DNA of 64,000 nucleotides. Origin: Escherichia coli (GTDB lineage: Bacteria > Pseudomonadota > Gammaproteobacteria > Enterobacterales > Enterobacteriaceae). Positions within the stretch are counted from its first letter, which is position 1. Each line of letters begins with the position of its first letter. Shown here one piece after another: positions 1 through 64,000 of the stretch. A program made the translations under genes and the position numbers. The notes under the pieces are model-generated. The model worked only from the letters and a program-made list of their open reading frames with translations. It had not been told where the DNA came from and did no database searches. Where the stretch lies: NCBI RefSeq assembly GCF_045037415.1, contig NZ_CP173438.1; one strand, written 5' to 3'.

Positions 1-620
1 ATGAAAAAGGCAAAACTCGCCTCTCCAGCGTACTGATGCGCAACGAACTGTTTAAATCGATGGAAGGACATCCCGAGCGACACCGCCGCAACTGGCAGCT
101 GATTGCCGGAGAATTACAGCATTTTGGTGGCGATAGTATCGCCAACAAACTGCGCGGACACGGTAAATTGTATCGCGCCATTTTGCTCGATGTTTCAAAG
201 CGATTGAAGCTGAAAGCCGACAAAGAGATGTCTACGTTTGAAATTGAGCAACAGTTACTGGAACAATTTCTGCGTAATACCTGGAAGAAAATGGACGAGG
301 AACATAAGCAGGAGTTTCTGCACGCGGTCGATGCCAGGGTGAATGAGCTGGAAGAGCTGCTGCCGCTGCTGATGAAAGACAAATTATTGGCAAAAGGTGT
401 GTCGCATTTGCTTTCCAGCCAATTGACCCGCATTTTACGCACCCACGCAGCAATGAGCGTGCTTGGGCATGGTTTGCTGCGCGGCGCGGGTCTGGGAGGC
501 CCTGTGGGCGCAGCATTAAATGGGGTTAAAGCGGTCAGCGGCAGTGCCTATCGCGTGACAATTCCAGCCGTACTGCAAATCGCCTGCCTGCGCCGGATGG
601 TTAGCGCCACTCAGGTCTGA
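1..620 (+). CDS. yaaW: YaaW (UPF0174/DUF3944 family) protein, 5'-truncated at window edge; reading frame enters from upstream of position 1
   Basis: Open frame with no stop from position 3 to stop at 618-620; translation matches recalled YaaW C-terminal region; synteny next to satP. Confidence 0.8.
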   Translation, partial: EKGKTRLSSVLMRNELFKSMEGHPERHRRNWQLIAGELQHFGGDSIANKLRGHGKLYRAILLDVSKRLKLKADKEMSTFEIEQQLLEQFLRNTWKKMDEEHKQEFLHAVDARVNELEELLPLLMKDKLLAKGVSHLLSSQLTRILRTHAAMSVLGHGLLRGAGLGGPVGAALNGVKAVSGSAYRVTIPAVLQIACLRRMVSATQV

Positions 621-768
621 TACCGGAAACCGGGGAAAATTTTCATTTTCCCCTCAAAAGATCGTAGACACTGCCCCACTGGCTGATTATTATGCCGCGC
701 CCTGAAAACACTACAGTTATTCAGGGAAATTATTTCACCATTCATTCGATGATGATTTTTGAGGAATT

Positions 769-1335
769 ATGGGCAACACTAAGTTGGCTAATCCGGCACC
801 GCTGGGCCTGATGGGCTTCGGCATGACCACCATTCTGCTTAACCTGCACAACGTGGGTTATTTTGCTCTGGACGGTATTATTCTTGCCATGGGCATTTTC
901 TACGGCGGCATCGCGCAAATTTTTGCCGGTCTGCTGGAGTACAAAAAAGGCAACACTTTCGGTTTAACCGCATTCACCTCTTACGGTTCTTTCTGGCTGA
1001 CGCTGGTTGCAATTCTGCTGATGCCGAAACTGGGGCTGACCGATGCGCCAAATGCACAGTTCCTTGGTGTCTACCTGGGTCTGTGGGGCATATTTACGCT
1101 GTTTATGTTCTTCGGCACGCTGAAAGGCGCACGCGTTCTGCAATTCGTTTTCTTTAGCCTGACCGTGCTGTTTGCCCTGCTGGCGATCGGTAACATTGCC
1201 GGTAACGCCGCGATCATCCACTTTGCCGGCTGGATTGGTCTTATCTGCGGTGCCAGCGCAATCTATCTGGCGATGGGTGAAGTGCTGAACGAGCAGTTTG
1301 GTCGCACCGTTCTGCCGATTGGTGAATCCCACTAA
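769..1335 (+). CDS. satP: Succinate-acetate/proton symporter SatP (GPR1/FUN34/YaaH family), 188 aa
   Basis: ORF 769..1335; N-terminal NPAPLGLMGFGMTT motif typical of YaaH family; multiple TM segments; synteny. Confidence 0.93.
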   Translation: MGNTKLANPAPLGLMGFGMTTILLNLHNVGYFALDGIILAMGIFYGGIAQIFAGLLEYKKGNTFGLTAFTSYGSFWLTLVAILLMPKLGLTDAPNAQFLGVYLGLWGIFTLFMFFGTLKGARVLQFVFFSLTVLFALLAIGNIAGNAAIIHFAGWIGLICGASAIYLAMGEVLNEQFGRTVLPIGESH

Positions 1336-1345
1336 TTGTTTTGAG

Positions 1346-1373
1346 ATCCCCCCGCTCGGGGGGATTTTTTTAT
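1346..1373. terminator. Rho-independent terminator hairpin (atccccccgctcggggggat) plus T-tract, shared by convergent satP and mog
   Basis: Perfect GC-rich inverted repeat followed by T run immediately after satP stop; T tract overlaps the mog stop codon. Confidence 0.7.
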
Positions 1374-1957
1374 TCGCTAACTTCGCGTCTTGCACTCTTC
1401 GGTCTGAATGCTGCAACCACTTCCGGTGCCGTTTCAACGTATGGCCCTTCCAGCAACTGAATGCAGTACGGTACGCTGGCAAAAATACCGTGCACCACAA
1501 CGTTACCCTCAGCGTCCTTCACACCTTCCAGCGTCTCTTTAATAGACTTCGGTTGACCGGGTAAGTTAAGGATCAGCGCCTGTTTGCGAATCACCCCCAC
1601 CTGACGCGAAAGGATCGCAGTTGGTACAAAATGCAGGCTGATCTGGCGCATCTGTTCACCAAAGCCTGGCATCTCGCGGTCCGCTACTGCCAGCGTCGCA
1701 TCGGGCGTTACGTCACGACGCGCCGGGCCAGTTCCGCCCGTGGTAAGCACCAGATGGCAACTCATTTCATCCACCAGCTCACACAACGTTTGCTCGATGA
1801 TCGCCTGCTCATCGGGAATTAAGCGGGTTTCCAGTTCAAACGGCGTGGTTAGCGCCGATGTCAGCCATTCTTCCAGCGCAGGGATGCCTTTATCCTGATA
1901 AACGCCGCTGGATGCGCGATCAGAGATGGAAACTAAGCCAATACGTAAAGTATTCAT
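1370..1957 (-). CDS. mog: Molybdopterin adenylyltransferase Mog, 195 aa (start taken at second Met, MNTLRIGLVSISD)
   Basis: ORF 1370..1960; MogA/MoaB fold signature GGTGPARRDVTPDAT; synteny talB-mog-satP. Confidence 0.93.
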   Translation of the reverse strand: MNTLRIGLVSISDRASSGVYQDKGIPALEEWLTSALTTPFELETRLIPDEQAIIEQTLCELVDEMSCHLVLTTGGTGPARRDVTPDATLAVADREMPGFGEQMRQISLHFVPTAILSRQVGVIRKQALILNLPGQPKSIKETLEGVKDAEGNVVVHGIFASVPYCIQLLEGPYVETAPEVVAAFRPKSARREVSE

Positions 1958-2071
1958 CAAGATTTTTCCGTTTAAACAGTCTCGTTAAACAGAATGATAC
2001 ACTGCGAAGGGAGTGACAGACAGGTTTCAGAAGAGGTAGCGTGACCGACTTCCCGGTCACGCTAAGAATGA

Positions 2072-3025
2072 TTACAGCAGATCGCCGATCATTTTTTCCA
2101 GTTTTTCCTGGTCAACAGCAAACTTACGGATACCTTCCGCCAGTTTATCTACTGCCATTGGATCCTGGTTGTGCTGCCACAGGAACTCGGACTCAGTGAT
2201 ACGCGCCGGACGCGCTTTCACTTCACCAGTGTAAGACAGTTTACGTTCGATAGCCCCTTCGCTCTCCGCCAGCTCTTTCAGCAGTGCCGGTGCGATGGTC
2301 AGACGGTCGCAGCCTGCCAGTTCCAGAATTTCGCCGATGTTACGGAAGCTTGCGCCCATAACCACGGTTTCATAACCGTGCTCTTTGTAGTACTGGTAGA
2401 TTTCAGATACAGAAACCACGCCTGGATCTTCTGCCGGAGCGTACTCTTTCTTATCGGTATTCGCTTTGTACCAGTCAAGAATACGGCCAACAAACGGCGA
2501 GATCAGGAACACGCCCGCTTCCGCACAAGCACGAGCCTGAGCGAAGGAGAACAGCAGGGTCAGGTTACAGTTGATGCCTTCTTTTTCCAGCTGTTCCGCA
2601 GCACGGATACCCTGCCAGGTAGAAGCCAGTTTGATCAGAATACGATCGTTGCTAATACCTGCATCGTTGTAGAGTTTGATCAGGCGTTTTGCTTTCGCAA
2701 TTGACGCTTCGGTGTCATAGGAAAGACGCGCATCAACTTCAGTTGAGATACGGCCCGGAACCAGTTTCAGGATTTCCAGACCAATATTTACGGCCAGTTT
2801 GTCGGTCGCGTCCACGATCTGCTGCGCGCGATCGTTGCTCTGCTGTTTCGCCCAGGCGACAGCATCATCAATCAACTTACGGTATTCCGGAATCTGCGCT
2901 GCGTTAAGAATGAGAGAAGGGTTGGTTGTGGCATCCTGCGGTTGATACAGCTTCATTGCCGCGATGTCCCCAGTGTCGGCCACTACGGTGGTGTACTGAC
3001 GAAGGGAGGTCAATTTGTCCGTCAT
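2072..3025 (-). CDS. talB: Transaldolase B, 317 aa (start at [10 protein letters not shown], internal to the longer track ORF)
   Basis: ORF 2072..3088 contains recognisable TalB sequence; expected 317 aa length from MTDKL. Confidence 0.95.
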
Positions 3026-3303
3026 GATAGTATTTCTCTTTAAACAGCTTGTTAGGGGGATGTAACCGGTCTGCCCTGATGATATCACGACGCAACGTCA
3101 GCGCAACCGCCGACAAGACGGTTATCGCCAGGCGAGACTGTTTCGGATTTCTGACACTGCGTTGATATCGCCCGCCATTTTTATACAAAACCTCATGTAT
3201 GCTACGCAGAAGTTATCAAGTACCTCGTAGCGTATATACTTCTTAAACAATTGGTAACGTTTACACAGGAAAGTCATCGCGACCGGCAATAAGAGGGATA
3301 TGC

Positions 3304-4734
3304 ATGCCAGATTTTTTCTCCTTTATTAACAGCGTCCTTTGGGGTTCGGTAATGATTTACCTGCTCTTCGGCGCAGGTTGTTGGTTCACTTTTCGCACCG
3401 GATTTGTGCAGTTTCGCTACATCCGCCAGTTTGGCAAAAGTCTTAAAAATAGCATTCATCCACAGCCAGGCGGTTTAACCTCATTTCAGTCATTGTGTAC
3501 CAGTCTTGCAGCGCGCGTGGGTAGCGGCAACCTGGCCGGCGTTGCGCTGGCAATTACCGCCGGTGGACCTGGAGCCGTCTTCTGGATGTGGGTTGCCGCA
3601 TTTATCGGCATGGCGACCTCGTTTGCCGAATGTTCCCTCGCACAGCTTTATAAAGAACGTGATGCCAATGGGCAGTTTCGTGGCGGACCGGCATGGTATA
3701 TGGCGCGCGGGCTGGGGATGCGCTGGATGGGCGTTCTGTTCGCCGTCTTTTTGCTCATCGCCTACGGCATAATTTTCAGCGGAGTTCAGGCGAACGCCGT
3801 TGCGCGAGCCCTGAGTTTTTCTTTTGATTTTCCCCCGCTGGTGACAGGTATTATTCTCGCTGTCTTTGCTATGCTGGCGATCACTCGCGGTCTTCATGGC
3901 GTCGCCCGGCTCATGCAGGGGTTTGTCCCGTTGATGGCGATAATCTGGGTACTGACCAGCCTGGTGATTTGCGTAATGAATATCGGGCAACTTCCCCACG
4001 TCATTTGGTCTATTTTTGAGAGTGCTTTTGGCTGGCAGGAAGCGGCAGGCGGCGCGGCGGGATATACCTTAAGCCAGGCGATTACTAACGGTTTTCAGCG
4101 CAGTATGTTTTCCAATGAGGCGGGAATGGGGTCGACGCCAAACGCGGCAGCGGCAGCTGCGTCCTGGCCTCCGCATCCGGCAGCGCAAGGAATTGTCCAG
4201 ATGATTGGCATTTTTATCGACACCCTGGTCATCTGTACGGCAAGCGCCATGCTGATATTACTGGCGGGTAACGGCACAACCTACATGCCGCTGGAAGGTA
4301 TTCAGCTTATCCAGAAGGCGATGCGGGTGCTAATGGGTTCCTGGGGTGCGGAGTTTGTTACCCTCGTGGTTATTCTGTTTGCCTTCAGCTCCATCGTTGC
4401 CAACTACATTTATGCCGAAAACAATCTCTTCTTTTTACGCCTGAACACCCCTAAAGCGATCTGGTGTCTGCGGATCTGCACCTTCGCAACGGTCATCGGC
4501 GGCACCTTGCTAAGTCTTCCGCTGATGTGGCAACTGGCAGATATCATTATGGCCTGCATGGCTATTACCAATTTGACCGCCATATTACTGCTCTCGCCTG
4601 TGGTTCATACCATTGCCAGTGATTATCTACGCCAGCGTAAACTCGGCGTGCGCCCGGTGTTTGATCCGTTGCGTTATCCGGAGATCGGTCGCCAGCTTTC
4701 TCCGGACGCGTGGGATGATGTTTCGCAGGAGTAA
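3304..4734 (+). CDS. yaaJ: Alanine/glycine:cation symporter (AGCS) family transporter, 476 aa
   Basis: ORF 3304..4734; polytopic membrane protein with AGCS-family features; synteny. Confidence 0.9.
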   Translation: MPDFFSFINSVLWGSVMIYLLFGAGCWFTFRTGFVQFRYIRQFGKSLKNSIHPQPGGLTSFQSLCTSLAARVGSGNLAGVALAITAGGPGAVFWMWVAAFIGMATSFAECSLAQLYKERDANGQFRGGPAWYMARGLGMRWMGVLFAVFLLIAYGIIFSGVQANAVARALSFSFDFPPLVTGIILAVFAMLAITRGLHGVARLMQGFVPLMAIIWVLTSLVICVMNIGQLPHVIWSIFESAFGWQEAAGGAAGYTLSQAITNGFQRSMFSNEAGMGSTPNAAAAAASWPPHPAAQGIVQMIGIFIDTLVICTASAMLILLAGNGTTYMPLEGIQLIQKAMRVLMGSWGAEFVTLVVILFAFSSIVANYIYAENNLFFLRLNTPKAIWCLRICTFATVIGGTLLSLPLMWQLADIIMACMAITNLTAILLLSPVVHTIASDYLRQRKLGVRPVFDPLRYPEIGRQLSPDAWDDVSQE

Positions 4735-4803
4735 TCACAACTATCGATCAACTCATTCTCTTTTTTTGCTAAAGTCGGCATAAATTTCCTGCAAGGACTG
4801 GAT

Positions 4804-5580
4804 ATGCTGATTCTTATTTCACCTGCGAAAACGCTTGATTACCAAAGCCCGTTGACCACCACGCGCTATACGCTGCCGGAGCTGTTAGACAACTCCCAGC
4901 AGCTGATCCATGAAGCGCGGAAACTGACGCCCCCGCAGATTAGCTCCCTGATGCGCATCAGCGATAAACTGGCGGGTATCAACGCCGCTCGCTTTCATGA
5001 CTGGCAGCCAGATTTCACACCGGAAAATGCCCGCCAGGCAATTCTGGCGTTTAAAGGTGATGTCTACACTGGCTTGCAGGCCGAAACCTTCAGCGAAGAC
5101 GATTTCGATTTTGCCCAACAGCATTTGCGAATGCTTTCCGGCTTGTATGGCGTACTGCGCCCGCTCGATTTAATGCAGCCTTATCGTCTGGAAATGGGGA
5201 TACGTCTTGAGAATGCCCGAGGGAAAGATCTGTATCAATTCTGGGGAGATATCATCACCAACAAGCTGAACGAGGCGCTCGCAGCACAAGGCGATAATGT
5301 AGTGATAAATCTGGCGTCAGATGAGTATTTTAAATCGGTGAAGCCGAAGAAATTGAATGCCGAGATTATCAAGCCAGTGTTCCTCGATGAGAAGAACGGC
5401 AAATTTAAGATAATCAGCTTCTACGCTAAGAAAGCACGCGGTCTGATGAGTCGTTTCATTATTGAAAATCGGCTGACCAAACCAGAGCAACTAACTGGTT
5501 TTAATAGCGAAGGTTACTTCTTTGATGAAGCTTCCTCCAGCAATGGCGAACTGGTGTTTAAACGCTACGAGCAGCGTTAA
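4804..5580 (+). CDS. yaaA: Peroxide stress resistance protein YaaA (DUF328/UPF0246), 258 aa
   Basis: ORF 4804..5580; sequence [16 protein letters not shown] characteristic of YaaA; synteny. Confidence 0.92.
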
Positions 5581-5589
5581 GTTTGTAGT

Positions 5590-5615
5590 CAATGCCGGAT
5601 GGCAATCCGGCATTG
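5590..5615. terminator. 10-bp-stem hairpin (aatgccggat/atccggcatt) between convergent yaaA and yaaX; likely bidirectional terminator
   Basis: Perfect inverted repeat filling most of the 39-bp intergenic gap; no strong T-tract, so confidence moderate. Confidence 0.5.
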
Positions 5616-5619
5616 ATAT

Positions 5620-5916
5620 TTAGCGATGATGTTTGTCAGGCCCCGGACGATGATCGCCACGATGATCATTGTGCTTGTTATGGCGCGGCGATGGCGGCGG
5701 TCCATATGGGTGCCAGCGATTGCCTCGCCATTCATAATGTTGTTTCCACCAGCCGTGGTCGCGCCAGTGACCGCCATCCCAGTAATAGCCACGATTATCA
5801 CGATCGCCTATCTGTAATTTTACTGACGGGACTAGCGTAATTTCCGCAGCCTGCGCTGCCATGGGAGCGAACAGAACCAGGGAAAGTGCGAGTACGATAG
5901 ATTGCATCTTTTTCAC
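5620..5916 (-). CDS. yaaX: Small secreted His/Trp/Arg-rich protein YaaX (DUF2502), 98 aa with signal peptide
   Basis: ORF 5620..5916; N-terminal signal peptide ending AQAAE; low-complexity basic/aromatic tail; synteny downstream of thrC. Confidence 0.85.
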
Positions 5917-6073
5917 AGGTTACTCCTTTTATCATTGCCCGTTATGGGTCGATATCCGGAGATTACGCGATGAGAACGGCAGTTGTTATTCTCCGCAATC
6001 CTAATCTCTAAGTTACCGCATTTATTGAGAATTTCTCCTTTTTCCCTGTCGTTTTTCTCCATATTTTCTTCAT

Positions 6074-6107
6074 AAAAAAGCCGGGCTGCATAAAAGCAAA
6101 CCCGGCC
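6074..6107 (-). terminator. Probable thrC (thr operon) terminator: GC stem (gccggg/cccggc) followed by U-tract on the minus-strand transcript
   Basis: Inverted repeat followed by A-run on + strand (U-run in thr transcript) about 25 nt after the thrC stop. Confidence 0.5.
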
Positions 6108-6129
6108 TGATTGAGATAATGAATAGATG

Positions 6130-7416
6130 TTACTGATGATTCATCATCAATTTACGCAACGCAGCAAAATCGGCGGGCAGGTTATGCGAAAGCAAGGGTA
6201 AATCAGCACGTTCTGCCAGCTCTTTTGGCAGATCCAACGTTTCACCGAGAATCGCTTCCACGCTCTCTTTAAATTTTGCCGGATGCGCGGTGCCGAGGAA
6301 CAAGCCATATTCGCCTGGATTCAACTGGTCACGCAGCGCACGATAAGCTACGGCAGCGTGCGGCTCCGAGGTATAGCCCAGTTCTTTTAACTCACGCATT
6401 GTCTGTTGCGTGGTTTCATCATCCACGGCTGCATACCCCAGCTCTTTCAGTTGCCAGATTTTGCGGCGGAACAACTCTTCCACACGCGGCCAGTTGTTTG
6501 GCTGGCTAACATCCATCGCATTGGATAACGTCGCCTGAGTCGCTTTGGGTGACCACTGACCGCCGTGCAGGAAACGTGGCACGGTATCATTCACGTTGGT
6601 CGCAGCAATAAAACGCTTCACCGGCAGGCCAAGAGATTTCGCCAGCAGGCCCGCTGTCAAATCGCCGAAGTTACCGCTCGGCACCGAGACAACCAGCTGG
6701 TTGCGCGCTTCCTGCGGCAACTGCGCCACGGCTTCAAAGTAGTAGCAAATCTGCGCCAGCAAACGGCTGATGTTAATGGAGTTAGCAGAGTTTAGCCCCA
6801 GCGCCACTTTCAGCTCTTCATCATCAAACGCCTGCTTCACCAGCGCCTGACAGGCATCGAAATCGCCGTCGATGGCAACAGTTTCGATATTGCCGCCCAA
6901 TGTACAGAACAGTTTTTCTTGCAGTGGACTGATTTTGCCTCGTGGATAGAGGATAACCACTTTCACATTCGGTAAACCGTAGAAAGCATGAGCCACTGCC
7001 GCTCCAGTATCACCGGATGTCGCGGTCAGAATGGTCACTGGCTTATCGCCCGCAATATGGGTCAGCATTTGTGCCATAAAGCGACCGCCGAAATCTTTAA
7101 ATGCCAGCGTTGGCCCGTGGAACAATTCCAGACAACCGACATCGCTTTCAACATTGGCGACCGGAGCCGGGAAGGCAAACGCCGCACGTACGCGCTCTTC
7201 CAGGATTTCCTGCGGGATTTCATCACCAATAAACGCCGAGAGGATCTTCGCACTGCGGGTGACAAAATCCAGCTTCAGCATCTCATCAATTTCAGTCAGG
7301 CTGAATTCCGGCAGGTCGTGCGGAAAAAACAGCCCCTGATTTTTGCCTAACCCCTGGGTTACGGCTTGCGCAAAGCTGACCTGCTCATTGTGATCTTTCA
7401 GATTGTAGAGTTTCAT
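6130..7416 (-). CDS. thrC: Threonine synthase, 428 aa
   Basis: ORF 6130..7416; PLP-dependent threonine synthase sequence; last gene of thrLABC. Confidence 0.97.
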   Translation of the reverse strand: MKLYNLKDHNEQVSFAQAVTQGLGKNQGLFFPHDLPEFSLTEIDEMLKLDFVTRSAKILSAFIGDEIPQEILEERVRAAFAFPAPVANVESDVGCLELFHGPTLAFKDFGGRFMAQMLTHIAGDKPVTILTATSGDTGAAVAHAFYGLPNVKVVILYPRGKISPLQEKLFCTLGGNIETVAIDGDFDACQALVKQAFDDEELKVALGLNSANSINISRLLAQICYYFEAVAQLPQEARNQLVVSVPSGNFGDLTAGLLAKSLGLPVKRFIAATNVNDTVPRFLHGGQWSPKATQATLSNAMDVSQPNNWPRVEELFRRKIWQLKELGYAAVDDETTQQTMRELKELGYTSEPHAAVAYRALRDQLNPGEYGLFLGTAHPAKFKESVEAILGETLDLPKELAERADLPLLSHNLPADFAALRKLMMNHQ

Positions 7417-8349
7417 TTAGTTTTCCAGTACTCGTGCGCCCGCCGTATCCAGCTGGCAAATATGAACAAAACCTTCCTGATTTTGCAGGTAGTTCTTACC
7501 CAACCAGTCGGCAACGCGCTGAGCGGTATCCGGCTTGTCACACAGAGCGAACAAGGTCGGGCCGGAGCCGGAGATACCGCTCGCAACCGCGCCGATTTCC
7601 GCAACCGCCTGCCGCGCCTGCCGGAAGCCAGGCAATAACCGTTCACGGTAGGGTTCAGCGATAACATCTTTCATCAGCTTCGCGGCAAGCTCAGGCTGAC
7701 GGGAATAGCAGGCGTGAATGAATCCTGCCAAATGTCGCCCGTGCGCAATGCAATCCTGGCGGCGATACTGCGCCGGTAAAATAGCCCGGGCTTCTGCCGT
7801 CGAGACTTTAATCCCCGGATACGCCAGCACCCACAGCCACTCATCAAACCCTGGCACTTGCTGACTGATGATGTCGTTTTCTTCAATCATCAACTGCATA
7901 CCACCAAGAAAACACGGTGCCACGTTGTCGTAATGAATGCTGCCGGAGATACGCCCTTCCAACTCGCCCATCAAAGCCAGCAAACGAGTGTCATTAAGCG
8001 GCTTGCCGCAGTGTTCATTCATCGCCATCAGCGCCGCGACCACTGAACAGGCGCTGGAGCCTAAGCCCGAACCGATCGGCATATTCTTTTCCAGAGTCAT
8101 CGCCACTGGAATTTGCTTGCCAAGCTCCTGGCAAAAACGCTCCCAGCACTGATAAACGATATTTTCCCGTGGCTCTGACGGCAGCTTATCGGCAAAGCGT
8201 CCGAGGTTGTTGAGACTGAATGTCTCTGCTGCCTCAACCGTGACTACATCTCCGAGCAATGCACCATCAACAGGTGTCACCGCCGCCCCGAGCACATCAA
8301 ACCCGACGCTCATATTGGCACTGGAAGCCGGGGCATAAACTTTAACCAT
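7417..8349 (-). CDS. thrB: Homoserine kinase, 310 aa
   Basis: ORF 7417..8349; GHMP kinase motif [10 protein letters not shown]; abuts thrA and thrC. Confidence 0.97.
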
Positions 8350-8350
8350 G

Positions 8351-10813
8351 TCAGACTCCTAACTTCCATGAGAGGGTACGTAGCAGATCAGCAAAGACAC
8401 CGGCAGCTGTAACGTCATTGCCCGCACCATATCCGCGCAGTACCAACGGCAGCGGCTGATAATAGTGGCTATAGAAGGCCAGGGCGTTTTCGCCATTTTT
8501 CACTTTGAACAGCGGATCATTACCATCCACTTCGGCAATCTTCACGCGGCAGACGCCATCTTCATCAATATTGCCAACATAGCGCAAAACTTTTCCTTCA
8601 TCACGAGCCTTCGCCACACGCGCGGCAAAGAGATCGTCGAGCTGTGACAGATTCGCCATAAAAGCGGCAACATCACCCTCGGCGTTAAACTCTGCGGGCA
8701 GCACAGGTTCAATTTCAATATCCGCCAACTCCAGTTCACGTCCCGTTTCACGAGCGAGAATCAATAGTTTACGCGCCACATCCATACCAGAAAGATCATC
8801 TCGCGGGTCCGGTTCGGTATAACCCATTTCCCGCGCCAGTGTGGTCGCCTCGGAGAAACTCATGCCTTCGTCTAACTTGCCGAAGATATAAGAAAGCGAA
8901 CCTGAAAGAATGCCGGAGAACTTCATCAATTCATCACCAGCATTGAGCAGATTTTGCAGGTTCTCAATAACCGGTAATCCAGCCCCAACGTTGGTGTCAT
9001 AGAGGAATTTACGCCGCGATTTTTCCGCCGCATAACGCAACTGATGGTAGTAATCCATCGACGAGGTGTTGGCCTTTTTGTTCGGCGTAACAACGTGGAA
9101 ACCTTCGCGCAGGAAGTCGGCATATTGATCTGCCACAGCCTGGCTGGAAGTACAGTCAACAATGACCGGGTTCAGCAGATGATATTCTTTCACGAGGCGA
9201 ATTAAGCGCCCGAGATTAAACGGCTCTTTGGCTTGCGCCAGTTCTTCCTGCCAGTTTTCCAGATTAAGGCCATGTACATTGGTGAGCAGTGCCTTCGAGT
9301 TAGCAACACCGCAGACACGTAAGTCGATATGTTTATTCTTCAACCAGCTTTGCTGACGCTTCAGTTGCTCCAGCAGCGCACCGCCAACGCCACCGACGCC
9401 AATCACAAACACTTCGATAACCTGATCGGTATTGAACAGCATCTGATGAGTAACGCGCACGCCAGTGGTCGCATCATCGTTATTGACCACGACAGAGATT
9501 GAGCGTTCAGAAGATCCCTGAGCAATGGCGACAATATTGATGTTGGCGCGGGCCAGCGCGGCAAAGAATTTCGCCGAGATCCCACGTAAGGTGCGCATAC
9601 CATCACCTACCACCGAGATAATGGCCAGCCGTTCCGTCACCGCCAACGGCTCCAGTAAGCCTTCTTTCAGTTCCAGGTAGAACTCTTCCTGCATTGCCCG
9701 TTCAGCTCGCACACAGTCGCTTTGCGGAACGCAGAAACTGATACTGTATTCGGAAGATGATTGCGTAATCAGCACCACGGAAATACGGGCGCGTGACATC
9801 GCTGCAAAGACGCGCGCCGCCATGCCAACCATCCCTTTCATCCCCGGGCCGGAAACGCTGAACATTGCCATGTTATTCAGATTGGAAATGCCCTTGACCG
9901 GTAATTCGTCTTCATCACGGCTGGCACCAATGAGCGTACCTGGTGCTTGAGGATTTCCGGTATTTTTAATCAGGCAAGGGATCTGGAACTGGGCGATGGG
10001 GGTAATGGTGCGGGGGTGAAGAACTTTAGCGCCGAAGTAAGAAAGCTCCATCGCTTCCTGATAGGACATCGACTTCAACAACCTCGCATCGGGCACCTGA
10101 CGCGGATCGCAGGTATAAACACCGTCAACATCCGTCCAGATCTCGCAACAATCGGCGCGTAAACAGGCCGCCAGCACCGCAGCGGAGTAGTCGGAACCGT
10201 TGCGTCCCAGAACCACCAGCTCGCCTTTTTCATTACCGGCAGTGAAACCAGCCATCAGCACCATGTGGTCAGCCGGAATGCGGCTTGCCGCAATACGGCG
10301 GGTGGATTCAGCAATATCAACGGTAGATTCGAGGTAATGACCCACTGCCAGCAGTTTTTCGACCGGATCGATAACGGTAACGTTGTGACCACGCGCTTCT
10401 AACACGCCGGCCATAATGGCGATCGACATTTTCTCGCCACGGCAAATCAGCGCAGCGTTGATGCTATCCGGGCACTGCCCCAACAAACTGATGCCATGCA
10501 GGACATGTTTTATTTGGGCAAATTCCTGGTCGACGAAAGTTTTCAATTGTGCCAGCGGAAATCCCGGCTGGGCGGCGGCGAGTCCCGTCAGAAGTTCGGC
10601 AAAAATACGTTCGGCATCGCTGATATTGGGTAAAGCATCCTGGCCGCTAATAGTTTTTTCAATCATCGCTACCAGATGGTTGGTAATTTTGGCGGGGGCA
10701 GAGAGGACGGTCGCCACCTGCCCCTGCCTGGCATTGCTTTCCAGAATATCGGCAACCCGCAGAAAACGTTCTGCATTTGCCACTGATGTACCGCCGAACT
10801 TCAACACTCGCAT
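8351..10813 (-). CDS. thrA: Bifunctional aspartokinase I / homoserine dehydrogenase I, 820 aa
   Basis: ORF 8351..10813; begins [17 protein letters not shown]; full length bifunctional enzyme. Confidence 0.98.
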
Positions 10814-10839
10814 GGTTGTTACCTCGTTACCTTTGGTCG

Positions 10840-10880
10840 AAAAAAAAAGCCCGCACTGTCAGGTGCGGGCTTTTTTCTGT
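10840..10880 (-). promoter_or_regulatory. thr operon attenuator: intrinsic terminator hairpin (gcccgcac..gtgcgggc) with U-tract between thrL and thrA
   Basis: GC-rich inverted repeat flanked by A8 and T6 runs, positioned between leader peptide stop and thrA start. Confidence 0.85.
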
Positions 10881-10894
10881 GTTTCCTGTACGCG

Positions 10895-10963
<69 letters not shown>

Positions 10964-11173
10964 TGTTGTGTACTCTGTAATTTTTATCTGTCTGTGCGCT
11001 ATGCCTATATTGGTTAAAGTATTTAGTGACCTAAGTCAATAAAATTTTAATTTGATCACGGCAGGTAACCAGTTCAGAAGCTGCTATCAGACACTCTTTT
11101 TTTAATCCACACAGAGACATATTGCCCGTTGCAGTCAGAATGAAAAGCTGAAAATCACTTACTAAGGCGTTTT

Positions 11174-11860
11174 TTATTTGGTGATATTTTTTTCAATATC
11201 ATGCAGCAAACGGTGCAACATTGCCGTGTCTCGTTGCTCTAAAAGCCCCAGGCGTTGTTGTAACCAGTCGACCAGTTTTATGTCATCTGCCACTGCCAGA
11301 GTCGTCAGCAATGTCATGGCTCGTTCGCGTAAAGCTTGCAGTTGATGTTGGTCTGCCGTTGTGTCACTTTTCGCCGGTTGTTGTATTAATGTTGCTAATT
11401 GATAGCAATAGACCATCACCGCCTGCCCCAGATTGAGCGAAGGATAATCCGCCACCATCGGCACACCAGTAAGAACGTCAGCCAACGCTAACTCTTCGTT
11501 AGTCAGCCCGGAATCTTCGCGACCAAACACCAGAGCGGCATGGCTCATCCATGAAGATTTTTCCTCTAACAGCGGCACCAGTTCTACTGGCGTAGCGTAG
11601 TAATGATATTTCGCCCGACTGCGCGCAGTGGTGGCGACAGTGAAATCGACATCGTGTAACGATTCAGCTAGTGTCTTGAAAACTTTAATATTATCAATAA
11701 TATCACCAGATCCATGTGCGACCCAACGGGCGGCTGGCTCCAGGTACGCCTGACTATCGACAATCCGCAGTTCGCTAAAACCCATCGTTTTCATTGCCCG
11801 CGCCGCTGCCCCAATATTTTCTGCTCTGGCGGGTGCAACCAGAATAATCGTTATACGCAT
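11174..11860 (-). CDS. lasT: SpoU/TrmH-family RNA 2'-O-methyltransferase, 228 aa (start at MRITIILV)
   Basis: ORF 11174..11881; SpoU-type methyltransferase sequence; located between arcA region and thrL. Confidence 0.85.
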   Translation of the reverse strand: MRITIILVAPARAENIGAAARAMKTMGFSELRIVDSQAYLEPAARWVAHGSGDIIDNIKVFKTLAESLHDVDFTVATTARSRAKYHYYATPVELVPLLEEKSSWMSHAALVFGREDSGLTNEELALADVLTGVPMVADYPSLNLGQAVMVYCYQLATLIQQPAKSDTTADQHQLQALRERAMTLLTTLAVADDIKLVDWLQQRLGLLEQRDTAMLHRLLHDIEKNITK

Positions 11861-12259
11861 ATTGCCACTCTTCTTGACCAAATAACCGCGAACAGGGTGA
11901 TCACCGTCAACTTATTACGCGGTGAGAATTTACAAATTCTTAACGTAAGTCGCAGAAAAAGCCCTTTACTTAGCTTAAAAAAGGCTAAACTATTTCCTGA
12001 CTGTACTAACGATTGAATTGTTAAAAAATGCTACATATCCTTCTGTTTACTTAGGATAATTTTATAAAAAATAAATCTCGATAATTGGATTCACCACGTT
12101 TATTAGTTGTATGATGCAACTAGTTGGATTATTAAAATAATGTGACGAAAGCTAGCATTTAGATACGATCATTTCATCAAACTGTTAACGTGCTACAATT
12201 GAACTTGATATATGTCAACGAAGCGTAGTTTTATTGGGTGTCCTGCCCCTCTTAGCCTG

Positions 12260-12400
12260 TTATATTGCTGTTAAAATGGTTAGGATGACAGCCGTTTTTG
12301 ACACTGTCGGGTCCTGAGGGAAAGTACCCACGACCAAGCTAATGATGTTGTTGACGTTGATGGAAAGTGCATCAAGAACGCAATTACGTACTTTAGTCAT
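12260..12400 (-). CDS. yjjY: Small uncharacterised protein YjjY, 46 aa (MTKVRNCVLDALSINVNNIISLVVGTFPQDPTVSKTAVILTILTAI)
   Basis: Manual translation of minus strand; ATG at 12398-12400, TAA at 12260-12262; lies in the arcA upstream region; biological reality of this small ORF is not proven by sequence alone. Confidence 0.55.
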   Translation of the reverse strand: MTKVRNCVLDALSINVNNIISLVVGTFPQDPTVSKTAVILTILTAI

Positions 12401-12495
12401 GTTACGCCGATCATGTTAATTTGCAGCATGCATCAGGCAGGTCAGGGACTTTTGTACTTCCTGTTTCGATTTAGTTGGCAATTTAGGTAGCAAAC

Positions 12496-13212
12496 ATGCA
12501 GACCCCGCACATTCTTATCGTTGAAGACGAGTTGGTAACACGCAACACGTTGAAAAGTATTTTCGAAGCGGAAGGCTATGATGTTTTCGAAGCGACAGAT
12601 GGCGCGGAAATGCATCAGATCCTCTCTGAATATGACATCAACCTGGTGATCATGGATATCAATCTGCCGGGTAAGAACGGTCTTCTGTTAGCGCGTGAAC
12701 TGCGCGAGCAGGCGAATGTTGCGTTGATGTTCCTGACTGGCCGTGACAACGAAGTCGATAAAATTCTCGGCCTCGAAATCGGTGCAGATGACTACATCAC
12801 CAAACCGTTCAACCCGCGTGAACTGACTATTCGTGCACGCAACCTGCTGTCCCGTACCATGAATCTGGGTACTGTCAGCGAAGAACGTCGTAGCGTTGAA
12901 AGCTACAAGTTCAATGGTTGGGAACTGGACATCAACAGCCGTTCGTTGATCGGCCCTGATGGCGAGCAGTACAAGCTGCCGCGCAGCGAGTTCCGCGCCA
13001 TGCTTCACTTCTGTGAAAACCCAGGTAAAATTCAGTCCCGTGCTGAACTGCTGAAGAAAATGACCGGCCGTGAGCTGAAACCGCACGACCGTACTGTAGA
13101 CGTGACGATCCGCCGTATTCGTAAACATTTCGAATCTACGCCGGATACGCCGGAAATCATCGCCACCATTCACGGTGAAGGTTATCGCTTCTGCGGTGAT
13201 CTGGAAGATTAA
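12496..13212 (+). CDS. arcA: Aerobic respiration control response regulator ArcA (OmpR family), 238 aa
   Basis: ORF 12496..13212; [28 protein letters not shown] receiver domain plus winged-helix output. Confidence 0.97.
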
Positions 13213-13228
13213 TCGGCTTTACCACCGT

Positions 13229-13266
13229 CAAAAAAAACGGCGCTTTTTAGCGCCGTTTTTATTTTT
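13229..13266. terminator. Bidirectional intrinsic terminator between convergent arcA and creD (A-run, hairpin aacggcgct/agcgccgtt, T-run)
   Basis: Symmetric hairpin flanked by A8 upstream and T-rich run downstream. Confidence 0.75.
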
Positions 13267-13271
13267 CAACA

Positions 13272-14624
13272 TTATTTCCAGATACGTAACTCATCGTCCA
13301 TGGTAACTTCTTTACTGGCTTTCATTTTCGGCAGTGAAAACGCATACCAGTCGATATTACGGGTCACAAACATCATGCCGGCCAGCGCCACCACCAGCAC
13401 ACTGGTTCCCAACAACAGCGCGCTATCGGCAGAGTTGAGCAGTCCCCACATCACACCATCCAGCAACAACAGCACGAGGGTAAACAACATGCTATTACGC
13501 CAGCCTTTCAATACCGCCTGCAAATAAATACCGTTCATTAACGCCCCAATCAGACTGGCGATTATCCATGCCACAGTAAAACCGGTATGTTCAGAAAGCG
13601 CCAGCAAGAGCAAATAAAACATCACCAATGAAAGCCCCACCAGCAAATATTGCATTGGGTGTAAACGTTGCGCGGTGAGCGTTTCAAAAACAAAGAATGC
13701 CATAAAAGTCAGCGCAATCAGCAGAATGGCGTACTTAGTCGCCCGGTCCGTTAATTGGTATTGATCGGCTGGCGTCGTCACTGCGACGCTAAACGCGGGG
13801 AAGTTTTCCCAGCCGGTATCATTGCCTGAAGCAAAACGCTCACCGAGATTATTAGCAAACCAGCTACTTTGCCATTGCGCTTGAAAACCTGACTCGCTAA
13901 CTTCCCGTTTGGCTGGTAGAAAATCACCTAAAAAACTGGGATGCGGCCAGTTGCTGGTTAAGGTCATTTCGCTATTACGCCCGCCAGGCACCACAGAAAG
14001 ATCGCCGGTACCGCTTAAATTCAGCGCCACATTCAGCTTCAGGTTCTGCTTGCGCAAGTCCCCTTCGGGTAAAGGGATATGCACGCCCTGCCCGCCTTGC
14101 TCTAACCCGGTGCCGGGTTCAATGGTCAGCGCCGTACCGTTAACTTCAGGCGCTTTCACCACACCAATACCACGCGCATCCCCGACGCTAATCACAATAA
14201 ATGGCTTGCCTAAGGTGATATTTGGCGCGTCGAGTTCGCTAAGACGCGAAACATCGAAATCGGCTTTTAGCGTTAAATCACTGTGCCAGACCTGACCGGT
14301 ATAGATGCCTATCTTGCGTTCTTCCACATTCTGATTGCCATCAACCATCAATGACTCAGGTAACCAAAAATGAATAAAACTTCGTTTCCGCTCCACGGTT
14401 TTATCGTCTTCCTGCACCGTATAAAGCTCGGTCACAGGAATAGCGATGAGCGGCCCAACGAGTTTTTGCGGCCCGCTGGTACTTTGGCGAATCACATCTT
14501 CCACATCGCTACGGTAATCGGCACGTTCGACAATCACCTGCCGAATCAGCATTATCGGAATCAACAACAGCAATACTGCACCAAACAAGGTGGTCATTTT
14601 CCAGAACAGGGGGGATTTCAACAT
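13272..14624 (-). CDS. creD: Inner membrane protein CreD, 450 aa
   Basis: ORF 13272..14624; multi-TM protein; last gene of creABCD. Confidence 0.9.
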   Translation of the reverse strand: MLKSPLFWKMTTLFGAVLLLLIPIMLIRQVIVERADYRSDVEDVIRQSTSGPQKLVGPLIAIPVTELYTVQEDDKTVERKRSFIHFWLPESLMVDGNQNVEERKIGIYTGQVWHSDLTLKADFDVSRLSELDAPNITLGKPFIVISVGDARGIGVVKAPEVNGTALTIEPGTGLEQGGQGVHIPLPEGDLRKQNLKLNVALNLSGTGDLSVVPGGRNSEMTLTSNWPHPSFLGDFLPAKREVSESGFQAQWQSSWFANNLGERFASGNDTGWENFPAFSVAVTTPADQYQLTDRATKYAILLIALTFMAFFVFETLTAQRLHPMQYLLVGLSLVMFYLLLLALSEHTGFTVAWIIASLIGALMNGIYLQAVLKGWRNSMLFTLVLLLLDGVMWGLLNSADSALLLGTSVLVVALAGMMFVTRNIDWYAFSLPKMKASKEVTMDDELRIWK

Positions 14625-14681
14625 AGTCTTCTCCTTTGCAATGACAGCAGGATACGAAGGCTATGTGGGAAGAATTTGAAG

Positions 14682-16106
14682 CTATGTGAAGTGACGGTGA
14701 AGTCGAAGCGAGGCCAGCACGCCACCTTCCTGCACGTTGCGCAGCGTGACTTCGCCGTTAAACAAACGGGCGACCTCACTGACAAACGCCAACCCCAGAC
14801 CGCTGCTTTTTTGCCCATTTGCACGCGGCAAAGAGTAAAAGCGTTCAAAAATACGTGACAGCGCGTAGTCAGGAATCCCACTACCGGTATCCAGCACCTT
14901 AAGGGTGACGTATTCCTGATCCACTTCGGCGCTTAGCGTTATGCGACCGCTCTCGGGAGTAAAATCGATGGCGTTATCCAGTAAATTCCCCAGCGCCTGC
15001 TCCAGTAACGCCGGTTCAGCAGCAACGTTAATCTCAGTAGGCATAACATGCAAAGTGATGTTTTTTTCTGCCAACTGCACGGTGCGCGCTTCGCTGACGC
15101 GGCGAAATAATGCCGCCACATCAACAGCAGTCAGAACGACTTCCTGACGATTCTCCAGTCTTGCCTGGCGTAGTAACGTTTCCACCAGTGCCTGCATTCG
15201 CGCATTTTGCGTCAGAATGTTGTCGGTAAAACGAGCCACCACTTCCGGCGGCGGACCTTCGCGTAAAATTTCCGCCGCGCCACGAATCGCCGCCAGTGGG
15301 CTTTTTAGCTCATGAGTTAACGCATAAACATACTGCTCAATATAGTTTTTCCCTTCCAGCTTCACGCGCATACTTTCCAGCGCCTGCGCGAGTTTACGCA
15401 GCTCGCTACTACCGAGATCGGGGAGAGGAACGGGCTTATTGTCAGTGACGGAATCAGCATAGCGAGTGAGCCGGGCAATAGAGCGGTTGATCCACCAAAC
15501 CATGCCTGCGCCAATCACCAGTGCAATCCCCAACAAAATGGCGCTGGCCCATAAAATTCGCCGCTCGCTACGCTTAATGACCGGGGCCATCGCCGCGTTC
15601 GGTTTGCCTACGCTCAAAACGCCAATAAGCCGCGAGCCGTCCATAATCGGCGCGGCAACATACATCACAGAACTTTCGGGATCGGCAGGATTTTGCAACG
15701 TGCTGCGCGCACCATACTGACCACGCAACGTTAGCCAGACGTCATTCCAGCGCGAATAATCCTGTCCAACGGCTTTATTTGCCGAATCAAACAATACTTT
15801 GCCCTGCGCATCGGTCATATAGACATGATATTCGTTGCGCACTTTGTTAATGCCACCGATATTGGCGCGAAACGGGCGATGTTGTAGCTGATTAAACGCC
15901 TGCGCCAGTTGCCCATGCGTTGGGTCCCCAGAGAGCAAATCGGGACGCGCCAGCTCCGCCAGCAACGTTGCGGTGTCGATTAACGTCCCCTCGGTTGCTC
16001 TTCGCACGCCCGGTTTAACTTCTTTGACAAAAATAGCCAGTACGAACCAGGCCGCCACCGCCACCAGTAAAAAATAGCCCAGCAACAACCGCATGCCGAT
16101 ACGCAT
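14682..16106 (-). CDS. creC: Sensor histidine kinase CreC, 474 aa
   Basis: ORF 14682..16106; HisKA motif ELKSPLAAIRGAAEIL and HATPase domain; start overlaps creB stop by 1 nt. Confidence 0.93.
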   Translation of the reverse strand: MRIGMRLLLGYFLLVAVAAWFVLAIFVKEVKPGVRRATEGTLIDTATLLAELARPDLLSGDPTHGQLAQAFNQLQHRPFRANIGGINKVRNEYHVYMTDAQGKVLFDSANKAVGQDYSRWNDVWLTLRGQYGARSTLQNPADPESSVMYVAAPIMDGSRLIGVLSVGKPNAAMAPVIKRSERRILWASAILLGIALVIGAGMVWWINRSIARLTRYADSVTDNKPVPLPDLGSSELRKLAQALESMRVKLEGKNYIEQYVYALTHELKSPLAAIRGAAEILREGPPPEVVARFTDNILTQNARMQALVETLLRQARLENRQEVVLTAVDVAALFRRVSEARTVQLAEKNITLHVMPTEINVAAEPALLEQALGNLLDNAIDFTPESGRITLSAEVDQEYVTLKVLDTGSGIPDYALSRIFERFYSLPRANGQKSSGLGLAFVSEVARLFNGEVTLRNVQEGGVLASLRLHRHFT

Positions 16107-16795
16107 TACAGGCCCCTCAGGCTATATCCCATGCCGCGATGAGTATTAATCGGTGAAAGATCGGGGTTGATGGCGCGCAGCTTGGCACGCAGCGTTTTAA
16201 TGTGGGTATCGACGGTGCGATCGTAGGTGTCCTGCGCATCTTCCCACACGCTATCCATTAGTTGCTGGCGGGACCAGACGCGGCCCGGCGACTTGAGTAA
16301 CGTCTTCAGCAATAAAAACTCATACCGCGTCAGCGTTAATGGCGTGTCAAACCAGCTGATCTGCGCCGCAGGTTCATTCAATTCAAAATGACCAATACGG
16401 ATAACGGGAGACGGCGTCGAGAACTTCTTCACCCGACGCAGTAAGGTGCGCACTCTGGCGCACACTTCGCGAGGTGAAAACGGTTTAGCCACGTAGTCGT
16501 CAGCGCCAATTTCCAGCCCAAGCAGGCGATCGACCTCTTCACTTCGGGCCGTCAGGAACAGTACAGGTAACGCCGGATGGAGCGCCAGTAACTGGCGGCA
16601 CAATTCAAAGCCGCTGATATCAGGCAAACCAACATCGAGAATCATGACATCGGGAACCTGCTGGCGAGCTTTATCCAGCACTGGCAAGCCTCGCTCAAAG
16701 ACCTCGACGCCAAAACCTTCCTGTTGCAACATGTAGACCAGCGTATCGGCTATCCCTTGCTCGTCTTCTACTAACCAGACCGTTTCCCGTTGCAT
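16106..16795 (-). CDS. creB: Response regulator CreB (OmpR family), 229 aa
   Basis: ORF 16106..16795; receiver domain plus winged helix. Confidence 0.93.
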   Translation of the reverse strand: MQRETVWLVEDEQGIADTLVYMLQQEGFGVEVFERGLPVLDKARQQVPDVMILDVGLPDISGFELCRQLLALHPALPVLFLTARSEEVDRLLGLEIGADDYVAKPFSPREVCARVRTLLRRVKKFSTPSPVIRIGHFELNEPAAQISWFDTPLTLTRYEFLLLKTLLKSPGRVWSRQQLMDSVWEDAQDTYDRTVDTHIKTLRAKLRAINPDLSPINTHRGMGYSLRGL

Positions 16796-16807
16796 AAATC
16801 GCCTCTG

Positions 16808-17281
16808 TTATTGCCGCCACGGCATGACAGGAACCGCGCTAATCGCGTTTTTCGGCGAACCTTCTACAACTTTGTCGGAGTAAGCCAGATAAGCGAGCGC
16901 GTTGCGTTTAGCGTCATAAAAGCGCACGACCTGTAACGACTTAAAGACCAGGGACGTGCGTTTTTTGAATACTACCTCGCCCTGAGCTTTGCCGTTTTTA
17001 ATACGATCCGACAGTTCAATCGGCCCGACTTGTTGACAAGAAATGGCCGCATCGGAGGTATCTTCTGCCAGGCCCAATCCCCCTTTAATACCACCGGTTT
17101 TCGCCCGGCTCACATAACAGGTGACATTTTTCACATCGGGATCGTCAAAGGCTTCAACAACAATTTTGTGATCCGGGCCGATCATTTTAAATACGGTGTC
17201 GACCGAACCAATCTCTTCTGCATGAGCCAATGGCCCCAGCATTATCAGGCTTAAAGAAAGGATTAAATGCTTGTATTTCAT
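16808..17281 (-). CDS. creA: CreA protein (DUF1090-like periplasmic), 157 aa, signal peptide
   Basis: ORF 16808..17281; N-terminal signal peptide; first gene of cre operon. Confidence 0.88.
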
Positions 17282-17491
17282 ATTGTTACCATTTTTATCT
17301 ATTACACGAGCAATTAGTTCGTCACGGTAAATAACATATTGATTAAGAACAAAATCTCAATACTTTTATTTCCGTCAAGCCCTAAAACATACTCGACTAA
17401 GAAAAAAACACTGAATGCTAAAACAGCAAAAAATGCTATTATCCAATTACCTGATGTCAGGTGCTCGTTGTTGAAAGGATGAGGATATTTT

Positions 17492-18361
17492 ATGGATCAG
17501 GCCGGCATTATTCGCGACCTTTTAATCTGGCTGGAAGGTCATCTGGATCAGCCCCTGTCGCTCGACAATGTAGCGGCGAAAGCAGGTTATTCCAAGTGGC
17601 ACTTACAGAGAATGTTTAAAGATGTCACTGGCCATGCTATTGGCGCGTATATTCGTGCTCGTCGTTTGTCGAAATCGGCGGTCGCACTACGCCTGACTGC
17701 GCGTCCGATTCTGGACATCGCGCTGCAATACCGCTTCGACTCTCAACAGACATTTACCCGCGCATTCAAGAAGCAGTTTGCCCAGACTCCTGCACTTTAC
17801 CGCCGTTCTCCTGAATGGAGCGCCTTTGGTATTCGCCCGCCGCTGCGTCTGGGTGAATTCACTATGCCAGAGCACAAATTTGTCACCCTGGAAGATACGC
17901 CGCTGATTGGTGTTACCCAGAGCTACTCCTGTTCGCTGGAGCAAATCTCTGATTTCCGCCATGAAATGCGCTACCAGTTCTGGCACGATTTTCTCGGCAA
18001 CGCGCCGACCATTCCGCCGGTGCTCTACGGCCTGAATGAAACGCGTCCGAGTCAGGATAAAGACGATGAACAAGAGGTATTCTATACCACCGCGTTAGCC
18101 CAGGATCAGGCAGATGGCTATGTACTGACGGGGCATCCGGTGATGCTGCAGGGCGGCGAATATGTGATGTTTACCTATGAAGGTCTGGGAACCGGCGTGC
18201 AGGAGTTTATCCTGACGGTATATGGAACATGCATGCCAATGCTCAACCTGACGCGCCGTAAAGGTCAGGATATTGAGCGATACTACCCGGCAGAAGATGC
18301 CAAAGCGGGAGATCGCCCAATTAATCTGCGCTGTGAACTGCTGATTCCGATCCGTCGTTAA
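17492..18361 (+). CDS. rob: AraC/XylS-family transcriptional activator Rob (right origin-binding protein), 289 aa
   Basis: ORF 17492..18361; N-terminal AraC-type HTH, C-terminal GyrI-like domain. Confidence 0.95.
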   Translation: MDQAGIIRDLLIWLEGHLDQPLSLDNVAAKAGYSKWHLQRMFKDVTGHAIGAYIRARRLSKSAVALRLTARPILDIALQYRFDSQQTFTRAFKKQFAQTPALYRRSPEWSAFGIRPPLRLGEFTMPEHKFVTLEDTPLIGVTQSYSCSLEQISDFRHEMRYQFWHDFLGNAPTIPPVLYGLNETRPSQDKDDEQEVFYTTALAQDQADGYVLTGHPVMLQGGEYVMFTYEGLGTGVQEFILTVYGTCMPMLNLTRRKGQDIERYYPAEDAKAGDRPINLRCELLIPIRR

Positions 18362-19005
18362 CGCTGCAGCTCATCTAATGCAGGGGCGTCCAGATGCGAG
18401 ATGTCCCCTGCGGTTTCAACCACCCAGCCAGACGCCAGCCACAGGCTTTCCTGATAATCCACGCGCGAAATAGAACAGTTACGCAGACGTAAGCGGCGCT
18501 CTGCCCATGCTGGTAATCCGAGAATCGTACTCACCAGGCATCCCAGTGCAATACCATGGCTCACCAGTAGCGGTCGGCTTCCCTGCGGTAAGTCCCGGCA
18601 AGATTCCAGTGCCGCATTAACGCGATCGCTGAGCTCCTGCATTGACTCGCCTTCAGGAATACGCCCGTCAACGGTGCCATTGACCAGTTGCCGACGCCAG
18701 TTCTCTTCTTCTTCGGTGAGTGAATCGATATTTCTTGTTTCCAGTACACCCATATTTAATTCACGCAGGCGAGAATCAAATATGATGTCACAGCCGCAGG
18801 CCTGGGCGATGATTTCCGCCGTGCGCCGGGTGCGTCCTAAATCGCTACTGATGATATGCGTAATGCCAAGCTCTTTGGCACGGGTTGCCACCTGCATCGC
18901 CTGTTGCTCACCTTTGGCGGTCAGCGGGCTGTCAGACTGGCCCTGAATACGTCGCTCGGCGTTCCACTGCGTTTCACCGTGGCGGACTAGGTATACCTGT
19001 AACAT
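18358..19005 (-). CDS. gpmB: Histidine-phosphatase-family phosphoglycerate mutase GpmB, 215 aa
   Basis: ORF 18358..19005; catalytic RHGETQWN motif; stop codon overlaps rob stop. Confidence 0.93.
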   Translation of the reverse strand: MLQVYLVRHGETQWNAERRIQGQSDSPLTAKGEQQAMQVATRAKELGITHIISSDLGRTRRTAEIIAQACGCDIIFDSRLRELNMGVLETRNIDSLTEEEENWRRQLVNGTVDGRIPEGESMQELSDRVNAALESCRDLPQGSRPLLVSHGIALGCLVSTILGLPAWAERRLRLRNCSISRVDYQESLWLASGWVVETAGDISHLDAPALDELQR

Positions 19006-19044
19006 GCTTTTTTTCCGTATACTGCTGTAACGTTAATTTTCTGA

Positions 19045-19584
<540 letters not shown>

Positions 19585-19587
19585 TTA

Positions 19588-19658
19588 GGCGTTCACGCCG
19601 CATCCGGCATTCGGTGCACGATGCCTGATGCGACGCTGACGCATCTTATCAGGCCTAC
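19588..19658. repeat. REP/BIME element (two inverted REP units) in yjjX-trpR intergenic region
   Basis: Contains cgccgcatccggca and gatgcctgatgcgacgc..atcaggcctac, matching the REP consensus seen elsewhere in the window. Confidence 0.75.
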
Positions 19659-19662
19659 AAAA

Positions 19663-20004
<342 letters not shown>

Positions 20005-20036
20005 TTAGCGGGGGAAGCAAAATGCCTCCCCCGGTT

Positions 20037-20054
20037 GTACTCGCTAAAGAGTAC
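20037..20054 (-). promoter_or_regulatory. Candidate TrpR operator in the trpR promoter (gtactcgctaaagagtac; autoregulation)
   Basis: Imperfect palindrome with GTAC...GTAC arms about 50 bp upstream of trpR start, resembling trp-type operators. Confidence 0.6.
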
Positions 20055-20078
20055 GATAGCATATCATAAACGTGTGGA

Positions 20079-22016
20079 TCAGTAACGACGTCCCCATTCC
20101 GTGGCGCTCATCAACGTCGGTTTATCCCCCATGAAATAGCGGTAGTAAGCGTCATAAGCCAGCACGTTTTTCACATAACCGCGCGTCTCGGAGAATGGAA
20201 TACTCTCGACAAATGCCACTGCGTCGATACGCCCTGCGCTGTTGCCAAGCCAGGTCCGCACCCGCCCTGGTCCGGCGTTATAAGCTGCTGAGGAGAAAAT
20301 ACGGTTATTGCCAAACTGCTGATAAACATATTGCAGGTAACTGGTGCCAATGTTGATGTTCGTTTCCGGATCCAGCAATTGCCCAGGGCTGCTATAACCG
20401 GGAATAGAGAACATCTTCACCGTATGGGTCGCGGTACCAGGCATAATCTGCATCAGGCCGCTGGCCCCTACCGGTGATTTCACTTTCGGATTCCAGGCAC
20501 TCTCCTGACGAGCAATCGCCATCGCATAGCTTTGCGGGATCTCCTTACCACTGGTGTAGCGTTTGAAAAGATCGTTGTAAGCCAGCGGGAATCGCTCTTC
20601 CAGATGATCCCACAGCTTCCCGGCGATCGTTGCCTGAACGCTAAGATCCCACCATTGGTTATTGAAAGCATACCGAGCCAGTTGAGCCTGCTCTGTTTTT
20701 GACTTGCTCTTCACCAGATTGGCCCACTCGCTACGCGCGGTGTTATCGAGATTCCAGTACATCAACTCGCGCACGCGCGCCATCTCCGGCCCCTGAGTCA
20801 GGGCGCTGTCAACATTCTGCGGCGCTTTATCAATCTTCAGCTCATACTCTTCGCCGATGCGTTGTGCAGCAACCATCGGGTAGAAACCACGCTGTTGCAT
20901 GAGTTGATGCAAAATCTCTTTTGCTTCAGCTTCACGTCCGCGTTCCAGCAGTAAATCCGCCTGCCAGTAACGCCATTCATCTTTCTCTTTCGCTTCCATA
21001 GGCAGACGCGCCAGCCAGGTATTCAGGCCGCGACGATCGCCGGTGCCAAGCGCCATTCGCACACGGCGTTCAATAAGCGAAGTAGATTGCGAGCGCATAA
21101 TCGCGTCATCGCGCCATTTCGCCTGCTCGTCGGTGACATCGTTGCCCATCAAACGCCAGGCGACAATATCGCGCAGCTCCTGAATCTGATCTTCATTAAG
21201 CTGCTGTGCCTGAGCAAGCGACGGGATCATCAGCCGTGCATTTTCAGCATCCTGCCGCGCCACACTGGCAAACGCCACCGCCGCCATTTGACGGGTAAAA
21301 TCGGTCGCGCCGGTTGTACGCGCGAAGGTCAGTACCGTATTAGGGTTGTTCGCCAGTGAAATGATTGCCGAAGCGATAGTCTGGTAATCGGCAGGCATCT
21401 GCCCTGCCAGCACTGTTACCAGGCCGGTGTTACCCGCTTTCATCGCCAGACGGATACGCTCTAAATACGCCAGCGGATCTTGTTTACCTGACGCACGCCA
21501 GACGCTAAATAACTTGTCACAGGCGTTAGGCTGGCTCTTGCCGGTTAGCCACAGCTCTTTCGCCCCTTGCCAGGCTTCTTCACTCTGCCCGGTGTTCCAT
21601 TTCGCATAGTAGTAATTACATTGCGCTTCGGTAGTTCCGGGCTTTTCCGGGCTAAAGGCTAACAAGCCACGCCAGTCTTCACGCCGCGCCAGTTCATTGA
21701 CGAAACGAGATTGCAGCGTGCGAGCGGGAGGAAGCGTGGGGTTAGCGCGAACAAAGTTAGTGACCGTCACCGCCGGTTGATTCATCAGGTCATCAGTGAT
21801 CTGGCGGTATTCCAGGTAGGGATAAAGTGGGTAATCTTTCAGTCCAGGCATCATTTGTTCGACCACATCCATTTGTCGATTATCCCAGGCCTGCTTAATT
21901 TGCGCGTAACGGCTACGCTGCTCATCCAGTGAGTCGGCTCGCGCCACGCTGCTGACCGTCAGCAGACAGACACCGGCAGCCAACAGCCGCCAGGTAACGT
22001 GTTTGGCTTTTTCCAC
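20079..22016 (-). CDS. slt: Soluble lytic murein transglycosylase Slt70, 645 aa, GTG start (MEKAKHVTWR), signal peptide
   Basis: ORF 20079..22046; GTG at 22014-22016 preceded by GAGGAT SD; catalytic motif ESAWNPKVKSPVGASGLMQIMP. Confidence 0.93.
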   Translation of the reverse strand: MEKAKHVTWRLLAAGVCLLTVSSVARADSLDEQRSRYAQIKQAWDNRQMDVVEQMMPGLKDYPLYPYLEYRQITDDLMNQPAVTVTNFVRANPTLPPARTLQSRFVNELARREDWRGLLAFSPEKPGTTEAQCNYYYAKWNTGQSEEAWQGAKELWLTGKSQPNACDKLFSVWRASGKQDPLAYLERIRLAMKAGNTGLVTVLAGQMPADYQTIASAIISLANNPNTVLTFARTTGATDFTRQMAAVAFASVARQDAENARLMIPSLAQAQQLNEDQIQELRDIVAWRLMGNDVTDEQAKWRDDAIMRSQSTSLIERRVRMALGTGDRRGLNTWLARLPMEAKEKDEWRYWQADLLLERGREAEAKEILHQLMQQRGFYPMVAAQRIGEEYELKIDKAPQNVDSALTQGPEMARVRELMYWNLDNTARSEWANLVKSKSKTEQAQLARYAFNNQWWDLSVQATIAGKLWDHLEERFPLAYNDLFKRYTSGKEIPQSYAMAIARQESAWNPKVKSPVGASGLMQIMPGTATHTVKMFSIPGYSSPGQLLDPETNINIGTSYLQYVYQQFGNNRIFSSAAYNAGPGRVRTWLGNSAGRIDAVAFVESIPFSETRGYVKNVLAYDAYYRYFMGDKPTLMSATEWGRRY

Positions 22017-22222
22017 AAGCGCATCCTCTAAGTGTAAATACATCAATGCAGCGTCATGCCGCGTAATAGATTTATGCTAACCAGTCATTGCCGTTTACGC
22101 CACGTTACGGACACTTTTTTACTTTTACGGGGTGATCGACTGGCTGGGATTAGACAGGGAAACAGGCTACACTTCGCCTTTGAAAACTCATCATCACGAT
22201 AAACATAGAGGCGAAGTCCAAC

Positions 22223-23890
22223 GTGGCTCAATTCGTTTATACCATGCATCGTGTCGGCAAAGTTGTTCCGCCGAAACGTCATATTTTGAAAAACATCTCT
22301 CTGAGTTTCTTCCCTGGGGCAAAAATTGGTGTCCTGGGTCTGAACGGCGCGGGTAAGTCCACCCTGCTGCGCATTATGGCGGGCATTGATAAAGACATCG
22401 AAGGTGAAGCGCGTCCGCAGCCAGACATCAAGATTGGTTATCTGCCGCAGGAACCGCAGCTGAACCCGGAACACACCGTTCGTGAGTCCATTGAAGAAGC
22501 GGTTTCTGAAGTGGTTAACGCCCTGAAACGCCTGGATGAAGTGTATGCGCTGTATGCCGATCCGGATGCCGATTTTGACAAGCTGGCCGCTGAACAAGGC
22601 CGTCTGGAAGAGATCATTCAGGCTCACGACGGTCACAACCTGAACGTTCAGCTGGAGCGTGCGGCGGATGCGCTGCGTCTGCCGGACTGGGATGCGAAAA
22701 TCGCTAACCTTTCCGGTGGTGAGCGTCGTCGCGTGGCGTTGTGCCGCCTGCTGCTGGAAAAACCAGACATGCTGCTGCTCGACGAACCGACCAACCACCT
22801 GGATGCGGAATCCGTAGCGTGGCTGGAGCGCTTCCTGCACGACTTCGAAGGCACCGTGGTGGCGATTACCCACGACCGTTACTTCCTCGATAACGTTGCG
22901 GGCTGGATCCTCGAACTTGACCGCGGTGAAGGTATTCCGTGGGAAGGTAACTACTCCTCCTGGCTGGAGCAGAAAGATCAGCGTCTGGCGCAGGAAGCTT
23001 CACAAGAAGCGGCGCGTCGTAAGTCGATCGAGAAAGAGCTGGAGTGGGTACGTCAGGGAACTAAAGGCCGTCAGTCAAAAGGTAAAGCACGTCTGGCGCG
23101 CTTTGAAGAACTCAACAGCACCGAATATCAGAAACGTAACGAAACCAACGAACTGTTTATTCCACCTGGACCGCGTCTGGGCGATAAAGTGCTGGAAGTC
23201 AGCAACCTGCGTAAATCCTATGGTGATCGTCTGCTGATTGACTCCCTGAGCTTCTCGATCCCGAAAGGAGCGATCGTCGGGATCATCGGTCCGAACGGTG
23301 CGGGTAAATCGACGCTGTTCCGTATGATCTCTGGTCAGGAACAGCCGGACAGCGGCACCATCACTTTGGGTGAAACAGTGAAACTGGCGTCGGTTGATCA
23401 GTTCCGTGACTCAATGGATAACAGCAAAACCGTTTGGGAAGAAGTTTCCGGCGGGCTGGATATCATGAAGATCGGCAACACCGAGATGCCGAGCCGCGCC
23501 TACGTTGGCCGCTTTAACTTTAAAGGGGTTGATCAGGGTAAACGCGTTGGCGAACTCTCCGGCGGTGAGCGCGGTCGTCTGCATCTGGCGAAGCTGCTGC
23601 AGGTTGGCGGCAACATGCTGCTGCTCGACGAACCAACCAACGACCTGGATATCGAAACCCTGCGCGCGCTGGAAAACGCCCTGCTGGAGTTCCCGGGCTG
23701 CGCGATGGTTATCTCGCACGACCGTTGGTTCCTCGACCGTATCGCCACGCACATTCTGGATTACCAGGATGAAGGTAAAGTTGAGTTCTTCGAAGGTAAC
23801 TTTACCGAGTACGAAGAGTACAAGAAACGCACGCTGGGCGCAGACGCGCTGGAGCCGAAGCGTATCAAGTACAAGCGTATTGCGAAGTAA
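22223..23890 (+). CDS. ettA: ABC-F translation factor EttA (energy-dependent translational throttle), 555 aa
   Basis: ORF 22223..23890; two ABC cassettes (GLNGAGKSTLLRIMAG and GPNGAGKSTLFRMISG) with no TM domain. Confidence 0.95.
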   Translation: MAQFVYTMHRVGKVVPPKRHILKNISLSFFPGAKIGVLGLNGAGKSTLLRIMAGIDKDIEGEARPQPDIKIGYLPQEPQLNPEHTVRESIEEAVSEVVNALKRLDEVYALYADPDADFDKLAAEQGRLEEIIQAHDGHNLNVQLERAADALRLPDWDAKIANLSGGERRRVALCRLLLEKPDMLLLDEPTNHLDAESVAWLERFLHDFEGTVVAITHDRYFLDNVAGWILELDRGEGIPWEGNYSSWLEQKDQRLAQEASQEAARRKSIEKELEWVRQGTKGRQSKGKARLARFEELNSTEYQKRNETNELFIPPGPRLGDKVLEVSNLRKSYGDRLLIDSLSFSIPKGAIVGIIGPNGAGKSTLFRMISGQEQPDSGTITLGETVKLASVDQFRDSMDNSKTVWEEVSGGLDIMKIGNTEMPSRAYVGRFNFKGVDQGKRVGELSGGERGRLHLAKLLQVGGNMLLLDEPTNDLDIETLRALENALLEFPGCAMVISHDRWFLDRIATHILDYQDEGKVEFFEGNFTEYEEYKKRTLGADALEPKRIKYKRIAK

Positions 23891-23898
23891 TGCGTAAA

Positions 23899-24003
<105 letters not shown>

Positions 24004-24010
24004 TTGGTTC

Positions 24011-25243
24011 TTACCTCTGCTCCCCCATCATCTCCCGCACCAGCTCCACGCAGCGCAGAAAACGGCTGTCGTAATCGTCCTCTTCAACCCGCACGAATTC
24101 GATATTGTTCTCTTCCAGCATCTCCACCAGCAAGTTCTGGAACTCTTTGCGATCCACCGAACTGCCGAGGCTGCGTAAACCATCCGCCACCCACGGCGTG
24201 TTGTTCTCCAGCAGGATCACCAGATCGAAACGGTATTCATCAATCAACGCCTGCACAAACGGATGCTCACGCCCTTCGTACTTTTTGCAGAACGCCTGGG
24301 TAGTGACAAAATCGGTGTCGATAAACGCCACTTTATTGGCATATTTCACTGCAAAATCAATATATTGCGCATGTCCCAGCGCGATTTTATCGTAGTCGGA
24401 ATACTGCAACGCGATCTCATCGCCACCGAGGTGCGAAAAGACATAATCACGACCATATTCCCACGCACTGGTAGTGTTGAAGATATTGGCAAGTTTGTTT
24501 ACCAGGGTGGATTTACCGCTCGATTCACCACCGAGGATCGCCACGGTACGCACAAAGAATGGCTTCACTTCCGTAGGAATATATTCCCAGTAGCGGAACG
24601 GGTTTTCGCGGATCTGCGCACCGCTGATACTCATAAAGGTACGCTTCGGATCGACCAGCACCGTCTCGATCCCCAGATGTTCCATATACTGTGGCGCATC
24701 GGCTTCTTCCGAGGTGTAGATCAGGTCCGGCTGAATCCCTTTTTCAGCCATAAACTTTTTGATGCCGTTGCTCCATACATCCCAGCCGTGTGGATATGGC
24801 TCCATGCCCTCTTCATTGAAAGCATGAATACGGATATTTTTCTGATATTTAAAGGTTTGCAATAGCCAGCGCAGACGATCCGGCACCGTGGGCTGCTGCG
24901 ACATGGCGCTGTCTTCGAACAATGCGCGGTCGCGGGTATCGTCAAAACCCATAATGATATGCAGCTCGTCAACCTGGCTACAGGCGCGCTGGATAAGGTA
25001 GATATGTCCGGTATGCAGCGGGTAAAACTTACCGAATACGACACCGATCGTTTTCTTCTGCCGGGGAAATTCAAGTCCCAAATAACGGTGCAATGCCTCC
25101 AGCTTTTGTGCGCTGGGGCTTTTAATTTTGGCATTCAGTAACTGGCTTAAATACCCTTTGGTCATACCGCTGGCATCAGCTACCTGCTGTAGCGTGCAGC
25201 CCTGTTGCTTGATGGCAGTTTTCAGGTAATCAAATGACGACAT
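24011..25243 (-). CDS. nadR: Trifunctional NadR (HTH regulator / NMN adenylyltransferase / ribosylnicotinamide kinase), 410 aa
   Basis: ORF 24011..25264; HTH N-terminus, GKFYPLHTGHIYLI nucleotidyltransferase motif, GGESSGKSTL Walker A. Confidence 0.93.
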   Translation of the reverse strand: MSSFDYLKTAIKQQGCTLQQVADASGMTKGYLSQLLNAKIKSPSAQKLEALHRYLGLEFPRQKKTIGVVFGKFYPLHTGHIYLIQRACSQVDELHIIMGFDDTRDRALFEDSAMSQQPTVPDRLRWLLQTFKYQKNIRIHAFNEEGMEPYPHGWDVWSNGIKKFMAEKGIQPDLIYTSEEADAPQYMEHLGIETVLVDPKRTFMSISGAQIRENPFRYWEYIPTEVKPFFVRTVAILGGESSGKSTLVNKLANIFNTTSAWEYGRDYVFSHLGGDEIALQYSDYDKIALGHAQYIDFAVKYANKVAFIDTDFVTTQAFCKKYEGREHPFVQALIDEYRFDLVILLENNTPWVADGLRSLGSSVDRKEFQNLLVEMLEENNIEFVRVEEDDYDSRFLRCVELVREMMGEQR

Positions 25244-25263
25244 ATCTCCCTCCGTATCTCTCA

Positions 25264-26646
25264 TTATAAGTCGTCGAACACGCTAAGCGCGTCGGAGAGT
25301 TTTTTAACGCCAAAAATCTGCATCCCTTCCGGCGTTTTTTTCGGCACGTTAGCCGCCGGAACAATCGCCCGGCGAAAACCGTGTTTCGCCGCTTCTGAGA
25401 TTCGTTCCTGGCCGCTGGGCACCGGGCGGATCTCCCCTGCCAGCCCGACTTCACCAAACACCACCAGATCCTGCGGTAGCGGTCTGTCACGCAGGCTGGA
25501 AACCATCGCCAGCAGTAACGCTAAATCGGCACTGGTTTCCGTCACCTTCACGCCACCGACCACGTTAACAAACACATCCTGATCGGCCATTTGTAGACCA
25601 CCGTGACGGTGAAGCACCGCCAGCAGGATTGCCAGACGGTTTTGCTCCAGCCCGACTGCCACGCGGCGTGGATTCGCCATCATCGAGTGATCGACGAGCG
25701 CCTGAATCTCCACCAGCAGCGGACGCGTTCCTTCCCACACTACCATCACTGAGCTACCGGAGGTCACTTCATCGCCGCGACTTAAGAAAATTGCCGAAGG
25801 GTTGCTGACTTCACGCAGCCCCTGCTCGGTCATTGCAAAGACACCCAGCTCATTCACCGCGCCGAAGCGGTTTTTATGGCTGCGTAAGGTGCGAAAACGG
25901 GAGTCGGCATCGCCATCCAAAAGCACCGAACAGTCGATACAGTGTTCCAGCACTTTAGGGCCAGCCAGCGAGCCATCTTTGGTTACGTGCCCAACCATGA
26001 CAATCGCCACACCGCGCGTTTTGGCGAAGCGCGTCAGATAAGCCGCCGTTTCACGCACCTGTGCCACGCTGCCAGGCGATGATTGTACATCCGCCATATG
26101 CATCACCTGGATGGAGTCAATTACCATCAGCTTCGGTTGCTCTTCTTCGGCAATCAGGCAGATCTGCTCGATGCTGGTTTCCGACAGCATATTAAGATTG
26201 TCAGTCGGCAGGCCAAGGCGATGAGCGCGCATTGCCACCTGTTGCAGCGACTCTTCGCCGGTGACATACAGCGTTTTCATCTGCTGCGCCAGTTTGCACA
26301 GCGTTTGCAGCAACAGCGTGGATTTCCCCGCACCAGGGTTACCGCCAATCAGAATGGCGCTTCCCGGCACCACGCCGCCGCCTAATACGCGGTCGAACTC
26401 TTTAAATCCGGTGGAAAAACGCGGCAGCTCTTCAAGGCTGATGTCGGAAAGTTTCTGGACTTTTGCCACTCCGGCGCTACCGGCATAGCCACTGAGACGC
26501 TCGTTACGCGCCACCGTTGGCGACGCTGCAAGACGCACCTCGGTGATGGTGTTCCAGGCATGACAGGCACTGCACTGCCCCTGCCAGCGCGGATAATCGG
26601 CCCCGCATTCATTACAAACAAAGGCGCGTTTTGGAGCTTTTGCCAC
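25264..26646 (-). CDS. radA: DNA repair protein RadA/Sms, 460 aa, GTG start
   Basis: ORF 25264..26694; zinc finger CNECGADYPRWQGQCSAC, Walker A GGNPGAGKST, KNRFG motif, Lon-like C-terminus; GTG at 26644-26646. Confidence 0.93.
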   Translation of the reverse strand: MAKAPKRAFVCNECGADYPRWQGQCSACHAWNTITEVRLAASPTVARNERLSGYAGSAGVAKVQKLSDISLEELPRFSTGFKEFDRVLGGGVVPGSAILIGGNPGAGKSTLLLQTLCKLAQQMKTLYVTGEESLQQVAMRAHRLGLPTDNLNMLSETSIEQICLIAEEEQPKLMVIDSIQVMHMADVQSSPGSVAQVRETAAYLTRFAKTRGVAIVMVGHVTKDGSLAGPKVLEHCIDCSVLLDGDADSRFRTLRSHKNRFGAVNELGVFAMTEQGLREVSNPSAIFLSRGDEVTSGSSVMVVWEGTRPLLVEIQALVDHSMMANPRRVAVGLEQNRLAILLAVLHRHGGLQMADQDVFVNVVGGVKVTETSADLALLLAMVSSLRDRPLPQDLVVFGEVGLAGEIRPVPSGQERISEAAKHGFRRAIVPAANVPKKTPEGMQIFGVKKLSDALSVFDDL

Positions 26647-26694
26647 GATGTACCTCGTTAATGCTGTGCCGCCCGCAGGATGACGGGCGGACAA

Positions 26695-27663
26695 TTACTT
26701 CTGATTCAGGCTGCCAGAGAGGATGCAGAATACCCCCATCAGGTCAGCGTGACGGATGGTGACTTCCGTCTTTTCATTCACTTTTGGCTTGGCATGGTAG
26801 GCAATCCCCAGCCCTGCCGCTTTGATCATCGGCAGGTCATTGGCTCCATCGCCAATCGCCACGGTCTGCGCCAGCGGGATTTCATACTCCTGCGCGAGGC
26901 GGGTCAGGGTTTTCGCTTTATATTGCGCGTCAACGATGTCGCCGATCACATTGCCGGTAAATTTACCGTCCATGATCTCCAGTTCATTGGCTACCACGGC
27001 TGTCAGGCGCAGCTTGTCGCGCAGGTATTCAGCAAAGAAAGTAAAGCCGCCGGAGGCAATCGCCACTTTCCAGCCCAGCGTTTCCAGCTTGAGTACCAGC
27101 TGCGTTAAGCCTGACATCAGCGGCAGATTTTCACGCACCTGTTGCAGAATATTGGCGTCAGCGCCTTTCAGCGTCGCCACGCGGCTGCGCAGGCTGGCGG
27201 TAAAATCGAGTTCGCCGCGCATCGCCCGTTCGGTTACCTCCGCCACCCTCTCGCCCGTTCCGGCCAGTTTGGCAATTTCATCAATACATTCAATCTGGAT
27301 GGCGGTGGAATCCATGTCCATCACCAGCAAACCCGGCGTGCGCAGGTGTGGGATTTTCCCCAGCGGTGCGACATCCAGTTGCGCTTCATGGGCCAGGCGC
27401 GTAGCCCGCGCAGTGAGTGAACCTGCCAGACGAATCACCTGATAATCTTCCACGCACCAGGCGGCAACAATCACCATAGCCGCGCCCAGTTTGCTCTGGT
27501 ATTGGGTCAGACGTTGTTTATCCAGCCCACGACCATACAGCAGCCAGCCGCTACGACCTGCGTGGTAATCCAGTGGCATCACTTCATCACCACTTAATGA
27601 AAGAGGCAGACCAGGCCATAAAGAGACATCTTCAGGCAAGTCGCACCAGGTAATGTTAGGCAT
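26695..27663 (-). CDS. serB: Phosphoserine phosphatase SerB, 322 aa (start MPNITWCDLPEDV)
   Basis: ORF 26695..27801; HAD motif DMDSTAIQIECIDE. Confidence 0.94.
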   Translation of the reverse strand: MPNITWCDLPEDVSLWPGLPLSLSGDEVMPLDYHAGRSGWLLYGRGLDKQRLTQYQSKLGAAMVIVAAWCVEDYQVIRLAGSLTARATRLAHEAQLDVAPLGKIPHLRTPGLLVMDMDSTAIQIECIDEIAKLAGTGERVAEVTERAMRGELDFTASLRSRVATLKGADANILQQVRENLPLMSGLTQLVLKLETLGWKVAIASGGFTFFAEYLRDKLRLTAVVANELEIMDGKFTGNVIGDIVDAQYKAKTLTRLAQEYEIPLAQTVAIGDGANDLPMIKAAGLGIAYHAKPKVNEKTEVTIRHADLMGVFCILSGSLNQK

Positions 27664-27768
27664 TAAGGCTCCTGTAAAATCGTTCGAAGCAGGGAAAATA
27701 ACGCATGAGGCTACCTTGTATCCATTGCTTCTGGCAACATTAAGTCTCAAATTTTCAAAGGGTGGAAG

Positions 27769-28413
27769 ATGGCTCGCACAAAACTGAAATTCCGGCTGCA
27801 TCGGGCAGTGATTGTCCTGTTCTGTCTTGCCTTGTTAGTGGCGCTGATGCAGGGGGCGTCATGGTTTAGTCAAAACCACCAGCGACAGCGTAATCCGCAA
27901 CTGGAAGAACTGGCCCGCACCCTGGCGCGGCAGGTGACGCTAAACGTTGCACCGCTGATGCGTACCGACTCACCGGATGAAAAACGCATTCAGGCGATCC
28001 TCGATCAGTTAACGGATGAAAGCCGCATTCTCGACGCAGGCGTATATGATGAACAAGGCGATCTTATCGCCCGTTCTGGCGAAAGCGTCGACGTGCGCGA
28101 CCGGCTGGCGCTCGACGGCAAAAAAGCGGGCGGCTATTTTAATCAGCAGATTGTCGAACCCATTGCGGGTAAAAACGGACCGCTCGGCTATCTGCGCCTG
28201 ACGCTCGACACCCATACGCTCGCCACCGAAGCCCAACAGGTGGATAACACCACTAACATTTTACGCCTGATGTTGCTGCTCTCGCTGGCAATCGGCGTAG
28301 TGCTGACCCGCACGCTGCTACAGGGTAAACGCACCCGCTGGCAGCAATCGCCCTTCCTGTTAACCGCCAGCAAACCGGTGCCGGAAGAGGAAGAAAGCGA
28401 GAAAAAAGAGTGA
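27769..28413 (+). CDS. ytjB: Smp-family membrane protein YtjB, 214 aa
   Basis: ORF 27769..28413; N-terminal TM segment; synteny between serB and lplA. Confidence 0.85.
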   Translation: MARTKLKFRLHRAVIVLFCLALLVALMQGASWFSQNHQRQRNPQLEELARTLARQVTLNVAPLMRTDSPDEKRIQAILDQLTDESRILDAGVYDEQGDLIARSGESVDVRDRLALDGKKAGGYFNQQIVEPIAGKNGPLGYLRLTLDTHTLATEAQQVDNTTNILRLMLLLSLAIGVVLTRTLLQGKRTRWQQSPFLLTASKPVPEEEESEKKE

Positions 28414-28440
28414 CCCATTACTACAAGAAAGGAAATCGTT

Positions 28441-29457
28441 ATGTCCACATTACGCCTGCTCATCTCTGACTCTTACGACCCGTGGTTTAACCTGGCGGTA
28501 GAGGAGTGTATTTTTCGCCAGATGCCCGCCACGCAGCGCGTTCTGTTTCTCTGGCGCAATGCCGACACGGTAGTGATTGGTCGTGCGCAGAACCCGTGGA
28601 AAGAGTGTAATACCCGGCGGATGGAAGAAGATAACGTCCGCCTGGCGCGGCGCAGTAGCGGTGGCGGCGCGGTGTTCCACGATCTCGGCAATACCTGTTT
28701 TACCTTTATGGCTGGCAAGCCGGAGTACGATAAAACTATCTCCACGTCGATTGTGCTCAATGCGCTGAACGCGCTTGGCGTCAGCGCCGAAGCTTCCGGG
28801 CGTAACGATCTGGTGGTGAAAACCGCCGAAGGCGACCGCAAAGTCTCAGGCTCGGCCTATCGCGAAACCAAAGATCGTGGCTTCCACCACGGCACTTTGC
28901 TGCTCAATGCCGACCTTAGCCGCCTGGCAAACTATCTCAATCCGGATAAAAAGAAACTGGCGGCGAAAGGCATTACCTCAGTGCGTTCCCGCGTGACCAA
29001 TCTGACCGAATTGCTACCGGGGATCACCCATGAGCAGGTTTGCGAGGCCATAACCGAGGCCTTTTTCGCCCATTATGGCGAGCGCGTGGAAGCGGAAATC
29101 ATCTCCCCGGACAAAACGCCAGACTTGCCAAACTTCGCCGAAACCTTTGCCCGCCAGAGTAGCTGGGAATGGAACTTCGGTCAGGCTCCGGCATTCTCGC
29201 ATCTGCTGGATGAACGCTTTACCTGGGGCGGCGTGGAACTGCATTTCGACGTTGAAAAAGGCCATATCACCCGCGCCCAGGTGTTTACCGACAGTCTCAA
29301 CCCCGCGCCGCTGGAAGCCCTCGCCGGGCGACTGCAAGGCTGTCTGTACCGCGCGGATATGCTGCAACAGGAGTGCGAAGCGCTGCTGGTTGACTTCCAG
29401 GAACAGGAAAAAGAGCTACGGGAGTTGTCGGCATGGATGGCAGGGGCGGTGCGGTAG
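28441..29457 (+). CDS. lplA: Lipoate-protein ligase A, 338 aa
   Basis: ORF 28441..29457; motif [21 protein letters not shown]. Confidence 0.95.
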
Positions 29458-30789
29458 TTACCCACCCATGCGGGTAACTTTCTCTTCGATTTGCCGGATT
29501 TTTTCCGGCATTTCTTGCGCAATGTGGCGAAACGCCTCGCTGATACGCGGATCTCTGGCGACCGTTTGCCAGAACTGCTGCGCCAGCGGGATCGCCGTTA
29601 ACCATGCGCTTTTACTGATGTTAAGATCAAACTTCACCTCAATGGCAGCATCACGCAGCATTCCGGCGCTGTTTGGCGCATAGGCCATCGGCAGCATGTC
29701 GTAGACGGGTGTCAGCGCAAATGGTGGTTCAGATAAATAAAATGATAAATTGCCTGCGTGCATATCGCTGTTGGCGATAAGTCGCCCAAACGCCCAGATC
29801 ACTTCTGTTTGCGCCACGCTCTGGTGAGTGACAAGTTGTTGCTCACACAAATGCCGCATTGCCTCCGGCCACGATCCCGGAGAAGAGATAAACTCACTTT
29901 GCACCGCCTCCAGCGACACAATGGGCAAGCGACCATCGTTACCTTTGCAGTCAAAGCGTTCCGCTTCCAGGAATACCTGCCTGTTACTTGTTACAAGCAC
30001 CGTTGACTCGATGGCGTGGATCCCGCCGTCACGCAGGATTTGCGCGGCAATAGATTCAGCAATTAGCAGGTCCCCCCAACGTTGGCTGACTGCGGTTTGC
30101 TGTGGCACGGTGAATTTCACCAACACATGTTTATTGCCTGACGGCGTTTGTGCATAGCAGGTAAATTTTGGCTGCTCGCCGCCCGCAGAAGAACCCACAA
30201 TTTCTCCAGCCAGAGCATCGCTTGCCAACTGTTCGTAACGGGTGAGTTTTTGATCCAAAGGAATTTCCGCAGGGCGTTGTGCAGTAATCCATCGCTGATA
30301 ATTCCCCTCCCCGACCAACCAACCGCCAGTATATTCACCGTTAAATACGGTCAGGGCGTAGAGCACATCTTCTTCCTGCCAGAGACGTATATCATCAGTC
30401 AGATTCAGTTGCGCGGCTAACTTTCTGCCCCACGCGCGCCCTAAAAAGCCCTGCGGTCGGAGATCGGTCAAATACCAGGGCAAACCATCAAACCACTGTT
30501 CGTCGCCATCTGCGCCTGTTACCAGACAACTTCCCTGTGGCCAGCACAACCGGATGTCGGCGAATTTATGCGCCTTTCCGGCATCGTCCACCCGCCAGAC
30601 GGGAATACGCTCAATTCCGCGATAAGGACGCAGCAGTACATATCGCGTTGCCCGTGCTTTACCAAAGCGAATCACCCGATTTTCTCTGGCAACAAGGCGT
30701 GAGAACGTCGCCTGACTGATTGCCAGACGCTGGCGCAATTCCGGGGCAGAACGCGGCCCTTGCAGTAAAAGATCGGTCAGTTCGCTCAT
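29458..30789 (-). CDS. yjjJ: HipA-like Ser/Thr kinase with N-terminal HTH domain (YjjJ), 443 aa
   Basis: ORF 29458..30789; HipA-like catalytic motif SDMHAGNLSF and nucleotide-binding GGEQPKF; N-terminal HTH-like segment; stop abuts lplA stop. Confidence 0.85.
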   Translation of the reverse strand: MSELTDLLLQGPRSAPELRQRLAISQATFSRLVARENRVIRFGKARATRYVLLRPYRGIERIPVWRVDDAGKAHKFADIRLCWPQGSCLVTGADGDEQWFDGLPWYLTDLRPQGFLGRAWGRKLAAQLNLTDDIRLWQEEDVLYALTVFNGEYTGGWLVGEGNYQRWITAQRPAEIPLDQKLTRYEQLASDALAGEIVGSSAGGEQPKFTCYAQTPSGNKHVLVKFTVPQQTAVSQRWGDLLIAESIAAQILRDGGIHAIESTVLVTSNRQVFLEAERFDCKGNDGRLPIVSLEAVQSEFISSPGSWPEAMRHLCEQQLVTHQSVAQTEVIWAFGRLIANSDMHAGNLSFYLSEPPFALTPVYDMLPMAYAPNSAGMLRDAAIEVKFDLNISKSAWLTAIPLAQQFWQTVARDPRISEAFRHIAQEMPEKIRQIEEKVTRMGG

Positions 30790-30955
30790 TAATGAATAGA
30801 TTCGTGAATAGATACTTGAATAGATTTATTAACATATTTCACTGAAAAGTATAGCGAAAATATTCAAGCTGGAGAGATAAATGAATAAATACTAAAAAGC
30901 CGGAGCAGTCTCCCACTCCGGCTTCACACGACAATCGCCTTTCAGCAAAACACAA

Positions 30956-31675
30956 TTACTCTTTATCGCCCAGCAGAACGGATTCCAGCGCGATTTTGAT
31001 CATGTCGTTGAAGGTGGTCTGACGCTCAGCGGCAGTGGTCTGCTCGTGAGTGCGGATGTGGTCAGACACGGTGCAGATGGTCAGGGCTTTCGCGCCAAAT
31101 TCTGCAGCGACGCCGTAGATACCCGCCGCTTCCATTTCCACGCCGAGGATGCCGTATTTTTCCATCACGTCGAACATTTCGCCGTCCGGAGAGTAGAACA
31201 GGTCAGCGGAGAACAGGTTACCAACGCGAGCATCAACGCCCAGTGCTTTTGCCGCGTCTACCGCGTTACGCACCATGTCGAAGTCAGCGATAGCGGCAAA
31301 GTCATGGTCTTTAAAACGGATGCGGTTAACTTTGGAATCGGTGCAGGCACCCATACCGATAACGACGTCGCGCAGTTTTACGTGCGGCAGAACAGCGCCA
31401 CAGGAACCCACGCGGATAATTTTCTTCACGCCGAAATCAGTGATCAGTTCTTTGGTGTAGATGGAGCAGGACGGGATACCCATACCGTGGCCCATTACGG
31501 AAATTTTGCGGCCTTTGTAAGTACCAGTGAAGCCCAGCATACCGCGAACGTTGTTCACTTCACGGGCATCTTCAAGGAAAGTTTCAGCAATATACTTCGC
31601 ACGCAGCGGGTCGCCTGGCATCAAAACTACGTCAGCAAAATCGCCCATTTCTGCATTAATGTGTGGAGTAGCCAT
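30956..31675 (-). CDS. deoD: Purine nucleoside phosphorylase DeoD, 239 aa (start [16 protein letters not shown])
   Basis: ORF 30956..31732; PNP-I family sequence; last gene of deoCABD. Confidence 0.96.
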
Positions 31676-31731
31676 CGTTTTATCCTTTTTGTGACATATT
31701 AAAGGCGGAGTCACTGCTCCGCCCAAATCCA

Positions 31732-32976
<1,245 letters not shown>

Positions 32977-33006
32977 TCAAATTTAAATGATCGGATCAGT
33001 ATACCG

Positions 33007-34329
33007 TTATTCGCTGATGCGGCGATAGACAGTTGGTGTGCTTTCCGGTGCTTTATCGGCAAGTTTAATTGCCGCTTTCACCGCTTTCGCCGCTTCCTGC
33101 CAGCTGTTTTCGTCTTTCGCGTGGATAACTGCCAGCGGACGCTGACCGTCTACCTGGTCGCCCAGACGCGCCATATCAGTAAAGCCGACGCTGTAATCGA
33201 TGGTGTCAGATGCCTGACGGCGTCCGCCGCCCATTGCAACCACTGCCATCCCCAGTGCGCGGGTATCCATTTCACTGACAAACCCTTCGGTATCAGCATA
33301 GACTGCTTTCGTCAGCATCGCTGTCGGCAGATACTTCGCGTAGTTCTCAACGAAGTCGGTCGGGCCTTTTTGTGCCGCGACCATACGACCAAAGACTTCT
33401 GCCGCTTTACCGTTGTCCAGCACCGCCTGCAATTTCGCGCGCGCTTCGGCGTCATTTTTCGCCAGTTTGCCGGAGATCAGCATCTCCACGCACAGTGCCA
33501 TCGTGACATCAAACAGACGCGGGTTACGATGTTCACCCGTCAGGAACTGCACCGCTTCACGAACTTCAACCGCGTTACCTGCACTGGAGGCCAGTACCTG
33601 ATTCATATCGGTGAGCAGCGCGGTGGTGCGCACGCCAGCGCCGTTAGCCACGCCAACAATCGCTTCGGCAAGGGCTTCAGAGAGTTCGTAGGTCGGCATA
33701 AACGCGCCGCTACCCACTTTCACGTCCATCACCAGCGCGTCCAGACCTTCCGCCAGTTTCTTCGCCAGAATAGAGGCGGTGATCAGCGGGATTGAATCCA
33801 CGGTTGCGGTAATATCGCGGGTCGCGTAGAAACGTTTATCCGCCGGAGCCAGTGAGCTGGTCTGGCCGATAATCGCCACGCCGACGTCTTTAATAATTTC
33901 GCGGAAACGGTTGTCATCCGGGAAAATGTCGAAGCCAGGGATGGATTCCAGTTTGTCGAGCGTACCGCCAGTATGACCGAGGCCGCGACCGGAGATCATC
34001 GGAATATAGCCGCCACAGGCAGCGACCATTGGCCCCAACATCAGCGAAGTCACATCGCCGACACCGCCGGTCGAGTGTTTATCAACAATCGGGCCATTCA
34101 GATGCAGGCTTTTCCAGTCGAGAACGGTTCCTGAATCTCGCATCGCCATGGTCAGCGAGACACGCTCAGGCATTGTCATATCGTGGAAGAAAATGGTCAT
34201 CGCGAGGGCGGCAATCTGCCCTTCGGAGATAGTGTTGTCGCGAATGCCGTTGATAAAGAAACGAATTTCTTCATCACTCAGCGCATGACCATCACGTTTT
34301 TTACGAATAATTTCTTGTGCGAGAAACAA
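33007..34329 (-). CDS. deoA: Thymidine phosphorylase DeoA, 440 aa (start [14 protein letters not shown])
   Basis: ORF 33007..34398; motif KHSTGGVGD. Confidence 0.96.
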
Positions 34330-34406
34330 GGTAACCTCCCGTGGAAAAGAGACGAGGTAATCGGGGAACCGGATGAGCATCGCTGCATCATCCGGCAAAT
34401 CAAGCC

Positions 34407-35186
34407 TTAGTAGCTGCTGGCGCTCTTACCGTCGCCGTGGCCCAGAGCTTTCAGCAGGCTTGCCAGCAAGCTGGAAGCACCAAAGCGGTAGTGACGCGCA
34501 TCAGCCCAGTCAGCACCGAACAGTTCATCTGCAATGGCGAGATATTTCTGCGCATCTTCCGCAGTACGCACGCCGCCTGCCGGTTTGAAACCAACGGTTT
34601 TTTCTACGCCCATATCGCGGATCACTTCCATCATGATGCGCGCGCTTTCCGGCGTCGCATTCACAGCCACTTTACCGGTAGAGGTTTTGATGAAGTCAGC
34701 ACCCGCTTTGATGGAGATTTCAGACGCTTTACGGATCAGCGCTTCGTCTTTCAGTTCGCCGGTTTCAATAATCACTTTCAGCAGTACGTTCGCCGCAGCG
34801 CAAGCCTCTTTACAGGCTTTCACCAGGTCAAAACCAACCTGCTCGTTACCTGCCATCAGCGCGCGGTACGGGAACACCACGTCAACTTCATCGGCACCGT
34901 AGGCGATTGCCGCACGGGTTTCTGCCAGCGCGATTTCGATGTCGTCGTTACCGTGTGGGAAGTTAGTTACCGTAGCGATACGGATTTCCGGGGTGCCCTG
35001 CTCTTTCAGAGTTTTGCGAGCAATCGGGATAAAGCGAGGATAGATACAGATAGCGGCGGTATTGCCGACCGGAGTTTTGGCCTGATGACACAGTGCGATC
35101 ACTTTCTCATCGGTGTCGTCGTCATTCAGGGTGGTCAGGTCCATCAATTTCAGTGCACGCAGGCTGCTTGCTTTCAGATCAGTCAT
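34407..35186 (-). CDS. deoC: Deoxyribose-phosphate aldolase DeoC, 259 aa (start [12 protein letters not shown])
   Basis: ORF 34407..35210; ATG at 35184-35186 preceded by AGGAGAA SD. Confidence 0.96.
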
Positions 35187-35224
35187 TTCATTCTCCTGGC
35201 TTGTCGCCAATAAAATTCACCTTG

Positions 35225-35340
35225 CGAGTTTGTTAGTATTCTAACATCTACTCCGCAACACACTTCGATGTACATCACAATTAAGGAAATCTACTTACAA
35301 GTTTGCATCACTGTAATGCGATCTGGTTCAAATAATTCAC
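35225..35340 (-). promoter_or_regulatory. deo promoter-proximal region (deoP2): DeoR operator palindrome tgttagtattctaaca at 35231-35246 overlapping a TAGAAT -10, plus two CRP-like sites (about 35263-35284 and 35309-35334)
   Basis: Palindrome matching DeoR operator consensus TGTTAGAA.TACTAACA; TGTGA-containing CRP half sites. Confidence 0.7.
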
Positions 35341-35443
35341 TTTCAAATGAATGCGTCAGTGGTGGCAAACGCATCAGGATCAAAGTGAACATCACGAAAC
35401 TTCTTACAATGGCGCATCACCTTCGGCATAAAAGGAAAAGAAG

Positions 35444-36994
35444 ATGCCCACTTCTCATGAAAATGCACTGCAACAACGTTGCCAGCAAATTGTCACCAGC
35501 CCGGTACTTAGCCCGGAGCAGAAGCGCCATTTTCTGGCACTGGAAGCAGAAAACAATCTGCCTTACCCACAGCTGCCTGCCGAAGCCCGCCGCGCGCTGG
35601 ATGAGGGGGTAATCTGCGATATGTTTGAAGGTCATGCGCCGTACAAACCGCGCTATGTCTTACCCGATTACGCTCGTTTTCTGGCGCACGGTTCCGAATG
35701 GCTGGAGCTGGAAGGCGCGAAAGACCTTGATGACGCACTCTCTCTGCTGACCATTCTTTACCACCATGTACCGTCGGTCACATCGATGCCGGTCTACCTG
35801 GGGCAACTGGATGCGTTGTTGCAACCGTATGTTAGAATTCTAACACAAGACGAGATCGATATTCGAATAAAACGTTTCTGGCGTTACCTCGACAGAACCC
35901 TGCCAGACGCCTTTATGCATGCCAATATCGGTCCGTCTGATTCGCCCATTACCCGTGCAATATTACGTGCAGACGCAGAGCTGAAGCAGGTTTCACCGAA
36001 CCTGACCTTTATCTACGATCCTGATATCACCCCTGATGACCTGCTGCTGGAAGTGGCGAAAAACGTCTGTGAATGTAGCAAACCGCACATCGCCAACGGT
36101 CCGGTGCATGATAAAATTTTCACAAAAGGGGGCTACGGGATTGTGAGCTGTTACAACTCACTGCCGCTGGCGGGTGGTGGCAGCACGCTGGTACGCCTTA
36201 ACCTGAAAGCCATTGCCGAGCGCAGCGAATCGCTGGATGACTTCTTTACGCGCACTCTACCGCACTACTGCCAACAGCAGATCGCCATCATCGATGCGCG
36301 GTGTGAATTCCTCTATCAACAATCACACTTCTTTGAGAATAGCTTCCTGGTGAAAGAAGGGTTGATTGATCCTGAACGTTTTGTGCCGATGTTTGGCATG
36401 TATGGGCTGGCGGAAGCGGTTAACTTGCTGTGTGAAAAAGAAGGGATTGCCGCACGCTACGGTAAAGAGGCCGCCGCAAATGAAGTGGGTTATCGCATTA
36501 GCGCGCAACTGGCGGAGTTTGTCGCCAATACCCCCGTGAAATATGGCTGGCAAAAACGCGCCATGTTACACGCACAGTCGGGGATCAGTTCCGATATCGG
36601 CACCACGCCGGGCGCGCGTTTGCCATATGGTGATGAGCCAGATCCGATTACCCATCTGCAAACTGTCGCCCCGCATCATGCTTATTATTATTCCGGCATC
36701 AGCGACATTCTGACGCTCGACGAAACCATCAAACGTAATCCGCAGGCGCTGGTACAGCTTTGCCTCGGTGCCTTTAAAGCCGGAATGCGTGAATTTACCG
36801 CCAATGTCAGCGGTAACGATCTGGTTCGCGTTACCGGTTATATGGTGCGTTTGTCGGATTTAGAAAAATATCGCGCCGAAGGTTCACGCACCAACACCAC
36901 CTGGCTGGGAGAAGAAGCCGCACGCAACACTCGTATTCTGGAACGCCAGCCGCGCGTGATAAGCCATGAACAGCAGATGCGCTTTAGTCAGTAA
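35444..36994 (+). CDS. yjjI: Glycyl-radical-enzyme-like protein YjjI (DUF3029), 516 aa; substrate unknown
   Basis: ORF 35444..36994; C-terminal RVTGY motif (codons at 36827-36841) resembling glycyl radical fingerprint RVSGY; followed by overlapping radical-SAM activase gene. Confidence 0.85.
35829..35844 (-). promoter_or_regulatory. Second DeoR operator palindrome (tgttagaattctaaca; deoP1-type) located inside the yjjI coding sequence, 598 bp from the proximal operator
   Basis: Perfect 16-bp palindrome TGTTAGAATTCTAACA containing TAGAAT; spacing to proximal operator matches the known ~600 bp separation of deoP1 and deoP2. Confidence 0.7.
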
Positions 36995-37829
36995 GATTAT
37001 CCCCTTCTCCTGCGTTGACGGGCCAGGCAGTCGTCTGGCTCTGTTTTTGCAGGGCTGCAATCTGCGCTGCAAAAACTGTCACAATCCGTGGACGATGGGA
37101 CGTTGCAATGACTGTGGGGAGTGCGTGCCACAGTGTCCGCATCAGGCGTTGCAGATTGTTGACGGCAAAGTGGTGTGGAACGCTGTGGTTTGCGAGCAGT
37201 GTGATACCTGCCTGAAGAGGTGTCCGCAACATGCCACGCCAATGGCGCAATCCATGAGCGTGGACGAAGTGCTTAGCCATGTCCGCAAAGCGGTGCTGTT
37301 TATTGAAGGGATAACGGTAAGCAGCGGCGAAGCCACGACCCAACTGCCGTTTGTAGTGGCGCTGTTTACTGCTATCAAAAACGATCCGCAACTGCGCCAC
37401 CTCACCTGCCTGGTGGACAGTAACGGTATGTTGAGCGAAACCGGCTGGGAAAAATTACTCCCGGTGTGCGACGGCGCAATGCTCGATCTCAAAGCGTGGG
37501 GGAGCGAATGTCATCAGCAATTAACCGGACGCGATAATCAGCAGATTAAGCGCAGCATCTGTTTGCTGGCAGAGCGCGGTAAGCTGGCGGAACTGCGTTT
37601 GCTGGTGATCCCTGGCCAGGTGGATTATTTGCAACACATCGAAGAACTGGCGGCGTTTATCAAGGGACTCGGCGATGTTCCGGTACGCCTGAACGCGTTT
37701 CATGCCCACGGCGTGTATGGCGAGGCGCAAAGCTGGGCGAGCGCCACGCCGGAAGACGTTGAGCCGTTGGCTGATGCGTTAAAGGTGCGCGGGGTGAGCC
37801 GGTTGATATTTCCGGCGCTCTATTTGTGA
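36966..37829 (+). CDS. yjjW: Radical SAM glycyl-radical-enzyme activating protein YjjW, 287 aa
   Basis: ORF 36966..37829; CX3CX2C motif (CNLRCKNC) plus two ferredoxin-like Cys clusters ([24 protein letters not shown]); overlaps yjjI by 29 nt. Confidence 0.88.
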
Positions 37830-37831
37830 CA

Positions 37832-38335
37832 TGCCGGATACGGCCTACGGTTCGGCACAGACTTGTAGGCATGATAAGACGCGACAAGCGTCGCATCAGG
37901 CATTATGCGCCGACTGCCGGATGCGGCGTGAACGCCTTATCCGGCCTACGGTTCGGCACAGACTTGTAGGCATGATAAGACGCGTCAGCGTCGCATCAGG
38001 CATTGTGCGCCAACTGCCGGATGCGGCGTGAACGCCTTATCCGGCCTACGGTTCGGCACAGACTTGTAGGCATGATAAGACGCGTCAAGCGTCGCATCAG
38101 GCATTGTGCGCCAACTGCCGGATGCGGCGTGAACGCCTTATCCGGCCTACGGTTCGGCACAAACCTGTAGGCATGATAAGACGCGTCAAGCGTCGCATCA
38201 GGCATTGTGCGCCAACTGCCGGATGCGGCGTGAACGCCTTATCCGGCCTACGGTTCGGCACAAACCTGTAGGCATGATAAGACGCGACAAGCGTCGCATC
38301 AGGCATTATGCGCCGACTGCCGGATGCTGCCTACG
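37832..38335. repeat. BIME/REP tandem array: about 5 copies of a 100-101 bp unit, each built from two inverted REP sequences
   Basis: Direct repetition of gccggatgcggcgtgaacgccttatccggcctacggttcggcaca(g/a)ac(t/c)tgtaggcatgataagacgcg(a/t)caagcgtcgcatcaggcatt(g/a)tgcgcc with period 100-101 bp between convergent yjjW and yjjV. Confidence 0.9.
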
Positions 38336-38344
38336 AAGGGTAAA

Positions 38345-39127
38345 CTACCCACTAACGCTAAACAACGCATACGTATTATTAAGCAACACTTCGGCAATCT
38401 CATCTTCTGGTTCCGGGCGCAACTCGCAAAGCACGTCAAACACCCGCACAGCCTGTTCCGGTCGGTTAGGCTGCCCCTGAAAGCCGTTGAGCGGCATATC
38501 CGGCGCGTCGGTTTCCAGCAACAACGATGCCAGCGGTAATTTTGCGATGACATCGCGGGTTTTACTGGCGCGTGGATAGGTGATAGTACCGCCTACGCCG
38601 ATTTTGTAGCCCAGCTGTACAAACCGCTCGGCCTGTTGCAGGCTGCCGGAAAAACCGTGAACCACGCCAGTGCACGGTAAATCGTGACGTTTAAGATGCA
38701 TCGCCAGTTTGTCGTGTGTACGCCGGGAATGAAGGATCACCGGCAGATCGTAGCGTTTCGCCAGTTTCAGCTGTTCGTCGAGTAACCACTGCTGCCTCTC
38801 AAATTGCGGATCGTCGCCGAAGAGATCCAGACCGATCTCCCCCACCGCCACCACCTTCGCCGGACGCCTTTCCAGCGCCTGCTGTAGCTGATCAAGAGAC
38901 ACATCGCTATGTTTTTCCAACATCCCCGGATGCAACCCCAATGCGGCATACAGCGGTTGATATTTTTCCGCTAACGCCTGCACGCGGGCAAAATTTTCCG
39001 CCTCTGTCGCCGGAACAATGATCTTGCCTACGCCCGCTTGTGCCGCGCGTTGCAGGCTGGCCTCTTCATCGCCACTAAACGGCGGGAAATCAAAATGGCA
39101 GTGGGTATCGATAAAACGGCAAATCAA
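38345..39127 (-). CDS. yjjV: TatD-family metal-dependent DNase/hydrolase YjjV, 260 aa
   Basis: ORF 38345..39127; MICRFIDTHCHFDF TatD signature. Confidence 0.9.
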   Translation of the reverse strand: MICRFIDTHCHFDFPPFSGDEEASLQRAAQAGVGKIIVPATEAENFARVQALAEKYQPLYAALGLHPGMLEKHSDVSLDQLQQALERRPAKVVAVGEIGLDLFGDDPQFERQQWLLDEQLKLAKRYDLPVILHSRRTHDKLAMHLKRHDLPCTGVVHGFSGSLQQAERFVQLGYKIGVGGTITYPRASKTRDVIAKLPLASLLLETDAPDMPLNGFQGQPNRPEQAVRVFDVLCELRPEPEDEIAEVLLNNTYALFSVSG

Positions 39128-40197
39128 GCCAGATCCTCATTGTTAAATGTCGGGTCGTTCGCCTGCGGAGCATCGCTCACTTCGGCAACCAGCGTATCGT
39201 TGGCGACTGGCGCAGGCGGAATAACGATCGATTCCGGCGTCACCACTGGCACCAGATGGCAGGTAAGCGGCGCTTTTTCAGTTAATAGCTTGCCAACCGT
39301 GGCGAGGAAATAACGACCGCATAAACGCCCAAGTTTATAGTCTTCACGCAGCGCCGGAATCCGACTGCCAAGCGCGATACTATGTAATGGCTTCGGTGGA
39401 TAAATTTCGAATATCCGCAGCTTGCCCGGTGGTTTCTCAATAAATTGCTGAATGTCACGATAGCTGGTTTCATGATGCTGCACCAGATTGACCAGCGGCT
39501 GCAGGCTACTGTCACCCAGCCAGCGTTCCATGCGTTTGAACCACTGCGGCGTGTAGTACATTTGTGACGGCACAGTGCGGATGACGACCAACGTTTTAGC
39601 GCCCTGCCTTGCCGCCTCTTTAACCGGAATCGCATCACTGATCCCGCCATCCAGGTAGTTAATGCCTTCCAGCGACACTCCGCTACGATAAAAGCCAGGT
39701 ATCGCACTGGAGGCGCGAATCACATCCAGCCAGTTTTGTTTGGTTGGTAAAAAGTAATTAGGCGCGTAGTCATCCTGACGACAGGCGCACATATAAAACG
39801 ATTTGCCGCTGTCAAACAACCGCGCGGCGGTATCCATTTGCAACGGCATCTGGCTTGCGGTGGCCTCCACCAGCCAGTCGAGATCGATAAGATTTCCTCC
39901 ACGGACAAAGCGCAATGGATCGAAAAATTCGCGTTTTGTGGTATAGCGCATGATGACTTTGCGCGCGTAACCGGGCTGATTGCAGATAAACGCCGAGAGG
40001 TTCTGCGCCCCGGCAGATGTGCCGAGATAAAGATCGAAAGGATTAAACTGCGCGCGCATAAACTCATCCAGCACGCCAGCCGTGAAAATTCCACGCTGTC
40101 CGCCGCCTTCGCACACCAGAGCTATTCGTCCAGGCTGGAACGGCCTTAGCGACAACGGCGCAATATTACCAAGCGTTACAGGTATTCGCTGCCCCAC
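39124..40197 (-). CDS. yjjU: Patatin-like phospholipase YjjU, about 357 aa, probable GTG start
   Basis: ORF 39124..40233 opens at a TTG; GTG at 40195-40197 has AGGAAGG SD 6 nt upstream; patatin motifs GGGQRGIF and GTSAG; overlaps yjjV start by 4 nt. Confidence 0.85.
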   Translation of the reverse strand: MGQRIPVTLGNIAPLSLRPFQPGRIALVCEGGGQRGIFTAGVLDEFMRAQFNPFDLYLGTSAGAQNLSAFICNQPGYARKVIMRYTTKREFFDPLRFVRGGNLIDLDWLVEATASQMPLQMDTAARLFDSGKSFYMCACRQDDYAPNYFLPTKQNWLDVIRASSAIPGFYRSGVSLEGINYLDGGISDAIPVKEAARQGAKTLVVIRTVPSQMYYTPQWFKRMERWLGDSSLQPLVNLVQHHETSYRDIQQFIEKPPGKLRIFEIYPPKPLHSIALGSRIPALREDYKLGRLCGRYFLATVGKLLTEKAPLTCHLVPVVTPESIVIPPAPVANDTLVAEVSDAPQANDPTFNNEDLA

Positions 40198-40318
40198 CTC
40201 TGCCTTCCTGTTTTTGTTGTGAAAGAATGACAAAGTAACGCAATTTATTATTCGCTAAAACCGCAAAAGCCAGTCCGCTGGACTGGCTTTGGATAAAATT
40301 TTCTTAATGATCTGAAAT

Positions 40319-40480
40319 CTAGGGTCGTTTTCGGCCCATGAACAAACTCACCAGGAACAGAATAATCCCGACGACAAAGACAATTTTAGCTGCGCCTGCA
40401 GCGGTACCGGCCAGACCACCAAACCCAAGTGCGGCGGCGATTAACGCGATAACCAGAAATATGATGCCCCAACGAAACAT
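40319..40480 (-). CDS. ytjA: Small membrane protein YtjA (DUF1328), 53 aa (start [10 protein letters not shown])
   Basis: ORF 40319..40510; single hydrophobic helix protein; synteny next to osmY. Confidence 0.75.
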
Positions 40481-40606
40481 AAGCGTCTCCTTTACCATAG
40501 TTAATGTCACCGCTTGATATGAGCGTGAAAATCACTCAATGCGATATTTTTAGTGTGGTGCACATCGCGCCTCCCGACAAAGTTCGGGAGGACGAATTAC
40601 GACGAA

Positions 40607-41212
40607 TTACTTAGTTTTCAGATCATTTTTAACGCTTTTCACACCATCTACCGCTTTGGCGATACTTTCAGCACGGTCGCTCTGTGCCTGGGAATCGACG
40701 GTACCGGAGAGCTGAACCACGCCGTCGGTGGTTTCAACTTTCACATGACGGGAAGGGACGATATCGTCCGCCAGCAGTTTGGCTTTGATTTCACTGGTGG
40801 TGGCGGTGTCACCCGCGTAGCCCTTCACAGAGCCTTCTTTAGCGTCGCGAACGTGCAGTTTGTCGCTGACAGAGGTCACCCCTTCAACGCCTTTCGCCAC
40901 TTTCACTGCCTCTTCGGCCTGAGCCTGGCTTTCAACGAAACCGCTCAGGGTCACGACTTTTTGATCGGTTTTGACAGAGATATCGGTGCTCTTGATGTTG
41001 TCATGATCCACCAGGGCCGCCTTCACTTTCGCGGTGATGGCGCTGTCATCCATGAAATTACCGACTTTATTCATAGAGCTATCGACTTTTTGCCCTGCGC
41101 TTTCATTGGTAGTCTGCGCGTTGTTTTCCGCGTAGGCAGAGCCTGTCGCGACGGCAGAGGTCAACATTACAGCCAGCAGAGTTTTCGAAATCTTCAGTCT
41201 TGTCATAGTCAT
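40607..41212 (-). CDS. osmY: Periplasmic osmotically inducible protein OsmY (two BON domains), 201 aa with signal peptide
   Basis: ORF 40607..41290; start [28 protein letters not shown]; tandem BON domains. Confidence 0.93.
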
Positions 41213-41604
41213 CGATTTATTCCTGTAAGTTTGCTCGTAATTTGAGCCTGGCAACACGAGGTTGCATTGCTGAATAGGGAGAGACTTCACCCTCTACAGA
41301 AGTCAATGGTCGCCATCACAAAAGCGATGGGTGATGAATAACGACCATTACAGCCTCTGAATCAGTTATTAATATCGGTAGAATGACAATCTACGGCTTT
41401 AGATACTGATATCTACGCATTGAACGGTATTTAACGCCGTCAGAAATGTCATTACTTTGTTAAATATAGATCACAATTTTGAAACCGCTCGGAATATCAT
41501 CGAAAACATAAGCAAAAGTGAATGTTTTAAGAACATTCCGTAAGCGGCTAATAAGGAAGGGAAATTGACAGGGCGCAGCGGCTACCGCGCCCTGGAGGCA
41601 AGAA

Positions 41605-43194
41605 TTAATGCTCGCGGGTCTGGTGGAACTGAACGTCCGGATAACGTTCCTGCGCCAGGCGCAGGTTGACCATGCTGGTAGCGATGTAAGCGAGGTTATC
41701 GCCGCCATCAAGCGCCAGTTGGCTTTCGTTCTTACGCTTGAACTCTTCGAATTTCTTCGCGTCTGCACATTCTACCCAGCGGGCGGTGGCAACGTTGACT
41801 GATTCATATACTGCTTCAACGTTGTATTCGCTCTTCAGGCGCGATACCACCACATCAAACTGCAGCACACCAACCGCACCAACGATCAGATCGTTGTTGG
41901 AGATTGGACGGAACACCTGCACCGCGCCCTCTTCGGAAAGCTGTACCAGCCCTTTGAGCAGCTGTTTTTGCTTCAGCGGATCTTTCAGGCGGATGCGACG
42001 GAACAGTTCTGGCGCGAAGTTCGGAATACCGGTGAACTTCATCATCTCACCCTGGGTAAAGGTGTCGCCAATCTGAATGGTGCCGTGGTTGTGCAGGCCG
42101 AGGATATCGCCCGGATATGCTTCTTCAACGTGCGAACGGTCACCTGCCATAAAGGTCAGCGCGTCGGAGATCACCACATCTTTCGCAGTGCGCACCTGGC
42201 GCAGCTTCATGCCTTTTTCATATTTACCGGATACCACGCGCATAAACGCCACGCGGTCGCGGTGTTTCGGGTCCATGTTGGCCTGAATTTTAAATACGAA
42301 GCCGGTAAATTTGTCTTCGCTCGCCTCTACGGTACGGGTATCAGTCTGACGCGGCATCGGCGCAGGAGCCCACTCCACCAGGCCATCCAGCATATGATCG
42401 ACACCGAAGTTACCCAGCGCAGTACCGAAGAATACCGGAGTGATTTCGCCCGCAAGGAACAGCTCTTTGTCGAACTCATTAGACGCGCCTTTCACCAGTT
42501 CCAGTTCGTCACGCAGCTGCTGTGCCAGATCTTCACCGACCGCTGCATCGAGATCCGGGTTATTCAGCCCTTTAACAATGCGGACTTCCTGAATGGTGTG
42601 GCCTTTACCGCTCTGATAGAGATAGGTTTCGTCTTTATAAAGGTGGTAAACGCCTTTAAACAGCTTGCCGCAGCCGATCGGCCAGGTGATCGGTGCGCAG
42701 CCGATTTTCAGCTCGTTCTCAACTTCATCGAGCAGTTCCATCGGGTCGCGGATATCACGGTCAAGTTTGTTCATAAAGGTGAGGATCGGCGTGTCGCGCA
42801 GACGGGTAACTTCCATCAGCTTGCGGGTACGATCTTCAACACCTTTTGCGGCGTCGATAACCATCAGACAGCAGTCCACCGCCGTCAGGGTACGATAGGT
42901 ATCTTCCGAGAAGTCTTCGTGCCCCGGGGTGTCGAGCAGGTTAACCAGGCAATCGTGATACGGAAACTGCATCACAGACGTAGTAATGGAGATCCCACGC
43001 TGCTTTTCCATCTCCATCCAGTCCGACTTAGCGTGCTGGTTGGAACCACGGCCTTTTACTGTACCGGCGGTCTGAATGGCCTGTCCGAACAGCAGCACCT
43101 TCTCGGTGATGGTAGTCTTACCGGCGTCCGGGTGAGAAATAATGGCAAAAGTGCGGCGCTTCGCCACCTCTTGCAAATAAGGAGACAACGTCAT
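41605..43194 (-). CDS. prfC: Peptide chain release factor 3 (RF3), 529 aa
   Basis: ORF 41605..43221; start [28 protein letters not shown]; translational GTPase. Confidence 0.96.
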
Positions 43195-43284
43195 AATTCT
43201 TTCTTCTTGAGTAAGCGGCATCGCGCCGCGCTTGTTGAAAACGAAAAATTGCGGCTATTTTACCCATCAACGGGGGGGAGGCAA

Positions 43285-43962
43285 TCAGTGTTTACACAGG
43301 AGCTGCTCCAGTTCGTGCAACGAAGAAACGGTCCAGGTGGGCGCGATGCCTTCTGGTTGCTCGCGATGGTGCGCATTCAGCCAGCAGGTCGCAAGCCCGG
43401 CGTTGATGCCACCGAGAATATCGGACTCGGCAGTGTCGCCAACCATCAGCACGCGTGAACGGTCAGGATTGCCCGCCTGTTCCAGCGCATAATCGAAAAT
43501 TTTCTTATTCGGTTTGGCAACGCCAACTTCTTCGGAAATCACCAGCAAATCGAAGTAATCACGCAGGCCCGTGCGTTCCAGACGCACTTGCTGCAAGGCG
43601 CTAAAGCCGTTGGTGATGATGCCGATTTTAGCGTTGCCACGAATGGCGTTAAGCAGGGAAACCGCCCCCGGCAACGGCGTACAGATTTCCGCCATCGCAT
43701 TAATAAAGGCCTCGTTGAGTTTACCCGGTTCGACGTTCAGCCGTTCGGCCCAGCTCTCAAACCGCCCGTGCTGAAGCTGTAATGAAGTGATCACGCCGTT
43801 TTGATAATCCACCCACAGTGGCTTGTTAACGGCCTGATAGTCCTGAAAATCTTCAGCGGTAAAGGTGACGCTGTAATCAAGAAACATCCGCTGCAGGCCG
43901 GTGAATGAGTCAAAGGTAAACAGCGTTTCATCGGCATCAAAGAAAATCCAGTCCCACTTCAT
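43285..43962 (-). CDS. yjjG: HAD-family pyrimidine 5'-nucleotidase YjjG, 225 aa
   Basis: ORF 43285..43962; [17 protein letters not shown] motif I. Confidence 0.93.
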
Positions 43963-43976
43963 TATTCCACCTTGTC

Positions 43977-44423
43977 TTACATACTGATTGGTAACGCCAT
44001 GATGATGGCGTCTTCGCGACCGTCCGTGGTGGGGTAGTAATTGCGGCGAATCGTCGCCTCGTTAAAGCCTAAACTTTCGTACAGGGCAATGGCGGCAGCA
44101 TTTGAGGCACGGACTTCCAGCCATAGCGTCGCCACGCCGCGTTTTTCCAGTTCGTCGATCAGATGTTCCAGCAGCGCCCTTCCCAGTCCCTGACGCTGAT
44201 AGTCAGGATCGACCGCAATATTGAACAATGTAGCTTCATCCAGCACCACTTGCGTAATCGCAAACGCCGCCATTTTGCCGTTTTGCGTTAACTGAAAGTT
44301 GAGATAGCGCTCGCCCTGGTTGCTGGCAAAGGTTTTTTCACTCCACGGAAAGGTGTGGGCGCGTTGTTCAATGTGGAAAGCCGCTGGTAAATCAGTCGTT
44401 TCGAGGGAAGAAATCGTGTTCAT
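43977..44423 (-). CDS. rimI: Ribosomal protein S18 alanine N-acetyltransferase RimI (GNAT), 148 aa
   Basis: ORF 43977..44423; GNAT motif [13 protein letters not shown]. Confidence 0.93.
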
Positions 44424-44805
44424 ATGTGCAAATTTGTTGCCATAACGCGGCGCGTGCCGTTGGGTTTGCCCGTAATTCGGTGAGCGCCGGTGATGTCACC
44501 TGAGCGCCTTCCAGTGATAGCGGTTCGTCAGTACCCAACCGCCAGCTGTTGCAGCGGCTGCCTTGCGGCAGCATCGCGATTTTTTCTGGCGTCAGTTGCA
44601 GCACTTGATCGGGGCTGACGGTTAACGCACGCAGAACATCGCTCACCAGAGGATCGGTCAGGGCGGGAAGATCGTTTGCCACCATCACCAGACGGACGTG
44701 TGGCGGGATCGCAATGGCAATCTCCCCCTGCAACGCGCCAGGGCGACGCAGCGACCACTGGGTAATGCCCAGTTGCTGTAACTGCCAGTCTCGTCGGGAT
44801 GTCAT
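44392..44805 (-). CDS. holD: DNA polymerase III psi subunit HolD, 137 aa
   Basis: ORF 44392..44805; 3' end overlaps rimI start by 32 nt. Confidence 0.92.
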   Translation of the reverse strand: MTSRRDWQLQQLGITQWSLRRPGALQGEIAIAIPPHVRLVMVANDLPALTDPLVSDVLRALTVSPDQVLQLTPEKIAMLPQGSRCNSWRLGTDEPLSLEGAQVTSPALTELRANPTARAALWQQICTYEHDFFPRND

Positions 44806-44907
44806 AGCGAATCGCTCCTGTTGTCAGGGGCGCAAATATAGCAAATTCGTCGATACCGCGCCAACATATGGCTATAATCGCCGCCAGTATCAATTGAGGA
44901 GCATTCC

Positions 44908-45939
44908 ATGTCTGCATTTACCCCGGCAAGTGAAGTCTTGCTGCGTCACAGTGATGATTTCGAACAAAGCCGTATTCTGTTTGCCGGAGACTTACAGGAT
45001 GACCTGCCCGCGCGTTTAGATACCGCGGCCAGCCGTGCTCATACCCAGCAATTCCACCACTGGCAGGTGTTAAACCGCCAGATGGGGGATAACGCCCGTT
45101 TTAGCCTGGTCGCCACGGCGGATGATGTCGCTGATTGCGATACTTTGATTTACTACTGGCCGAAGAATAAACCGGAAGCCCAGTTCCAGTTGATGAATTT
45201 ACTTTCTCTGCTTCCGGTGGGCACGGATATTTTTGTCGTTGGCGAGAACCGCAGCGGCGTGCGCAGCGCCGAGCAGATGCTGGCCGATTATGCGCCGTTG
45301 AATAAGGTAGACAGCGCCCGTCGCTGCGGCCTCTATTTTGGTCGTCTGGAAAAGCAGCCGGTATTTGATGCCAATAAATTCTGGGGCGAATACAGCGTCG
45401 ATGGCTTGACGGTCAAAACGCTGCCGGGCGTGTTTAGCCGCGACGGTCTGGATGTCGGCAGTCAGTTGTTGCTCTCGACGCTAACCCCGCACACGAAAGG
45501 TAAAGTGCTGGATGTCGGCTGCGGCGCAGGCGTTCTTTCCGTTGCTTTTGCGCGCCATTCACCGAAGATCCGCCTCACTCTGTGTGATGTTTCTGCACCA
45601 GCGGTAGAAGCCAGTCGCGCAACACTTGCTGCCAACAGTGTTGAAGGTGAAGTCTTTGCCAGCAACGTCTTTTCCGAGGTGAAAGGTCGTTTTGATATGA
45701 TCATCTCCAACCCGCCGTTCCACGATGGGATGCAAACCAGCCTGGATGCGGCGCAAACGCTGATTCGCGGCGCGGTGCGTCATCTTAATAGCGGCGGCGA
45801 GCTGCGAATTGTAGCGAACGCCTTCCTGCCTTACCCGGACGTGCTGGATGAGACATTTGGTTTCCACGAAGTGATTGCGCAAACCGGGCGCTTCAAGGTG
45901 TATCGCGCCATTATGACCCGCCAGGCGAAGAAAGGTTAA
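44908..45939 (+). CDS. rsmC: 16S rRNA (guanine1207-N2)-methyltransferase RsmC, 343 aa
   Basis: ORF 44908..45939; SAM motif [12 protein letters not shown] and [10 protein letters not shown]. Confidence 0.94.
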
Positions 45940-46069
45940 GTATCTGATATCTGTCGCCGCATACCGTGTTGGATGCGGCGTACACGCCTTATCTGACCGA
46001 CAAACGAATTATCCACAATCCGCTGATGGACATTTTTCCAGCAATTACACCTCTGTCGATAATTAACTA

Positions 46070-46097
46070 TTGACGAAAAGCTGAAAACCACTAGAAT
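46070..46097 (+). promoter_or_regulatory. Candidate sigma70 promoter for the tRNA-Leu operon (-35 ttgacg, 16-nt spacer, -10 tagaat), AT-rich upstream region
   Basis: Near-consensus hexamers about 40 nt upstream of first tRNA. Confidence 0.6.
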
Positions 46098-46138
46098 GCG
46101 CCTCCGTGGTAGCAATTCTTTTTAAGAATTGATGGTAT

Positions 46139-46225
46139 GCGAAGGTGGCGGAATTGGTAGACGCGCTAGCTTCAGGTGTTAGTGTCCTTACGGACGTGGG
46201 GGTTCAAGTCCCCCCCCTCGCACCA
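46139..46225 (+). tRNA. leuQ: tRNA-Leu (anticodon CAG), 87 nt, copy 1
   Basis: gcgaaggtggcggaattggtagacgcg...ttcaagtcccccccctcgcacca; long variable arm; CAG in anticodon loop; encoded CCA. Confidence 0.95.
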
Positions 46226-46253
46226 AAAACCACGTTGATATTGCTCGCACTGG

Positions 46254-46340
46254 GCGAAGGTGGCGGAATTGGTAGACGCGCTAGCTTCAGGTGTTAGTGT
46301 TCTTACGGACGTGGGGGTTCAAGTCCCCCCCCTCGCACCA
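46254..46340 (+). tRNA. leuP: tRNA-Leu (anticodon CAG), 87 nt, copy 2 (one-base variant: agtgttcttacgg vs agtgtccttacgg)
   Basis: Same sequence as copy 1 except a single C to T difference in the variable arm. Confidence 0.95.
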
Positions 46341-46374
46341 AACGAGGCAATATCAAAAAAAGTAAGATGACTGT

Positions 46375-46461
46375 GCGAAGGTGGCGGAATTGGTAGACGC
46401 GCTAGCTTCAGGTGTTAGTGTCCTTACGGACGTGGGGGTTCAAGTCCCCCCCCTCGCACCA
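46375..46461 (+). tRNA. leuV: tRNA-Leu (anticodon CAG), 87 nt, copy 3
   Basis: Identical to copy 1. Confidence 0.95.
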
Positions 46462-46499
46462 ATTATCTTTACTTCTTTTCTTGTCTCTTCACTGTTTTA

Positions 46500-46736
46500 T
46501 CACCCCTGATTCAAATTCATTATCATCAGCATGATGCCAGCAATAAGCGCCAGGCACGATGGTAGCAAAACGTAATGCCGTAACTGTTTGTGATACAGCA
46601 TCACCGGCGTCAATACCAATCCCATCAGAATGACAATCCGCCATTGATCCGGCGATAAATCCGCATACATCAGCCCTGTAATCAGCAATCCCGGCAGCAA
46701 CACTCCCCAGCCACTGCCCAGCGTACGTTGCAACAT
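46500..46736 (-). CDS. yjjZ: Small inner-membrane protein YjjZ, 78 aa (start MLQRTLGSGWGVLLPG)
   Basis: ORF 46500..46847; hydrophobic small protein divergent from fhuF. Confidence 0.75.
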   Translation of the reverse strand: MLQRTLGSGWGVLLPGLLITGLMYADLSPDQWRIVILMGLVLTPVMLYHKQLRHYVLLPSCLALIAGIMLMIMNLNQG

Positions 46737-46754
46737 GGTTTCATCTCTTTCATT

Positions 46755-46790
46755 GATAATGATAACCAATATCATATGATAATTTTTATC
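46755..46790. promoter_or_regulatory. Fur-box-like sequence (gataatgataaccaatatcatatgataattt) in yjjZ-fhuF intergenic region
   Basis: Repeated GATAAT/ATCAT hexamers resembling Fur consensus GATAATGATAATCATTATC. Confidence 0.6.
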
Positions 46791-46838
46791 ATTTGCAAGC
46801 CAGAGAAATCCCTTGCTATCGGATAAACCTATCGCTAG

Positions 46839-46858
46839 GATTAGCAATCATTATCATT
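46839..46858. promoter_or_regulatory. Fur box (gattagcaatcattatcatt) about 20 bp upstream of fhuF start
   Basis: Close match to the Fur consensus immediately upstream of the iron-regulated fhuF. Confidence 0.7.
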
Positions 46859-46876
46859 TAGATTACTATCCCGATT

Positions 46877-47665
46877 ATGGCCTATCGTTCCGCACCGCTC
46901 TATGAAGATGTTATCTGGCGAACGCATCTCCAGCCACAGGATGCTGGGCTTGCACAAGCCGTACGTGCGACGATCGCCAAACATCGTGAACATTTGCTCG
47001 AGTTTATCCGCCTGGATGAACCCGCTCCGCTTAACGCCATGACGCTGGCGCAATGGTCATCACCGAATGCGCTAAGTTCTCTACTCGCGGTCTATTCCGA
47101 TCATATCTATCGCAACCAACCAACGATGATCCGCGAGAACAAACCGCTGATCTCACTATGGGCACAATGGTATATCGGCCTGATGGTGCCACCATTAATG
47201 CTGGCGCTACTGACGCAGGAAAAAGCATTAGATGTGTCGCCGGAACATTTCCATGCTGAGTTTCACGAAACCGGCCGTGCCGCCTGTTTCTGGGTCGATG
47301 TGTGTGACGATAAAAACGCAACACCACATTCGCCGCAGCAGCGAATGGAAACGTTAATCAGCCAGGCGCTGGTTCCGGTTGTGCAGGCACTAGAAGCGAC
47401 CGGAGAGATCAACGGCAAACTTATCTGGAGTAATACCGGTTATTTGATCAACTGGTATCTCACTGAGATGAAGCAACTGCTCGGCGAGGCGACGGTTGAA
47501 TCGCTGCGCCATGCCATCTTTTTTGAGAAAACGCTCACGAACGGTGAAGATAATCCACTCTGGCGTACCGTGGTACTGCGCGACGGCCTGCTGGTGCGCC
47601 GCACTTGCTGCCAGCGTTATCGCTTACCGGATGTGCAGCAATGTGGCGATTGTACGCTGAAATGA
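46877..47665 (+). CDS. fhuF: Ferric-siderophore reductase FhuF (2Fe-2S), 262 aa
   Basis: ORF 46877..47665; C-terminal Cys cluster CCQRYRLPDVQQCGDC. Confidence 0.93.
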   Translation: MAYRSAPLYEDVIWRTHLQPQDAGLAQAVRATIAKHREHLLEFIRLDEPAPLNAMTLAQWSSPNALSSLLAVYSDHIYRNQPTMIRENKPLISLWAQWYIGLMVPPLMLALLTQEKALDVSPEHFHAEFHETGRAACFWVDVCDDKNATPHSPQQRMETLISQALVPVVQALEATGEINGKLIWSNTGYLINWYLTEMKQLLGEATVESLRHAIFFEKTLTNGEDNPLWRTVVLRDGLLVRRTCCQRYRLPDVQQCGDCTLK

Positions 47666-47702
47666 AAGCACTGCCGGGGAAGTAAACCCGGCATCATGCG
47701 GA

Positions 47703-48380
47703 TTAATAGGGATGCAACACATTACTTGCTTCGCAATGCCGCATACATAACAGAATATCTGCGGCCTCCAACAATCCTGCATCAGAACTGACGCCCAGTT
47801 TCGACATCACATTAAATTTATGCGCGCGGATCGTTTTGATATTGCGTTTAAGCTGCTCGGCAATTTGTGTCATTGAGTAGCCACGCGACATAAAGCGCAA
47901 TATTTCTCTCTCCGTCGGGCTTAGCGTCCGGCTTTGGTTAATGTACCACTGATTGTTCAGTCGGTCGGTCGCCTGACGTACACCATTTAATGACAAAAAG
48001 AGTTCCTGATGAAAAATCTCCAGCGTTGACGCTTTACTTAATACACCGTCCAGCGGTGATGGCGACAATGAACCAATCAGCCGAGCTTCAATATCATCAT
48101 CCGCAATAACTAAACGCCGGGTACGCGGAAACTTAATCGCCAGTTCAGTCAGGCAAGATAATCCCTCTCTGCGCTCACTTCTCATGGCAGAAAAAGAAAA
48201 AATGACCGCCGCAAACGAGATCCGCGACATGGCATCCTGAAATGACTCCTGACTGGTATAGGTATGGAGCTTATAAGGGTTGCCCGCAAACTTTCTGAAT
48301 AAACTCTCAATACCGATACTACTCATGACGCATTTTTCTATGAGTGCGACATTTCTCTTCTTAATTCGGCTGTGTTCCAT
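47703..48380 (-). CDS. bglJ: LuxR/FixJ-type transcriptional regulator BglJ, 225 aa
   Basis: ORF 47703..48380; C-terminal LuxR HTH; overlaps yjjQ 3' end. Confidence 0.88.
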
Positions 48381-49063
48381 TCTGCGGCATCTCCATAAAC
48401 AGAAGGCAAGTTAAGTTCTCTTGCACCCTGCGCGCTATTTATCCATGCATACATTTCAGCGTTGCTGTGAATTGCCAGTCGACGCATCGCACTGTTTTTT
48501 TGGGCGCTGATAGTTTTATTACTTTTCTTAAGCAATGAAGCTATCTGGTTGATGCCCCATCCTTTACCTAATAGCCGCAGTACCTTGCGCTCTGAAAGAG
48601 TGAGAATGACGGAGCGATAGCTAAAATCATGAGTTTCAGTCATTGCCGGAGAGGTCAGCATGGCGCTGATACGCTCTGCGTGCGTATTGCCGGAACGTAC
48701 GGTCTTGACCAGATTCTCAATGGGTTCAACATCAGACAATAACGTCGCCGTAGGGCACATGAGCAGTTCTACTGCCTGGGAATACCAGGAGCGTGACACC
48801 ATGAAAACCCAGTGAATTTCCCGATATTGTGAGATTAAAGAATAATAATGTTCACAAACAGAACGTGGATCTTCACTTTCACCGGCTAAATCAGCAATGA
48901 CTAATCCGGAACGACGTAATTGTAATAAGGTAAGGTCCTCCGCAGAGGCGCTGGATATTATTTCATATTCAGGGAAGTGAGTCCTCATGACCTCTTTTAA
49001 CCCTGCTTGCATAACAGGTATTTTACTGATAACAATTCCATTTTTGCAGCATCCTGGCAACAT
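48338..49063 (-). CDS. yjjQ: LuxR/FixJ-type transcriptional regulator YjjQ, 241 aa
   Basis: ORF 48338..49063; C-terminal LuxR HTH ([20 protein letters not shown]). Confidence 0.88.
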
Positions 49064-49683
49064 ATTTCCTCCACATCCACTGTCTAAAAATTATGATGGT
49101 TTATTCAGGATATTCATTCCTTAAATGTTTCCAGCAAATTAATAGATTAAGCGAATAAATTATCCTTAGCATTCACTTTCATATCAGCATACTCCTGCTG
49201 CACAACAACTCCACTGCATGTGTCAGAAGGTTAGCATCAAATGATAACCTGGTGAAATAGCCTGGAGACATTTAAAATATCTACATTAAGTTGTTAGGAA
49301 TACTTAATGAAAAACAGAAATCACATTCATTTAATTATAAATTAAATGATATCCCTTCCCGCAGAATGCGGGAATCACACAATCAATATTTATTCAATAA
49401 AATCTGATGATTTTAACTTGTTAACACTAAAAAACGCGCCCAGCTATCTATTATCCTGACCCGTAAAGGCTAAAACAATAAATTCATTATAGTGATAATA
49501 TTCATGTGATAGTTTGTTTGCGGCGAGAGATAATTCGCTTTTTATCACCGAGCTTGTCCCGATAACCAGGATTAATCAGCGCAATTTTGATCTTAACCTA
49601 CCTCAAAACAACCGTGCTTCATGATACAAATGGATTCTCATTATCTGAACAATACGCAGCACGTCTATGACAAAGGGCGAGTT

Positions 49684-50454
49684 ATGCAAACTGAGCAACA
49701 GCGAGCCGTAACGCGGCTTTGTATCCAGTGTGGATTATTTCTTTTGCAACATGGTGCGGAAAGCGCGTTGGTTGATGAGCTTTCCTCACGACTGGGTCGG
49801 GCGTTGGGAATGGACAGCGTCGAAAGTTCTATCTCTTCGAACGCCATAGTGCTGACAACTATTAAAGATGGGCAATGCCTGACATCGACACGAAAAAATC
49901 ACGATCGCGGCATTAATATGCATGTGGTGACTGAAGTCCAGCACATTGTGATTCTTGCGGAGCATCATCTGCTGGATTACAAAGGCGTAGAGAAACGATT
50001 TAGCCAAATTCAGCCATTACGTTACCCAAGATGGCTGGTAGCCTTAATGGTTGGCCTTTCTTGCGCCTGTTTCTGTAAACTCAATAACGGTGGCTGGGAT
50101 GGTGCCGTCATCACCTTCTTTGCCAGTACGACCGCGATGTATATCCGCCAGCTGCTGGCACAACGTCATCTTCATCCACAGATCAACTTTTGCCTTACCG
50201 CTTTCGCCGCCACCACCATTTCCGGATTGCTTTTGCAACTCCCCACTTTCAGCGATACACCCACCATTGCGATGGCCGCCAGCGTTCTGCTGCTGGTGCC
50301 GGGCTTTCCGTTGATTAATGCCGTCGCCGATATGTTTAAAGGCCACATCAATACCGGACTGGCACGCTGGGCGATCGCCAGTCTGCTGACGCTGGCTACC
50401 TGCGTCGGCGTGGTGATGGCACTGACGATTTGGGGGCTACGCGGATGGGTGTGA
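49684..50454 (+). CDS. yjjP: ThrE-family (DUF1212) inner membrane protein YjjP, about 256 aa (start MQTEQQRAV)
   Basis: ORF 49621..50454; start chosen by length expectation; polytopic membrane protein; paired with yjjB. Confidence 0.8.
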
Positions 50455-50918
50455 TCGAGTTTCTGTTTGCATTGGCGCAGGATATGATCCTCGCCGCCAT
50501 TCCAGCGGTCGGCTTTGCGATGGTGTTCAACGTTCCCGTGCGGGCGTTACGCTGGTGTGCGCTGCTTGGCGCGATTGGCCATGGTTCACGAATGATCTTA
50601 ATGACCAGCGGGCTGAATATTGAGTGGTCAACTTTTATGGCTTCTATGCTGGTCGGCACCATTGGTATTCAATGGTCGCGCTGGTATCTGGCGCATCCGA
50701 AAGTGTTTACCGTGGCGGCCGTTATCCCTATGTTCCCGGGCATATCGGCTTATACCGCAATGATTTCGGCGGTAAAAATCAGCCAGTTAGGTTACAGCGA
50801 ACCGTTGATGATTACCCTGTTAACCAACTTTCTTACAGCTTCATCGATTGTTGGTGCGTTATCCATCGGTCTTTCCATTCCTGGATTATGGTTGTACCGC
50901 AAGCGCCCTCGCGTATAA
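50445..50918 (+). CDS. yjjB: ThrE-family (DUF3815) inner membrane protein YjjB, 157 aa
   Basis: ORF 50430..50918; overlaps yjjP 3' end by 10 nt; hydrophobic. Confidence 0.8.
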
Positions 50919-51024
50919 AATTGCCTCGCTTAAGCACACGGATGAGAGACAGCCTCCTCTCCTCCGTGTGTTACTATAAAAGTTATCTCCCTTCTCGTTC
51001 ATCGTTCCATATTTGAGAAACAGT

Positions 51025-51564
51025 ATGTCTTCCAGAGTTTTGACCCCGGACGTCGTTGGTATTGACGCCCTGGTACACGATCACCAAACCGTTCTGGCAA
51101 AAGCTGAAGGCGGTGTGGTTGCCGTATTTGCTAACAATGCCCCGGCGTTTTATGCCGTCACGCCTGCACGCCTGGCTGAACTGCTGGCGCTGGAAGAAAA
51201 GCTGGCGCGTCCGGGAAGCGATGTCGCTCTGGACGATCAACTCTATCAGGAACCGCAAGCCGCTCCCGTTGCTGTCCCCATGGGGAAATTCGCCATGTAT
51301 CCGGACTGGCAACCCGATGCCGACTTTATCCGCCTGGCGGCGCTATGGGGCGTGGCGCTAAGAGAGCCGGTGACCACCGAAGAACTGGCCTCATTCATTG
51401 CCTACTGGCAGGCGGAAGGTAAAGTCTTTCACCATGTGCAGTGGCAACAAAAACTGGCGCGCAGCCTGCAAATCGGTCGTGCCAGCAACGGCGGACTGCC
51501 GAAACGAGATGTGAATACGGTCAGCGAACCTGACAGCCAAATTCCACCAGGATTCAGAGGGTAA
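51025..51564 (+). CDS. dnaT: Primosomal protein DnaT, 179 aa (start [12 protein letters not shown])
   Basis: ORF 51013..51564; immediately upstream of dnaC. Confidence 0.92.
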
Positions 51565-51566
51565 CG

Positions 51567-52304
51567 ATGAAAAACGTTGGCGACCTGATGCAACGCCTGC
51601 AAAAAATGATGCCTGCCCATATCAAACCTGCATTCAAAACGGGTGAAGAGCTACTGGCCTGGCAGAAAGAACAAGGGGCGATCCGCTCCGCCGCTCTCGA
51701 ACGTGAAAATCGGGCGATGAAAATGCAGCGCACCTTTAACCGCTCCGGTATTCGTCCACTGCATCAGAACTGCTCCTTTGAGAACTATCGCGTTGAGTGT
51801 GAAGGGCAGATGAATGCGTTAAGCAAAGCGCGCCAGTATGTCGAAGAGTTTGACGGCAACATCGCCAGCTTCATCTTTTCTGGTAAGCCAGGAACCGGCA
51901 AAAACCATCTGGCGGCGGCAATCTGCAACGAGCTGCTGCTACGCGGTAAATCCGTATTGATCATCACCGTGGCCGATATTATGTCGGCGATGAAAGATAC
52001 CTTCAGGAATAGCGGTACCAGCGAAGAACAACTGCTTAACGATCTGAGCAACGTTGATCTGCTGGTGATCGATGAGATCGGCGTGCAGACCGAATCGAAA
52101 TACGAAAAAGTGATCATCAACCAGATCGTCGATCGCCGCTCTTCTTCCAAACGCCCAACCGGGATGCTGACCAACAGTAATATGGAAGAGATGACCAAGT
52201 TGCTGGGCGAACGCGTGATGGACCGTATGCGCCTGGGTAACAGTTTGTGGGTGATCTTCAACTGGGATAGCTACCGTAGCCGTGTAACAGGTAAAGAGTA
52301 TTAA
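51567..52304 (+). CDS. dnaC: Replicative helicase loader DnaC (AAA+), 245 aa
   Basis: ORF 51567..52304; Walker A FIFSGKPGTGKNHLAAAI. Confidence 0.96.
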   Translation: MKNVGDLMQRLQKMMPAHIKPAFKTGEELLAWQKEQGAIRSAALERENRAMKMQRTFNRSGIRPLHQNCSFENYRVECEGQMNALSKARQYVEEFDGNIASFIFSGKPGTGKNHLAAAICNELLLRGKSVLIITVADIMSAMKDTFRNSGTSEEQLLNDLSNVDLLVIDEIGVQTESKYEKVIINQIVDRRSSSKRPTGMLTNSNMEEMTKLLGERVMDRMRLGNSLWVIFNWDSYRSRVTGKEY

Positions 52305-52349
52305 TCCCCGTTTCTGGCGGTATACTGCGACACAATTCCACCTTGAGTA

Positions 52350-52847
52350 ATGATGATGAAAACTGTTAAACATCTTCTGTGCTGTGCCATTGCCGCCAGC
52401 GCATTAATTTCCACCGGGGTGCATGCTGCGTCCTGGAAAGATGCGCTCTCCAGCGCCGCCAGCGAACTTGGCAACCAAAACAGCACGACACAGGAAGGCG
52501 GTTGGTCGCTCGCGTCATTAACTAACTTGCTTAGCAGCGGGAACCAGGCCTTAAGCGCAGATAACATGAACAACGCCGCAGGCATTCTGCAATACTGCGC
52601 GAAGCAAAAGCTGGCTTCGGTAACCGATGCCGAAAACATCAAGAACCAGGTGCTGGAAAAGCTGGGCCTGAACAGTGAAGAGCAAAAAGAAGACACCAAC
52701 TATCTGGATGGCATTCAGGGTTTGCTGAAAACCAAAGATGGTCAGCAACTCAATCTGGATAACATCGGAACGACTCCGCTGGCAGAAAAGGTGAAAACCA
52801 AAGCCTGCGATCTGGTGTTAAAGCAGGGGCTGAACTTCATTTCCTGA
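52350..52847 (+). CDS. yjjA: Periplasmic DUF2501 protein YjjA, 164-165 aa, signal peptide (three consecutive ATG codons at start)
   Basis: ORF 52350..52847; signal peptide ending GVHAAS. Confidence 0.85.
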   Translation: MMMKTVKHLLCCAIAASALISTGVHAASWKDALSSAASELGNQNSTTQEGGWSLASLTNLLSSGNQALSADNMNNAAGILQYCAKQKLASVTDAENIKNQVLEKLGLNSEEQKEDTNYLDGIQGLLKTKDGQQLNLDNIGTTPLAEKVKTKACDLVLKQGLNFIS

Positions 52848-53100
52848 ACCGCGAAACGCCGCGTTTTAGCTGTTACCCGGCTGACGCGGCTCTCTCCTGC
52901 CCTTTTCCCTGCTCCTGGACGGTTTTACCCCTGTTACACGGGAAGCGATCGCGATCAAAAAAGTCTGTTTATAAACTAATTCCTAACAACATCGCATTTT
53001 TTTGACACTAGAATTGCAGCAATATGGCGACGCCATTACATTGTGCTTCTCAAAAAGCTTAAACGTTGGCTAAACGGCCCGGTTTAGTGAGGATCGCCCG

Positions 53101-55392
53101 TTGTCAGAACTACTCTCTTTCGCCCTTTTTCTCGCCTCTGTGCTGATTTACGCATGGAAAGCGGGACGTAACACCTGGTGGTTTGCAGCCACATTAACAG
53201 TGCTGGGGCTATTTGTCGTTTTAAATATCACCCTGTTTGCCAGCGACTATTTTACTGGCGATGGTATTAACGACGCGGTTCTCTATACCTTAACCAACAG
53301 CCTGACCGGTGCTGGCGTCAGCAAATACATCCTGCCGGGTATCGGCATTGTGCTGGGGCTGACAGCGGTGTTCGGTGCGCTGGGCTGGATCCTGCGCCGT
53401 CGTCGCCATCATCCGCACCATTTTGGTTACAGCCTGCTGGCGCTCTTACTGGCGCTGGGTTCGGTGGACGCCAGCCCGGCATTTCGTCAGATAACGGAAC
53501 TGGTGAAATCCCAGTCACGCGATGGCGACCCGGACTTTGCGGCTTATTATAAAGAGCCGTCGAAAACTATCCCTGACCCGAAACTCAACCTGGTTTATAT
53601 CTATGGCGAAAGTCTCGAGCGAACCTATTTTGATAACGAGGCTTTCCCGGATCTCACGCCTGAACTGGGCGCGTTGAAAAATGAAGGCCTGGATTTCAGC
53701 CACACGCAGCAGCTGCCAGGAACGGATTACACGATTGCGGGCATGGTGGCTTCTCAGTGCGGCATACCGCTGTTTGCCCCCTTTGAAGGCAACGCCTCCG
53801 CCTCTGTCTCCAGCTTCTTCCCGCAGAACATCTGTCTGGGCGATATCCTGAAAAACTCGGGTTATCAGAACTATTTCGTGCAGGGCGCAAATCTGCGTTT
53901 TGCCGGTAAAGATGTGTTCCTGAAATCGCACGGCTTCGACCACTTATACGGCTCAGAAGAGCTGAAAAGCGTGGTAGCCGACCCGCACTATCGCAACGAC
54001 TGGGGATTCTACGACGATACCGTTCTCGATGAAGCGTGGAAAAAGTTTGAAGAGCTTTCCCGCTCAGGTCAGCGATTCTCACTGTTTACCCTGACAGTCG
54101 ATACCCATCACCCGGATGGTTTTATTTCTCGTACCTGTAACCGCAAAAAATATGATTTTGACGGTAAACCGAATCAGTCATTCAGCGCGGTAAGTTGCAG
54201 CCAGGAGAATATCGCGACGTTTATCAACAAAATCAAAGCGTCACCGTGGTTTAAAGATACTGTCATCGTCGTCTCTTCTGACCATTTAGCGATGAACAAC
54301 ACGGCGTGGAAATACCTCAATAAGCAGGATCGCAATAACCTGTTTTTTGTCATTCGTGGCGACAAGCCGCAGCAAGAGACGCTGGCAGTGAAGCGTAACA
54401 CGATGGATAACGGCGCGACGGTGCTGGACATTCTCGGTGGCGATAACTATCTCGGACTTGGTCGTAGCAGTTTATCCGGGCAGTCGATGTCGGAAATCTT
54501 CCTCAATATCAAAGAGAAAACATTGACGTGGAAGCCAGATATCATCCGCCTGTGGAAATTCCCTAAAGAGATGAAAGAGTTCACCATCGACCAGCAGAAA
54601 AACATGATTGCCTTCTCGGGTAGCCATTTCCGTTTGCCGCTGCTGTTGCGGGTTTCAGACAAACGCGTGGAACCGCTGCCGGAAAGCGAATACTCAGCAC
54701 CGCTGCGTTTCCAGCTGGCCGATTTCGCTCCACGCGACAATTTCGTCTGGGTTGACCGTTGCTATAAGATGGCACAACTCTGGGCTCCGGAACTGGCACT
54801 TTCCACCGACTGGTGTGTCTCGCAGGGGCAGCTTGGCGGTCAGCAAATTGTCCAGCATGTTGACAAAACAACATGGAAGAGCAAGACGGCATTTAAAGAT
54901 ACGGTCATCGACATGGCGCGTTACAAAGGCAATGTCGATACGCTGAAGATTGTTGATAACGATATTCGCTACAAAGCCGACAGTTTCATCTTTAACGTCG
55001 CCGGTGCGCCAGAAGAGGTGAAACAGTTTAGCGGGATTTCCCGTCCGGAGTCGTGGGGCCGCTGGTCCAACGCGCAGCTGGGCGATGAAGTAAAAATCGA
55101 GTACAAGCATCCGCTGCCGAAGAAATTTGACCTGGTGATTACCGCCAAAGCATACGGCAATAACGCCAGCCGTCCTATTCCGGTACGCGTAGGCAATGAA
55201 GAACAAACTCTTGTGCTGGGCAATGAAGTGACCACCACCACACTGCATTTCGATAACCCAACCGATGCCGACACACTGGTAATTGTGCCGCCGGAACCTG
55301 TCTCAACCAACGAAGGGAATATCCTCGGACACTCGCCGCGTAAGCTCGGGATCGGCATGGTGGAAATTAAAGTTGTGGAACGTGAAGGGTAA
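53101..55392 (+). CDS. opgB: Phosphoglycerol transferase I OpgB/MdoB (sulfatase superfamily), 763 aa, TTG start
   Basis: ORF 53101..55392 beginning at TTG ([20 protein letters not shown]); N-terminal TM segments plus periplasmic sulfatase-like domain. Confidence 0.92.
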
Positions 55393-55403
55393 TTCCTGAC
55401 TGA

Positions 55404-55434
55404 TGTGTAGGTCGCATAAGGTGCGACCTACACA
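55404..55434. terminator. Strong hairpin (gtgtaggtcgc/gcgacctacac, 11-bp stem) between convergent opgB and lgoD, followed by REP-like ccggcctac
   Basis: Perfect inverted repeat 12 nt after opgB stop. Confidence 0.6.
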
Positions 55435-55531
55435 CCTTCTCCGGCCTACAAAACATCATTGAGAAACAGAAAAAAAACAGCGCCCAACACTTCCCCGGAC
55501 GCTGCATGGCAACTTTAATAATCTCGCCTTA

Positions 55532-56554
55532 TCAGAAAGTAATTACGCCTTTAATTAACTCACGATTGTTAATCACATCGCGCTCGTAGGTTTCTGCCAG
55601 CGTGGCGAACGGATAGCGATGGGTTAACATCATGTCGGCAGTGATTTTCCCTTCCGCCATAAGTCGACCGACTTTAGCGAAATCTTCCGGCGTGGCGTTG
55701 CGGCTGCCCATCATCGTCGTTTCTTTTTTATGGAATTCCGGATCGGAGAACTGCAACTCACCTTTAAACAGGCCGACAAATACCACCGTGCCACCGTGAC
55801 GAATCAGATTCACGGTGTTATTCATCGCATGTTGATTACCTGTCGCGTCGATCACTTTCTGCGCCAGCGAACCACCAAACTGCGCCCGCAGCTGCGCGTC
55901 AAAATCTTCGGCTGACGGGTCCAGCACGGGCAACTCCAGACGCGTTGCCACATGTTCACGGCGCGCCGGACTGGTATCCGCCACCACCACCTGTGCGCCA
56001 TCGGCTTTAGCGATTGCCGCCGCGCCCAGACCGATTGGCCCCGCTCCGACCACCAGCACCTGCTCGCCGGGAGCAATGGCTGCGCGACGCACCGCATGAG
56101 CGCTAATAGCGAAAGGTTCAATCAATGCGGCCGCCTGCGGGTCAATACCGTCTGCGGGCAAAATGTTCGCCACCGGCACGCTCAAATACTCACTAAAACC
56201 GCCATCCTGATGCACGCCAATGACTGAAATTTTTTCACAGCAATTGGTACGCCCGCTTTTACACGCCGGGCATTGCTGACAGGCAACATAAGGGATCACA
56301 GCAACTTGCTGACCATTTTTAAGATCAGCAACATTTTTACCCAGCCCAACAACCTCCCCACATATTTCATGGCCTAAAACCCGTGGATAACTAAAAAATG
56401 GTTGATTTCCACCCCAGGCATGAATATCGGTACCGCAAATCCCGACAGACTTAATTTTTATTAATGCTTCATTGTCACCCGGAATAGGAATCTCGCGTTG
56501 TTTCCAGACTAATTCTTTCGGCTGCTGGCAAATTAAAACATTCATCGTAGACAT
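55532..56554 (-). CDS. lgoD: Zn-dependent L-galactonate 5-dehydrogenase LgoD, 340 aa (start MSTMNVLICQQ)
   Basis: ORF 55532..56569; MDR-family alcohol dehydrogenase motifs (GHEICGEV, VVGAGPIGLG). Confidence 0.9.
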   Translation of the reverse strand: MSTMNVLICQQPKELVWKQREIPIPGDNEALIKIKSVGICGTDIHAWGGNQPFFSYPRVLGHEICGEVVGLGKNVADLKNGQQVAVIPYVACQQCPACKSGRTNCCEKISVIGVHQDGGFSEYLSVPVANILPADGIDPQAAALIEPFAISAHAVRRAAIAPGEQVLVVGAGPIGLGAAAIAKADGAQVVVADTSPARREHVATRLELPVLDPSAEDFDAQLRAQFGGSLAQKVIDATGNQHAMNNTVNLIRHGGTVVFVGLFKGELQFSDPEFHKKETTMMGSRNATPEDFAKVGRLMAEGKITADMMLTHRYPFATLAETYERDVINNRELIKGVITF

Positions 56555-56692
56555 GATTCGGCTCTCCATTTTTTGTTGCCTTAGATATCAATGAAAATGA
56601 AAAATGGCAGCGGAACGGAAAATCTGTTTTGTGAAAACACGCGCATAAAAATGTTTTAAATCGGGTTTTAATGGACTCACAAGGAGGAAAAT

Positions 56693-57607
56693 ATGAGTCG
56701 TTCACAAAATTTACGCCACAATGTGATTAACCAGGTCATTGATGATATGGCGCGGGGTCATATCCCTTCCCCACTTCCATCGCAAAGTGCGCTGGCGGAA
56801 ATGTACAACATCAGCCGCACTACAGTGCGTCATATTCTCAGCCACTTACGCGAATGCGGCGTCTTAACGCAGGTTGGAAACGACTATGTTATTGCGCGTA
56901 AACCTGACCATGATGACGGTTTCGCCTGTACTACCGCTTCAATGAGTGAACAAAACAAAGTGTTTGAGCAGGCTTTTTTCACGATGATAAACCAGCGCCA
57001 GTTACGCCCAGGGGAAACTTTTTCTGAACTGCAACTGGCTCGGGCCGCGGGTGTCAGCCCGGTGGTTGTAAGAGAATATCTTTTAAAATTCGGCCGTTAT
57101 AATCTTATTCAAAGCGAAAAGCGCGGCCAGTGGAGCATGAAGCAATTCGATCAATCCTACGCCGAGCAGCTGTTTGAGCTACGCGAAATGCTCGAAACAC
57201 ATTCACTTCAGCACTTTCTCAACCTGCCTGATCATGATCCCCGCTGGCTGCAGGCGAAAACCATGCTCGAACGTCACAGGCTACTGCGTGACAACATCGG
57301 CAATAGCTTTCGCATGTTCTCGCAACTTGACAGAGATTTTCACTCCTTACTGCTTTCAGCTGCCGACAATATCTTTTTTGAACAATCGCTTGAGATCATA
57401 TCAGTCATCTTTCATTTTCACTATCAATGGGACGAAAGCGATCTTAAACAGCGCAATATCATTGCCGTCGATGAGCATATGACCATTCTCAGCGCTCTGA
57501 TTTGCCGCAGTGACCTTGATGCCACCCTTGCGCTCCGTAACCATTTGAATTCAGCTAAACAATCAATGATTCGATCCATTAATGAGAACATGCGTTATGC
57601 TCATTAA
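56693..57607 (+). CDS. lgoR: GntR/FadR-family transcriptional regulator LgoR, 304 aa
   Basis: ORF 56693..57607; N-terminal GntR HTH; divergent from lgoD. Confidence 0.9.
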   Translation: MSRSQNLRHNVINQVIDDMARGHIPSPLPSQSALAEMYNISRTTVRHILSHLRECGVLTQVGNDYVIARKPDHDDGFACTTASMSEQNKVFEQAFFTMINQRQLRPGETFSELQLARAAGVSPVVVREYLLKFGRYNLIQSEKRGQWSMKQFDQSYAEQLFELREMLETHSLQHFLNLPDHDPRWLQAKTMLERHRLLRDNIGNSFRMFSQLDRDFHSLLLSAADNIFFEQSLEIISVIFHFHYQWDESDLKQRNIIAVDEHMTILSALICRSDLDATLALRNHLNSAKQSMIRSINENMRYAH

Positions 57608-57823
57608 GTACGGATTAAAAACAGCAAACTATTAGCGGGTGCACGGTTTTATCAAAAGATAAATACCGGAAAATTCCCGCTTACCTATGCTCACAATCAG
57701 TCGACTAAAAATGTTTTTTTGTGAGCGGTAGTAAAGTCCTAAAACTTTAACCTGCCGTTAATGTCAACCTTGCGTAATGCACAATTACGTAAACAATTAA
57801 AATTATAAATACAGGAGTCCGGC

Positions 57824-59185
57824 GTGGAAAAAGAAAATATCACCCTCGATCCGCGTTCTTCATTTACTCCATCTTCGTCGGCAGATATTCCCGTGCCACC
57901 AGATGGATTAGTTCAACGCAGTACCCGAATTAAACGCATTCAAACCACCGCCATGTTGTTATTATTTTTTGCGGCGGTAATCAATTATCTCGACCGCAGT
58001 TCGCTGTCGGTAGCAAATTTAACGATTCGTGAAGAATTGGGATTAAGTGCCACCGAAATCGGCGCTTTGCTCTCCGTGTTTTCACTCGCTTACGGGATTG
58101 CGCAACTTCCTTGCGGCCCACTATTGGATCGTAAAGGCCCGCGCCTGATGTTGGGACTGGGGATGTTCTTCTGGTCACTGTTCCAGGCAATGTCTGGCAT
58201 GGTGCACAGCTTTACGCAGTTCGTGTTGGTGCGTATCGGTATGGGAATTGGTGAAGCGCCGATGAACCCATGCGGTGTAAAAGTCATTAACGACTGGTTC
58301 AACATCAAAGAGCGCGGACGCCCGATGGGCTTCTTCAACGCAGCTTCTACCATTGGCGTTGCCGTAAGCCCACCGATTCTGGCGGCGATGATGCTGGTGA
58401 TGGGCTGGCGCGGGATGTTTATTACCATTGGTGTACTGGGGATTTTTCTCGCCATCGGCTGGTATATGCTCTATCGCAACCGCGAGCACGTAGAACTGAC
58501 TGCCGTTGAACAAGCTTATCTCAATGCAGGTAGCGTCAATGCCCGCCGAGATCCGCTCAGTTTTGCCGAATGGCGCAGCTTGTTCCGTAACCGCACAATG
58601 TGGGGAATGATGCTCGGATTCAGTGGCATCAACTACACTGCGTGGCTGTATCTGGCCTGGCTTCCTGGTTACCTGCAAACAGCCTATAACCTGGATTTAA
58701 AAAGCACAGGGTTGATGGCGGCTATCCCTTTCCTGTTTGGGGCTGCCGGGATGCTGGTCAACGGTTACGTTACTGACTGGCTGGTCAAAGGGGGAATGGC
58801 TCCGATTAAAAGCCGTAAGATCTGCATTATTGCCGGGATGTTCTGTTCTGCCGCCTTTACGCTGGTCGTACCGCAAGCGACAACATCCATGACAGCGGTT
58901 CTGCTGATTGGTATGGCACTGTTCTGTATTCACTTTGCCGGAACATCCTGCTGGGGCTTGATCCACGTCGCAGTTGCTTCTCGCATGACTGCGTCGGTGG
59001 GCAGTATCCAGAACTTTGCCAGCTTCATCTGCGCCTCTTTTGCGCCGATCATTACTGGTTTTATTGTTGATACCACCCACTCATTCCGTCTGGCACTAAT
59101 CATCTGCGGTTGCGTCACCGCAGCGGGGGCACTGGCGTACATCTTCCTGGTTCGTCAGCCGATCAACGACCCACGGAAAGATTAA
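57824..59185 (+). CDS. lgoT: MFS L-galactonate:H+ symporter LgoT, 453 aa, GTG start
   Basis: ORF 57824..59185; GTG preceded by CAGGAG SD; 12-TM MFS protein. Confidence 0.9.
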   Translation: MEKENITLDPRSSFTPSSSADIPVPPDGLVQRSTRIKRIQTTAMLLLFFAAVINYLDRSSLSVANLTIREELGLSATEIGALLSVFSLAYGIAQLPCGPLLDRKGPRLMLGLGMFFWSLFQAMSGMVHSFTQFVLVRIGMGIGEAPMNPCGVKVINDWFNIKERGRPMGFFNAASTIGVAVSPPILAAMMLVMGWRGMFITIGVLGIFLAIGWYMLYRNREHVELTAVEQAYLNAGSVNARRDPLSFAEWRSLFRNRTMWGMMLGFSGINYTAWLYLAWLPGYLQTAYNLDLKSTGLMAAIPFLFGAAGMLVNGYVTDWLVKGGMAPIKSRKICIIAGMFCSAAFTLVVPQATTSMTAVLLIGMALFCIHFAGTSCWGLIHVAVASRMTASVGSIQNFASFICASFAPIITGFIVDTTHSFRLALIICGCVTAAGALAYIFLVRQPINDPRKD

Positions 59186-59192
59186 TCTCCCT

Positions 59193-59227
59193 ATGCCCGA
59201 TAACATTTTGCTTATCGGGCATTTTTA
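59193..59227. terminator. Bidirectional intrinsic terminator between convergent lgoT and tsr (atgcccgataa...ttatcgggcat + ttttat)
   Basis: 11-bp perfect stem with T-tract. Confidence 0.75.
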
Positions 59228-59233
59228 TGGCGA

Positions 59234-60898
59234 TTAAAACGTTTCCCAGTTCTCACCGCTATCTGCCACGGCCATTTTACGCGGCGCAGCTGGCATCACG
59301 GTTTTTACCACAGCCGATGTTTCACGCTGCTGTTGCTGCTGTTGCTGAATCCGGAACACTGCCACTGCTTCGGTCAGGCGACTGGCCTGCTCTTCCAGCG
59401 CGGCGGCGGCGGCGGCAGATTCTTCCACCAGCGCGGCGTTCTGTTGAGTTACCCGGTCCATCTCAGCAACCGCTAAGCCAACCTGATCGATACCACGGCT
59501 CTGCTCATCAGAAGCAGAAGCAATTTCGCCCATAATGTCCGTCACGCGGGTCACAGCACTGACAATCTCCGCCATTGTTTCCCCGGCGCTTTCGACCAGC
59601 GTAGAGCCAACATCCACTTTCCCCACCGAGTCTTCAATCAGGCTTTTAATTTCACGAGCCGCCTGGGCGCTACGCTGGGCCAGATTACGCACTTCTCCCG
59701 CAACCACCGCAAAACCACGTCCTTGCTCACCCGCACGCGCTGCTTCAACCGCCGCGTTCAAAGCCAGAATATTGGTCTGGAAGGCAATGCCGTCAATTAC
59801 GCTGATAATATCGGCGATTTTCTGCGAACTGGTGGAGATATCACGCATAGTCTGCACCACGTTATCTACCACTTTGCCGCCGCGTTGCGCCGTTTCAGAA
59901 GCACTTAACGCCAGGTGGCTGGCCTGGCGCGCATTCTCGGCGTTCTGTTTCACCGTTGCGGTCAGTTGCTCCATGCTGGCTGCCGTCTCTTCCAGCGAAG
60001 CAGCCTGTTGCTCGGTGCGCGAAGAGAGATCGTTATTGCCGGTAGCGATTTCGCTGGCACCGCTATAGATGGCATTGGCCCCGTTGCGCACATCACCGAC
60101 GGTACGCATCAGCTCTCCCTGCATATGGCGCAAACTCTCTGCCAGTTGCCCCATCTCATTAGAGCCATCCACCTCAATCGGTTTCACCAGATCGCCGCCT
60201 GCAATATGACGAATGCTGTCAATCAGGCGATTCATTGGCGCTACCAGCGAGGCTTTAATACCGAACCAGACGGCGAAGATGACCGCCAGTACGACGATCA
60301 TCACGCCCACCAGAATCCACATCGCCTGGCTGTAGGAGGCATTGTTATCGCTGACGGCGATATCATGGAGCCGATCGTTTTGTTCCATGTAAGCCACATA
60401 CTGCTTCTCGAAACCGTCCTGATATCCCTGAGTCGGCTGATCAAAGAACTCGTTGATTTTGCCTGCACCTAACAGTTGGATCAGCTCCGCCAGCGCATTG
60501 TGATAAATATCGTAATTACGTTTGATCTCTGCCGCTGCGGCGGTGCTCTGACGCGGGTCACGCGGCAACGCTTCGTAATCCGCCCAGTTTTTTTCCGCCT
60601 GTTTCAGCGAAATACTGGCACTCTGCATCAGCTCAGCAACGGTTGAACCGCTACCAATATTATTCTGATCCATCATGTAGCGGATACCCGCGCGGTTGAG
60701 GGTGTTACGCGTCTGCAACAACGCGACCCAGCTGCCATTCAGCGTGGATTGCTGCTGGCGAATGGTTTGTAAAACAGTGAAATTTTCTTTGTCATTCTTT
60801 AAGGCATTAAAGAACAGACCGCCTGATGTCAGTTGTAAAAGGCCAAAAACGGCCAAAACCAGCAGTAAGCTGGTCACAATTTTGATACGTTTTAACAT
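59234..60898 (-). CDS. tsr: Methyl-accepting chemotaxis protein I (serine sensor) Tsr, 554 aa, C-terminal NWETF
   Basis: ORF 59234..60898; MCP signalling domain, methylation sites, C-terminal pentapeptide NWETF; 7-residue polyQ tract before the tether. Confidence 0.95.
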
Positions 60899-60928
60899 GG
60901 TTTCTCTTTCCTGTGGACCGATGCAAGA

Positions 60929-60955
60929 TTTTCGGCCTGGAAAGGAAAAACTTTA
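60929..60955 (-). promoter_or_regulatory. Sigma28 (FliA) class 3 promoter for tsr: TAAAGTTT - 11 nt - GCCGAAAA on the minus strand
   Basis: Reverse complement reads taaagtttttcctttccaggccgaaaa, close to FliA consensus TAAAGTTT-N11-GCCGATAA, about 30 nt upstream of tsr ATG. Confidence 0.75.
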
Positions 60956-61041
60956 TGAATATCCCGCGGAGATTACGCCGAGTAATTTTATTCACACTCT
61001 GAATTTAAAAAGCCATTATTTACATAAATTATTCACAATAT

Positions 61042-61067
61042 AAATATGTGATATGAATCACATATTT
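61042..61067. promoter_or_regulatory. Near-consensus CRP binding site (aaatatGTGAtatgaaTCACAtattt) in tsr-btsT divergent intergenic region
   Basis: Perfect 10-bp inverted arms with 6-bp spacer matching TGTGA-N6-TCACA. Confidence 0.6.
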
Positions 61068-61274
61068 ATCGTCACTTAAACGACGCCTTTGCCGCTCAAC
61101 CGCAAAACTGACCGCTTACATCCCTAAAATAACCACTCAGTTATTTACCTTACTTTACGCGCGCGTAACTCTGGCAACATCACTACAGGATAGCGGTCAA
61201 TTTACCTCCTCAAACGCAACGCAAACCTAGAACGGCTTCGGCCAACTATTAATCAATACATGCCAGGTTTTACT

Positions 61275-63425
61275 ATGGATACTAAAAAGATATTCAAGCA
61301 CATACCCTGGGTGATTCTCGGAATCATCGGTGCATTCTGCCTCGCGGTAGTTGCATTACGTCGGGGGGAGCACGTCAGCGCCCTGTGGATCGTGGTCGCC
61401 TCTGTATCGGTGTATCTGGTGGCGTATCGCTACTACAGTCTGTACATCGCCCAGAAGGTGATGAAACTCGACCCCACGCGCGCGACGCCTGCGGTTATTA
61501 ACAACGACGGTCTGAACTACGTTCCGACCAACCGTTACGTGTTGTTTGGTCACCACTTCGCCGCTATCGCCGGTGCTGGTCCGCTGGTGGGTCCGGTTCT
61601 CGCCGCGCAGATGGGCTACCTGCCTGGCACGCTGTGGCTGCTGGCGGGGGTCGTGCTGGCCGGTGCGGTTCAGGACTTTATGGTGCTGTTTATCTCCTCT
61701 CGCCGTAATGGCGCATCTCTTGGTGAGATGATCAAAGAAGAGATGGGACCAGTACCGGGGACTATCGCGCTGTTTGGCTGTTTCTTAATCATGATCATCA
61801 TCCTCGCCGTCCTGGCGCTGATTGTGGTTAAAGCCCTGGCCGAAAGTCCGTGGGGTGTCTTCACCGTTTGCTCAACCGTACCGATTGCGCTGTTTATGGG
61901 TATCTACATGCGCTTTATTCGTCCGGGGCGTGTGGGTGAAGTCTCTGTCATTGGTATCGTGCTGCTGGTTGCCTCTATCTACTTCGGTGGCGTGATTGCT
62001 CACGATCCGTACTGGGGTCCGGCACTGACCTTTAAAGACACCACCATTACCTTCGCGCTGATTGGCTATGCGTTTGTTTCCGCACTGCTGCCGGTGTGGC
62101 TGATCCTCGCACCGCGCGACTATCTGGCAACCTTCCTGAAAATCGGCGTTATCGTCGGCCTGGCGCTGGGTATCGTGGTGCTGAACCCGGAACTGAAAAT
62201 GCCTGCCATGACCCAGTACATTGACGGTACTGGCCCGCTGTGGAAAGGCGCTCTGTTCCCGTTCCTGTTCATCACCATCGCCTGTGGTGCGGTATCTGGC
62301 TTCCACGCGCTGATCTCTTCCGGTACGACGCCAAAACTGCTGGCTAATGAAACCGACGCGCGTTTCATCGGCTACGGCGCAATGCTGATGGAGTCCTTCG
62401 TGGCGATTATGGCGCTGGTTGCTGCGTCCATCATCGAACCGGGTCTTTACTTCGCGATGAACACCCCGCCTGCTGGCCTTGGCATCACCATGCCTAACCT
62501 GCATGAAATGGGTGGCGAGAACGCGCCGATCATCATGGCGCAGCTGAAAGACGTTACCGCACACGCGGCAGCGACCGTCAGCTCCTGGGGCTTCGTGATT
62601 TCGCCAGAGCAGATCCTGCAAACCGCGAAAGACATTGGTGAGCCTTCTGTCCTGAACCGTGCAGGTGGTGCGCCGACGCTGGCGGTAGGTATCGCTCACG
62701 TGTTCCACAAAGTGCTGCCGATGGCTGACATGGGCTTCTGGTATCACTTCGGTATTCTGTTCGAAGCACTGTTCATCCTGACCGCGCTGGATGCGGGTAC
62801 CCGTTCTGGCCGCTTTATGCTGCAAGACCTGCTGGGTAACTTCATCCCGTTCCTGAAAAAAACCGACTCTCTGGTTGCCGGTATCATCGGTACTGCGGGC
62901 TGTGTGGGTCTGTGGGGCTACCTGCTGTATCAGGGCGTGGTCGATCCGCTGGGCGGCGTTAAGAGCCTGTGGCCGCTGTTCGGTATTTCCAACCAGATGC
63001 TGGCAGCCGTAGCGCTGGTACTGGGCACCGTTGTGCTGATTAAGATGAAGCGCACCCAATACATCTGGGTAACTGTTGTTCCGGCTGTATGGCTGCTTAT
63101 CTGCACCACCTGGGCGCTGGGCCTGAAACTGTTCAGCACCAACCCGCAGATGGAAGGCTTCTTCTACATGGCAAGCCAGTACAAAGAGAAGATTGCTAAC
63201 GGTACTGACCTGACGGCGCAGCAGATTGCCAACATGAACCACATCGTTGTGAACAACTACACCAACGCGGGCCTGAGTATTCTGTTCCTGATTGTGGTGT
63301 ACAGCATCATCTTCTACGGTTTCAAAACGTGGCTTGCGGTGCGTAACAGCGACAAACGTACTGACAAAGAAACACCGTACGTTCCAATCCCGGAAGGCGG
63401 CGTGAAGATCTCTTCGCACCACTAA
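61275..63425 (+). CDS. btsT: CstA-family pyruvate/H+ symporter BtsT (YjiY), 716 aa (start MDTKKIFKHI)
   Basis: ORF 61260..63425; large polytopic CstA-family transporter. Confidence 0.93.
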   Translation: MDTKKIFKHIPWVILGIIGAFCLAVVALRRGEHVSALWIVVASVSVYLVAYRYYSLYIAQKVMKLDPTRATPAVINNDGLNYVPTNRYVLFGHHFAAIAGAGPLVGPVLAAQMGYLPGTLWLLAGVVLAGAVQDFMVLFISSRRNGASLGEMIKEEMGPVPGTIALFGCFLIMIIILAVLALIVVKALAESPWGVFTVCSTVPIALFMGIYMRFIRPGRVGEVSVIGIVLLVASIYFGGVIAHDPYWGPALTFKDTTITFALIGYAFVSALLPVWLILAPRDYLATFLKIGVIVGLALGIVVLNPELKMPAMTQYIDGTGPLWKGALFPFLFITIACGAVSGFHALISSGTTPKLLANETDARFIGYGAMLMESFVAIMALVAASIIEPGLYFAMNTPPAGLGITMPNLHEMGGENAPIIMAQLKDVTAHAAATVSSWGFVISPEQILQTAKDIGEPSVLNRAGGAPTLAVGIAHVFHKVLPMADMGFWYHFGILFEALFILTALDAGTRSGRFMLQDLLGNFIPFLKKTDSLVAGIIGTAGCVGLWGYLLYQGVVDPLGGVKSLWPLFGISNQMLAAVALVLGTVVLIKMKRTQYIWVTVVPAVWLLICTTWALGLKLFSTNPQMEGFFYMASQYKEKIANGTDLTAQQIANMNHIVVNNYTNAGLSILFLIVVYSIIFYGFKTWLAVRNSDKRTDKETPYVPIPEGGVKISSHH

Positions 63426-63433
63426 CCGTGTTT

Positions 63434-63460
63434 AGCCCCGCTTCGGCGGGGCTTTGTTCT
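63434..63460 (+). terminator. Hairpin (agccccgc ttcg gcggggct) with T-rich tail after btsT
   Basis: GC stem with tetraloop followed by ttgttctt; yjiX follows 15 nt later, so read-through is likely. Confidence 0.55.
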
Positions 63461-63474
63461 TATCAGAGTGAACT

Positions 63475-63678
63475 ATGTTTGGTAACTTAGGACAGGCAAA
63501 AAAATATCTCGGCCAGGCGGCGAAGATGTTGATTGGCATTCCAGACTACGACAACTACGTCGAGCATATGAAGACCAACCATCCCGACAAGCCGTACATG
63601 AGCTATGAAGAATTCTTCCGCGAACGCCAGAATGCGCGCTACGGCGGCGATGGTAAAGGCGGTATGCGCTGTTGTTAA
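63475..63678 (+). CDS. yjiX: Small DUF466 protein YjiX (YbdD/YjiX family), 67 aa
   Basis: ORF 63475..63678; [33 protein letters not shown]; downstream of CstA-family gene. Confidence 0.88.
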
Positions 63679-63688
63679 TGGAGAGAGC

Positions 63689-64000
63689 ATGAACCCGATT
63701 GCAGTTACCCTACTCACCGGTTTTTTAGGCGCAGGCAAAACCACCCTGCTGCGCCATATTCTTAACGAACAACACGGCTACAAGATTGCCGTGATTGAAA
63801 ACGAATTCGGCGAAGTCTCCGTTGATGATCAACTGATTGGCGACCGCGCCACGCAGATCAAAACGCTGACCAACGGCTGCATCTGCTGTTCGCGCTCCAA
63901 CGAGCTGGAAGACGCACTACTCGACCTGCTGGATAATCTCGACAAGGGCAATATTCAGTTCGACCGTCTGGTCATTGAATGCACCGGCATGGCCGATCCC
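63689..64000 (+). CDS. yjiA: CobW/P47K-family GTPase YjiA, 3'-truncated at window edge
   Basis: ATG at 63689 with GGAGAG SD; MNPIAVTLLTGFLGAGKTTLLRHILNEQHGYKIAVIENEFGEVS P-loop; frame runs off the end of the window. Confidence 0.9.
   Translation, partial: MNPIAVTLLTGFLGAGKTTLLRHILNEQHGYKIAVIENEFGEVSVDDQLIGDRATQIKTLTNGCICCSRSNELEDALLDLLDNLDKGNIQFDRLVIECTGMADP

Follow-up and report, generated by a model that had tools for sequence, protein, structure and literature searches.

A BIME-free allele of the convergent yaaA/yaaX junction of Escherichia coli with a single hairpin in a 39-bp spacer

Introduction

BIMEs are reportedly polymorphic between Escherichia coli strains, being present in some and absent from others. 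BIME-1 has been defined as a single-copy combination of a y and a z1 REP with a long L linker, which often contains an IHF site (PMC3333891). The roles of REPs as stabilizers of mRNA 3′ ends have been summarized (PMC3333891, PMC1525189), and the sequence ATCAGGCCTAC, located in REPs, has been published as a natural target of IS621 (PMC11208160).

In this study, the junction between the convergent genes yaaA and yaaX was analyzed in a stretch of 64,000 nucleotides of E. coli DNA (hereafter, the window). The window carries a BIME-free allele of this junction, which is a common and ordinary strain polymorphism of a known kind.

Results

Genomic context of the yaaA/yaaX spacer

The window contained the thr-operon neighbourhood of E. 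coli in reverse orientation, with the following features at the locus.

talB, minus strand (ORF list)
3304..4734, plus strand, yaaJ (ORF list)
4804..5580, plus strand, yaaA, 258 aa, peroxide stress protein YaaA (ORF list; RefSeq annotation in genomes that are identical or nearly so)
5578..5580, plus strand, stop codon TAA of yaaA
5581..5619, no strand, 39-bp spacer separating the convergent stop codons of yaaA and yaaX
5620..5622, minus strand, stop codon TAA of yaaX (on the complementary strand)
5620..5916, minus strand, yaaX, 98 aa, DUF2502 protein with a GTG start (ORF list and RefSeq annotation)
6130..7416, minus strand, thrC, followed by thrB and thrA

By these coordinates the spacer measured 39 bp, as given in the preliminary description of this DNA. 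That description had also held that the other intergenic distances compared match those of K-12, which was borne out for the two neighbouring spacers, yaaJ-yaaA (69 bp) and yaaX-thrC (213 bp), both of the same length in the window and in MG1655.

Several RNA families were located elsewhere in the window by Rfam. The full-length threonine operon leader (RF00506, 122 bits) was found at 10840..10959 on the minus strand, upstream of thrA, as expected, and three 84-nt tRNA genes with equal bit scores (48.5) were found about 30–40 bp apart at 46139..46458 on the plus strand. The family naRNA4 (RF02564) was represented by four tandem units of about 78 nt, spaced at about 100 bp, at 37868..38248 (minus strand) and by one solitary unit at 19578..19655 (plus strand); these matches represent REP/BIME clusters away from the junction.

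Structure of the junction hairpin

The spacer contained the following palindrome, located 8 nt past the yaaA stop codon and 3 nt past the yaaX stop codon.

5589..5616, no strand, perfect 28-nt palindrome TCAATGCCGGAT-GGCA-ATCCGGCATTGA with a 12-bp stem and a 4-nt loop
5589..5600 and 5605..5616, arms of the hairpin
5601..5604, loop GGCA

A hairpin with a 10-bp stem, occupying almost the entire spacer, had previously been noted here. The hairpin is real, but its stem is a perfect 12 bp and the structure is accordingly stronger; it takes up 28 of the 39 nt. In a 60-nt context, the plus-strand RNA folded at −28.7 kcal/mol (z = −6.5) and the minus-strand RNA at −19.1 kcal/mol (z = −4.8), with 0 of 200 shuffles as good in either case. 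The 10-mer AATGCCGGAT in the left arm corresponds to the 5′ end of y-type REPs and occurs on both strands at the junction. In a search of the window, AATGCCGGAT(G) also started the y REPs at 19596..19611 and 23898..23913.

No Rfam family was found at the junction at the gathering threshold, and the terminator scan did not flag the hairpin in either direction. In the yaaA direction, the tail TGATATTT was marginally T-rich (5 T in 8), and the terminator rule recognized the structure only with an inner stem. On the yaaX side, no U-tract followed the stem (the minus-strand tail CTACAAAC has one T in 8), and the hairpin did not qualify as an intrinsic terminator in this direction. The sole terminator-like match of the scan lay inside the yaaX coding sequence (5647..5672, plus strand), where repetitive GATGATC motifs form an AT-rich stem; it is probably a meaningless match at chance level.

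Most likely, the hairpin functions as an RNA structure and affects the transcripts of both convergent genes. For yaaA it would most likely serve as a weak intrinsic terminator, and for yaaX it would most likely be a REP-like barrier to 3′ exonucleases, that is, a stem-loop that protects the 3′ end or acts as a roadblock. The compact hairpin is accordingly predicted to be, most likely, a shared terminator or a 3′-end-protecting stem-loop.

The 113 bp present in K-12

In MG1655 (NC_000913.3), yaaX (5234..5530) and yaaA (5683..6459) are separated by a spacer of 152 bp. Pairwise alignment of the MG1655 junction with the window contained one gap, of exactly 113 bp, so that the reference spacer is not 39 bp. 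The distance of about 150 bp that had been given for K-12 was therefore accurate, as was the indel of about 113 bp proposed from it.

5591..5601, site of the K-12-type 113-bp BIME-1, whose exact register the 10-bp repeat AATGCCGGAT leaves ambiguous (alignments with MG1655 and with multiple species)

The extra DNA was compared with REP consensus sequences from PMC11208160 and with the definition of BIME-1 from PMC3333891. The K-12 spacer contained a y-type REP, TGCCGGATGCGGCGTGAACGCCTTATCCTGCCTAC, with 2 mismatches to the consensus, and a z1-type REP on the opposite strand, and thus inverted, with 0 mismatches. The linker between them measured 35 bp (AAAAGCATGCAGATTCAATATATTGCAGAATTAAC) and included the IHF-like sequence ATTCAATATATTG, which matches the IHF consensus WATCAANNNNTTR with one mismatch. 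Judged by sequence, the extra DNA of K-12 is a BIME-1, since inverted y and z1 REPs and a long linker with an IHF-like site are both present. We take this element to be the one annotated as RIP1 in the K-12 GenBank record.

The BIME of K-12 was bracketed by a 10-bp direct repeat of AATGCCGGAT, the right-hand copy of which forms the left arm of the hairpin; the hairpin beside the yaaX stop codon is thus also kept in K-12 (AATGCCGGATTGTTACCCGGCATT). The K-12-type extra therefore consists of BIME-1 plus a second copy of the arm, placed between the yaaA stop codon and the hairpin. Because AATGCCGGAT is a generic y-REP 5′ end, also found in two other y REPs of the window, the repeat points to REP-arm homology and not necessarily to a target-site duplication. 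When the junction of the window was compared with every REP type, at least 16 mismatches were found and no REP was identified, and the L-linker motif of the K-12 BIME was found nowhere in the whole window.

Allele frequencies and insertion of IS621

The junction was surveyed in 5,426 complete E. coli genomes, of which 4,764 had an uninterrupted junction of either form. An intact K-12-type long junction was present in 3,367 genomes, leaving by subtraction about 1,397 genomes (26%) with the short form. A 70-mer across the junction of the window was matched over at least 80% of its length by 1,200 of the short-form genomes, and most of the matches listed were identical. The short form was found in UTI89, which we take to belong to phylogroup B2, and in IAI39 and SMS-3-5, presumably of phylogroup F. 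The long form was found in K-12 and ATCC 8739 (phylogroup A, as we assume), IAI1 (likewise B1) and O157:H7 and O55:H7 (likewise E). Palindromic repeats could in principle be collapsed by assemblers; however, the short form occurs in about 1,400 independent complete genomes, the reference strains UTI89, IAI39 and SMS-3-5 among them, and the 70-mer matches argue the same way. The idea that the short spacer is a collapsed repeat in one genome was rejected, and it has next to no chance of being right.

In addition, a 49-bp spacer variant was observed in strains N47 and Rb-3, in which the arm is tandemly duplicated as AATGCCGGAT AATGCCGGAT (L002:511-530 and L088, corresponding to window 5591..5600). 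The duplicated 10-mer is the same one that flanks the BIME of K-12.

In 653 genomes (12%), the long form carried IS621, a 1,279-bp element of the IS110 family with a bridge-RNA recombinase, in the z1 REP of the junction BIME (for example, L004:3201-4631). The element occupied ATCAGGCCTAC, its natural target, and had the CT core at either end. The K-12 spacer contains this target, and the junction of the window does not.

The junction in other Enterobacteriaceae

One genome per species with YaaA was scanned, and 80 loci were returned. A convergent yaaX was found beside yaaA in 46 of them, made up of 4 Escherichia loci and the loci of 42 further species in many genera; within the 80 loci, yaaX convergent to yaaA was not found in Salmonella, Klebsiella and most Citrobacter. 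The stop-to-stop spacer of the 42 non-Escherichia species had a median of 36 bp (range 7–92) and was 50 bp or shorter in 36 of them. It folded at −14 kcal/mol or better in 40 of the 42, and the median z relative to shuffles was −5; the stems were unrelated between genera, as illustrated by AAAACCCCGCCAGCTGGCGGGGTTTT in Enterobacter and AAAAAAAGCCCGGCAATGCCGGGCTTTTTTTT in Kluyvera. A hairpin at the orthologous position with a changed sequence, that is, a conserved structure, was thus observed in 40 of the 42 species.

The intrinsic-terminator rule of the scan was also applied to these 42 species in both directions, with inner stems allowed. The spacer was recognized in both directions in 18 species, in the yaaX direction only in 6, in the yaaA direction only in 1 and in neither direction in 17. 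Shapes consisting of an A-run, a stem and a T-run were found at the orthologous junctions of Kluyvera, Franconibacter, Enterobacter and others.

In Citrobacter sp. wls619, Lelliottia, Buttiauxella, Huaxiibacter and Kluyvera ascorbata (loci L024, L030, L047, L052, L055, L056, and L082), the junction was enlarged to 46–92 bp by REP-like palindromes belonging to the respective genus. This suggests that palindromic repeats have repeatedly and independently colonized the convergent yaaA/yaaX junction.

The Escherichia sample of the scan consisted of four loci, with E. fergusonii and E. marmotae lying outside it. The spacer was short in E. coli SCPM-O-B-8794 (39 bp) and Escherichia sp. E1V33 (38 bp), and a 152-bp BIME-bearing spacer as in K-12 was found in Escherichia sp. 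MOD1-EC7003 and E. albertii NBRC 107761.

A diverged block reaching into yaaX

Divergence between the two forms extended beyond the indel into the 3′ end of yaaX.

5601..5700, diverged haplotype block comprising the hairpin loop, the right arm and the last ~80 nt of yaaX (sliding-window identity and alignments)

In 60-nt windows, identity between the analyzed DNA and K-12 was 78–84% in this block and 96–100% elsewhere at the locus. Within the block, K-12 grouped with E. albertii (91–100%) and MOD1-EC7003 (90–98%), whereas in the 3′ end of yaaA E. albertii and E. coli were only about 87% identical. The C-terminal tail of YaaX differed according to the allele, and the long alleles of three species ended in ...PPPPPRHHKKAPHDHHGGHGPGKHHR. 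As the alleles differ by about 20% over the loop of the hairpin and the 3′ end of yaaX, they represent old haplotypes and not a recent event in this strain.

The YaaX tail is rich in His, Pro, Gly, and Arg, and its two deeply diverged versions track the absence and presence of the BIME across Escherichia species. Indels of a 12-nt repeat were observed in the tail, giving proteins of 102 aa in B25FEP and SCPM-O-B-8794 and of 104 aa in Escherichia sp. E1V33. In a small comparison set, residue F16 of the YaaX of the window was unique, and Y71 was common only to Escherichia sp. E1V33.

When the surveyed genomes were sorted by junction identity, 3,377 fell in the 90–95% band, close to the 3,367 long alleles, and 2,047 fell in the bands of at least 95%, close to the 1,397 short alleles plus the 653 genomes matched on the yaaA half only. 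These counts are consistent with a near-complete linkage between BIME presence and the type of YaaX tail. The two forms are either a trans-species polymorphism or old haplotypes spread by recombination. A more far-reaching reading is that junctions with and without the BIME are ancient linked haplotypes with matched YaaX tails, whose persistence across Escherichia species, through repeated introgression or balancing selection, would reflect cooperation of the 3′ element with the tail, for example in yaaX mRNA stability or in translation termination beside the hairpin; we regard it as speculative, with a small chance of being correct.

Discussion

Beyond the preliminary description, the analysis gave the identity of the missing DNA (BIME-1), the frequency of the short form, the family-wide architecture of the junction and a diverged block of ~100 bp that includes the yaaX 3′ end.

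We consider the compact single-hairpin junction to be the ancestral yaaA/yaaX architecture in Enterobacteriaceae and the BIME-bearing form to be derived by gain of the element, with a probability of roughly three in four. The compact form is read as ancestral because a compact spacer with one hairpin was found across the 42 other species. A gain is further favored because the hairpin of the long haplotype is degraded, which would follow if its role had passed to the BIME: it has 9 pairs (one of them G-U) and an 8-nt loop, with −14 kcal/mol vs −21 kcal/mol for the short haplotype, which fits a relaxed constraint after arrival of the BIME. Moreover, the 10-mer AATGCCGGAT, as a generic y-REP end, offers a homology handle for acquisition. 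A BIME-bearing ancestor could instead have lost the 113 bp when replication slipped from one 10-mer to the other, leaving one copy and the hairpin. The 10-bp direct repeats lie exactly at the boundaries of the indel and flank a quasi-palindrome, which is a substrate for slipped mispairing, pairing of the y and z1 REPs in one long hairpin would place the repeats next to each other, and the long form is also present in E. albertii and in Escherichia sp. MOD1-EC7003. However, the compact spacer is the rule in the other species, from many genera, and an insertion or conversion directed by homology to the REP arm would be just as likely to leave such a repeat. Since the alleles differ at 4 of 14 positions of the hairpin core and by about 20% in the yaaX tail, a deletion from a K-12-like allele would not be recent, and a recent simple deletion of this type was rejected. 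An old deletion is thus unlikely to explain the short allele. The four Escherichia loci are mixed (2 short and 2 long), and two distant outgroups differ, E. albertii being long and Escherichia sp. E1V33 short, so that the direction of change within the genus is undecidable by parsimony on these four.

The nature of the hairpin itself bears on the same history. If it were a decayed y-type REP, the junction would be a REP remnant and K-12 would carry a three-unit y-L-z1-y* cluster. The left arm is identical to the 5′ ends of the two other y REPs of the window noted above, ATCCGGC, a sequence of y REPs, lies in the right arm, and in Citrobacter sp. wls619, Lelliottia and Buttiauxella this junction is occupied by REP-like hairpins. 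A y REP was taken to be an imperfect palindrome of about 35 nt with an inner GCGGCG...CGCC stem and a terminal CTAC/GTAG tetranucleotide. In common with y REPs, the hairpin of the window had only the outer arm AATGCCGGATG and ATCCGGC; the inner stem and the CTAC tail, both REP-defining, were absent from it, and its best ungapped match to the y consensus had 22 mismatches. It was therefore rejected as a true REP. Its position and size, moreover, match those of non-REP hairpins in other genera, and descent from a decayed REP appears doubtful, if somewhat less so than the old deletion.

If the BIME was gained, as we prefer, the K-12 reference is not ancestral at the yaaA/yaaX junction. About a quarter of sequenced E. 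coli, which we take to be of the B2 and F lineages, are without the first BIME of the K-12 map, and its absence also removes an IS621 target that is occupied in 12% of genomes. The importance of these observations is small beyond annotation, and nothing unexpected was encountered. The only mildly interesting extras are the single hairpin shared across genera and the diverged yaaX-tail haplotype across Escherichia species; the latter could interest students of E. coli recombination and haplotype structure. The junction is also a neat small example of a hairpin between convergent genes in which the structure is conserved and the sequence is not, and of REP/BIME elements settling at such a place.

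Compared with bidirectional intrinsic terminators between convergent genes, the junction is similar in having one GC-rich stem-loop that fills a short spacer between convergent stop codons. The Escherichia hairpin differs in that the T-rich tail is only marginal on the yaaA side and lacking on the yaaX side. It resembles the REP stem-loops that stabilize mRNA 3′ ends in being a stable stem-loop without a U-tract just past a stop codon, with an outer stem as in y REPs; it differs in not being a full REP, and the likeness is one of sequence and predicted fold. The 113 bp of K-12 agree with BIME-1 (RIP/RIB) elements in the y REP, the z1 REP, the linker and the location at the 3′ ends of transcription units, whereas the window, which carries none, represents the unoccupied allele of the site. 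Similarly, the 653 genomes with IS621 at the yaaA/yaaX junction conform to the known insertion of this element into REPs, from which the window differs in having neither the target nor the insertion. As in the BIME polymorphism between E. coli strains, the same intergenic site occurs with and without a BIME, and an insertion sequence, here IS621, is specifically associated with the BIME. The yaaA/yaaX junction departs from that pattern in that the indel is tied to a diverged block of ~100 bp, which is found across species and reaches into the coding end of yaaX.

Follow-up and report, generated by a model that had tools for sequence, protein, structure and literature searches.

The genes rob and gpmB, and likewise lplA and yjjJ, meet tail to tail with no spacer in the 64,000-nucleotide stretch of Escherichia coli DNA analysed here (the window; NZ_CP173438.1). 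Both are probably ordinary junctions, with transcript 3' ends displaced into the coding sequence of the neighbour and formed there through the action of Rho; the displacement would arise because no spacer exists. At rob/gpmB the arrangement is probably held in place by selection on both protein ends. Published bicyclomycin experiments in K-12 show that transcripts of rob, lplA and yjjJ continue into RNA antisense to the neighbouring gene and are stopped by Rho. Much of this was already known: both junctions are annotated, the class of overlap has been described, the pairs have been catalogued and the Rho-dependent ending of the read-through is recorded in genome-wide tables. The present analysis makes small additions, namely a survey finding the rob/gpmB overlap in 73 of 79 species, the patchy occurrence of yjjJ, and a covarying hairpin just beyond the rob stop codon.

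The rob gene (robA; K-12 b4396) occupies positions 17492 to 18361 on the plus strand and encodes 289 amino acids, ending in TAA at 18359-18361. The gpmB gene (ytjC) runs from 18358 to 19005 on the minus strand, encodes 215 amino acids and ends in a TAA read from 18360 down to 18358, the reverse complement of TTA at 18358-18360. According to both the ORF list and the RefSeq annotation (100% identity), the two reading frames overlap by 4 bp, tail to tail on opposite strands, and the TTAA tetramer at 18358-18361 holds both stop codons. The sequence at 18350-18369 is ATCCGTCGTTAACGCTGCAG, which in the rob frame reads ...CGT CGT TAA CGC..., and because Rob and GpmB both end in Arg (CGT) the tetramer lies within an 8-bp palindrome, CGTTAACG. 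From 17300 to 19100 the window and E. coli SK1144 are 100% identical, and of 5426 complete E. coli genomes 5420 carry this stretch. The geometry is unchanged in K-12 MG1655, with ytjC at 4633797..4634444 and rob at 4634441..4635310; the window is oriented as the reverse complement of the K-12 sequence.

At the second junction, lplA (28441..29457, plus strand, 338 amino acids; ORFs and annotation) ends in TAG at 29455-29457, and yjjJ (29458..30789, minus strand, 443 amino acids), also termed hipH and encoding a homologue of the HipA-family kinase toxins, ends in a TAA read from 29460 down to 29458. Here the stop codons are adjacent (TAG|TTA), with a gap of 0 and no base in common. K-12 MG1655 is alike in this respect, the hipH interval running up to 4623100 and the lplA interval running on from 4623101. 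In the RefSeq annotation of SK1144 the ends of both pairs fall exactly where they do in the window. The initial annotation had described stop codons shared within a palindromic TTAA for rob (plus) and gpmB (minus), and abutting genes at 29455-29460 for lplA and yjjJ; sequence, ORFs, RefSeq and the K-12 annotation agree with it on both counts, down to the names and coordinates.

Convergent 4-bp overlaps between stop codons, using the tetramers CTAA, TTAA, CTAG or TTAG (YTAR), were described by Lillo and Krakauer (2007, PMC2174442), who found that the length distribution of convergent overlaps jumps at 4 bp. The rob/gpmB junction is an exact instance of this class, whereas lplA/yjjJ abuts in the window without overlapping. 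The number of convergent overlaps in E. coli has been put at 58 (PMC2174442) and at 75 (Huvet and Stumpf 2014, PMC4161906). The part of the window identical to the annotated SK1144 genome, positions 1-35148, contains seven convergent junctions with gaps of 34, 39, 59, -4, 78, 120 and 0 nt, two of which therefore lack a spacer. The statistics were restricted to this part, and use of the SK1144 annotation for the entire window was abandoned, since identity ends at 35148. The zero-spacer arrangement at both junctions is not beyond chance.

The overlap at rob/gpmB is nevertheless persistent. Eighty loci carrying Rob relatives of 75-99% identity were examined, one per species, and both stop codons could be located in 79. 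Of these 79 Enterobacteriaceae species, 73 retain the 4-bp overlap, and a count from the resulting table gives 62 with TTAA, four with CTAA, two with TTAG and five with CTAG. Across the 79 rob ends, positions 2 and 3 of the tetramer are invariant, position 1 is only ever T or C and position 4 only A or G, so that the variation seen is exactly the set of changes that preserve both stops. The protein ends are conserved too, Rob terminating in P(I/V)RR and GpmB in ALDELQR. The tetramer probably persists because nearly any change in its four bases would destroy at least one stop codon. From these alignments, what holds the overlap in place appears to be selection on the pair of stop codons and on both C-termini, and not selection for overlap itself.

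The exceptions point the same way, in that the overlap seems dispensable where a mutation happens to preserve both stops. In three lineages a zero gap has arisen by duplication of the tetramer (TTAACTAA, TTAATTAA and CTAGTTAA), and in two Buttiauxella a palindromic insert of 135-146 bp lies between intact rob and gpmB stop codons. This insert is predicted to fold into a long hairpin (-65 kcal/mol) and is a member of a dispersed repeat present in about 10 copies per E. coli genome; its core matches the ERIC/IRU element. An apparent overlap of 41 nt in Kluyvera genomosp. 3 was set aside, as it results from a frameshift in gpmB brought about by deletion of 1 nt.

The history of the lplA/yjjJ junction is different. 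The neighbourhood of LplA was sampled in eight genera. In four of them, Klebsiella, Pseudescherichia, Pluralibacter and Cronobacter, the gene directly facing lplA is deoD, with 63-168 nt between the two; in Atlantibacter lplA faces a K+ channel gene, and in Salmonella salamae fimbrial-type genes follow it. Only Buttiauxella and Cedecea among the eight have a HipA_C gene against lplA; it is absent from the other six. In these two genera the junction does use a YTAR tetramer, as a 4-bp overlap of TTAG in Buttiauxella and CTAA in Cedecea, and the C-terminus of the HipA_C protein is unlike that of E. coli. In all three genera where it is found, yjjJ/hipH lies hard against lplA. The gene is thus an accessory one, a patchy occupant of the lplA-deoD spacer. 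As yjjJ is missing beside lplA in six of the eight genera, the pairing is not ancient, and by this comparison of gene orders the junction is younger than that of rob and gpmB.

Where the transcripts end has been mapped in K-12, a strain other than that of the window, by Adams et al. (2021, PMC7815308), who located regions of Rho termination by DirectRNA-seq with and without bicyclomycin. Three entries from Supplementary file 2 of that work were placed on the window by local alignment; as the regions were derived from 800-nt coverage windows, the positions that follow are coarse. The region for the rob transcript is centred on window position 18581 (plus strand; K-12 4634221, minus strand), antisense to ytjC/gpmB and 220 nt past the rob stop, with a score of 5.02 (p = 3.9e-19). 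The yjjJ-strand transcript has its region centred on 29034 (minus; K-12 4623524, plus), antisense to lplA and 424 nt past the yjjJ stop (score 3.56, p = 1.8e-8). The third, a weak entry, belongs to the lplA-strand transcript and is centred on 29786 (plus; K-12 4622772, minus), antisense to yjjJ and 329 nt past the lplA stop (score 2.66, p = 7.9e-5). Without bicyclomycin, coverage at the ytjC-antisense region drops from 228 to 49; in its presence the values are 164 and 177. The gpmB strand has no Rho entry in Supplementary file 2. Thus the expectation in the initial annotation that each transcript must extend into the antisense of its neighbour is upheld in K-12 for three of the four genes, rob, lplA and yjjJ. 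Antisense sites form the largest class of Rho regions (51.5%) in the same study; Rho suppression of antisense RNA is also cited there.

Mapping of 3' ends had been proposed as a check for termination inside the coding sequences ahead of the junctions. The curated Term-seq list of PMC7815308 (K-12, three growth conditions) contains no 3' end across K-12 4622xxx-4634xxx, and no discrete end at or before either junction. None of rob, gpmB, lplA and yjjJ is present in the TERMITe tables. A strong Term-seq 3' end inside rob, at window position 17700, was considered as a site of termination before the junction and rejected, since coverage upstream of it (108) is lower than coverage downstream (230) and it was scored as not Rho-dependent. 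The further claim that there can be no terminators between the genes holds as far as the missing spacer is concerned, but does not hold for termination as such, the signals sitting inside the coding sequence of the neighbour.

The composition of the RNA beyond the stop codons fits with Rho loading. A C-rich, G-poor tract, a candidate rut site, lies at 18413-18491 on the plus strand, right after the hairpin that follows rob, with C at 0.33 and G at 0.19 and a C/G ratio of 1.6-1.7, which ranks near the 90th-95th percentile for the window. Another candidate, at 29380-29457 on the minus strand, forms the first 78 nt past the yjjJ stop and is more extreme (C 0.42, G 0.18), its C/G ratio of 2.4 exceeding the 99th percentile of the window. 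In composition scans the C/G ratio is 1.3-1.7 across about 130 nt of the rob transcript past its stop and reaches 2.2 at +131 in the gpmB transcript, and is weaker, at 1.0-1.4, in the lplA transcript. By composition, therefore, C-rich, G-poor RNA is present upstream of the termination zones, as is typical of a Rho-dependent terminator. The proposed sequence of events is that the ribosome would depart at the stop codon, leaving the RNA beyond it untranslated; the C-rich, G-poor tracts would then permit Rho to load and to release the polymerase. In the K-12 bicyclomycin data, the transcripts of rob, lplA and yjjJ extend 200-450 nt into antisense RNA before Rho stops them.

It is also conceivable that intrinsic terminators written within the neighbouring coding sequence do most of the work, since, as Lillo and Krakauer (PMC2174442) pointed out, any Rho-independent terminator at such an overlap must sit inside the partner; among the E. 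coli genes that take part in convergent overlaps, about 20% are predicted to have one there. Pattern scanning and folding identified two matches to a G+C-rich stem followed by a U tract in the lplA transcript. Hairpin 1 (29456-29479, plus strand) begins inside the lplA stop codon and has the arms AGUUACCC and GGGUAACU followed by UUCUCUUCGAUUU; in K-12 it is present as a variant with a shifted mismatch. Hairpin 2 (29492-29510, plus strand), inside the yjjJ coding sequence, is UGCCGGA-UUUUU-UCCGGCA followed by UUUCUU and is identical in K-12. The lplA-sense RNA folds better here than shuffled sequences do (z = -2.2), and both hairpins are plausible candidates for weak intrinsic terminators. Terminator-like matches near lplA/yjjJ are not enriched, however, with five observed against 3.9 +/- 1.9 in shuffles, and neither hairpin coincides with a 3' end in the curated K-12 Term-seq list of PMC7815308. 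For these two reasons their designation as proven terminators was dropped. Canonical terminators at rob/gpmB were likewise discarded, a consensus scan finding none near the junction and overall counts in line with those of shuffles. A conserved hairpin, with GUUUC after it, does follow rob, but just three U residues come after its stem, and it too lacks a curated 3' end. Moreover, read-through that is sensitive to bicyclomycin implies that many polymerases pass the hairpin sites. It is therefore unlikely that intrinsic termination accounts for most of the 3' ends, and Rho-dependent stopping within the neighbour remains the preferred explanation.

The hairpin beyond rob lies at 18379-18412, that is 18-51 nt past the rob stop and within the last 18 codons of gpmB, and has 12 pairs with a folding energy of about -18 kcal/mol in a single-sequence fold. 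RNAalifold on 74 aligned sequences recovers the core stem, GCAGGGG/CCCCUGC, at 18380-18386 and 18405-18411. When RNAalifold was run in 50-nt sliding windows along the rob-gpmB alignment on both strands, this hairpin was the best among 590 windows, at -11.6 against a mean of -1.2 (sd 2.1), and the top 15 windows held no conserved structure past the gpmB stop, in the 3' end of rob. The hairpin is kept in species in which rob and gpmB have become separated.

Counts of base pairs across the alignment suggest that the stem is maintained. Over the 12 pairs, 88.5% of cells are paired; shuffles give 84.9 +/- 0.4%, and sliding the partners brings the figure down to 41-58%. Cells with double changes number 46, against 10.2 +/- 7.5 in shuffles, and none of 500 shuffles reaches 46; several of these double changes recur in unrelated genera. 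Five pairs covary, a modest signal given that 47 of 500 shuffles match this count and 15 of 500 match the number of pair types. Two of the covarying pairs, 31/58 and 34/55, were mapped by hand and fall at third positions of gpmB codons where changes are synonymous, linking Pro (CCN) to Ala (GCN) and Ala (GCN) to Gly (GGN). Five of the 12 pairs are invariant and are probably fixed by the conserved amino acids, and correlated drift in GC3 could mimic some of the A-U to G-C changes.

An attempt to assign the hairpin to one strand by wobble counts (G-U versus A-C) was abandoned, as pairing is nearly equal in the rob sense (88.5%) and the gpmB sense (88.9%). A role in the rob mRNA is tentatively favoured because the hairpin precedes the gpmB stop codon, where a 3' barrier would give gpmB mRNA without a stop. 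Beyond the stem the rob transcript continues with GGUUUCAACCACCC, which hardly amounts to a U tract, and the C-rich tract comes next; folding and composition together thus give a stable stem that lacks a U-rich tract and has a candidate rut site directly downstream. This recalls an arrangement reported by Dar and Sorek (2018, PMC6061677), in which Rho-dependent mRNAs end at stable stem-loops that no U tract follows; the stem-loops guard the mRNAs against PNPase and RNase II, and rut sites are located a short way downstream. With that layout rob shares the hairpin without a U tract, the C-rich tract and a zone of bicyclomycin sensitivity roughly 170 nt beyond. It differs in that the rob apparatus lies on the antisense strand of the last 75 or so codons of gpmB, so that the hairpin varies at synonymous sites of gpmB only, and in that the PMC7815308 list has no steady-state 3' end at the hairpin. 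The absence from that curated K-12 Term-seq list of an end just past the hairpin (around K-12 4634385-4634390, minus strand) is a weak negative, which argues against a dominant stable end there. By analogy, then, it is quite possible, although we put this forward tentatively, that the hairpin acts in the rob mRNA as a protective 3' structure, in which case it would probably serve as an exonuclease barrier that sets and stabilizes the mature 3' end.

A broader and slightly more speculative proposal is that this stretch of DNA is dual-coding. The last 18 codons of gpmB may be synonymously constrained since the opposite strand must fold as the 3' hairpin of an abundant rob mRNA, with stop codon, hairpin, rut site and Rho zone forming one unit, maintained across the Enterobacteriaceae and running antisense through gpmB.

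A stem-loop that adjoins the boundary of two convergent genes and can form on both strands is also reminiscent of bidirectional termination (Ju et al. 2019, Wang et al. 2022; bioRxiv 10.1101/2022.10.23.513370), in which head-on collisions between RNA polymerases, positioned by such a structure, would end both transcripts. That class has been called Rho-independent, but of the four transcripts considered here three respond to bicyclomycin in K-12. The hairpin is upstream of the gpmB stop, so that gpmB transcripts ending at it would be non-stop mRNAs, and collisions require both genes to be busy. Nor is the stem-loop expected of a bidirectional intrinsic terminator, lying between the stop codons and flanked by an A tract and a U tract, to be found: the junctions lack a spacer, and the hairpins that do occur sit within a single coding sequence and have neither an A nor a U tract beside them. 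Collision is accordingly a very improbable source of these 3' ends, more so than intrinsic termination, and the preferred reading continues to be that Rho ends the transcripts within the neighbouring gene.

Both pairs have been classed as excludons, and it might be supposed that the overlap is retained for mutual repression, between rob and gpmB and between lplA and hipH, with the antisense 3' tails acting by transcriptional interference and by RNase III cleavage of the duplex. In Table 1 of the ExcludonFinder paper (Sanmartin et al. 2025, PMC12288877), ytjC-rob and yjjJ-lplA are named as overlapping transcription units; they belong to the 165 convergent excludons reported for MG1655, and the calls were made in 50% or more of 58 RNA-seq samples. 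The tail-to-tail arrangement of rob and gpmB is widely conserved, as described above, and the rob read-through in K-12 is real (PMC7815308). However, a call based on coverage is nearly automatic for these pairs, because their coding sequences already touch, and the listing says nothing about their regulation. Working excludons are defined by mutually exclusive expression and RNase III processing, and no reciprocal expression, RNase III cleavage or duplex processing specific to either pair was found in the literature. Two stop codons suffice to explain the conservation of the tetramer; rob and gpmB have been separated naturally several times with neither gene lost; Rho confines the overlap to a few hundred nucleotides; and yjjJ is missing from the locus in most of the genera sampled. 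Retention for mutual repression is for these reasons doubtful, about as improbable as a dominant role for intrinsic terminators. The evidence instead suggests that transcript overlap at both pairs is a by-product of geometry, although the complementary 3' tails could cause some mutual interference.

The two junctions matter little beyond housekeeping. The survey of rob and gpmB does show cleanly how evolution can lock a stop tetramer that two genes share, and how the lock is now and then released, either when the tetramer is duplicated or when a mobile repeat inserts. From the covarying hairpin it would seem, in addition, that RNA 3'-end signals can constrain synonymous sites in an adjoining gene. 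Where gpmB (ytjC) is to be recoded or deleted, the hairpin should be borne in mind, as levels of Rob might change.

The arrangement in which the convergent genes rob and gpmB both terminate in a TTAA tetramer (18358-18361 in the window) differs in several other Enterobacteriaceae. In three lineages, represented by Buttiauxella gaviniae, B. noackiae and Pluralibacter gergoviae (survey loci L060, L062 and L081, at position ~3867-3874; sequences TTAACTAA, TTAATTAA and CTAGTTAA), the tetramer is duplicated so that the two stops no longer overlap, leaving a gap of zero and both protein ends unchanged. Two further Buttiauxella, B. brennerae and Buttiauxella sp. B2, carry a palindromic dispersed repeat of 135-146 bp placed precisely between the two stop codons (L054:3871-4016 and L066:3871-4005), and the 3' end of rob is partly duplicated next to it. 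This repeat, which we take to be ERIC/IRU-like, has a folding energy of -65 kcal/mol and is found at ~10 copies per E. coli genome with 60-80% identity. Kluyvera genomosp. 3 (L047) appears to have a 41-nt rob/gpmB overlap, because a 1-nt deletion in gpmB (CCCC to CCC, ~3830-3920) shifts the frame; the deletion falls within the 3' arm of the stem-loop conserved in the last gpmB codons. Either gpmB is a pseudogene here or the frameshift is a sequencing error.

Term-seq of K-12 grown in LB has revealed a very strong 3' end at 4635102 (-), at OD 0.4 and 2.0 (PMC7815308, Supplementary files 1 and 3), which corresponds to window position 17700 (+), 208 nt into the rob ORF. The study scored this end as not Rho-dependent; upstream of it, coverage is lower than downstream (PMC7815308). 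The fold around position 17700 is unremarkable (z = +0.4), and this 3' end may represent a stable processing product.

At the second convergent pair without a spacer, lplA/yjjJ, the window is 91% identical to K-12 across the 81 nt extending ~40 nt to each side of the junction (29417-29497); the other mapped segments of the region, of 76-81 nt, are mostly 96-100% identical between the two strains. The differences are synonymous changes clustered in the final lplA codons, together with two that shift the position of a mismatch within hairpin 1, the stem-loop following the lplA stop (29456-29479). A strong intrinsic terminator of deoD, with a U tract after its 13-bp stem (30896-30925, minus strand), coincides with a Term-seq 3' end at K-12 4621665. 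As it lies upstream of yjjJ, yjjJ sits between the deoD terminator and lplA; in genera without yjjJ, lplA is faced directly by deoD.

Compared with the annotated strain SK1144, the window is identical through 35148, from 35149 identity falls to 98.5% and 96.3%, additional REP copies are present near 38 kb, and 57579-59234 spans ~1.65 kb where SK1144 has ~5.3 kb carrying Na+/H+ antiporter and TRAP transporter genes. Together, these sequence differences indicate that the window derives from a mosaic relative of SK1144.

Neither rob/gpmB nor lplA/yjjJ contains REP elements, as judged by matches to the REP-derived Rfam family naRNA4 in the window. One copy is found in the yjjX/trpR convergent spacer (19578-19655, plus strand) and four in tandem in the yjjW/yjjV spacer (37868-38248, minus strand); thus, at convergent junctions elsewhere in the window, REP elements pad the spacer.

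Follow-up and report, generated by a model that had tools for sequence, protein, structure and literature searches.

hipH (yjjJ) of Escherichia coli, a stand-alone HipA-type kinase gene preceded by direct repeats that may be its own operator

The hipH locus and its distribution

The window analyzed here is a 64,000-nucleotide stretch of Escherichia coli DNA, in which an ATG-initiated ORF on the minus strand was verified to encode 443 amino acids plus a stop codon (Table 1). Judged by its sequence, this ORF is hipH (yjjJ), a HipA-type kinase gene already characterized in E. coli: the product is 98% identical to K-12 HipH (b4385), with 11 amino acid substitutions, none of them in motifs, and residues 1 to 442 score 672 bits with the NCBIfam YjjJ equivalog NF007297, against a cutoff of 401 (E = 3.5e-202), in agreement with the RefSeq annotation. 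An earlier note on this DNA had described a 443-residue HipA-like kinase fused to an HTH domain in a single polypeptide, its gene flanked by deoD and a convergent lplA, without an antitoxin gene next to it. That description, which is the HipH family as defined by Gerdes 2021 (PMC8262856), is borne out in every part, and the two motifs quoted in the note, GGEQPKF and SDMHAGNLSF, are residues 203 to 209 and 341 to 350, respectively. The note also held that the target of the kinase and the way it is neutralized are not evident from the sequence; the gene is not unexplored, however, since overexpression, kinase-dead, and phosphoproteomic tests were published between 2017 and 2024. The finding of hipH is itself already known, the gene having been named, annotated, and studied experimentally.

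The lplA stop codon (TAG, 29455 to 29457) directly adjoins that of hipH (TTA on the plus strand, 29458 to 29460), and the layout in K-12 is identical (hipH at 4621769 to 4623100, lplA at 4623101 to 4624117). Strictly read, the statement in the earlier note that this abutment leaves no intergenic terminator is correct, yet it misleads, because two stable hairpins in the lplA sense (29455 to 29482, and 29492 to 29510 with a T-rich tail after it) lie within the last ~55 nt of hipH, inside its 3′ coding end, and are a candidate lplA terminator. No intrinsic terminator was recognizable for hipH itself (z = +0.5). Upstream, a 166-bp gap containing a strong terminator separates hipH from deoD.

Table 1. 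Features of the hipH locus, in window coordinates
Feature	Position	Strand	Basis and remarks
lplA, convergent neighbor	28441..29457	+	ORF, annotation
Two hairpins directly following the lplA stop, within the 3′ end of the hipH CDS; candidate lplA terminator	29455..29517	+	Folding, dG -28.2 kcal/mol, z = -4.7
hipH (yjjJ) CDS	29458..30789	-	ORF, NCBIfam match, 98% identity to b4385
YDMLP, codons 363-367, with Mg2+-binding D364	29689..29703	-	Aligns to HipA D332; 364 mutated in published kinase-dead variant
Catalytic loop SDMHAGNLSF, codons 341-350 (D342, H344, N347)	29740..29769	-	Alignment; 342 mutated in published kinase-dead variant
Codon K225 (VKF), inferred ATP-binding lysine	30115..30117	-	Invariant; role inferred from HipA family
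Gly-rich (ATP-binding) loop GSSAGGEQPKF, codons 199-209	30163..30195	-	Invariant in alignment; S200/S201 autophosphorylation from Gratani 2022
Four-stranded beta subdomain of N-terminal extension, codons 60-100	30490..30612	-	AF2 models, Foldseek
Winged HTH, codons 1-55; recognition helix I24-R31 (ISQATFSR); wing R46, T48, Y50	30625..30789	-	AF2, Foldseek, 41-ortholog alignment
Three direct repeats of ATCTATTCA, candidate HipH operator (30825-30817, 30813-30805, 30801-30793)	30793..30825	-	Copy count; conservation and covariation, 80 loci
-10-like hexamer AATAAA (TATAAA in most relatives), inferred; overlaps first base of repeat 1	30825..30830	-	Alignment; weak in window strain
-35-like hexamer TATACT (CTTTAC/TTTACA in relatives), inferred	30848..30853	-	Alignment
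Fourth, distal copy at -101; ATTTATTCA in the window strain, K-12 has ATCTATTCA	30882..30890	-	Alignment of 19 Enterobacterales sequences
deoD intrinsic terminator, insulating hipH from the deoCABD operon	30896..30925	-	dG -22.5 kcal/mol, z = -5.5
deoD, upstream neighbor, co-oriented with hipH	30956..31675	-	ORF, annotation, synteny

Among 5426 complete E. coli genomes, 1346 carry hipH, always as a full-length, single-copy gene that was never found on a plasmid. Undetected divergent alleles were considered as a cause of this low prevalence and rejected, because a word-11 blastn search with an internal 601-nt probe found the identical 1346 genomes, all at an identity of at least 95%. In most of the hipH-less genomes sampled, hipH is precisely replaced by an ORF for an 87-residue XRE-type protein, and tblastn detected no hipH remnant in either of the two hipH-less loci checked. 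The 87-residue protein, which has weak PADLOC HTH matches, was discarded as a HipB-like candidate, since it gave no BLASTP alignment and has only a generic HTH_3 domain. Since about 75% of the complete E. coli genomes lack hipH, conclusions on biofilm persistence drawn from K-12 or from a single UPEC isolate cannot be extended to the species as a whole.

Nearly all Enterobacterales loci that were recovered, those of Yersinia, Serratia, and Erwinia among them, have hipH after deoD, and in Enterobacterales hipH is an ancient gene of this site, passed on by vertical descent. No lineage examined has a linked antitoxin: the locus has no conserved small ORF, intergenic conservation being limited to short footprints; no neighbor family recurred in 48 non-Enterobacterales hipH loci; and, near-identical Nitrosomonas contigs aside, no recurrent ORF family that might be a hidden partner flanked hipH in 80 loci. 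Apparent “downstream ORFs” of hipH in Enterobacterales are antisense to lplA or smp. Among the PADLOC defense-system models, no family matched HipH at an E value of 0.01 or below.

The kinase domain and the N-terminal winged HTH

Pfam HipA_C (PF07804) matched residues 200 to 429 at E = 6.9e-21, with 75.3 bits against a cutoff of 30.5, which puts the kinase assignment far above chance. The catalytic Asp, His, and Asn residues whose absence would have spoken against it in the earlier note are all present: D342, H344, and N347, together with D364, K225, and the Gly-rich loop from G199 to F209, are invariant in 41 orthologs with identities of 46 to 95%. D342, H344, N347, and D364 align to HipA D309, H311, N314, and D332, respectively. 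A sequence search of the PDB found no experimental HipH structure and gave HipT(Lp) as the best match to a HipH profile (E = 3.3e-8). With the AF2 model (pLDDT of 90.2, pTM of 0.88) as the query, Foldseek retrieved HipA, HipT, and CtkA structures at E values down to 1.8e-11, the HipA structures 4pu4, 3tpt, and 3dnt matching at 1e-11 to 1e-9. In the alignments and the model, the HipH active site is of the HipA type, complete, and invariant, and the predicted fold is HipA-like.

In vitro, K-12 HipH autophosphorylates, with S200 and S201 as the sites, and phosphorylates CsrA and RpmE (ribosomal protein L31); its overproduction is toxic and is rescued by HipB, and no antibiotic tolerance was observed in planktonic assays (Gratani 2022). 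The published kinase assays and phosphoproteomics thus agree with the kinase assignment.

The HTH falls below the Pfam thresholds (MarR_2 at 14 bits, HTH_20 likewise), and it is modeled at a pLDDT of 90 to 97 in AF2 models; S25, Q26, S30, R31, R46, T48, and Y50 are invariant in the 41 orthologs. In Foldseek, the ArsR/SmtB repressors HlyU, SqrR, BigR, and NolR superpose on residues 1 to 55 with an rmsd of 1.6 to 2.0 Å and 20 to 31% identity, and such matches have a probability of 1.0, yet E values of only 0.15 to 0.4 over 50 to 55 residues. The HipH domain is shorter than those of these repressors, and its model has no post-wing helix matching the dimerization helix of the family. The usual targets of ArsR-type winged HTH proteins are palindromes, bound as dimers, and direct repeats are not usual, which counts against the candidate sites of HipH described below, as these are direct repeats. 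For the beta subdomain of residues 60 to 100, Foldseek gave no convincing structural relative. HipH is thus very probably a stand-alone HipA-superfamily Ser/Thr kinase with a ~100-residue N-terminal extension that carries an ArsR-like winged HTH and may allow self-control at the DNA level.

This architecture can be placed among known systems. The same gene in K-12 has the same neighbors, the same stop abutment, and the same upstream repeats, and differs from that of the window in the 11 substitutions and in the distal repeat. HipA of E. coli hipBA has in common with HipH the kinase fold, a Gly-rich loop with an autophosphorylated Ser, the D-x-H-x-x-N motif, and the Mg-binding Asp; overproduction of either kinase is toxic, rescue by HipB has been reported in each case, and each system includes an HTH that could act on promoter DNA. 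Pairwise BLASTP similarity of the two kinases is nevertheless confined to ~30 residues, their substrates differ (GltX for HipA, CsrA and L31 for HipH), and where hipBA has an adjoining hipB encoding a Cro/XRE HTH protein that binds palindromes, HipH has no such neighbor and carries in cis a winged ArsR-like HTH with a candidate operator of direct repeats. The kinase core of HipT (HipBST) is collinear with HipH residues ~100 to 443, with a pair of serines in the Gly-rich loop of each (Gerdes 2021, PMC8262856), but HipT is neutralized by a separate HipS and regulated by a separate HipB, neither of which HipH has as a neighbor. Like EzeT (cited by Gerdes 2021, PMC8262856) and HipL, which have a cis-acting antitoxin or regulatory domain, HipH combines a toxic catalytic domain and a proposed control domain in one polypeptide, although the proposed role of its N-terminal domain is transcriptional and its HTH is required for toxicity according to Liao 2024 (PMC11452175). 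Unlike a canonical type II toxin-antitoxin module, it lacks an adjacent cotranscribed antitoxin gene, the flanks being the deoD terminator and the convergent lplA. The window protein combines the equivalog match, the N-terminal HTH extension, and a monocistronic gene without a HipB or HipS gene, which places it in the HipH/YjjJ family, the monocistronic clade with an N-terminal HTH designated Hip kinase clade X (Gerdes 2021, PMC8262856); HipA_C, the catalytic loop with the Mg2+-binding Asp, the Gly-rich loop, and the predicted fold place it in the HipA superfamily.

Direct repeats upstream of hipH

Exact copies of ATCTATTCA occur four times in the 64 kb, against 0.23 expected, and three of the four sit within a 33-bp stretch upstream of hipH, where they follow each other with a 12-bp period from the -10-like element to 3 nt before the ATG. 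The distal copy precedes the first of these three repeats by 65 bp and has one mismatch in the window strain; across 19 Enterobacterales sequences, seven of its nine columns are invariant and the remaining two almost invariant. A consensus scan of 29100 to 31100 gave no sigma-70 promoter, and the putative hipH promoter, weak in the window strain, was placed solely by alignment to relatives. The conserved intergenic columns are those of the repeats, the -35 and -10 elements, and the distal site, with no others. The gene has no Shine-Dalgarno sequence, the repeats abut the ATG, and Rfam gave nothing credible across 28300 to 31800.

A triple repeat (11- to 13-bp period, score of at least 7/10) lies upstream of 64% of 80 hipH loci, from Enterobacterales to Betaproteobacteria, whereas the identical criterion picked out 0.06% of the random windows and 0.13% of the shuffles. 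Its sequence varies with the recognition helix: Gln at position 26 goes with repeat units ending in ATTCA, and Arg26, present in two separate clades, goes with a G at unit position 4 (AT[TC]GATGCA in Rheinheimera/Alishewanella, ATCGnnnCA in Comamonas), a covariation based on just two or three lineages that changed independently. In the literature, the repeat sequence turned up solely in primers and shRNAs that have nothing to do with it, and on yjjJ autoregulation we found nothing beyond speculation. The repeats, the one new thing found here, may on this comparative evidence be a HipH auto-operator.

If so, the HipH HTH would bind the three head-to-tail ATCTATTCA repeats between the -10 element and the start codon, as well as the fourth site about six helical turns upstream, and operator-bound HipH would repress the hipH gene, which is weak already and has no Shine-Dalgarno sequence. 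In that case, a single polypeptide would unite the role of HipA (kinase) and that of HipB (operator-binding repressor), which are split between two proteins elsewhere, and autophosphorylation of the Gly-rich loop and the reported trans factors HipB and c-di-GMP would add posttranslational restraint. That HipH controls itself at the DNA level we hold to be slightly on the probable side. We also count toward an operator three reported observations: the HTH is needed for toxicity, HipH is located at the nucleoid, and c-di-GMP elicits a response of the hipH promoter (Liao 2024, PMC11452175).

Alternative readings and the source of toxicity

The repeats might instead be the site of another regulator, or an RNA element of the Shine-Dalgarno-less leader that sets translation, with the HTH serving, for example, nucleoid tethering or substrate targeting; we consider this rather doubtful. 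It would fit the ChIP-exo experiment with myc-tagged YjjJ in K-12, which gave 0 binding peaks, at a native expression that is very low, and whose authors did not recognize the HTH (Gao 2021, PMC8464067), and it would fit the persistence of the repeats, with hardly any change, in the ~3900 hipH-less E. coli genomes, which means that their conservation within E. coli is not attributable to HipH. In most lineages, moreover, the repeats would fall in the transcribed 5′ untranslated region, directly before the ATG, and the hipH leader is unstructured (z = -0.8). Across unrelated contexts in Gamma- and Betaproteobacteria, however, the repeats travel with hipH, so that any other regulator would need the same distribution, and they shift in sequence together with the HipH recognition helix. 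Those of Rheinheimera/Alishewanella are 52 to 65 nt away from the ATG and either precede or cover the promoter, a placement that favors a role in DNA over one in mRNA, and the block occurs just once per E. coli genome. It is far less probable that hipH in E. coli is a dispensable remnant heading for loss and without current function. The limited prevalence, promoter hexamers that are degenerate relative to those of other Enterobacterales, and the very low native expression and lack of a growth phenotype on deletion or silencing in published work all point that way, but the ORF is intact wherever it is present, its catalytic and HTH residues are all preserved, comparison with K-12 and E. albertii gives dN/dS ratios of 0.12 and 0.17, respectively, and hipH knockout phenotypes have been reported in biofilm and bladder infection (Liao 2024, PMC11452175).

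Two laboratories disagree on whether kinase or DNase activity makes HipH toxic. According to one, the relevant toxicity is HTH-dependent DNA cleavage and not phosphorylation: truncations without the HTH were nontoxic, whereas a deletion of residues 340 to 372 was still toxic, HipH-GFP cut plasmid DNA in vitro, HipH induced the SOS response and Gam-GFP foci, and biotin-c-di-GMP pulled down HipH (KD of ~7.6 µM), cleavage being suppressed by c-di-GMP, which was proposed as an antitoxin to a DNase activity that HipB does not inhibit (Liao 2024, PMC11452175). DNA degradation and RecA induction were also seen by Gratani 2022, although there the kinase-dead variant with substitutions at 342 and 364 showed diminished toxicity, a result with which the continued toxicity of the 340-372 deletion conflicts. 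We judge the DNase reading unlikely. No nuclease domain or fold was detected in HipH, Pfam giving HipA_C only and Foldseek only HipA, HipT, CtkA, and other kinases, plus winged HTH regulators for the N-terminal domain, and the catalytic residues of the kinase are still invariant in betaproteobacterial orthologs down to 37% identity, which would be hard to explain if the kinase were dispensable. The 33-residue internal deletion may misfold, no catalytic point mutant excluded a contaminating nuclease in the GFP fusion, which is poorly soluble, and the cleavage assays used c-di-GMP at a millimolar level (Liao 2024, PMC11452175).

Returning to self-repression, we put forward its fullest form tentatively, as somewhat short of probable: HipH would be a self-repressing “one-protein hipBA” whose operator, conserved from Enterobacterales to Betaproteobacteria, has coevolved with the recognition helix, unit position 4 being T where residue 26 is Gln and G where it is Arg, and whose inducer would be c-di-GMP. 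That c-di-GMP frees HipH from the operator is speculation; its reported binding to HipH and its raising of hipH promoter activity (Liao 2024, PMC11452175) are what would be expected of such a release. The repeat array offers a possible mechanistic link to the c-di-GMP induction of the hipH promoter and a concrete, cheap experimental handle on how a toxic kinase without a linked antitoxin is restrained.

Identity of hipH and its kinase domain

The gene yjjJ, which the earlier note had described as a HipA-like kinase fused to an HTH domain, is already known under the name hipH and has been studied experimentally; its novelty is correspondingly low. The 443-aa ORF, its GGEQPKF (residues 203-209) and SDMHAGNLSF (residues 341-350) motifs and its deoD and convergent lplA flanks are all real in the window sequence (see the table), as is the adjoining of the two stop codons: the TTA directly after the lplA TAG is the complement of the hipH TAA stop, so that the convergent genes abut with no spacer. 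Megablast identified the window as E. coli, with 100% identity to several complete genomes; its HipH is 98% identical (432/443) to K-12 b4385, whose RefSeq name is now “serine/threonine-protein kinase toxin HipH,” and the identical protein occurs on at least 1000 public contigs. The match to the NCBIfam equivalog “type II toxin-antitoxin system HipA family toxin YjjJ” runs end to end (672 bits; cut-off, 401), and Pfam HipA_C matches residues 200-429 (E = 6.9e-21). These results confirmed the earlier observation and support its interpretation.

Features of the hipH locus in the window
Feature	Coordinates	Strand	Comment
lplA	28441-29457	plus	TAG stop at 29455-29457
Two lplA-sense hairpins	29455-29482, 29492-29510 (within 29455-29517)	plus	right after the lplA stop; candidate lplA terminator
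hipH ORF, 443 codons	29458-30789	minus	window sequence
hipH CDS replaced in hipH-less loci	29458-30786		versus L001 3215-3509, L003 3215-3509 and L002; XRE ORF on the strand opposite hipH
Three perfect direct repeats of ATCTATTCA	30825-30817, 30813-30805, 30801-30793	minus	12-bp period, directly before the ATG
Inferred hipH -35/-10 hexamers	30825-30853	minus	E. coli/E. albertii: TATACT or TTTACA, AATAAA
Distal fourth repeat copy	30882-30890	minus	at about -101 in relatives
deoD intrinsic terminator, strong	30896-30925		dG -22.5 kcal/mol, z = -5.5
deoD	30956-31675	minus	same orientation as hipH, upstream of it

The experiments proposed in the earlier note have essentially already been published, with partly conflicting answers. 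YjjJ-like kinases form clade X of the Hip tree and were renamed HipH; they are monocistronic, carry an N-terminal HTH at residues 15-34, and are controlled by a means that “remains unknown” (Gerdes et al. 2021, PMC8262856). HipH toxicity was found to be dose dependent and accompanied by filamentation, with antibiotic tolerance unaffected; HipH autophosphorylates at S200, S201 and S217 and directly phosphorylates CsrA (S56/S59) and L31 (S69) (Gratani et al. 2022, PMC9948734). According to Liao et al. (2024, PMC11452175), toxicity requires the HTH, HipH-GFP cleaves plasmid DNA, and c-di-GMP binds HipH (KD ~7.6 uM), suppresses the cleavage and raises hipH transcription via the hipH promoter. The two accounts collide over the kinase site, since HipH mutated at 342 and 364 was less toxic (PMC9948734), whereas HipH deleted for 340-372 was still toxic, reportedly fully (PMC11452175). 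Likewise, HipB overexpression rescued HipH-intoxicated cells (PMC9948734), yet HipB did not inhibit the claimed DNase in vitro (PMC11452175). The remaining interest lies in how HipH is controlled and in the kinase/DNase dispute, together with a testable operator hypothesis, which arose in the present analysis, and a presence/absence polymorphism within the species.

The catalytic Asp, His and Asn residues expected of a HipA-like kinase are present: across 41 aligned orthologues (46-95% identity), K225, D342, H344, N347 and D364 are invariant, as is the whole Gly-rich loop G199-S200-S201-A-G-G-E-Q-P-K-F. BLASTP against K-12 HipA aligned only the catalytic segment, pairing HipH D342/H344/N347/D364 in register with HipA D309/H311/N314/D332. 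A PDB search returned no deposited HipH structure; an AlphaFold2 model based on this alignment was confident (pLDDT 90.2, pTM 0.88), and with it Foldseek retrieved S. oneidensis and E. coli HipA (E 1.8e-11 to 1e-9), as well as HipT and CtkA. Neither sequence (Pfam) nor structure (Foldseek) searches found a nuclease domain, and the kinase site is strictly kept even in orthologues only ~37% identical. For these two reasons, we favour kinase activity over DNA cleavage as the selected function of HipH.

The N-terminal domain and a candidate operator

The HTH-like segment of the earlier note is modelled as an ArsR/SmtB-like winged HTH. Residues 1-55 are predicted to form three helices and a beta-hairpin wing, and a separate model of residues 1-112 reached a pLDDT of 92.7. 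Pfam HTH models scored below threshold against the N terminus; the best structural matches were the ArsR/SmtB-type repressors HlyU, SqrR, BigR, NolR and SmtB (1.6-2.0 A rmsd over 50-55 residues), whose E-values, at 0.15 or higher, are weak owing to the small size of the domain. Like the kinase motifs, four helix residues (S25, Q26, S30 and R31) and three in the wing (R46, T48 and Y50) are invariant across the 41 orthologues. Residues 60-100 are modelled as a four-stranded beta unit, for which a structural search gave no convincing relative.

The 166-bp deoD-hipH gap, which opens with the deoD terminator, carries the 9-mer ATCTATTCA as three direct repeats; exact copies number four in the window, against 0.23 expected. 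In Salmonella, Erwinia and most other Enterobacterales examined, the triple repeat ends 1-4 nt 5' of the start codon. Intergenic conservation in a 19-species alignment is confined to the three repeats, the distal copy and two promoter-like elements, a -35-like CTTTAC and, abutting repeat 1, a -10-like GCTATAA. Betaproteobacterial orthologues have TATAAT- or TACAAT-like hexamers followed by units of the same type. A periodic triple (11-13-bp period, at least 7/10 identical columns) is present in 64% of the 90-nt upstream regions of 80 hipH loci, against 0.06% of random windows drawn from those loci and 0.13% of shuffles.

The units also vary with the putative recognition helix. All loci with the helix x-S-Q-x-T-x-S-R have the unit core ATTCA; a Rheinheimera/Alishewanella clade has C-D-R-S-T-x-T-R with units AT[T/C]GATGCA, and a Comamonas clade has V-S-R-[P/A]-T-L-A-R with units ATCGnnnCA, so that G occupies unit position 4 in both cases of an independent Gln26-to-Arg change, a covariation based on few independent events. 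In Rheinheimera, the array is 52-65 nt away from the ATG, a distance that argues for a function at the DNA level. The simplest interpretation is that HipH binds the repeats, as an operator, through its HTH and represses its own promoter. The repeat block is nearly unchanged in E. coli strains without hipH, and ChIP-exo with myc-tagged YjjJ in K-12 gave no peaks (Gao et al. 2021, PMC8464067), a negative result qualified by the very low native expression reported for HipH. The literature searched held no description of the element. One further exact copy occurs at 6120-6128 (minus strand), between a 428-aa ORF (6130-7416; from its position and length, thrC), whose stop lies 1 nt before it, and that operon's terminator hairpin; being isolated, it is probably due to chance.

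Expression signals and the lplA junction

The hipH hexamers of E. coli and E. albertii are degenerate compared with the CTTTAC-N17-TATAAA of other Enterobacterales, a consensus promoter scan called no promoter upstream of hipH, and a Shine-Dalgarno sequence is absent between repeat 3 and the ATG in all species aligned; the leader RNA is unstructured. Both the degenerate hexamers and the missing Shine-Dalgarno sequence fit the very low reported expression, and we infer that weak transcription and weak translation would be additional ways of keeping HipH scarce.

The earlier statement that the junction with lplA leaves no intergenic terminator holds in that there is no intergenic space, but terminator-like lplA-sense hairpins lie inside the 3' end of hipH, in its last ~55 nt, which encode the final ~18 residues. 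The second is rich in GC and precedes an AUUUCUU stretch, and together they fold at -28.2 kcal/mol (z = -4.7), a value equalled by 0/200 shuffles. The hipH-sense RNA past the hipH stop showed no significant structure (z = +0.5) and no recognisable terminator; transcripts of hipH probably continue antisense into lplA.

Inheritance and loss of hipH

The deoD-hipH order is kept in nearly all Enterobacterales loci recovered (including Salmonella, Citrobacter, Leclercia, Kosakonia, Buttiauxella, Cedecea, Erwinia, Yersinia and Serratia), with convergent lplA or smp downstream. The gene sits in other contexts in 48 loci from Rheinheimera, Alishewanella and many Betaproteobacteria, where no neighbouring ORF family recurs beyond near-identical contigs. 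The absence of an adjacent antitoxin gene thus extends well beyond this locus, and hipH is an ancient gene that has been inherited vertically and without a partner, rather than a hipBA that has decayed. Where present in Escherichia, hipH is under purifying selection (dN/dS 0.12 versus K-12 and 0.17 versus E. albertii; lplA and deoD, 0.02-0.03).

Only 1346/5426 complete E. coli genomes carry hipH, always on the chromosome, at 95% identity or more and, in all but one, as a single copy; sensitive blastn with an internal probe returned the same 1346. In ~3,580 others, the sole match to a hipH-to-deoD query was a 169-bp segment at the deoD end, over which a small helix-turn-helix gene is annotated. 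In the hipH-less genomes inspected, the lplA-deoD interval holds an 87-codon XRE-type HTH ORF, encoded on the same strand as lplA, together with a 31-bp spacer; the ORF product has no relationship to HipB detectable by BLASTP. The replacement is exact, from the lplA stop codon to the hipH start codon, and the TGA of the XRE ORF consequently lies in repeat 3. Given the synteny of hipH throughout the order, it is the XRE allele that is derived. The XRE ORF is a pseudogene in one inspected locus and IS-interrupted in another: in E. coli TBE6 (L002, 2366-4175), the interval has also gained IS5-family (ISKpn26) and IS200C elements, which split it.

What the first reader, a model, noticed from the sequence alone, without database searches (positions are those of the whole stretch)
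35225..35850. DeoR operator embedded in the yjjI coding sequence
Two DeoR-type operator palindromes are present 598 bp apart: tgttagtattctaaca (35231-35246, about 45 nt upstream of deoC) and the perfect palindrome tgttagaattctaaca (35829-35844). The distal one lies about 385 nt inside the divergently oriented yjjI ORF, where it encodes V-R-I-L-T. A distal deo promoter firing from there would transcribe antisense across the yjjI 5' region and yjjI promoter, so nucleoside induction of deo could interfere with yjjI expression. The yjjI codons here are constrained by a DNA-binding site.
Basis: partly seen in the sequence, partly recalled or inferred. Interest (0 to 1): 0.4.

Follow-up and report, generated by a model that had tools for sequence, protein, structure and literature searches.

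The report
Known deo operators inside yjjI
The two palindromes are the long-known DeoR operators O2 and O1 of the E. coli deo operon, so the finding is real but not new; comparison across species adds that O1 and a third operator have frozen the codons of the neighbouring gene yjjI.

Summary
The palindromes lie at 35231-35246 and 35830-35845, which is one base off for the distal site and 599 bp apart, not 598. They match the published DeoR operators O2 and O1 letter for letter. The 599 bp is the textbook deoP1-deoP2 spacing. That a deoCABD promoter sits inside yjjI is already in print, and a RegulonDB promoter entry plus a sigma-70 ChIP-seq peak place the deoP1 start at about 35830 on the minus strand.

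A third operator-like site (OE, 36109-36124) lies 279 bp further into yjjI.

What I add is a comparison of 87 yjjI sequences. O1 and OE sit at fixed codon offsets in 79 of them and are both absent from 8. The O1 codons rank 1st of 511 six-codon windows for synonymous-site conservation, and OE ranks 2nd. O1 uses the rare codons AGA and CTA. Lineages without the operators vary these codons freely and encode different amino acids there. So the codon-constraint claim is supported.

The claim that deoP1 interferes with yjjI expression fits the geometry but is untested. A DeoR roadblock acting in the opposite direction is equally possible.

Verdict: already known; low to moderate interest.

The parts
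34407..35186 (-). deoC coding sequence (deoxyribose-phosphate aldolase), first gene of deoCABD
   Evidence: ORF list; TIGR00126 at 294.7 bits; RefSeq annotation
35231..35246 (-). DeoR operator O2, overlapping the -10 of deoP2. It reads TGTTAGAATACTAACA on the deo strand, with TGT-TAGAAT forming an extended -10. The inferred deoP2 start is about 35231.
   Evidence: Identical to the published palindrome quoted in PMC5326754. A homologous site within 5 mismatches is present in all 76 scorable loci that have O1 and an adjacent deoC.
35264..35279 (.). CRP-1 site of deoP2, centred at -40.5 from position 35231
   Evidence: CRP pattern match. The ETEC CRP ChIP-seq motif TGTGATGTATATCGAA was assigned to the yjjI/deoC intergenic region. 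The -40.5 position agrees with the literature as I remember it.
35317..35332 (.). CRP-2 site of deoP2, centred at -93.5. The CytR target lies between CRP-1 and CRP-2.
   Evidence: CRP pattern match. CytR/CRP control of deoP2 is described in PMC3454398.
35187..35830 (-). The 644-nt deoP1 leader. It is antisense to yjjI codons 1-129, to the yjjI 5' UTR and promoter region, and to the deoP2 control region.
   Evidence: The start is derived from the RegulonDB entry in Supplementary Data 5 of PMC6389913, mapped through K-12. The extent is inferred from the geometry.
35444..36994 (+). yjjI coding sequence (YjjI-family glycyl radical enzyme), host of O1, deoP1 and OE
   Evidence: TIGR04040 at 786 bits; FNR-activated according to PMC3688515 and PMC2634741
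35830..35845 (-). DeoR operator O1, overlapping the extended -10 (TGT-TAGAAT) of deoP1. The transcription start is at 35830 on the minus strand. In yjjI it spans codons 129-134: taT GTT AGA ATT CTA ACA.
   Evidence: It is the published palindrome. The sigma-70 ChIP-seq summit maps to 35823 and the RegulonDB start to 35830. It sits at the same codon offset in 79 of 87 yjjI sequences. It has the lowest third-position entropy of all 511 six-codon windows.
35855..35883 (-). Conserved island upstream of the deoP1 -10, at about -25 to -53. It covers the weak -35 region and an A/T-rich stretch, AAACGTTTTAT on the deo strand. It uses the rare codons CGA141 and ATA142. Its role as a promoter upstream element is inferred.
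   Evidence: Second-lowest 16-nt entropy window in the gene. Third positions are 71-77 of 77 identical from 35869 to 35881. Synonymous-conservation percentile 0.014.
36109..36124 (.). Third DeoR operator, OE (TGATAAAATTTTCACA; 12 of 16 bases match O1), 279 bp beyond O1 and 878 bp from O2. It spans yjjI codons 222-227: aaT GAT AAA ATT TTC ACA.
   Evidence: It was recovered without prior knowledge as the most conserved 16-nt window of yjjI. Its co-occurrence with O1 is perfect: 79 with both, 8 with neither. Lineages without operators encode D-A-V-F-G or other residues there, with free codons. The published 279-bp distance is from my memory of Valentin-Hansen 1986 and Dandanell 1987. PMC4217526 gives 'up to 900 bp naturally'.
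36966..37829 (+). yjjW (YjjW-family glycyl radical enzyme activase), overlapping the end of yjjI by 29 nt
   Evidence: TIGR04041. The overlap region is the fourth most conserved window in yjjI.

Best explanation
The two palindromes are O2 (35231-35246) and O1 (35830-35845), the DeoR operators that overlap the -10 elements of the two tandem deoCABD promoters, deoP2 and deoP1. A third operator, OE (36109-36124), lies 279 bp further upstream.

Established mechanism, from the literature: a multimeric DeoR repressor binds these separated sites and loops the DNA between them (O1-O2 599 bp, OE-O1 279 bp), shutting both promoters at once. Deoxyribose-5-phosphate releases DeoR. deoP2 is also controlled by CytR and cAMP-CRP.

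Because yjjI is transcribed divergently from deoC and starts only 257 bp away, deoP1/O1 and OE lie inside the yjjI reading frame, and the 644-nt deoP1 leader is antisense to the first 129 yjjI codons and to the yjjI promoter region.

Shown here: the operator DNA is under strong selection that overrides coding preferences. Synonymous sites are frozen, rare codons are retained, and the encoded residues differ from those in lineages without operators.

Inferred, not shown: any effect of DeoR or deoP1 on yjjI expression.
For: The sequences are identical to the published DeoR palindromes TGTTAGAA-TACTAACA and TGTTAGAA-TTCTAACA. The 599-bp spacing equals the published deoP1-deoP2 distance.

A paper states that one deoCABD promoter lies 'in an upstream gene, yjjI'. 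Its Supplementary Data 5 gives a sigma-70 ChIP-seq summit at 4,614,709 and a RegulonDB promoter entry at 4,614,642 for deoC. Mapped through the colinear K-12 sequence, these fall at window 35823 and at a start of 35830. Placing the deoP2 start 599 bp downstream, at 35231, puts the two CRP sites at -40.5 and -93.5.

Comparative test: O1 within 2 mismatches is at codon offset +386, and OE within 2 mismatches at +665, in 79 of 87 yjjI sequences. Both are absent (6 or more mismatches) from the other 8. Third-position entropy is 0.046 bits at O1 and 0.11 at OE, against a gene mean of 1.146; these rank 1st and 2nd of 511 windows.

Proteus and other operator-free lineages show Y-V-G-x-L-T and D-A-V-F-G with varied codons. 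AGA is 2.7% of Arg codons and CTA 2.4% of Leu codons locally.
Against: Nothing contradicts the identification. There are limits. DeoR occupancy and deoxyribose-5-phosphate induction were not tested here and rest on literature; the primary papers (Dandanell and Hammer 1985, Valentin-Hansen 1986) are not held in the library. The published 279-bp position of OE is from my memory. The deoP1 start is derived from a table column that I interpret as start minus 60, checked against thrL and hns from memory. The sigma-70 peak was reported as specific to an evolved strain, not wild-type MG1655, which is what I would expect if DeoR represses P1 in the wild type.
Confidence: 0.95

Rival explanations
1. 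Besides controlling deo, the intragenic elements regulate yjjI-yjjW. Either deoP1 firing collides with, or produces RNA antisense to, yjjI transcription. Or DeoR bound at O1 and OE, looped to O2 around the yjjI promoter, blocks yjjI elongation or initiation (induction raises yjjI).
For: The geometry allows it. The deoP1 start at 35830 faces the yjjI promoter region, and the FNR ChIP peak maps to about 35351. The 644-nt leader covers yjjI codons 1-129 and the yjjI promoter. O1 and OE lie at +386 and +665 of the yjjI ORF, so yjjI transcription must pass two DeoR sites. The arrangement has been kept from Escherichia to lineages at 66% protein identity.
Against: I found no expression, transcription-start or ChIP data linking DeoR or deoP1 to yjjI. 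None of the 29 papers mentioning yjjI, nor the supplements I could search, address it. The conservation is fully explained by deo regulation alone. The two proposed effects have opposite signs and could cancel. yjjI is expressed anaerobically, under conditions where deoP1 activity is unknown.
Confidence: 0.25
2. The invariance of the O1 and OE codons reflects constraints of YjjI itself (protein structure, codon-dependent folding, mRNA structure), not DNA binding.
For: Neighbouring peptide motifs, for example KRFWRYLD, are conserved at the protein level in all lineages.
Against: Operator-free lineages keep the flanking protein motifs but vary both the codons and the residues at exactly these positions. 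Protein-level constraint does not freeze third positions or favour the rare AGA and CTA codons. O1 and OE are present or absent together, and with an O2-type site upstream of deoC. The frozen sequence equals the published operator.
Confidence: 0.03
3. The palindromes are chance occurrences with no function.
For: None beyond the fact that short palindromes do occur by chance.
Against: Expected 7e-4 sites within 1 mismatch per 64 kb, against two observed. The sites are conserved in position across about 80 species and are identical to experimentally defined operators.
Confidence: 0.01

Closest known systems
E. coli deoCABD control region: deoP1/O1, deoP2/O2 and OE with the DeoR looping repressor (Dandanell and Hammer 1985; Valentin-Hansen et al. 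1986; Dandanell et al. 1987; Amouyal et al. 1989)
   Same: It is this system. The operator sequences are identical, the O1-O2 spacing is 599 bp, the third site is 279 bp beyond O1, the -10 elements lie inside the operators, and the CRP sites sit at -40.5 and -93.5 of P2.
   Different: Nothing differs. The window comes from a non-K-12 E. coli with 24 substitutions relative to K-12 in 35100-36300, none of them in the operators.
Auxiliary operators inside coding sequences: lac O2 within lacZ, gal OI within galE (from my own knowledge)
   Same: These are repressor sites embedded in an ORF that cooperate with a promoter-proximal operator by DNA looping, so one stretch of DNA serves as both operator and codons.
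   Different: Those sites lie in the first gene of the regulated operon itself. Here O1 and OE lie in a different, divergently transcribed gene, and O1 is also a promoter.
Conserved functional intragenic promoters and binding sites, such as intragenic FliA promoters (Fitzgerald et al. 2018, from my own knowledge) and conserved intragenic sigma-54 sites (PMC4591121, title seen)
   Same: A promoter inside a coding sequence is kept by selection, visible as conservation of wobble positions.
   Different: deoP1 is a classical, experimentally defined sigma-70 promoter combined with a repressor operator. The constraint here also changed the encoded residues (Gly131 to Arg or Lys; A-V-F-G to K-I-F-T).
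Roadblock repression by an intragenic operator, for example PurR within purB (from my own knowledge), and transcriptional interference between face-to-face promoters, for example coliphage 186 pR/pL
   Same: The geometry is the same: a repressor site downstream of a promoter, and convergent promoters with overlapping transcripts.
   Different: No effect on yjjI has been shown.

Membership tests
DeoR operators of the E. coli deo operon (O1/O2/OE) | 16-bp palindrome TGTTAGAA.TTCTAACA (O1) or TGTTAGAA.TACTAACA (O2) | tested here: met
   Exact matches at 35830-35845 and, on the deo strand, at 35246-35231, compared with the sequences quoted in PMC5326754
DeoR operators of the E. coli deo operon (O1/O2/OE) | O1 and O2 separated by 599 bp, upstream of deoC | tested here: met
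   35830 minus 35231 is 599. PMC3334521 states '599 bp apart'. The deoC ATG is 45 nt from O2.
DeoR operators of the E. coli deo operon (O1/O2/OE) | Each operator overlaps the -10 of a sigma-70 promoter (deoP1, deoP2) | tested here: met
   TGT-TAGAAT lies inside both operators on the deo strand. The RegulonDB-derived start at 35830 and the sigma-70 ChIP-seq summit at 35823 support deoP1.
DeoR operators of the E. coli deo operon (O1/O2/OE) | Third, weaker operator OE 279 bp upstream of O1 | tested here: met
   TGATAAAATTTTCACA at 36109-36124 is the most conserved 16-nt window of yjjI and always co-occurs with O1. The published distance is recalled from memory.
DeoR operators of the E. coli deo operon (O1/O2/OE) | Bound by DeoR and released by deoxyribose-5-phosphate | not testable with these tools
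   Literature only (summarised in PMC5326754). No genome-wide DeoR ChIP study is in the held library.
Regulatory DNA under dual (coding plus binding-site) constraint | Synonymous sites conserved far beyond the rest of the gene | tested here: met
   Third-position entropy is 0.046 bits (O1) and 0.11 (OE) against a gene mean of 1.146; ranks 1 and 2 of 511 windows
Regulatory DNA under dual (coding plus binding-site) constraint | The constraint is absent in lineages that lack the regulatory element | tested here: met
   In 8 operator-free yjjI sequences (Proteus x4, L084-L087) both codons and residues vary
Transcriptional interference or antisense control of yjjI by deoP1 | Convergent promoters whose transcripts overlap | tested here: inconclusive
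   The deoP1 start and direction are established. The yjjI start is unknown ('TSS not known'), and only the FNR peak position is available.
Transcriptional interference or antisense control of yjjI by deoP1 | yjjI expression changes when deoP1 is derepressed | not testable with these tools
   No data found
Roadblock repression of yjjI by DeoR | Repressor-dependent block of elongation at the intragenic operator | not testable with these tools
   Only the geometry is known: O1 at +386 and OE at +665 of the ORF

The most novel reading that the evidence does not exclude
The DeoR/deoP1 elements embedded in yjjI do more than control deo. Through a DeoR roadblock or loop around the yjjI promoter, and/or through head-on deoP1 transcription, they would couple expression of the uncharacterised, FNR-activated glycyl radical enzyme pair YjjI-YjjW to deoxyribonucleoside availability. 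That would hint that YjjI acts in anaerobic nucleoside or deoxyribose metabolism. In distant lineages yjjI-yjjW also sits beside deoBD, nupC-family transporter genes and tatD-like genes.
Probability: 0.2. Interest if true: 0.45.

Novelty: already known. Interest (0 to 1): 0.2.

Why it matters
The elements are a textbook case of repression by DNA looping, so identifying them adds nothing new. The modest added value is twofold. First, it is a clean, quantified example of regulatory DNA overriding coding preferences in a neighbouring gene: synonymous sites frozen across about 80 species, rare codons kept, and amino acids replaced. Second, it is a reminder that any recoding, deletion or reporter work on yjjI (for example the Keio yjjI deletion) removes deoP1, O1 and OE and will change deo regulation. 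If DeoR or deoP1 also affects yjjI-yjjW, that would give a first regulatory clue to the function of an orphan glycyl radical enzyme.

Tried and rejected
1. The primary deo papers (PMC554662, PMC1167072) and Thomason 2015 (PMC4288677) are not held. Searches for '599 base' and '279 bp' found nothing.

2. Genome-wide transcription-start supplements: Conway 2014 has none held, and Kim 2012 has no deoC or yjjI entries.

3. An FNR motif scan at 3 mismatches gave 316 hits and was uninformative. I did not locate the yjjI FNR box.

4. The antisense ORFs inside the deoP1 leader (35417-35635 and 35508-35738, minus strand) are rejected as genes. The first is codon-aligned with yjjI, and 65 of 77 species have stops in it.

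5. The intragenic CRP ChIP site (35767-35782) shows no synonymous conservation (96th percentile), so it is probably fortuitous.

6. Rfam finds no RNA family in the leader.

7. The terminator-like hairpin on the minus strand at 35482-35470 is no more than chance would give: 2 found against 1.1 expected.

8. A literature hit for 'deoC' plus 'intragenic' turned out to be the software name DEOCSU.

Full report
OBSERVATION. TGTTAGTATTCTAACA lies at 35231-35246, 45 nt upstream of the deoC ATG (35186, minus strand). The perfect palindrome TGTTAGAATTCTAACA lies at 35830-35845, not 35829-35844. The spacing is 599 bp, not 598. Allowing up to 3 mismatches, these are the only two matches in the 64-kb window, against 0.19 expected from shuffles. 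For 1 mismatch or fewer the analytic expectation is 7e-4. The window is E. coli, with stretches 100% identical to several clinical strains, and the genes are deoC, yjjI and yjjW by RefSeq annotation and by NCBIfam models. The distal palindrome begins at nt 387 of yjjI (35444-36994) and is read as taT GTT AGA ATT CTA ACA, that is Y-V-R-I-L-T.

WHAT IT IS. On the deo (minus) strand the proximal site reads TGTTAGAATACTAACA and the distal one TGTTAGAATTCTAACA. These are, letter for letter, the two DeoR-binding palindromes quoted in PMC5326754 from Valentin-Hansen 1986, Dandanell 1987 and Amouyal 1989. PMC3334521 describes deoP1 and deoP2 as two promoters '599 bp apart' that DeoR locks by DNA looping. 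So the proximal site is O2 at deoP2 and the distal site is O1 at deoP1. Both operators contain TGT-TAGAAT, an extended -10 motif.

[quoted passage not shown] Supplementary Data 5 of that paper lists a sigma-70 ChIP-seq peak, with its summit at 4,614,709 (U00096.2), assigned to deoC (gene start 4,615,346), together with a RegulonDB promoter coordinate of 4,614,642. I read that column as start minus 60, which fits thrL and hns in the same table as I remember their starts. I aligned the window with K-12 MG1655. The two are colinear, with 24 substitutions in 35100-36300 and none in the operators. On this mapping the summit falls at window 35823 and the deoP1 start at 35830 on the minus strand, seven bases after TAGAAT. 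Placing the deoP2 start 599 bp downstream (35231) puts the two CRP-like sites, 35264-35279 and 35317-35332, at -40.5 and -93.5. Those are the classical CRP-1 and CRP-2 positions as I remember them. The first matches the CRP ChIP-seq motif reported for the yjjI/deoC intergenic region in ETEC.

From memory, the deo system has a third operator, OE, 279 bp upstream of O1. TGATAAAATTTTCACA sits at 36109-36124, exactly 279 bp from O1 and 878 bp from O2. This fits 'up to 900 bp naturally' in PMC4217526. An unbiased conservation scan recovered this site without using that recollection (see below).

COMPARATIVE TEST OF THE CODON-CONSTRAINT CLAIM. I fetched 80 yjjI loci, one per species, from Escherichia to Proteus, and 6 more distant ones through protein homologues. 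With the window itself that makes 87 sequences. O1 (2 mismatches or fewer) is at the same codon offset, +386, and OE (2 or fewer) at +665, in 79 of them. Both are absent (6 or more mismatches) in the other 8, and there are no mixed cases. Of the 79, 76 have deoC divergently adjacent with an O2-type site within 5 mismatches. In the other three, deoC runs off the contig end.

The 8 operator-free sequences are as follows:
- Four Proteus species, where serB-smp-yjjI replaces the deo block.
- One lineage with only deoBD adjacent (L085).
- Two lineages with no deo genes nearby (L086, L087).
- One lineage (L084) with deoC adjacent but no O1 or OE.

So the constraint tracks the operators, not mere adjacency to deoC.

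In a codon alignment of 77 distinct operator-bearing sequences, mean third-position entropy is 1.146 bits. Codons 129-134 (O1) have 0.046 bits, rank 1 of 511 six-codon windows. Codons 222-227 (OE) have 0.11 bits, rank 2. The three lowest 16-nt windows in the whole gene are OE, a stretch at 35868-35883, and O1. The fourth is the yjjI/yjjW overlap.

O1 uses AGA (2.7% of Arg codons in this window's long ORFs) and CTA (2.4% of Leu). Operator-free lineages encode Y-V-G-x-L-T/S and D-A-V-F-G or other residues, with freely varying codons. Within operator-bearing lineages, codon 131 is GGA (Gly) in Hafnia, Edwardsiella and the 66%-identity group, and AGA (Arg) or AAA (Lys) in Enterobacteriaceae. That is a change towards the perfect palindrome at the cost of an otherwise conserved glycine. 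The half of O1 that carries the deoP1 extended -10 (35836-35845) is the invariant half.

The conserved stretch from about 35855 to 35883 lies at about -25 to -53 of deoP1. Its third positions are almost invariant and it keeps the rare codons CGA and ATA. I read it as the upstream part of deoP1, meaning a weak -35 plus an A/T-rich element. That reading is an inference, and part of the conservation is at the protein level (the KRFW motif).

HOW IT WORKS. The established part comes from the literature cited and from my own knowledge. Multimeric DeoR binds O1, O2 and OE and forms single or double loops, repressing initiation at deoP1 and deoP2 together. Deoxyribose-5-phosphate is the inducer. deoP2 is additionally anti-activated by CytR with cAMP-CRP. 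The geometric consequence, shown here, is that the deoP1 transcript has a 644-nt leader (35830 down to 35187) that is antisense to yjjI codons 1-129, the yjjI 5' UTR and the yjjI promoter region. yjjI is FNR-activated, and its ChIP peak maps to about 35351. What is not shown is any effect on yjjI. Two opposite effects are conceivable. DeoR bound at O1 and OE, looped to O2 around the yjjI promoter, would act as a roadblock that induction removes. I found no data bearing on either.

COMPARISON AND NOVELTY. This is not merely like the deo control region; it is that region. All sequence-level defining features are met, and DeoR binding itself cannot be tested with these tools. It works like other looping systems that have operators inside coding DNA, such as lac O2 in lacZ and gal OI in galE. 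The difference is that here the host ORF belongs to a different, divergent operon. The element is already known. The only increment is the quantified dual-coding constraint and the perfect phylogenetic co-occurrence of O1 and OE. I could not find this in the held literature, but it is an expected consequence of known biology.

VERDICT. Novelty: already known. Interest: 0.2.

Noticed in passing
window 35855-35883: A third island of synonymous-site conservation in yjjI, at about -25 to -53 of deoP1. It contains the palindrome AAACGTTT and the rare codons CGA141 and ATA142. It is probably the upstream part of deoP1, but a site for another factor is not excluded.
   Followed up: partly
window 35767-35782: A CRP-like site inside yjjI that matches a CRP ChIP-seq peak reported in ETEC (CGTACCGTCGGTCACA). 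This strain has T at 35767 where K-12 has C, which brings it closer to the CRP consensus. Its synonymous sites are not conserved across species (96th percentile), so it is probably fortuitous.
   Followed up: yes
window 36090-36117: The plus strand of OE reads TGATAAAAT, an extended -10-like motif. The promoter scan paired it with TCGCCA at a 16-nt spacing. It would point in the yjjI direction, towards yjjW. DeoR half-sites resemble extended -10 elements in general.
   Followed up: no
window 36965-36994: yjjW starts 29 nt before the yjjI stop codon. This overlap is the fourth most conserved stretch of yjjI, which fits dual coding or translational coupling.
   Followed up: partly
yjjI codon 131 (window 35834-35836) across loci L001-L087: A glycine conserved in operator-free lineages, and in Hafnia and Edwardsiella (GGA), is Arg (AGA) or Lys (AAA) in Enterobacteriaceae. 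The change moves O1 towards the perfect palindrome, so DNA-level selection appears to have changed the protein.
   Followed up: partly
L082, L084, L085, L087 (flanks of yjjI-yjjW): In distant lineages yjjI-yjjW sits next to deoCAB, deoBD, a nupC-family nucleoside transporter gene and a tatD-like gene. In Proteus the order is serB-smp-yjjI with no deo block. This could be conserved chromosomal backbone, or a hint that YjjI acts in nucleoside metabolism.
   Followed up: partly
L084 (yjjI at 70% identity, deoC adjacent): This lineage has deoC divergently adjacent and an O2-position sequence 5 mismatches from the consensus (TGTGACTATTTCAACA), but no O1 or OE in yjjI. It is either the state before the distal operators arose or a secondary loss.
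   Followed up: partly
window 35482-35470 (minus strand): A weak terminator-like hairpin (GCAACGTTGTTGC followed by a T-rich tail) inside the deoP1 leader, antisense to yjjI codons 9-13. The count of such sites in the region is no higher than in shuffles.
   Followed up: no
window 37868-37946 (minus strand): An Rfam naRNA4 (REP-derived nucleoid-associated RNA) match at 77 bits, just downstream of yjjW.
   Followed up: no
protein P0006: A 574-aa database protein, 99% identical to YjjI, carrying both YjjI-like (PF11230) and DeoC (PF01791) domains, from a 2.9-kb contig. It is most likely a gene-calling or assembly artefact across the divergent yjjI/deoC junction.
   Followed up: no

Follow-up and report, generated by a model that had tools for sequence, protein, structure and literature searches.

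YjjI and YjjW of Escherichia coli as a predicted glycyl radical enzyme and activase with a possible link to nucleoside catabolism

The window analysed here is a stretch of 64,000 nucleotides of an Escherichia coli genome (contig NZ_CP173438.1), in which yjjI and yjjW adjoin deoCABD and are divergent from it. The features on which the following discussion depends are listed below, with positions given as those of the window.

35187..35443, no strand assigned: divergent control region shared by deoC and yjjI, containing DeoR operator O2 and the deoP2 CRP site
35231-35246: DeoR operator O2, in the deoC/yjjI control region
35265-35278: deoP2 CRP site, in the deoC/yjjI control region and also the sole FNR-like match there
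35444..36994, plus strand: yjjI coding sequence, 516 aa, YjjI-family glycyl radical enzyme (GRE) with a predicted full GRE/RNR-type barrel
35830..35845, no strand assigned: DeoR operator without mismatches, TGTTAGAATTCTAACA, lying within the coding sequence of yjjI at a distance of 599 bp from O2, at the position of deoP1/O1
36149..36151, plus strand: C236 codon (TGT), predicted thiyl-radical cysteine, in the motif S-C-Y-N
36827..36841, plus strand: RVTGY, the putative glycyl-radical loop (from conservation, PFL alignment and model), with the G465 codon GGT at 36836-36838
36966..36994, plus strand: 29 nt shared by the 3' end of yjjI and the 5' end of yjjW
36966..37829, plus strand: yjjW coding sequence, 287 aa, predicted PFL-AE-type radical-SAM activase into which a ferredoxin domain with two clusters is inserted
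37056..37079, plus strand: CX3CX2C (CNLRCKNC; C31, C35, C38), predicted site of the radical-SAM [4Fe-4S] cluster
37104..37223, plus strand: two CX2CX2CX3CP motifs (C47-C57 and C76-C86), predicted auxiliary 2x[4Fe-4S] ferredoxin-like insert
37320..37331, plus strand: SAM-binding GGE motif, here S-S-G-E (G120S, codon AGC at 37323-37325)

The coordinates, the overlap and the length of YjjI given in the original prediction are borne out by the list of open reading frames and by the sequence itself, and RVTGY, CNLRCKNC and the two CX2CX2CX3CP clusters lie where it had placed them. The overlap suggests that the two genes likely form a translationally coupled operon; its offset is identical throughout the Enterobacteriaceae loci (L001-L060), and distant homologues overlap by 4-11 nt or are separated by short gaps. 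The pair occurs in 5422 of 5426 complete E. coli genomes, making yjjI a core gene of the species, and the products are named accordingly there ('YjjI family glycine radical enzyme' and 'YjjW family glycine radical enzyme activase'), in keeping with the remark in the prediction that the genes were already annotated. As the family has been catalogued, its existence is not new. The prediction further held that no reaction had been established, and the literature bears this out: we found no biochemical or genetic characterisation of yjjI, yjjW or DUF3029, nor any characterisation of YjjI/YjjW where glycyl radical was combined with nucleoside, ribokinase or deoxyribose, and no report of an EPR-detected glycyl radical in YjjI. 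To our knowledge, YjjI is the only full-length enzyme of the glycyl-radical type in E. coli without an assigned reaction.

YjjI matches NCBIfam TIGR04040 over residues 11-504 (E=1e-236; 786.2 bits against a cut-off of 498.3) and Pfam PF11230 over the whole of that model (positions 1-485 of 485; E=8.7e-220). RVTGY had been likened to the glycyl-radical fingerprint of PFL-type enzymes, and either a glycine that varied among orthologues or a lack of profile similarity to GREs around it had been named as what would count against the idea. Among 170 distinct full-length YjjI homologues, over which all residue conservation was counted, R462 and G465 are present in every one and Y466 in 168, and a profile of the YjjI family aligns with PFL (whole-sequence E=6.8e-4) such that G465 falls on G734 (I-R-V-S-G734-Y) and C236 on C419. 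Both PFL and the class III ribonucleotide reductase (RNR) NrdD are reached only by the family profile; a search with YjjI as a single sequence against PDB sequences returned nothing meaningful. C236, which also aligns with C384 of E. coli NrdD (hhalign), is invariant along with S235 and N238, and the motif S235-C236-Y237-N238 as a whole is invariant or nearly so. In the AF2 model (pLDDT 91.8, pTM 0.91), structure comparison indicates a full GRE/RNR ten-stranded alpha/beta barrel, with C236 at the tip of a finger-loop hairpin (strands 231-234 and 238-241) and G465 at the tip of a second hairpin (strands 460-462 and 467-469). YjjI thus combines the barrel, the C-terminal RVxG[FWY] loop, the finger-loop cysteine and the adjacent radical-SAM activase that are features of the GRE superfamily. 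A Foldseek comparison with the model placed NrdD in all of the best 17 matches, so that, as judged from the predicted structure, the nearest relative of YjjI is class III RNR and not PFL, a refinement of the likeness to PFL-type enzymes originally proposed. It was correct that YjjI is much shorter than classical GREs, as the solved GREs superposed on the model have 637-869 aa.

YjjW is recognised by TIGR04041 (E=1e-117; 392.6 bits against a cut-off of 250.2) and scores 130 bits with PFLE_PFLC, in comparison to 45-58 bits with the NrdG and NrdG2 models, whose cut-offs are 126-131. It also matches Pfam Radical_SAM (PF04055) and several Fer4 dicluster families, of which Fer4_9 and Fer4_7 cover residues 46-90, and it aligns with the PflA structures 8fo0 (E=2e-18) and 3c8f (E~1e-18). 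The motif CNxxCxxCHNP is kept in all 87 YjjW homologues compared, and a ferredoxin-like insert is typical of many GRE activases. The PflA alignment, the CX3CX2C motif and the Fer4 matches together agree with the earlier description of YjjW as a radical-SAM protein resembling an activase with ferredoxin-like cysteine clusters. We attribute none of the family matches and motifs in these two sequences to chance, and it is very probable that YjjI is a GRE with a dedicated activase. GrcA (YfiD), the 'spare-part' protein of E. coli, also has an RVxGY loop and is activated by a PFL-type activase, and we considered a similar identity for YjjI; GrcA is a glycine-loop module of ~127 aa that lacks barrel and catalytic cysteine, whereas the predicted barrel of YjjI is complete and its cysteine loop invariant. 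This rules out the GrcA-like role and points to a self-sufficient enzyme rather than a repair module.

The comparison with NrdD shows how far YjjI departs from its nearest structural relative. It has 516 aa where E. coli NrdD has 712, shares only 13-18% identity with it, and shows no match to the ATP-cone. In E. coli NrdD, C175 and M382 form the second Cys/Met set used in the reducing (thiosulfuranyl) chemistry; in the hhalign alignment, N174-C175 falls in a two-residue gap after Y71 of the invariant P-R-Y71 of YjjI, and M382 corresponds to V234. The probability that hhalign assigns to this alignment is just 54%, and the loss of both equivalents is therefore only moderately secure. The four-cysteine zinc ribbon that lies by the glycine loop at the C-terminus of NrdD is absent: the cysteines of YjjI are at 13, 58, 209, 211, 236, 276, 287, 330 and 440, with none beyond 440 and no CX2C pairs. 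YjjI gives no NrdD NCBIfam match and only E=0.69 with NRDD PF13597 (residues 248-360); precomputed PF13597 matches are on record for some clostridial homologues. The activases differ too, YjjW being PFL-AE-like with a ferredoxin insert and that of NrdD being the small NrdG.

The PFL-like GREs (PflB and the 1,2-eliminases CutC, glycerol/propanediol dehydratase, HypD, IslA and PflD/YbiW, the last two of which are listed as dehydratase structures with bound 1,5-anhydrohexitol 6-phosphates) are longer than YjjI by ~250-350 residues. Neither PF02901 (PFL-like) nor PF01228 (Gly_radical) is found in E. coli YjjI even at E<=10; faint or weak PF02901 matches are on record for distant homologues. The Cys-Cys dyad of PFL becomes S235-C236 in YjjI, with C418 corresponding to S235, and the C-x-E motif that supplies a general base in 1,2-eliminase GREs is not present, its place being taken by C236-Y237-N238. 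Set against these enzymes, YjjI has invariant motifs of its own, namely E-G-x-A-P, P-R-Y-x-L-P-D-Y and L-H-A-Q-x-G, and polar or charged residues that do not vary (R70, D123, D150, H159, N186, K213, N238, R251, E305, H376, Q378, D384 and R392). As YjjI lacks the defining features both of RNRs and of the PFL/eliminase group, we place it in a third, minimal branch; that this branch would perform RNR-like chemistry on the ribose of a free nucleoside or riboside, by C2'/C3' dehydration or elimination or by C1' cleavage, is an idea to which we give less than even odds.

What, then, might the substrate be? In E. coli, the DeoR operators O2 and TGTTAGAATTCTAACA bracket the yjjI promoter region, and the spacing of 599 bp is that of deoP1 and deoP2, across which DeoR loops (PMC3334521). 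A CRP ChIP-seq peak lies at yjjI/deoC (PMC4287617), yjjI is listed as directly activated by FNR with a ChIP peak (PMC3688515), and in Yersinia it is induced anaerobically. Our FNR consensus scan of the intergenic region gave one match only, with two mismatches, which coincides with the deoP2 CRP site, and placed neither the FNR site nor the yjjI promoter; generic sigma-70 and terminator scans stayed at background level, and the literature on iModulons and CytR offered nothing usable for yjjI.

Gene neighbourhoods are more telling. We surveyed them by unbiased clustering at 173 loci, representing 38 lineages (<70% YjjI identity). Loci were gathered with trimmed alignments, the 80 genome loci being those closest to E. 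coli and the 80 metagenome loci those closest to P0141; the choice of these two seeds biases the sampling, and P0141 itself lies in a nucleoside cluster. A YjjW homologue adjoins YjjI in 36 of the 38 lineages, on the same strand every time. After YjjW, the commonest neighbouring families are a BMP-type ABC ATPase (14 lineages), a BMP substrate-binding protein (9) and a permease (9), followed by ribokinase (6), DeoD (5), the nucleoside hydrolase Rih (4), an RbsR-like regulator (4) and DeoA, DeoB, DeoC and Cdd (3 each). Specific nucleoside or ribose genes are found at <=6 kb from yjjIW in 14 of the lineages, or 15 with L087, and are absent in about half; in 9 of the 38, the pair lies directly next to a gene of this kind, and the frequency drops with gene rank. 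The pair can be interleaved in a transporter operon, as in L168 (SBP-YjjI-YjjW-ATPase-perm-perm-DeoC-Add-DeoB) and L120 (SBP-YjjI-YjjW-ATPase-perm-perm-ribokinase), can precede a run of catabolic genes, as in L142 (YjjI-YjjW-Cdd-PyNP-DeoC-DeoB-DeoD), or can follow one, as in Gilliamella L072 (deoB-deoD-nucleoside permease-add-cpdB-cdd-PyNP-yjjI-yjjW); in L094 the order is Rih-ADP-ribosyl-GH-PfkB-DeoD-sulfatase-YjjI-YjjW-MFS-Bmp-ABC. The association recurs down to ~36% YjjI identity in varied gene orders and orientations; the arrangements within Enterobacterales may all derive from one ancestral event.

Among the transporter genes near yjjIW, those for the ABC ATPase and the permease belong to generic clusters of the sugar type. 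Nucleoside-binding members of the BMP family are known, but the BMP-type binding proteins found here have the weak 'B6' model as their best NCBIfam match. Five recurrent neighbour clusters (c47, c60, c83, c141 and c144) have no NCBIfam name, and Pfam assigns c144 to ADP_ribosyl_GH, c60 to a DNA_alkylation family and c83 to a HATPase/STAS-like protein. Loci of the yegTUV type comprise a nucleoside transporter, an ADP-ribosylglycohydrolase-family protein and a PfkB kinase, and ADP_ribosyl_GH, PfkB/ribokinase and Bmp lipoprotein with ABC components, as in yegTUV-type and BMP-ABC nucleoside loci, also flank yjjIW in L094, L169 and L156. We know of no radical enzyme in such loci, and since their substrates are largely undefined, the resemblance speaks to the pathway context and not to the reaction. 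Lineages without nucleoside neighbours include Fusobacterium L181 (with a GntR regulator only), Aliivibrio L075 and L065, L090, L091, L082 and L083, and private regulators or partners appear in some of them or elsewhere: a LysR in L090, a LacI/IdnR-like regulator with edd in Aliivibrio, and MFS and GDPD proteins in L092. In Aliivibrio, Xenophilus sp. AP218F, Fusobacterium and four lineages from metagenomes, the surrounding genes give no clue to the substrate.

We propose from these neighbourhoods, as the new element of this analysis, that yjjIW is linked to nucleosides and ribose. In the model that results, the two genes would encode an anaerobic radical-enzyme module. By analogy with homologues, and from the conserved residues and the predicted fold, the CX3CX2C [4Fe-4S] cluster of YjjW would cleave S-adenosylmethionine reductively, with the two auxiliary clusters relaying electrons, and the 5'-deoxyadenosyl radical would take a hydrogen from G465 of YjjI to leave a stable glycyl radical. 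At each turnover G465 would hand the radical on to C236, which sits on the finger-loop tip in the middle of the barrel, and the thiyl radical would abstract a hydrogen atom from the substrate. That the substrate is a nucleoside, or ribose or ribose phosphate released from one, seems to us on balance probable, if not by much, and YjjI would then be an FNR-controlled anaerobic accessory enzyme of nucleoside catabolism, stationed in E. coli beside deoCABD. The lack of the second Cys/Met pair and of the zinc ribbon of class III RNR favours a redox-neutral radical 1,2-elimination on the ribose ring, with loss of the 2'-OH or a 2'-substituent or of the base at C1', akin to the first RNR half-reaction or to a lyase of the CutC/diol-dehydratase type and not to a reductase; this assignment of chemistry is more speculative still, and we would not call it likely. 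Canonical nucleoside catabolism needs no radical chemistry, and the substrate may therefore be an unusual riboside or some other cargo of the transporters. We consider the explanation as a whole, a YjjI/YjjW radical module linked to nucleosides or ribose, to be modestly favoured.

It is conceivable that YjjI is instead a divergent, minimal reductase of the anaerobic RNR type, converting a ribonucleoside, ribonucleotide or ribose phosphate to a 2'-deoxy compound that could, for example, supply DeoC or the salvage of deoxynucleosides; the reductant would be formate or a thiol. The residue that keeps this idea alive is C58, which could be a second redox cysteine and is conserved in 164 of the 170 homologues; however, it is H, D or Y in the other six and aligns with H160 of NrdD (hhalign), which is not a catalytic residue. 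Given also that YjjI has no equivalents of C175 or M382, no zinc-ribbon cysteines, no ATP-cone and an NRDD match no better than noise, that YjjW is not NrdG-like, and that E. coli already has NrdDG, we regard such a reductase as improbable. A catalytic YjjI whose substrate has nothing to do with nucleosides, such as some other small polar metabolite, a sugar or an amino-acid derivative, is a rather less strained alternative, although we still think it unlikely. The neighbourhood signal would then stem from biased sampling, from common regulation by anaerobiosis or carbon source, or from a small number of mobile operon arrangements, as might fit the selection of loci by similarity to two seeds and the lineages that lack nucleoside neighbours, in which the pair often stands alone with a private regulator. 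The recurrence of the association from <70% to ~36% identity in different orders and orientations, the position of the pair between transporter genes and the decay of nucleoside-gene frequency away from yjjIW all argue against this, as do, more weakly, the many invariant polar and charged residues of YjjI, which fit a polyhydroxylated or anionic substrate.

A role in anaerobic nitrogen, nitrate or NO metabolism, with the proximity of nucleoside genes being incidental, might be read into expression data: in a multi-species biclustering, yjjI falls with narGHJI and an FNR-like motif in a bicluster conserved between E. coli and Salmonella (PMC3228777), and it is among the anaerobic respiration genes in a GO-enrichment table for E. 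coli on dihydroxyacetone (PMC6643234). Yet co-expression with nar is what would be expected of any gene activated by FNR, as yjjI is, and says nothing on substrate, and across the 38 lineages no nitrogen-metabolism gene recurs beside yjjIW, whereas nucleoside and ribose genes do. We also know of no GRE with inorganic nitrogen chemistry. Because FNR co-expression is its sole basis, we reject this as the main explanation and consider it very improbable. A different caveat applies to the strain and not to the family. SAM-binding motifs had been expected in YjjW, and for the family this is upheld, with SGGE in 87 of 87 homologues (from E. coli relatives down to 32% identity) and CX3CX2C; in this allele, GGE reads SGE, a blemish that raises the question of whether the module is impaired or decaying here. 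K-12 YjjW has G120, and an exact 45-mer with the Ser variant occurs in only 357 of the 5426 complete genomes, with the Gly version in at least 3970. Against impairment, neither open reading frame is interrupted or shortened, this YjjI departs from that of K-12 by only five changes, all conservative, and the 357 sequenced genomes with the Ser allele represent a successful lineage in which it has become fixed; moreover, the GGE motif contacts SAM mostly through backbone atoms, and Ser at 120 may therefore be tolerated. We regard an impaired module in this strain as a minor possibility.

GREs carry out difficult anaerobic reactions of relevance to the gut, such as the conversion of choline to TMA, the dehydration of hydroxyproline and the cleavage of sulfonates. 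If the nucleoside- and ribose-linked reading of YjjI is right, the breakdown of nucleosides and ribosides, which is regarded as fully understood, would gain a new reaction in the form of an anaerobic radical step that has so far gone unrecognised and is conserved from E. coli to Clostridia. Such a step could account for the use of modified or hydrolysis-resistant ribosides by gut anaerobes. At 516 aa and free of allosteric domains, YjjI would offer a compact model of how the RNR barrel has been adapted to metabolism, and could mark an intermediate stage in evolution, with ribonucleotide reductases on one side and the metabolic glycyl radical lyases on the other. For the orphan YjjI itself, the neighbourhood result narrows the search to a short list of testable substrates.

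The yjjI and yjjW genes, which overlap by 29 nt, lie where the original prediction had placed them, with an RVTGY motif in YjjI and, in YjjW, the sequence CNLRCKNC and two ferredoxin-like cysteine clusters of the form CX2CX2CX3CP.

Features of the gene pair in the window
35444-36994, yjjI (516 aa)
36827-36841, codons of the RVTGY motif of YjjI
36966-37829, yjjW (287 aa)

Both genes are indeed annotated, as had been remarked, under the RefSeq names 'YjjI family glycine radical enzyme' and 'YjjW family glycine radical enzyme activase'. YjjI scores 786 bits against NCBIfam TIGR04040, whose cut-off is 498, and gives E=9e-220 with Pfam PF11230; its K-12 record is that of a DUF3029 protein. YjjW matches TIGR04041 (393 bits) together with Radical_SAM and Fer4 dicluster families. 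Of 5426 complete E. coli genomes, 5422 carry the 2.7-kb stretch, several of them with 100% identity. The observation is confirmed and was correctly interpreted; the pair is already catalogued and its existence is not new.

Both residues of the radical relay are present in YjjI, an enzyme of the glycyl-radical type. The single sequence found nothing among PDB sequences, and the family is small (at 50% identity it has 541 clusters in a set of 1.84 billion representatives). Comparison with solved relatives gave 31.7, 28.7 and 28.2 for the class III RNR NrdD, followed by PflD (27.9), IslA (26.7), CutC (26.2), HPAD (26.0) and PFL (25.7), with class I and II RNRs next; NrdD accounts for all of the top 17 Foldseek matches. 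With the family profile, PFL is matched at E=6.8e-4, C236 aligning to C419 and G465 to G734, and hhalign with E. coli NrdD (E=1.3e-4) places C236 on C384; in the predicted model, C236 and G465 each occupy a beta-hairpin tip. Many clostridial members also carry precomputed PFL-like and NRDD Pfam matches besides PF11230. G465, the RVTGY glycine, is invariant in 170 distinct full-length homologues, as are R462, C236, S235 and N238. Because of the fold, the profile alignments and the invariance of G465 and C236, the claimed likeness to glycyl radical enzymes around a conserved glycine stands.

We nevertheless rejected YjjI as a class III RNR: the position of NrdD N174-C175 is a gap in YjjI, after an invariant P-R-Y71, M382 is replaced by V234, and both the C-terminal zinc-ribbon cysteines and the ATP-cone of NrdD are missing; the NRDD HMM gave only E=0.69. 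Assignment as a PFL or an eliminase was likewise rejected, as PF02901 and PF01228 are unmatched and the loop sequence is S-C-Y-N, not the C-C of PFL or the C-x-E of eliminases. YjjI, rightly noted as much shorter than classical glycyl radical enzymes (by 120-350 residues relative to solved relatives), fits best as a third branch of the superfamily, a minimal one.

Genomic context was taken from 173 loci, selected for their similarity to two seeds; genomes and metagenomes supplied 80 each, and exact-protein look-ups the others. The loci form 38 lineages at 70% YjjI identity, and their neighbours were all clustered without prior labels. A YjjW homologue adjoins YjjI in 36 of the 38, always on the same strand and in either gene order. 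On either side of its ferredoxin-like insert, YjjW can be aligned with PflA structures (E~1e-18), and it scores higher with PFL-type activase models than with NrdG models. Its expected SAM-binding motifs are only partly borne out: CX3CX2C is intact and SGGE is invariant in 87 of 87 homologues, with K-12 also having G120, but this strain reads S-S-G-E (G120S, codon 120, window 37323-37325). The Ser-120 allele occurs in exactly 357 of the 5426 complete genomes, including strains 81009, H105 and AR_0086, and a Gly codon in at least 3970; Y199C is a second change relative to K-12.

Neighbour families ranked after YjjW (lineages of 38)
14: BMP-type ABC ATPase
9 each: BMP-family binding protein; ABC permease
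6: ribokinase
5: DeoD
4 each: Rih nucleoside hydrolase; RbsR-like regulator
3 each: DeoA; DeoB; DeoC; Cdd

Adenosine deaminase also recurs. The neighbourhood is enriched in specific nucleoside/ribose genes, which lie within 6 kb of the pair in 14 of 38 lineages (15 if locus L087 is counted) and immediately beside it in 9, the frequency dropping with gene rank; by our own rough estimate, made without a matched control, chance would give such an immediate neighbour in well under 1% of lineages. About half of the 38 lineages have no nucleoside/ribose neighbours, the ABC components are of a generic type, and the Enterobacterales arrangements may have a single shared origin.

Representative arrangements, the pair being embedded in operons in L168, L120 and L142 (SBP, substrate-binding protein)
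Locus L168: SBP-YjjI-YjjW-ATPase-permease-permease-DeoC-Add-DeoB
Locus L120: SBP-YjjI-YjjW-ATPase-permease-permease-ribokinase
Locus L142: YjjI-YjjW-Cdd-PyNP-DeoC-DeoB-DeoD
Locus L094: Rih-ADP-ribosyl-GH-PfkB-DeoD-sulfatase-YjjI-YjjW-MFS-Bmp-ABC
Gilliamella, single direction throughout: deoB-deoD-nucleoside permease-add-cpdB-cdd-PyNP-yjjI-yjjW
Enterobacteriaceae and Hafnia: yjjIW divergent from deoCABD

Several other families accompany the pair. ADP-ribosylglycohydrolase-family proteins, one of 339 aa and two of ~680-700 aa whose C-terminal extension is long and uncharacterised, recur with PfkB kinases and nucleoside transporters (L094, 1187-2206; L169, 5802-7835; L156, 10472-12568), an arrangement resembling the uncharacterised E. 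coli yegTUV locus. DNA-repair-type glycosylase families (AlkD-like DNA_alkylation PF08713, endonuclease III) adjoin it in several lineages (L153, 10728-11396; L147, 4158-4826; L178, 6509-7135; L173, 2597-3244; L118, 5677-6309), which may hint at damaged or modified nucleosides or be plain synteny. In two unrelated lineages (L094, 3806-5341; L156, 5509-7113), the gene directly upstream of yjjI is of the sulfatase family. In the window, yjjV (TatD-family metal hydrolase, 38345-39127), yjjU (patatin-like, 39124-40233) and yjjG (annotated elsewhere as a nucleotidase, 43285-43962) belong to a conserved enterobacterial neighbourhood whose synteny extends across about 55 species. The yjjW-yjjV spacer (37833-38390), ~100 bp longer than in K-12, is filled by five tandem ~100-nt units, REP/BIME-like palindromic elements.

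Regulatory elements
35231-35246, DeoR operator, intergenic
35265-35280, deoP2 CRP site, intergenic
35767-35782, within yjjI, CRP site that reads TGTACCGTCGGTCACA here with a single mismatch
35830-35845, DeoR operator, perfect palindrome TGTTAGAATTCTAACA, inside the yjjI coding sequence

The two operators are exactly 599 bp apart, the published deoP1-deoP2 spacing (PMC3334521); deoP1/O1 therefore lies inside yjjI, whose promoter is enclosed by the DeoR repression loop and, like the 5' end of the gene, is crossed in antisense by deoP1 transcripts. CRP ChIP-seq peaks in ETEC H10407 fall in the intergenic region and inside yjjI (PMC4287617). The deoP2 CRP site, with two bases changed from K-12 (GT for AC), is the sole FNR-consensus-like match upstream of yjjI, a gene for which direct activation by FNR and a ChIP peak are reported (PMC3688515). 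Anaerobic induction of yjjI has been described in Yersinia intermedia. At the 5' end of yjjW, CTGGCTCTGTTTTTGCA (37035-37051), identical to IS57, reported as a strong intragenic sigma-54 binding site (PMC4591121), overlaps a terminator-like hairpin in a consensus scan.

Our literature search found no biochemical study of YjjI/YjjW, in keeping with the earlier statement that the reaction is not established. Computation shows the fold, the conserved residues, the adjacency of the activase and the enrichment of the neighbourhood; that a radical forms, the substrate class and the type of reaction we infer. YjjW would make a radical on G465, which would be handed to C236, whose thiyl radical might then attack a nucleoside or other riboside by taking hydrogen from one of its ribose carbons. 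Since YjjI lacks NrdD's reductive apparatus, we favour a redox-neutral 1,2-elimination, with YjjI a dehydratase or lyase; a reductase is possible, a reading kept alive by the near-conserved C58 (164 of 170 homologues). Expression of yjjI co-varies with anaerobic respiration genes, and one paper has proposed a role in nitrogen metabolism, taking co-expression as its sole basis. The value of yjjI-yjjW lies in its reaction and in a nucleoside lead that can now be tested.
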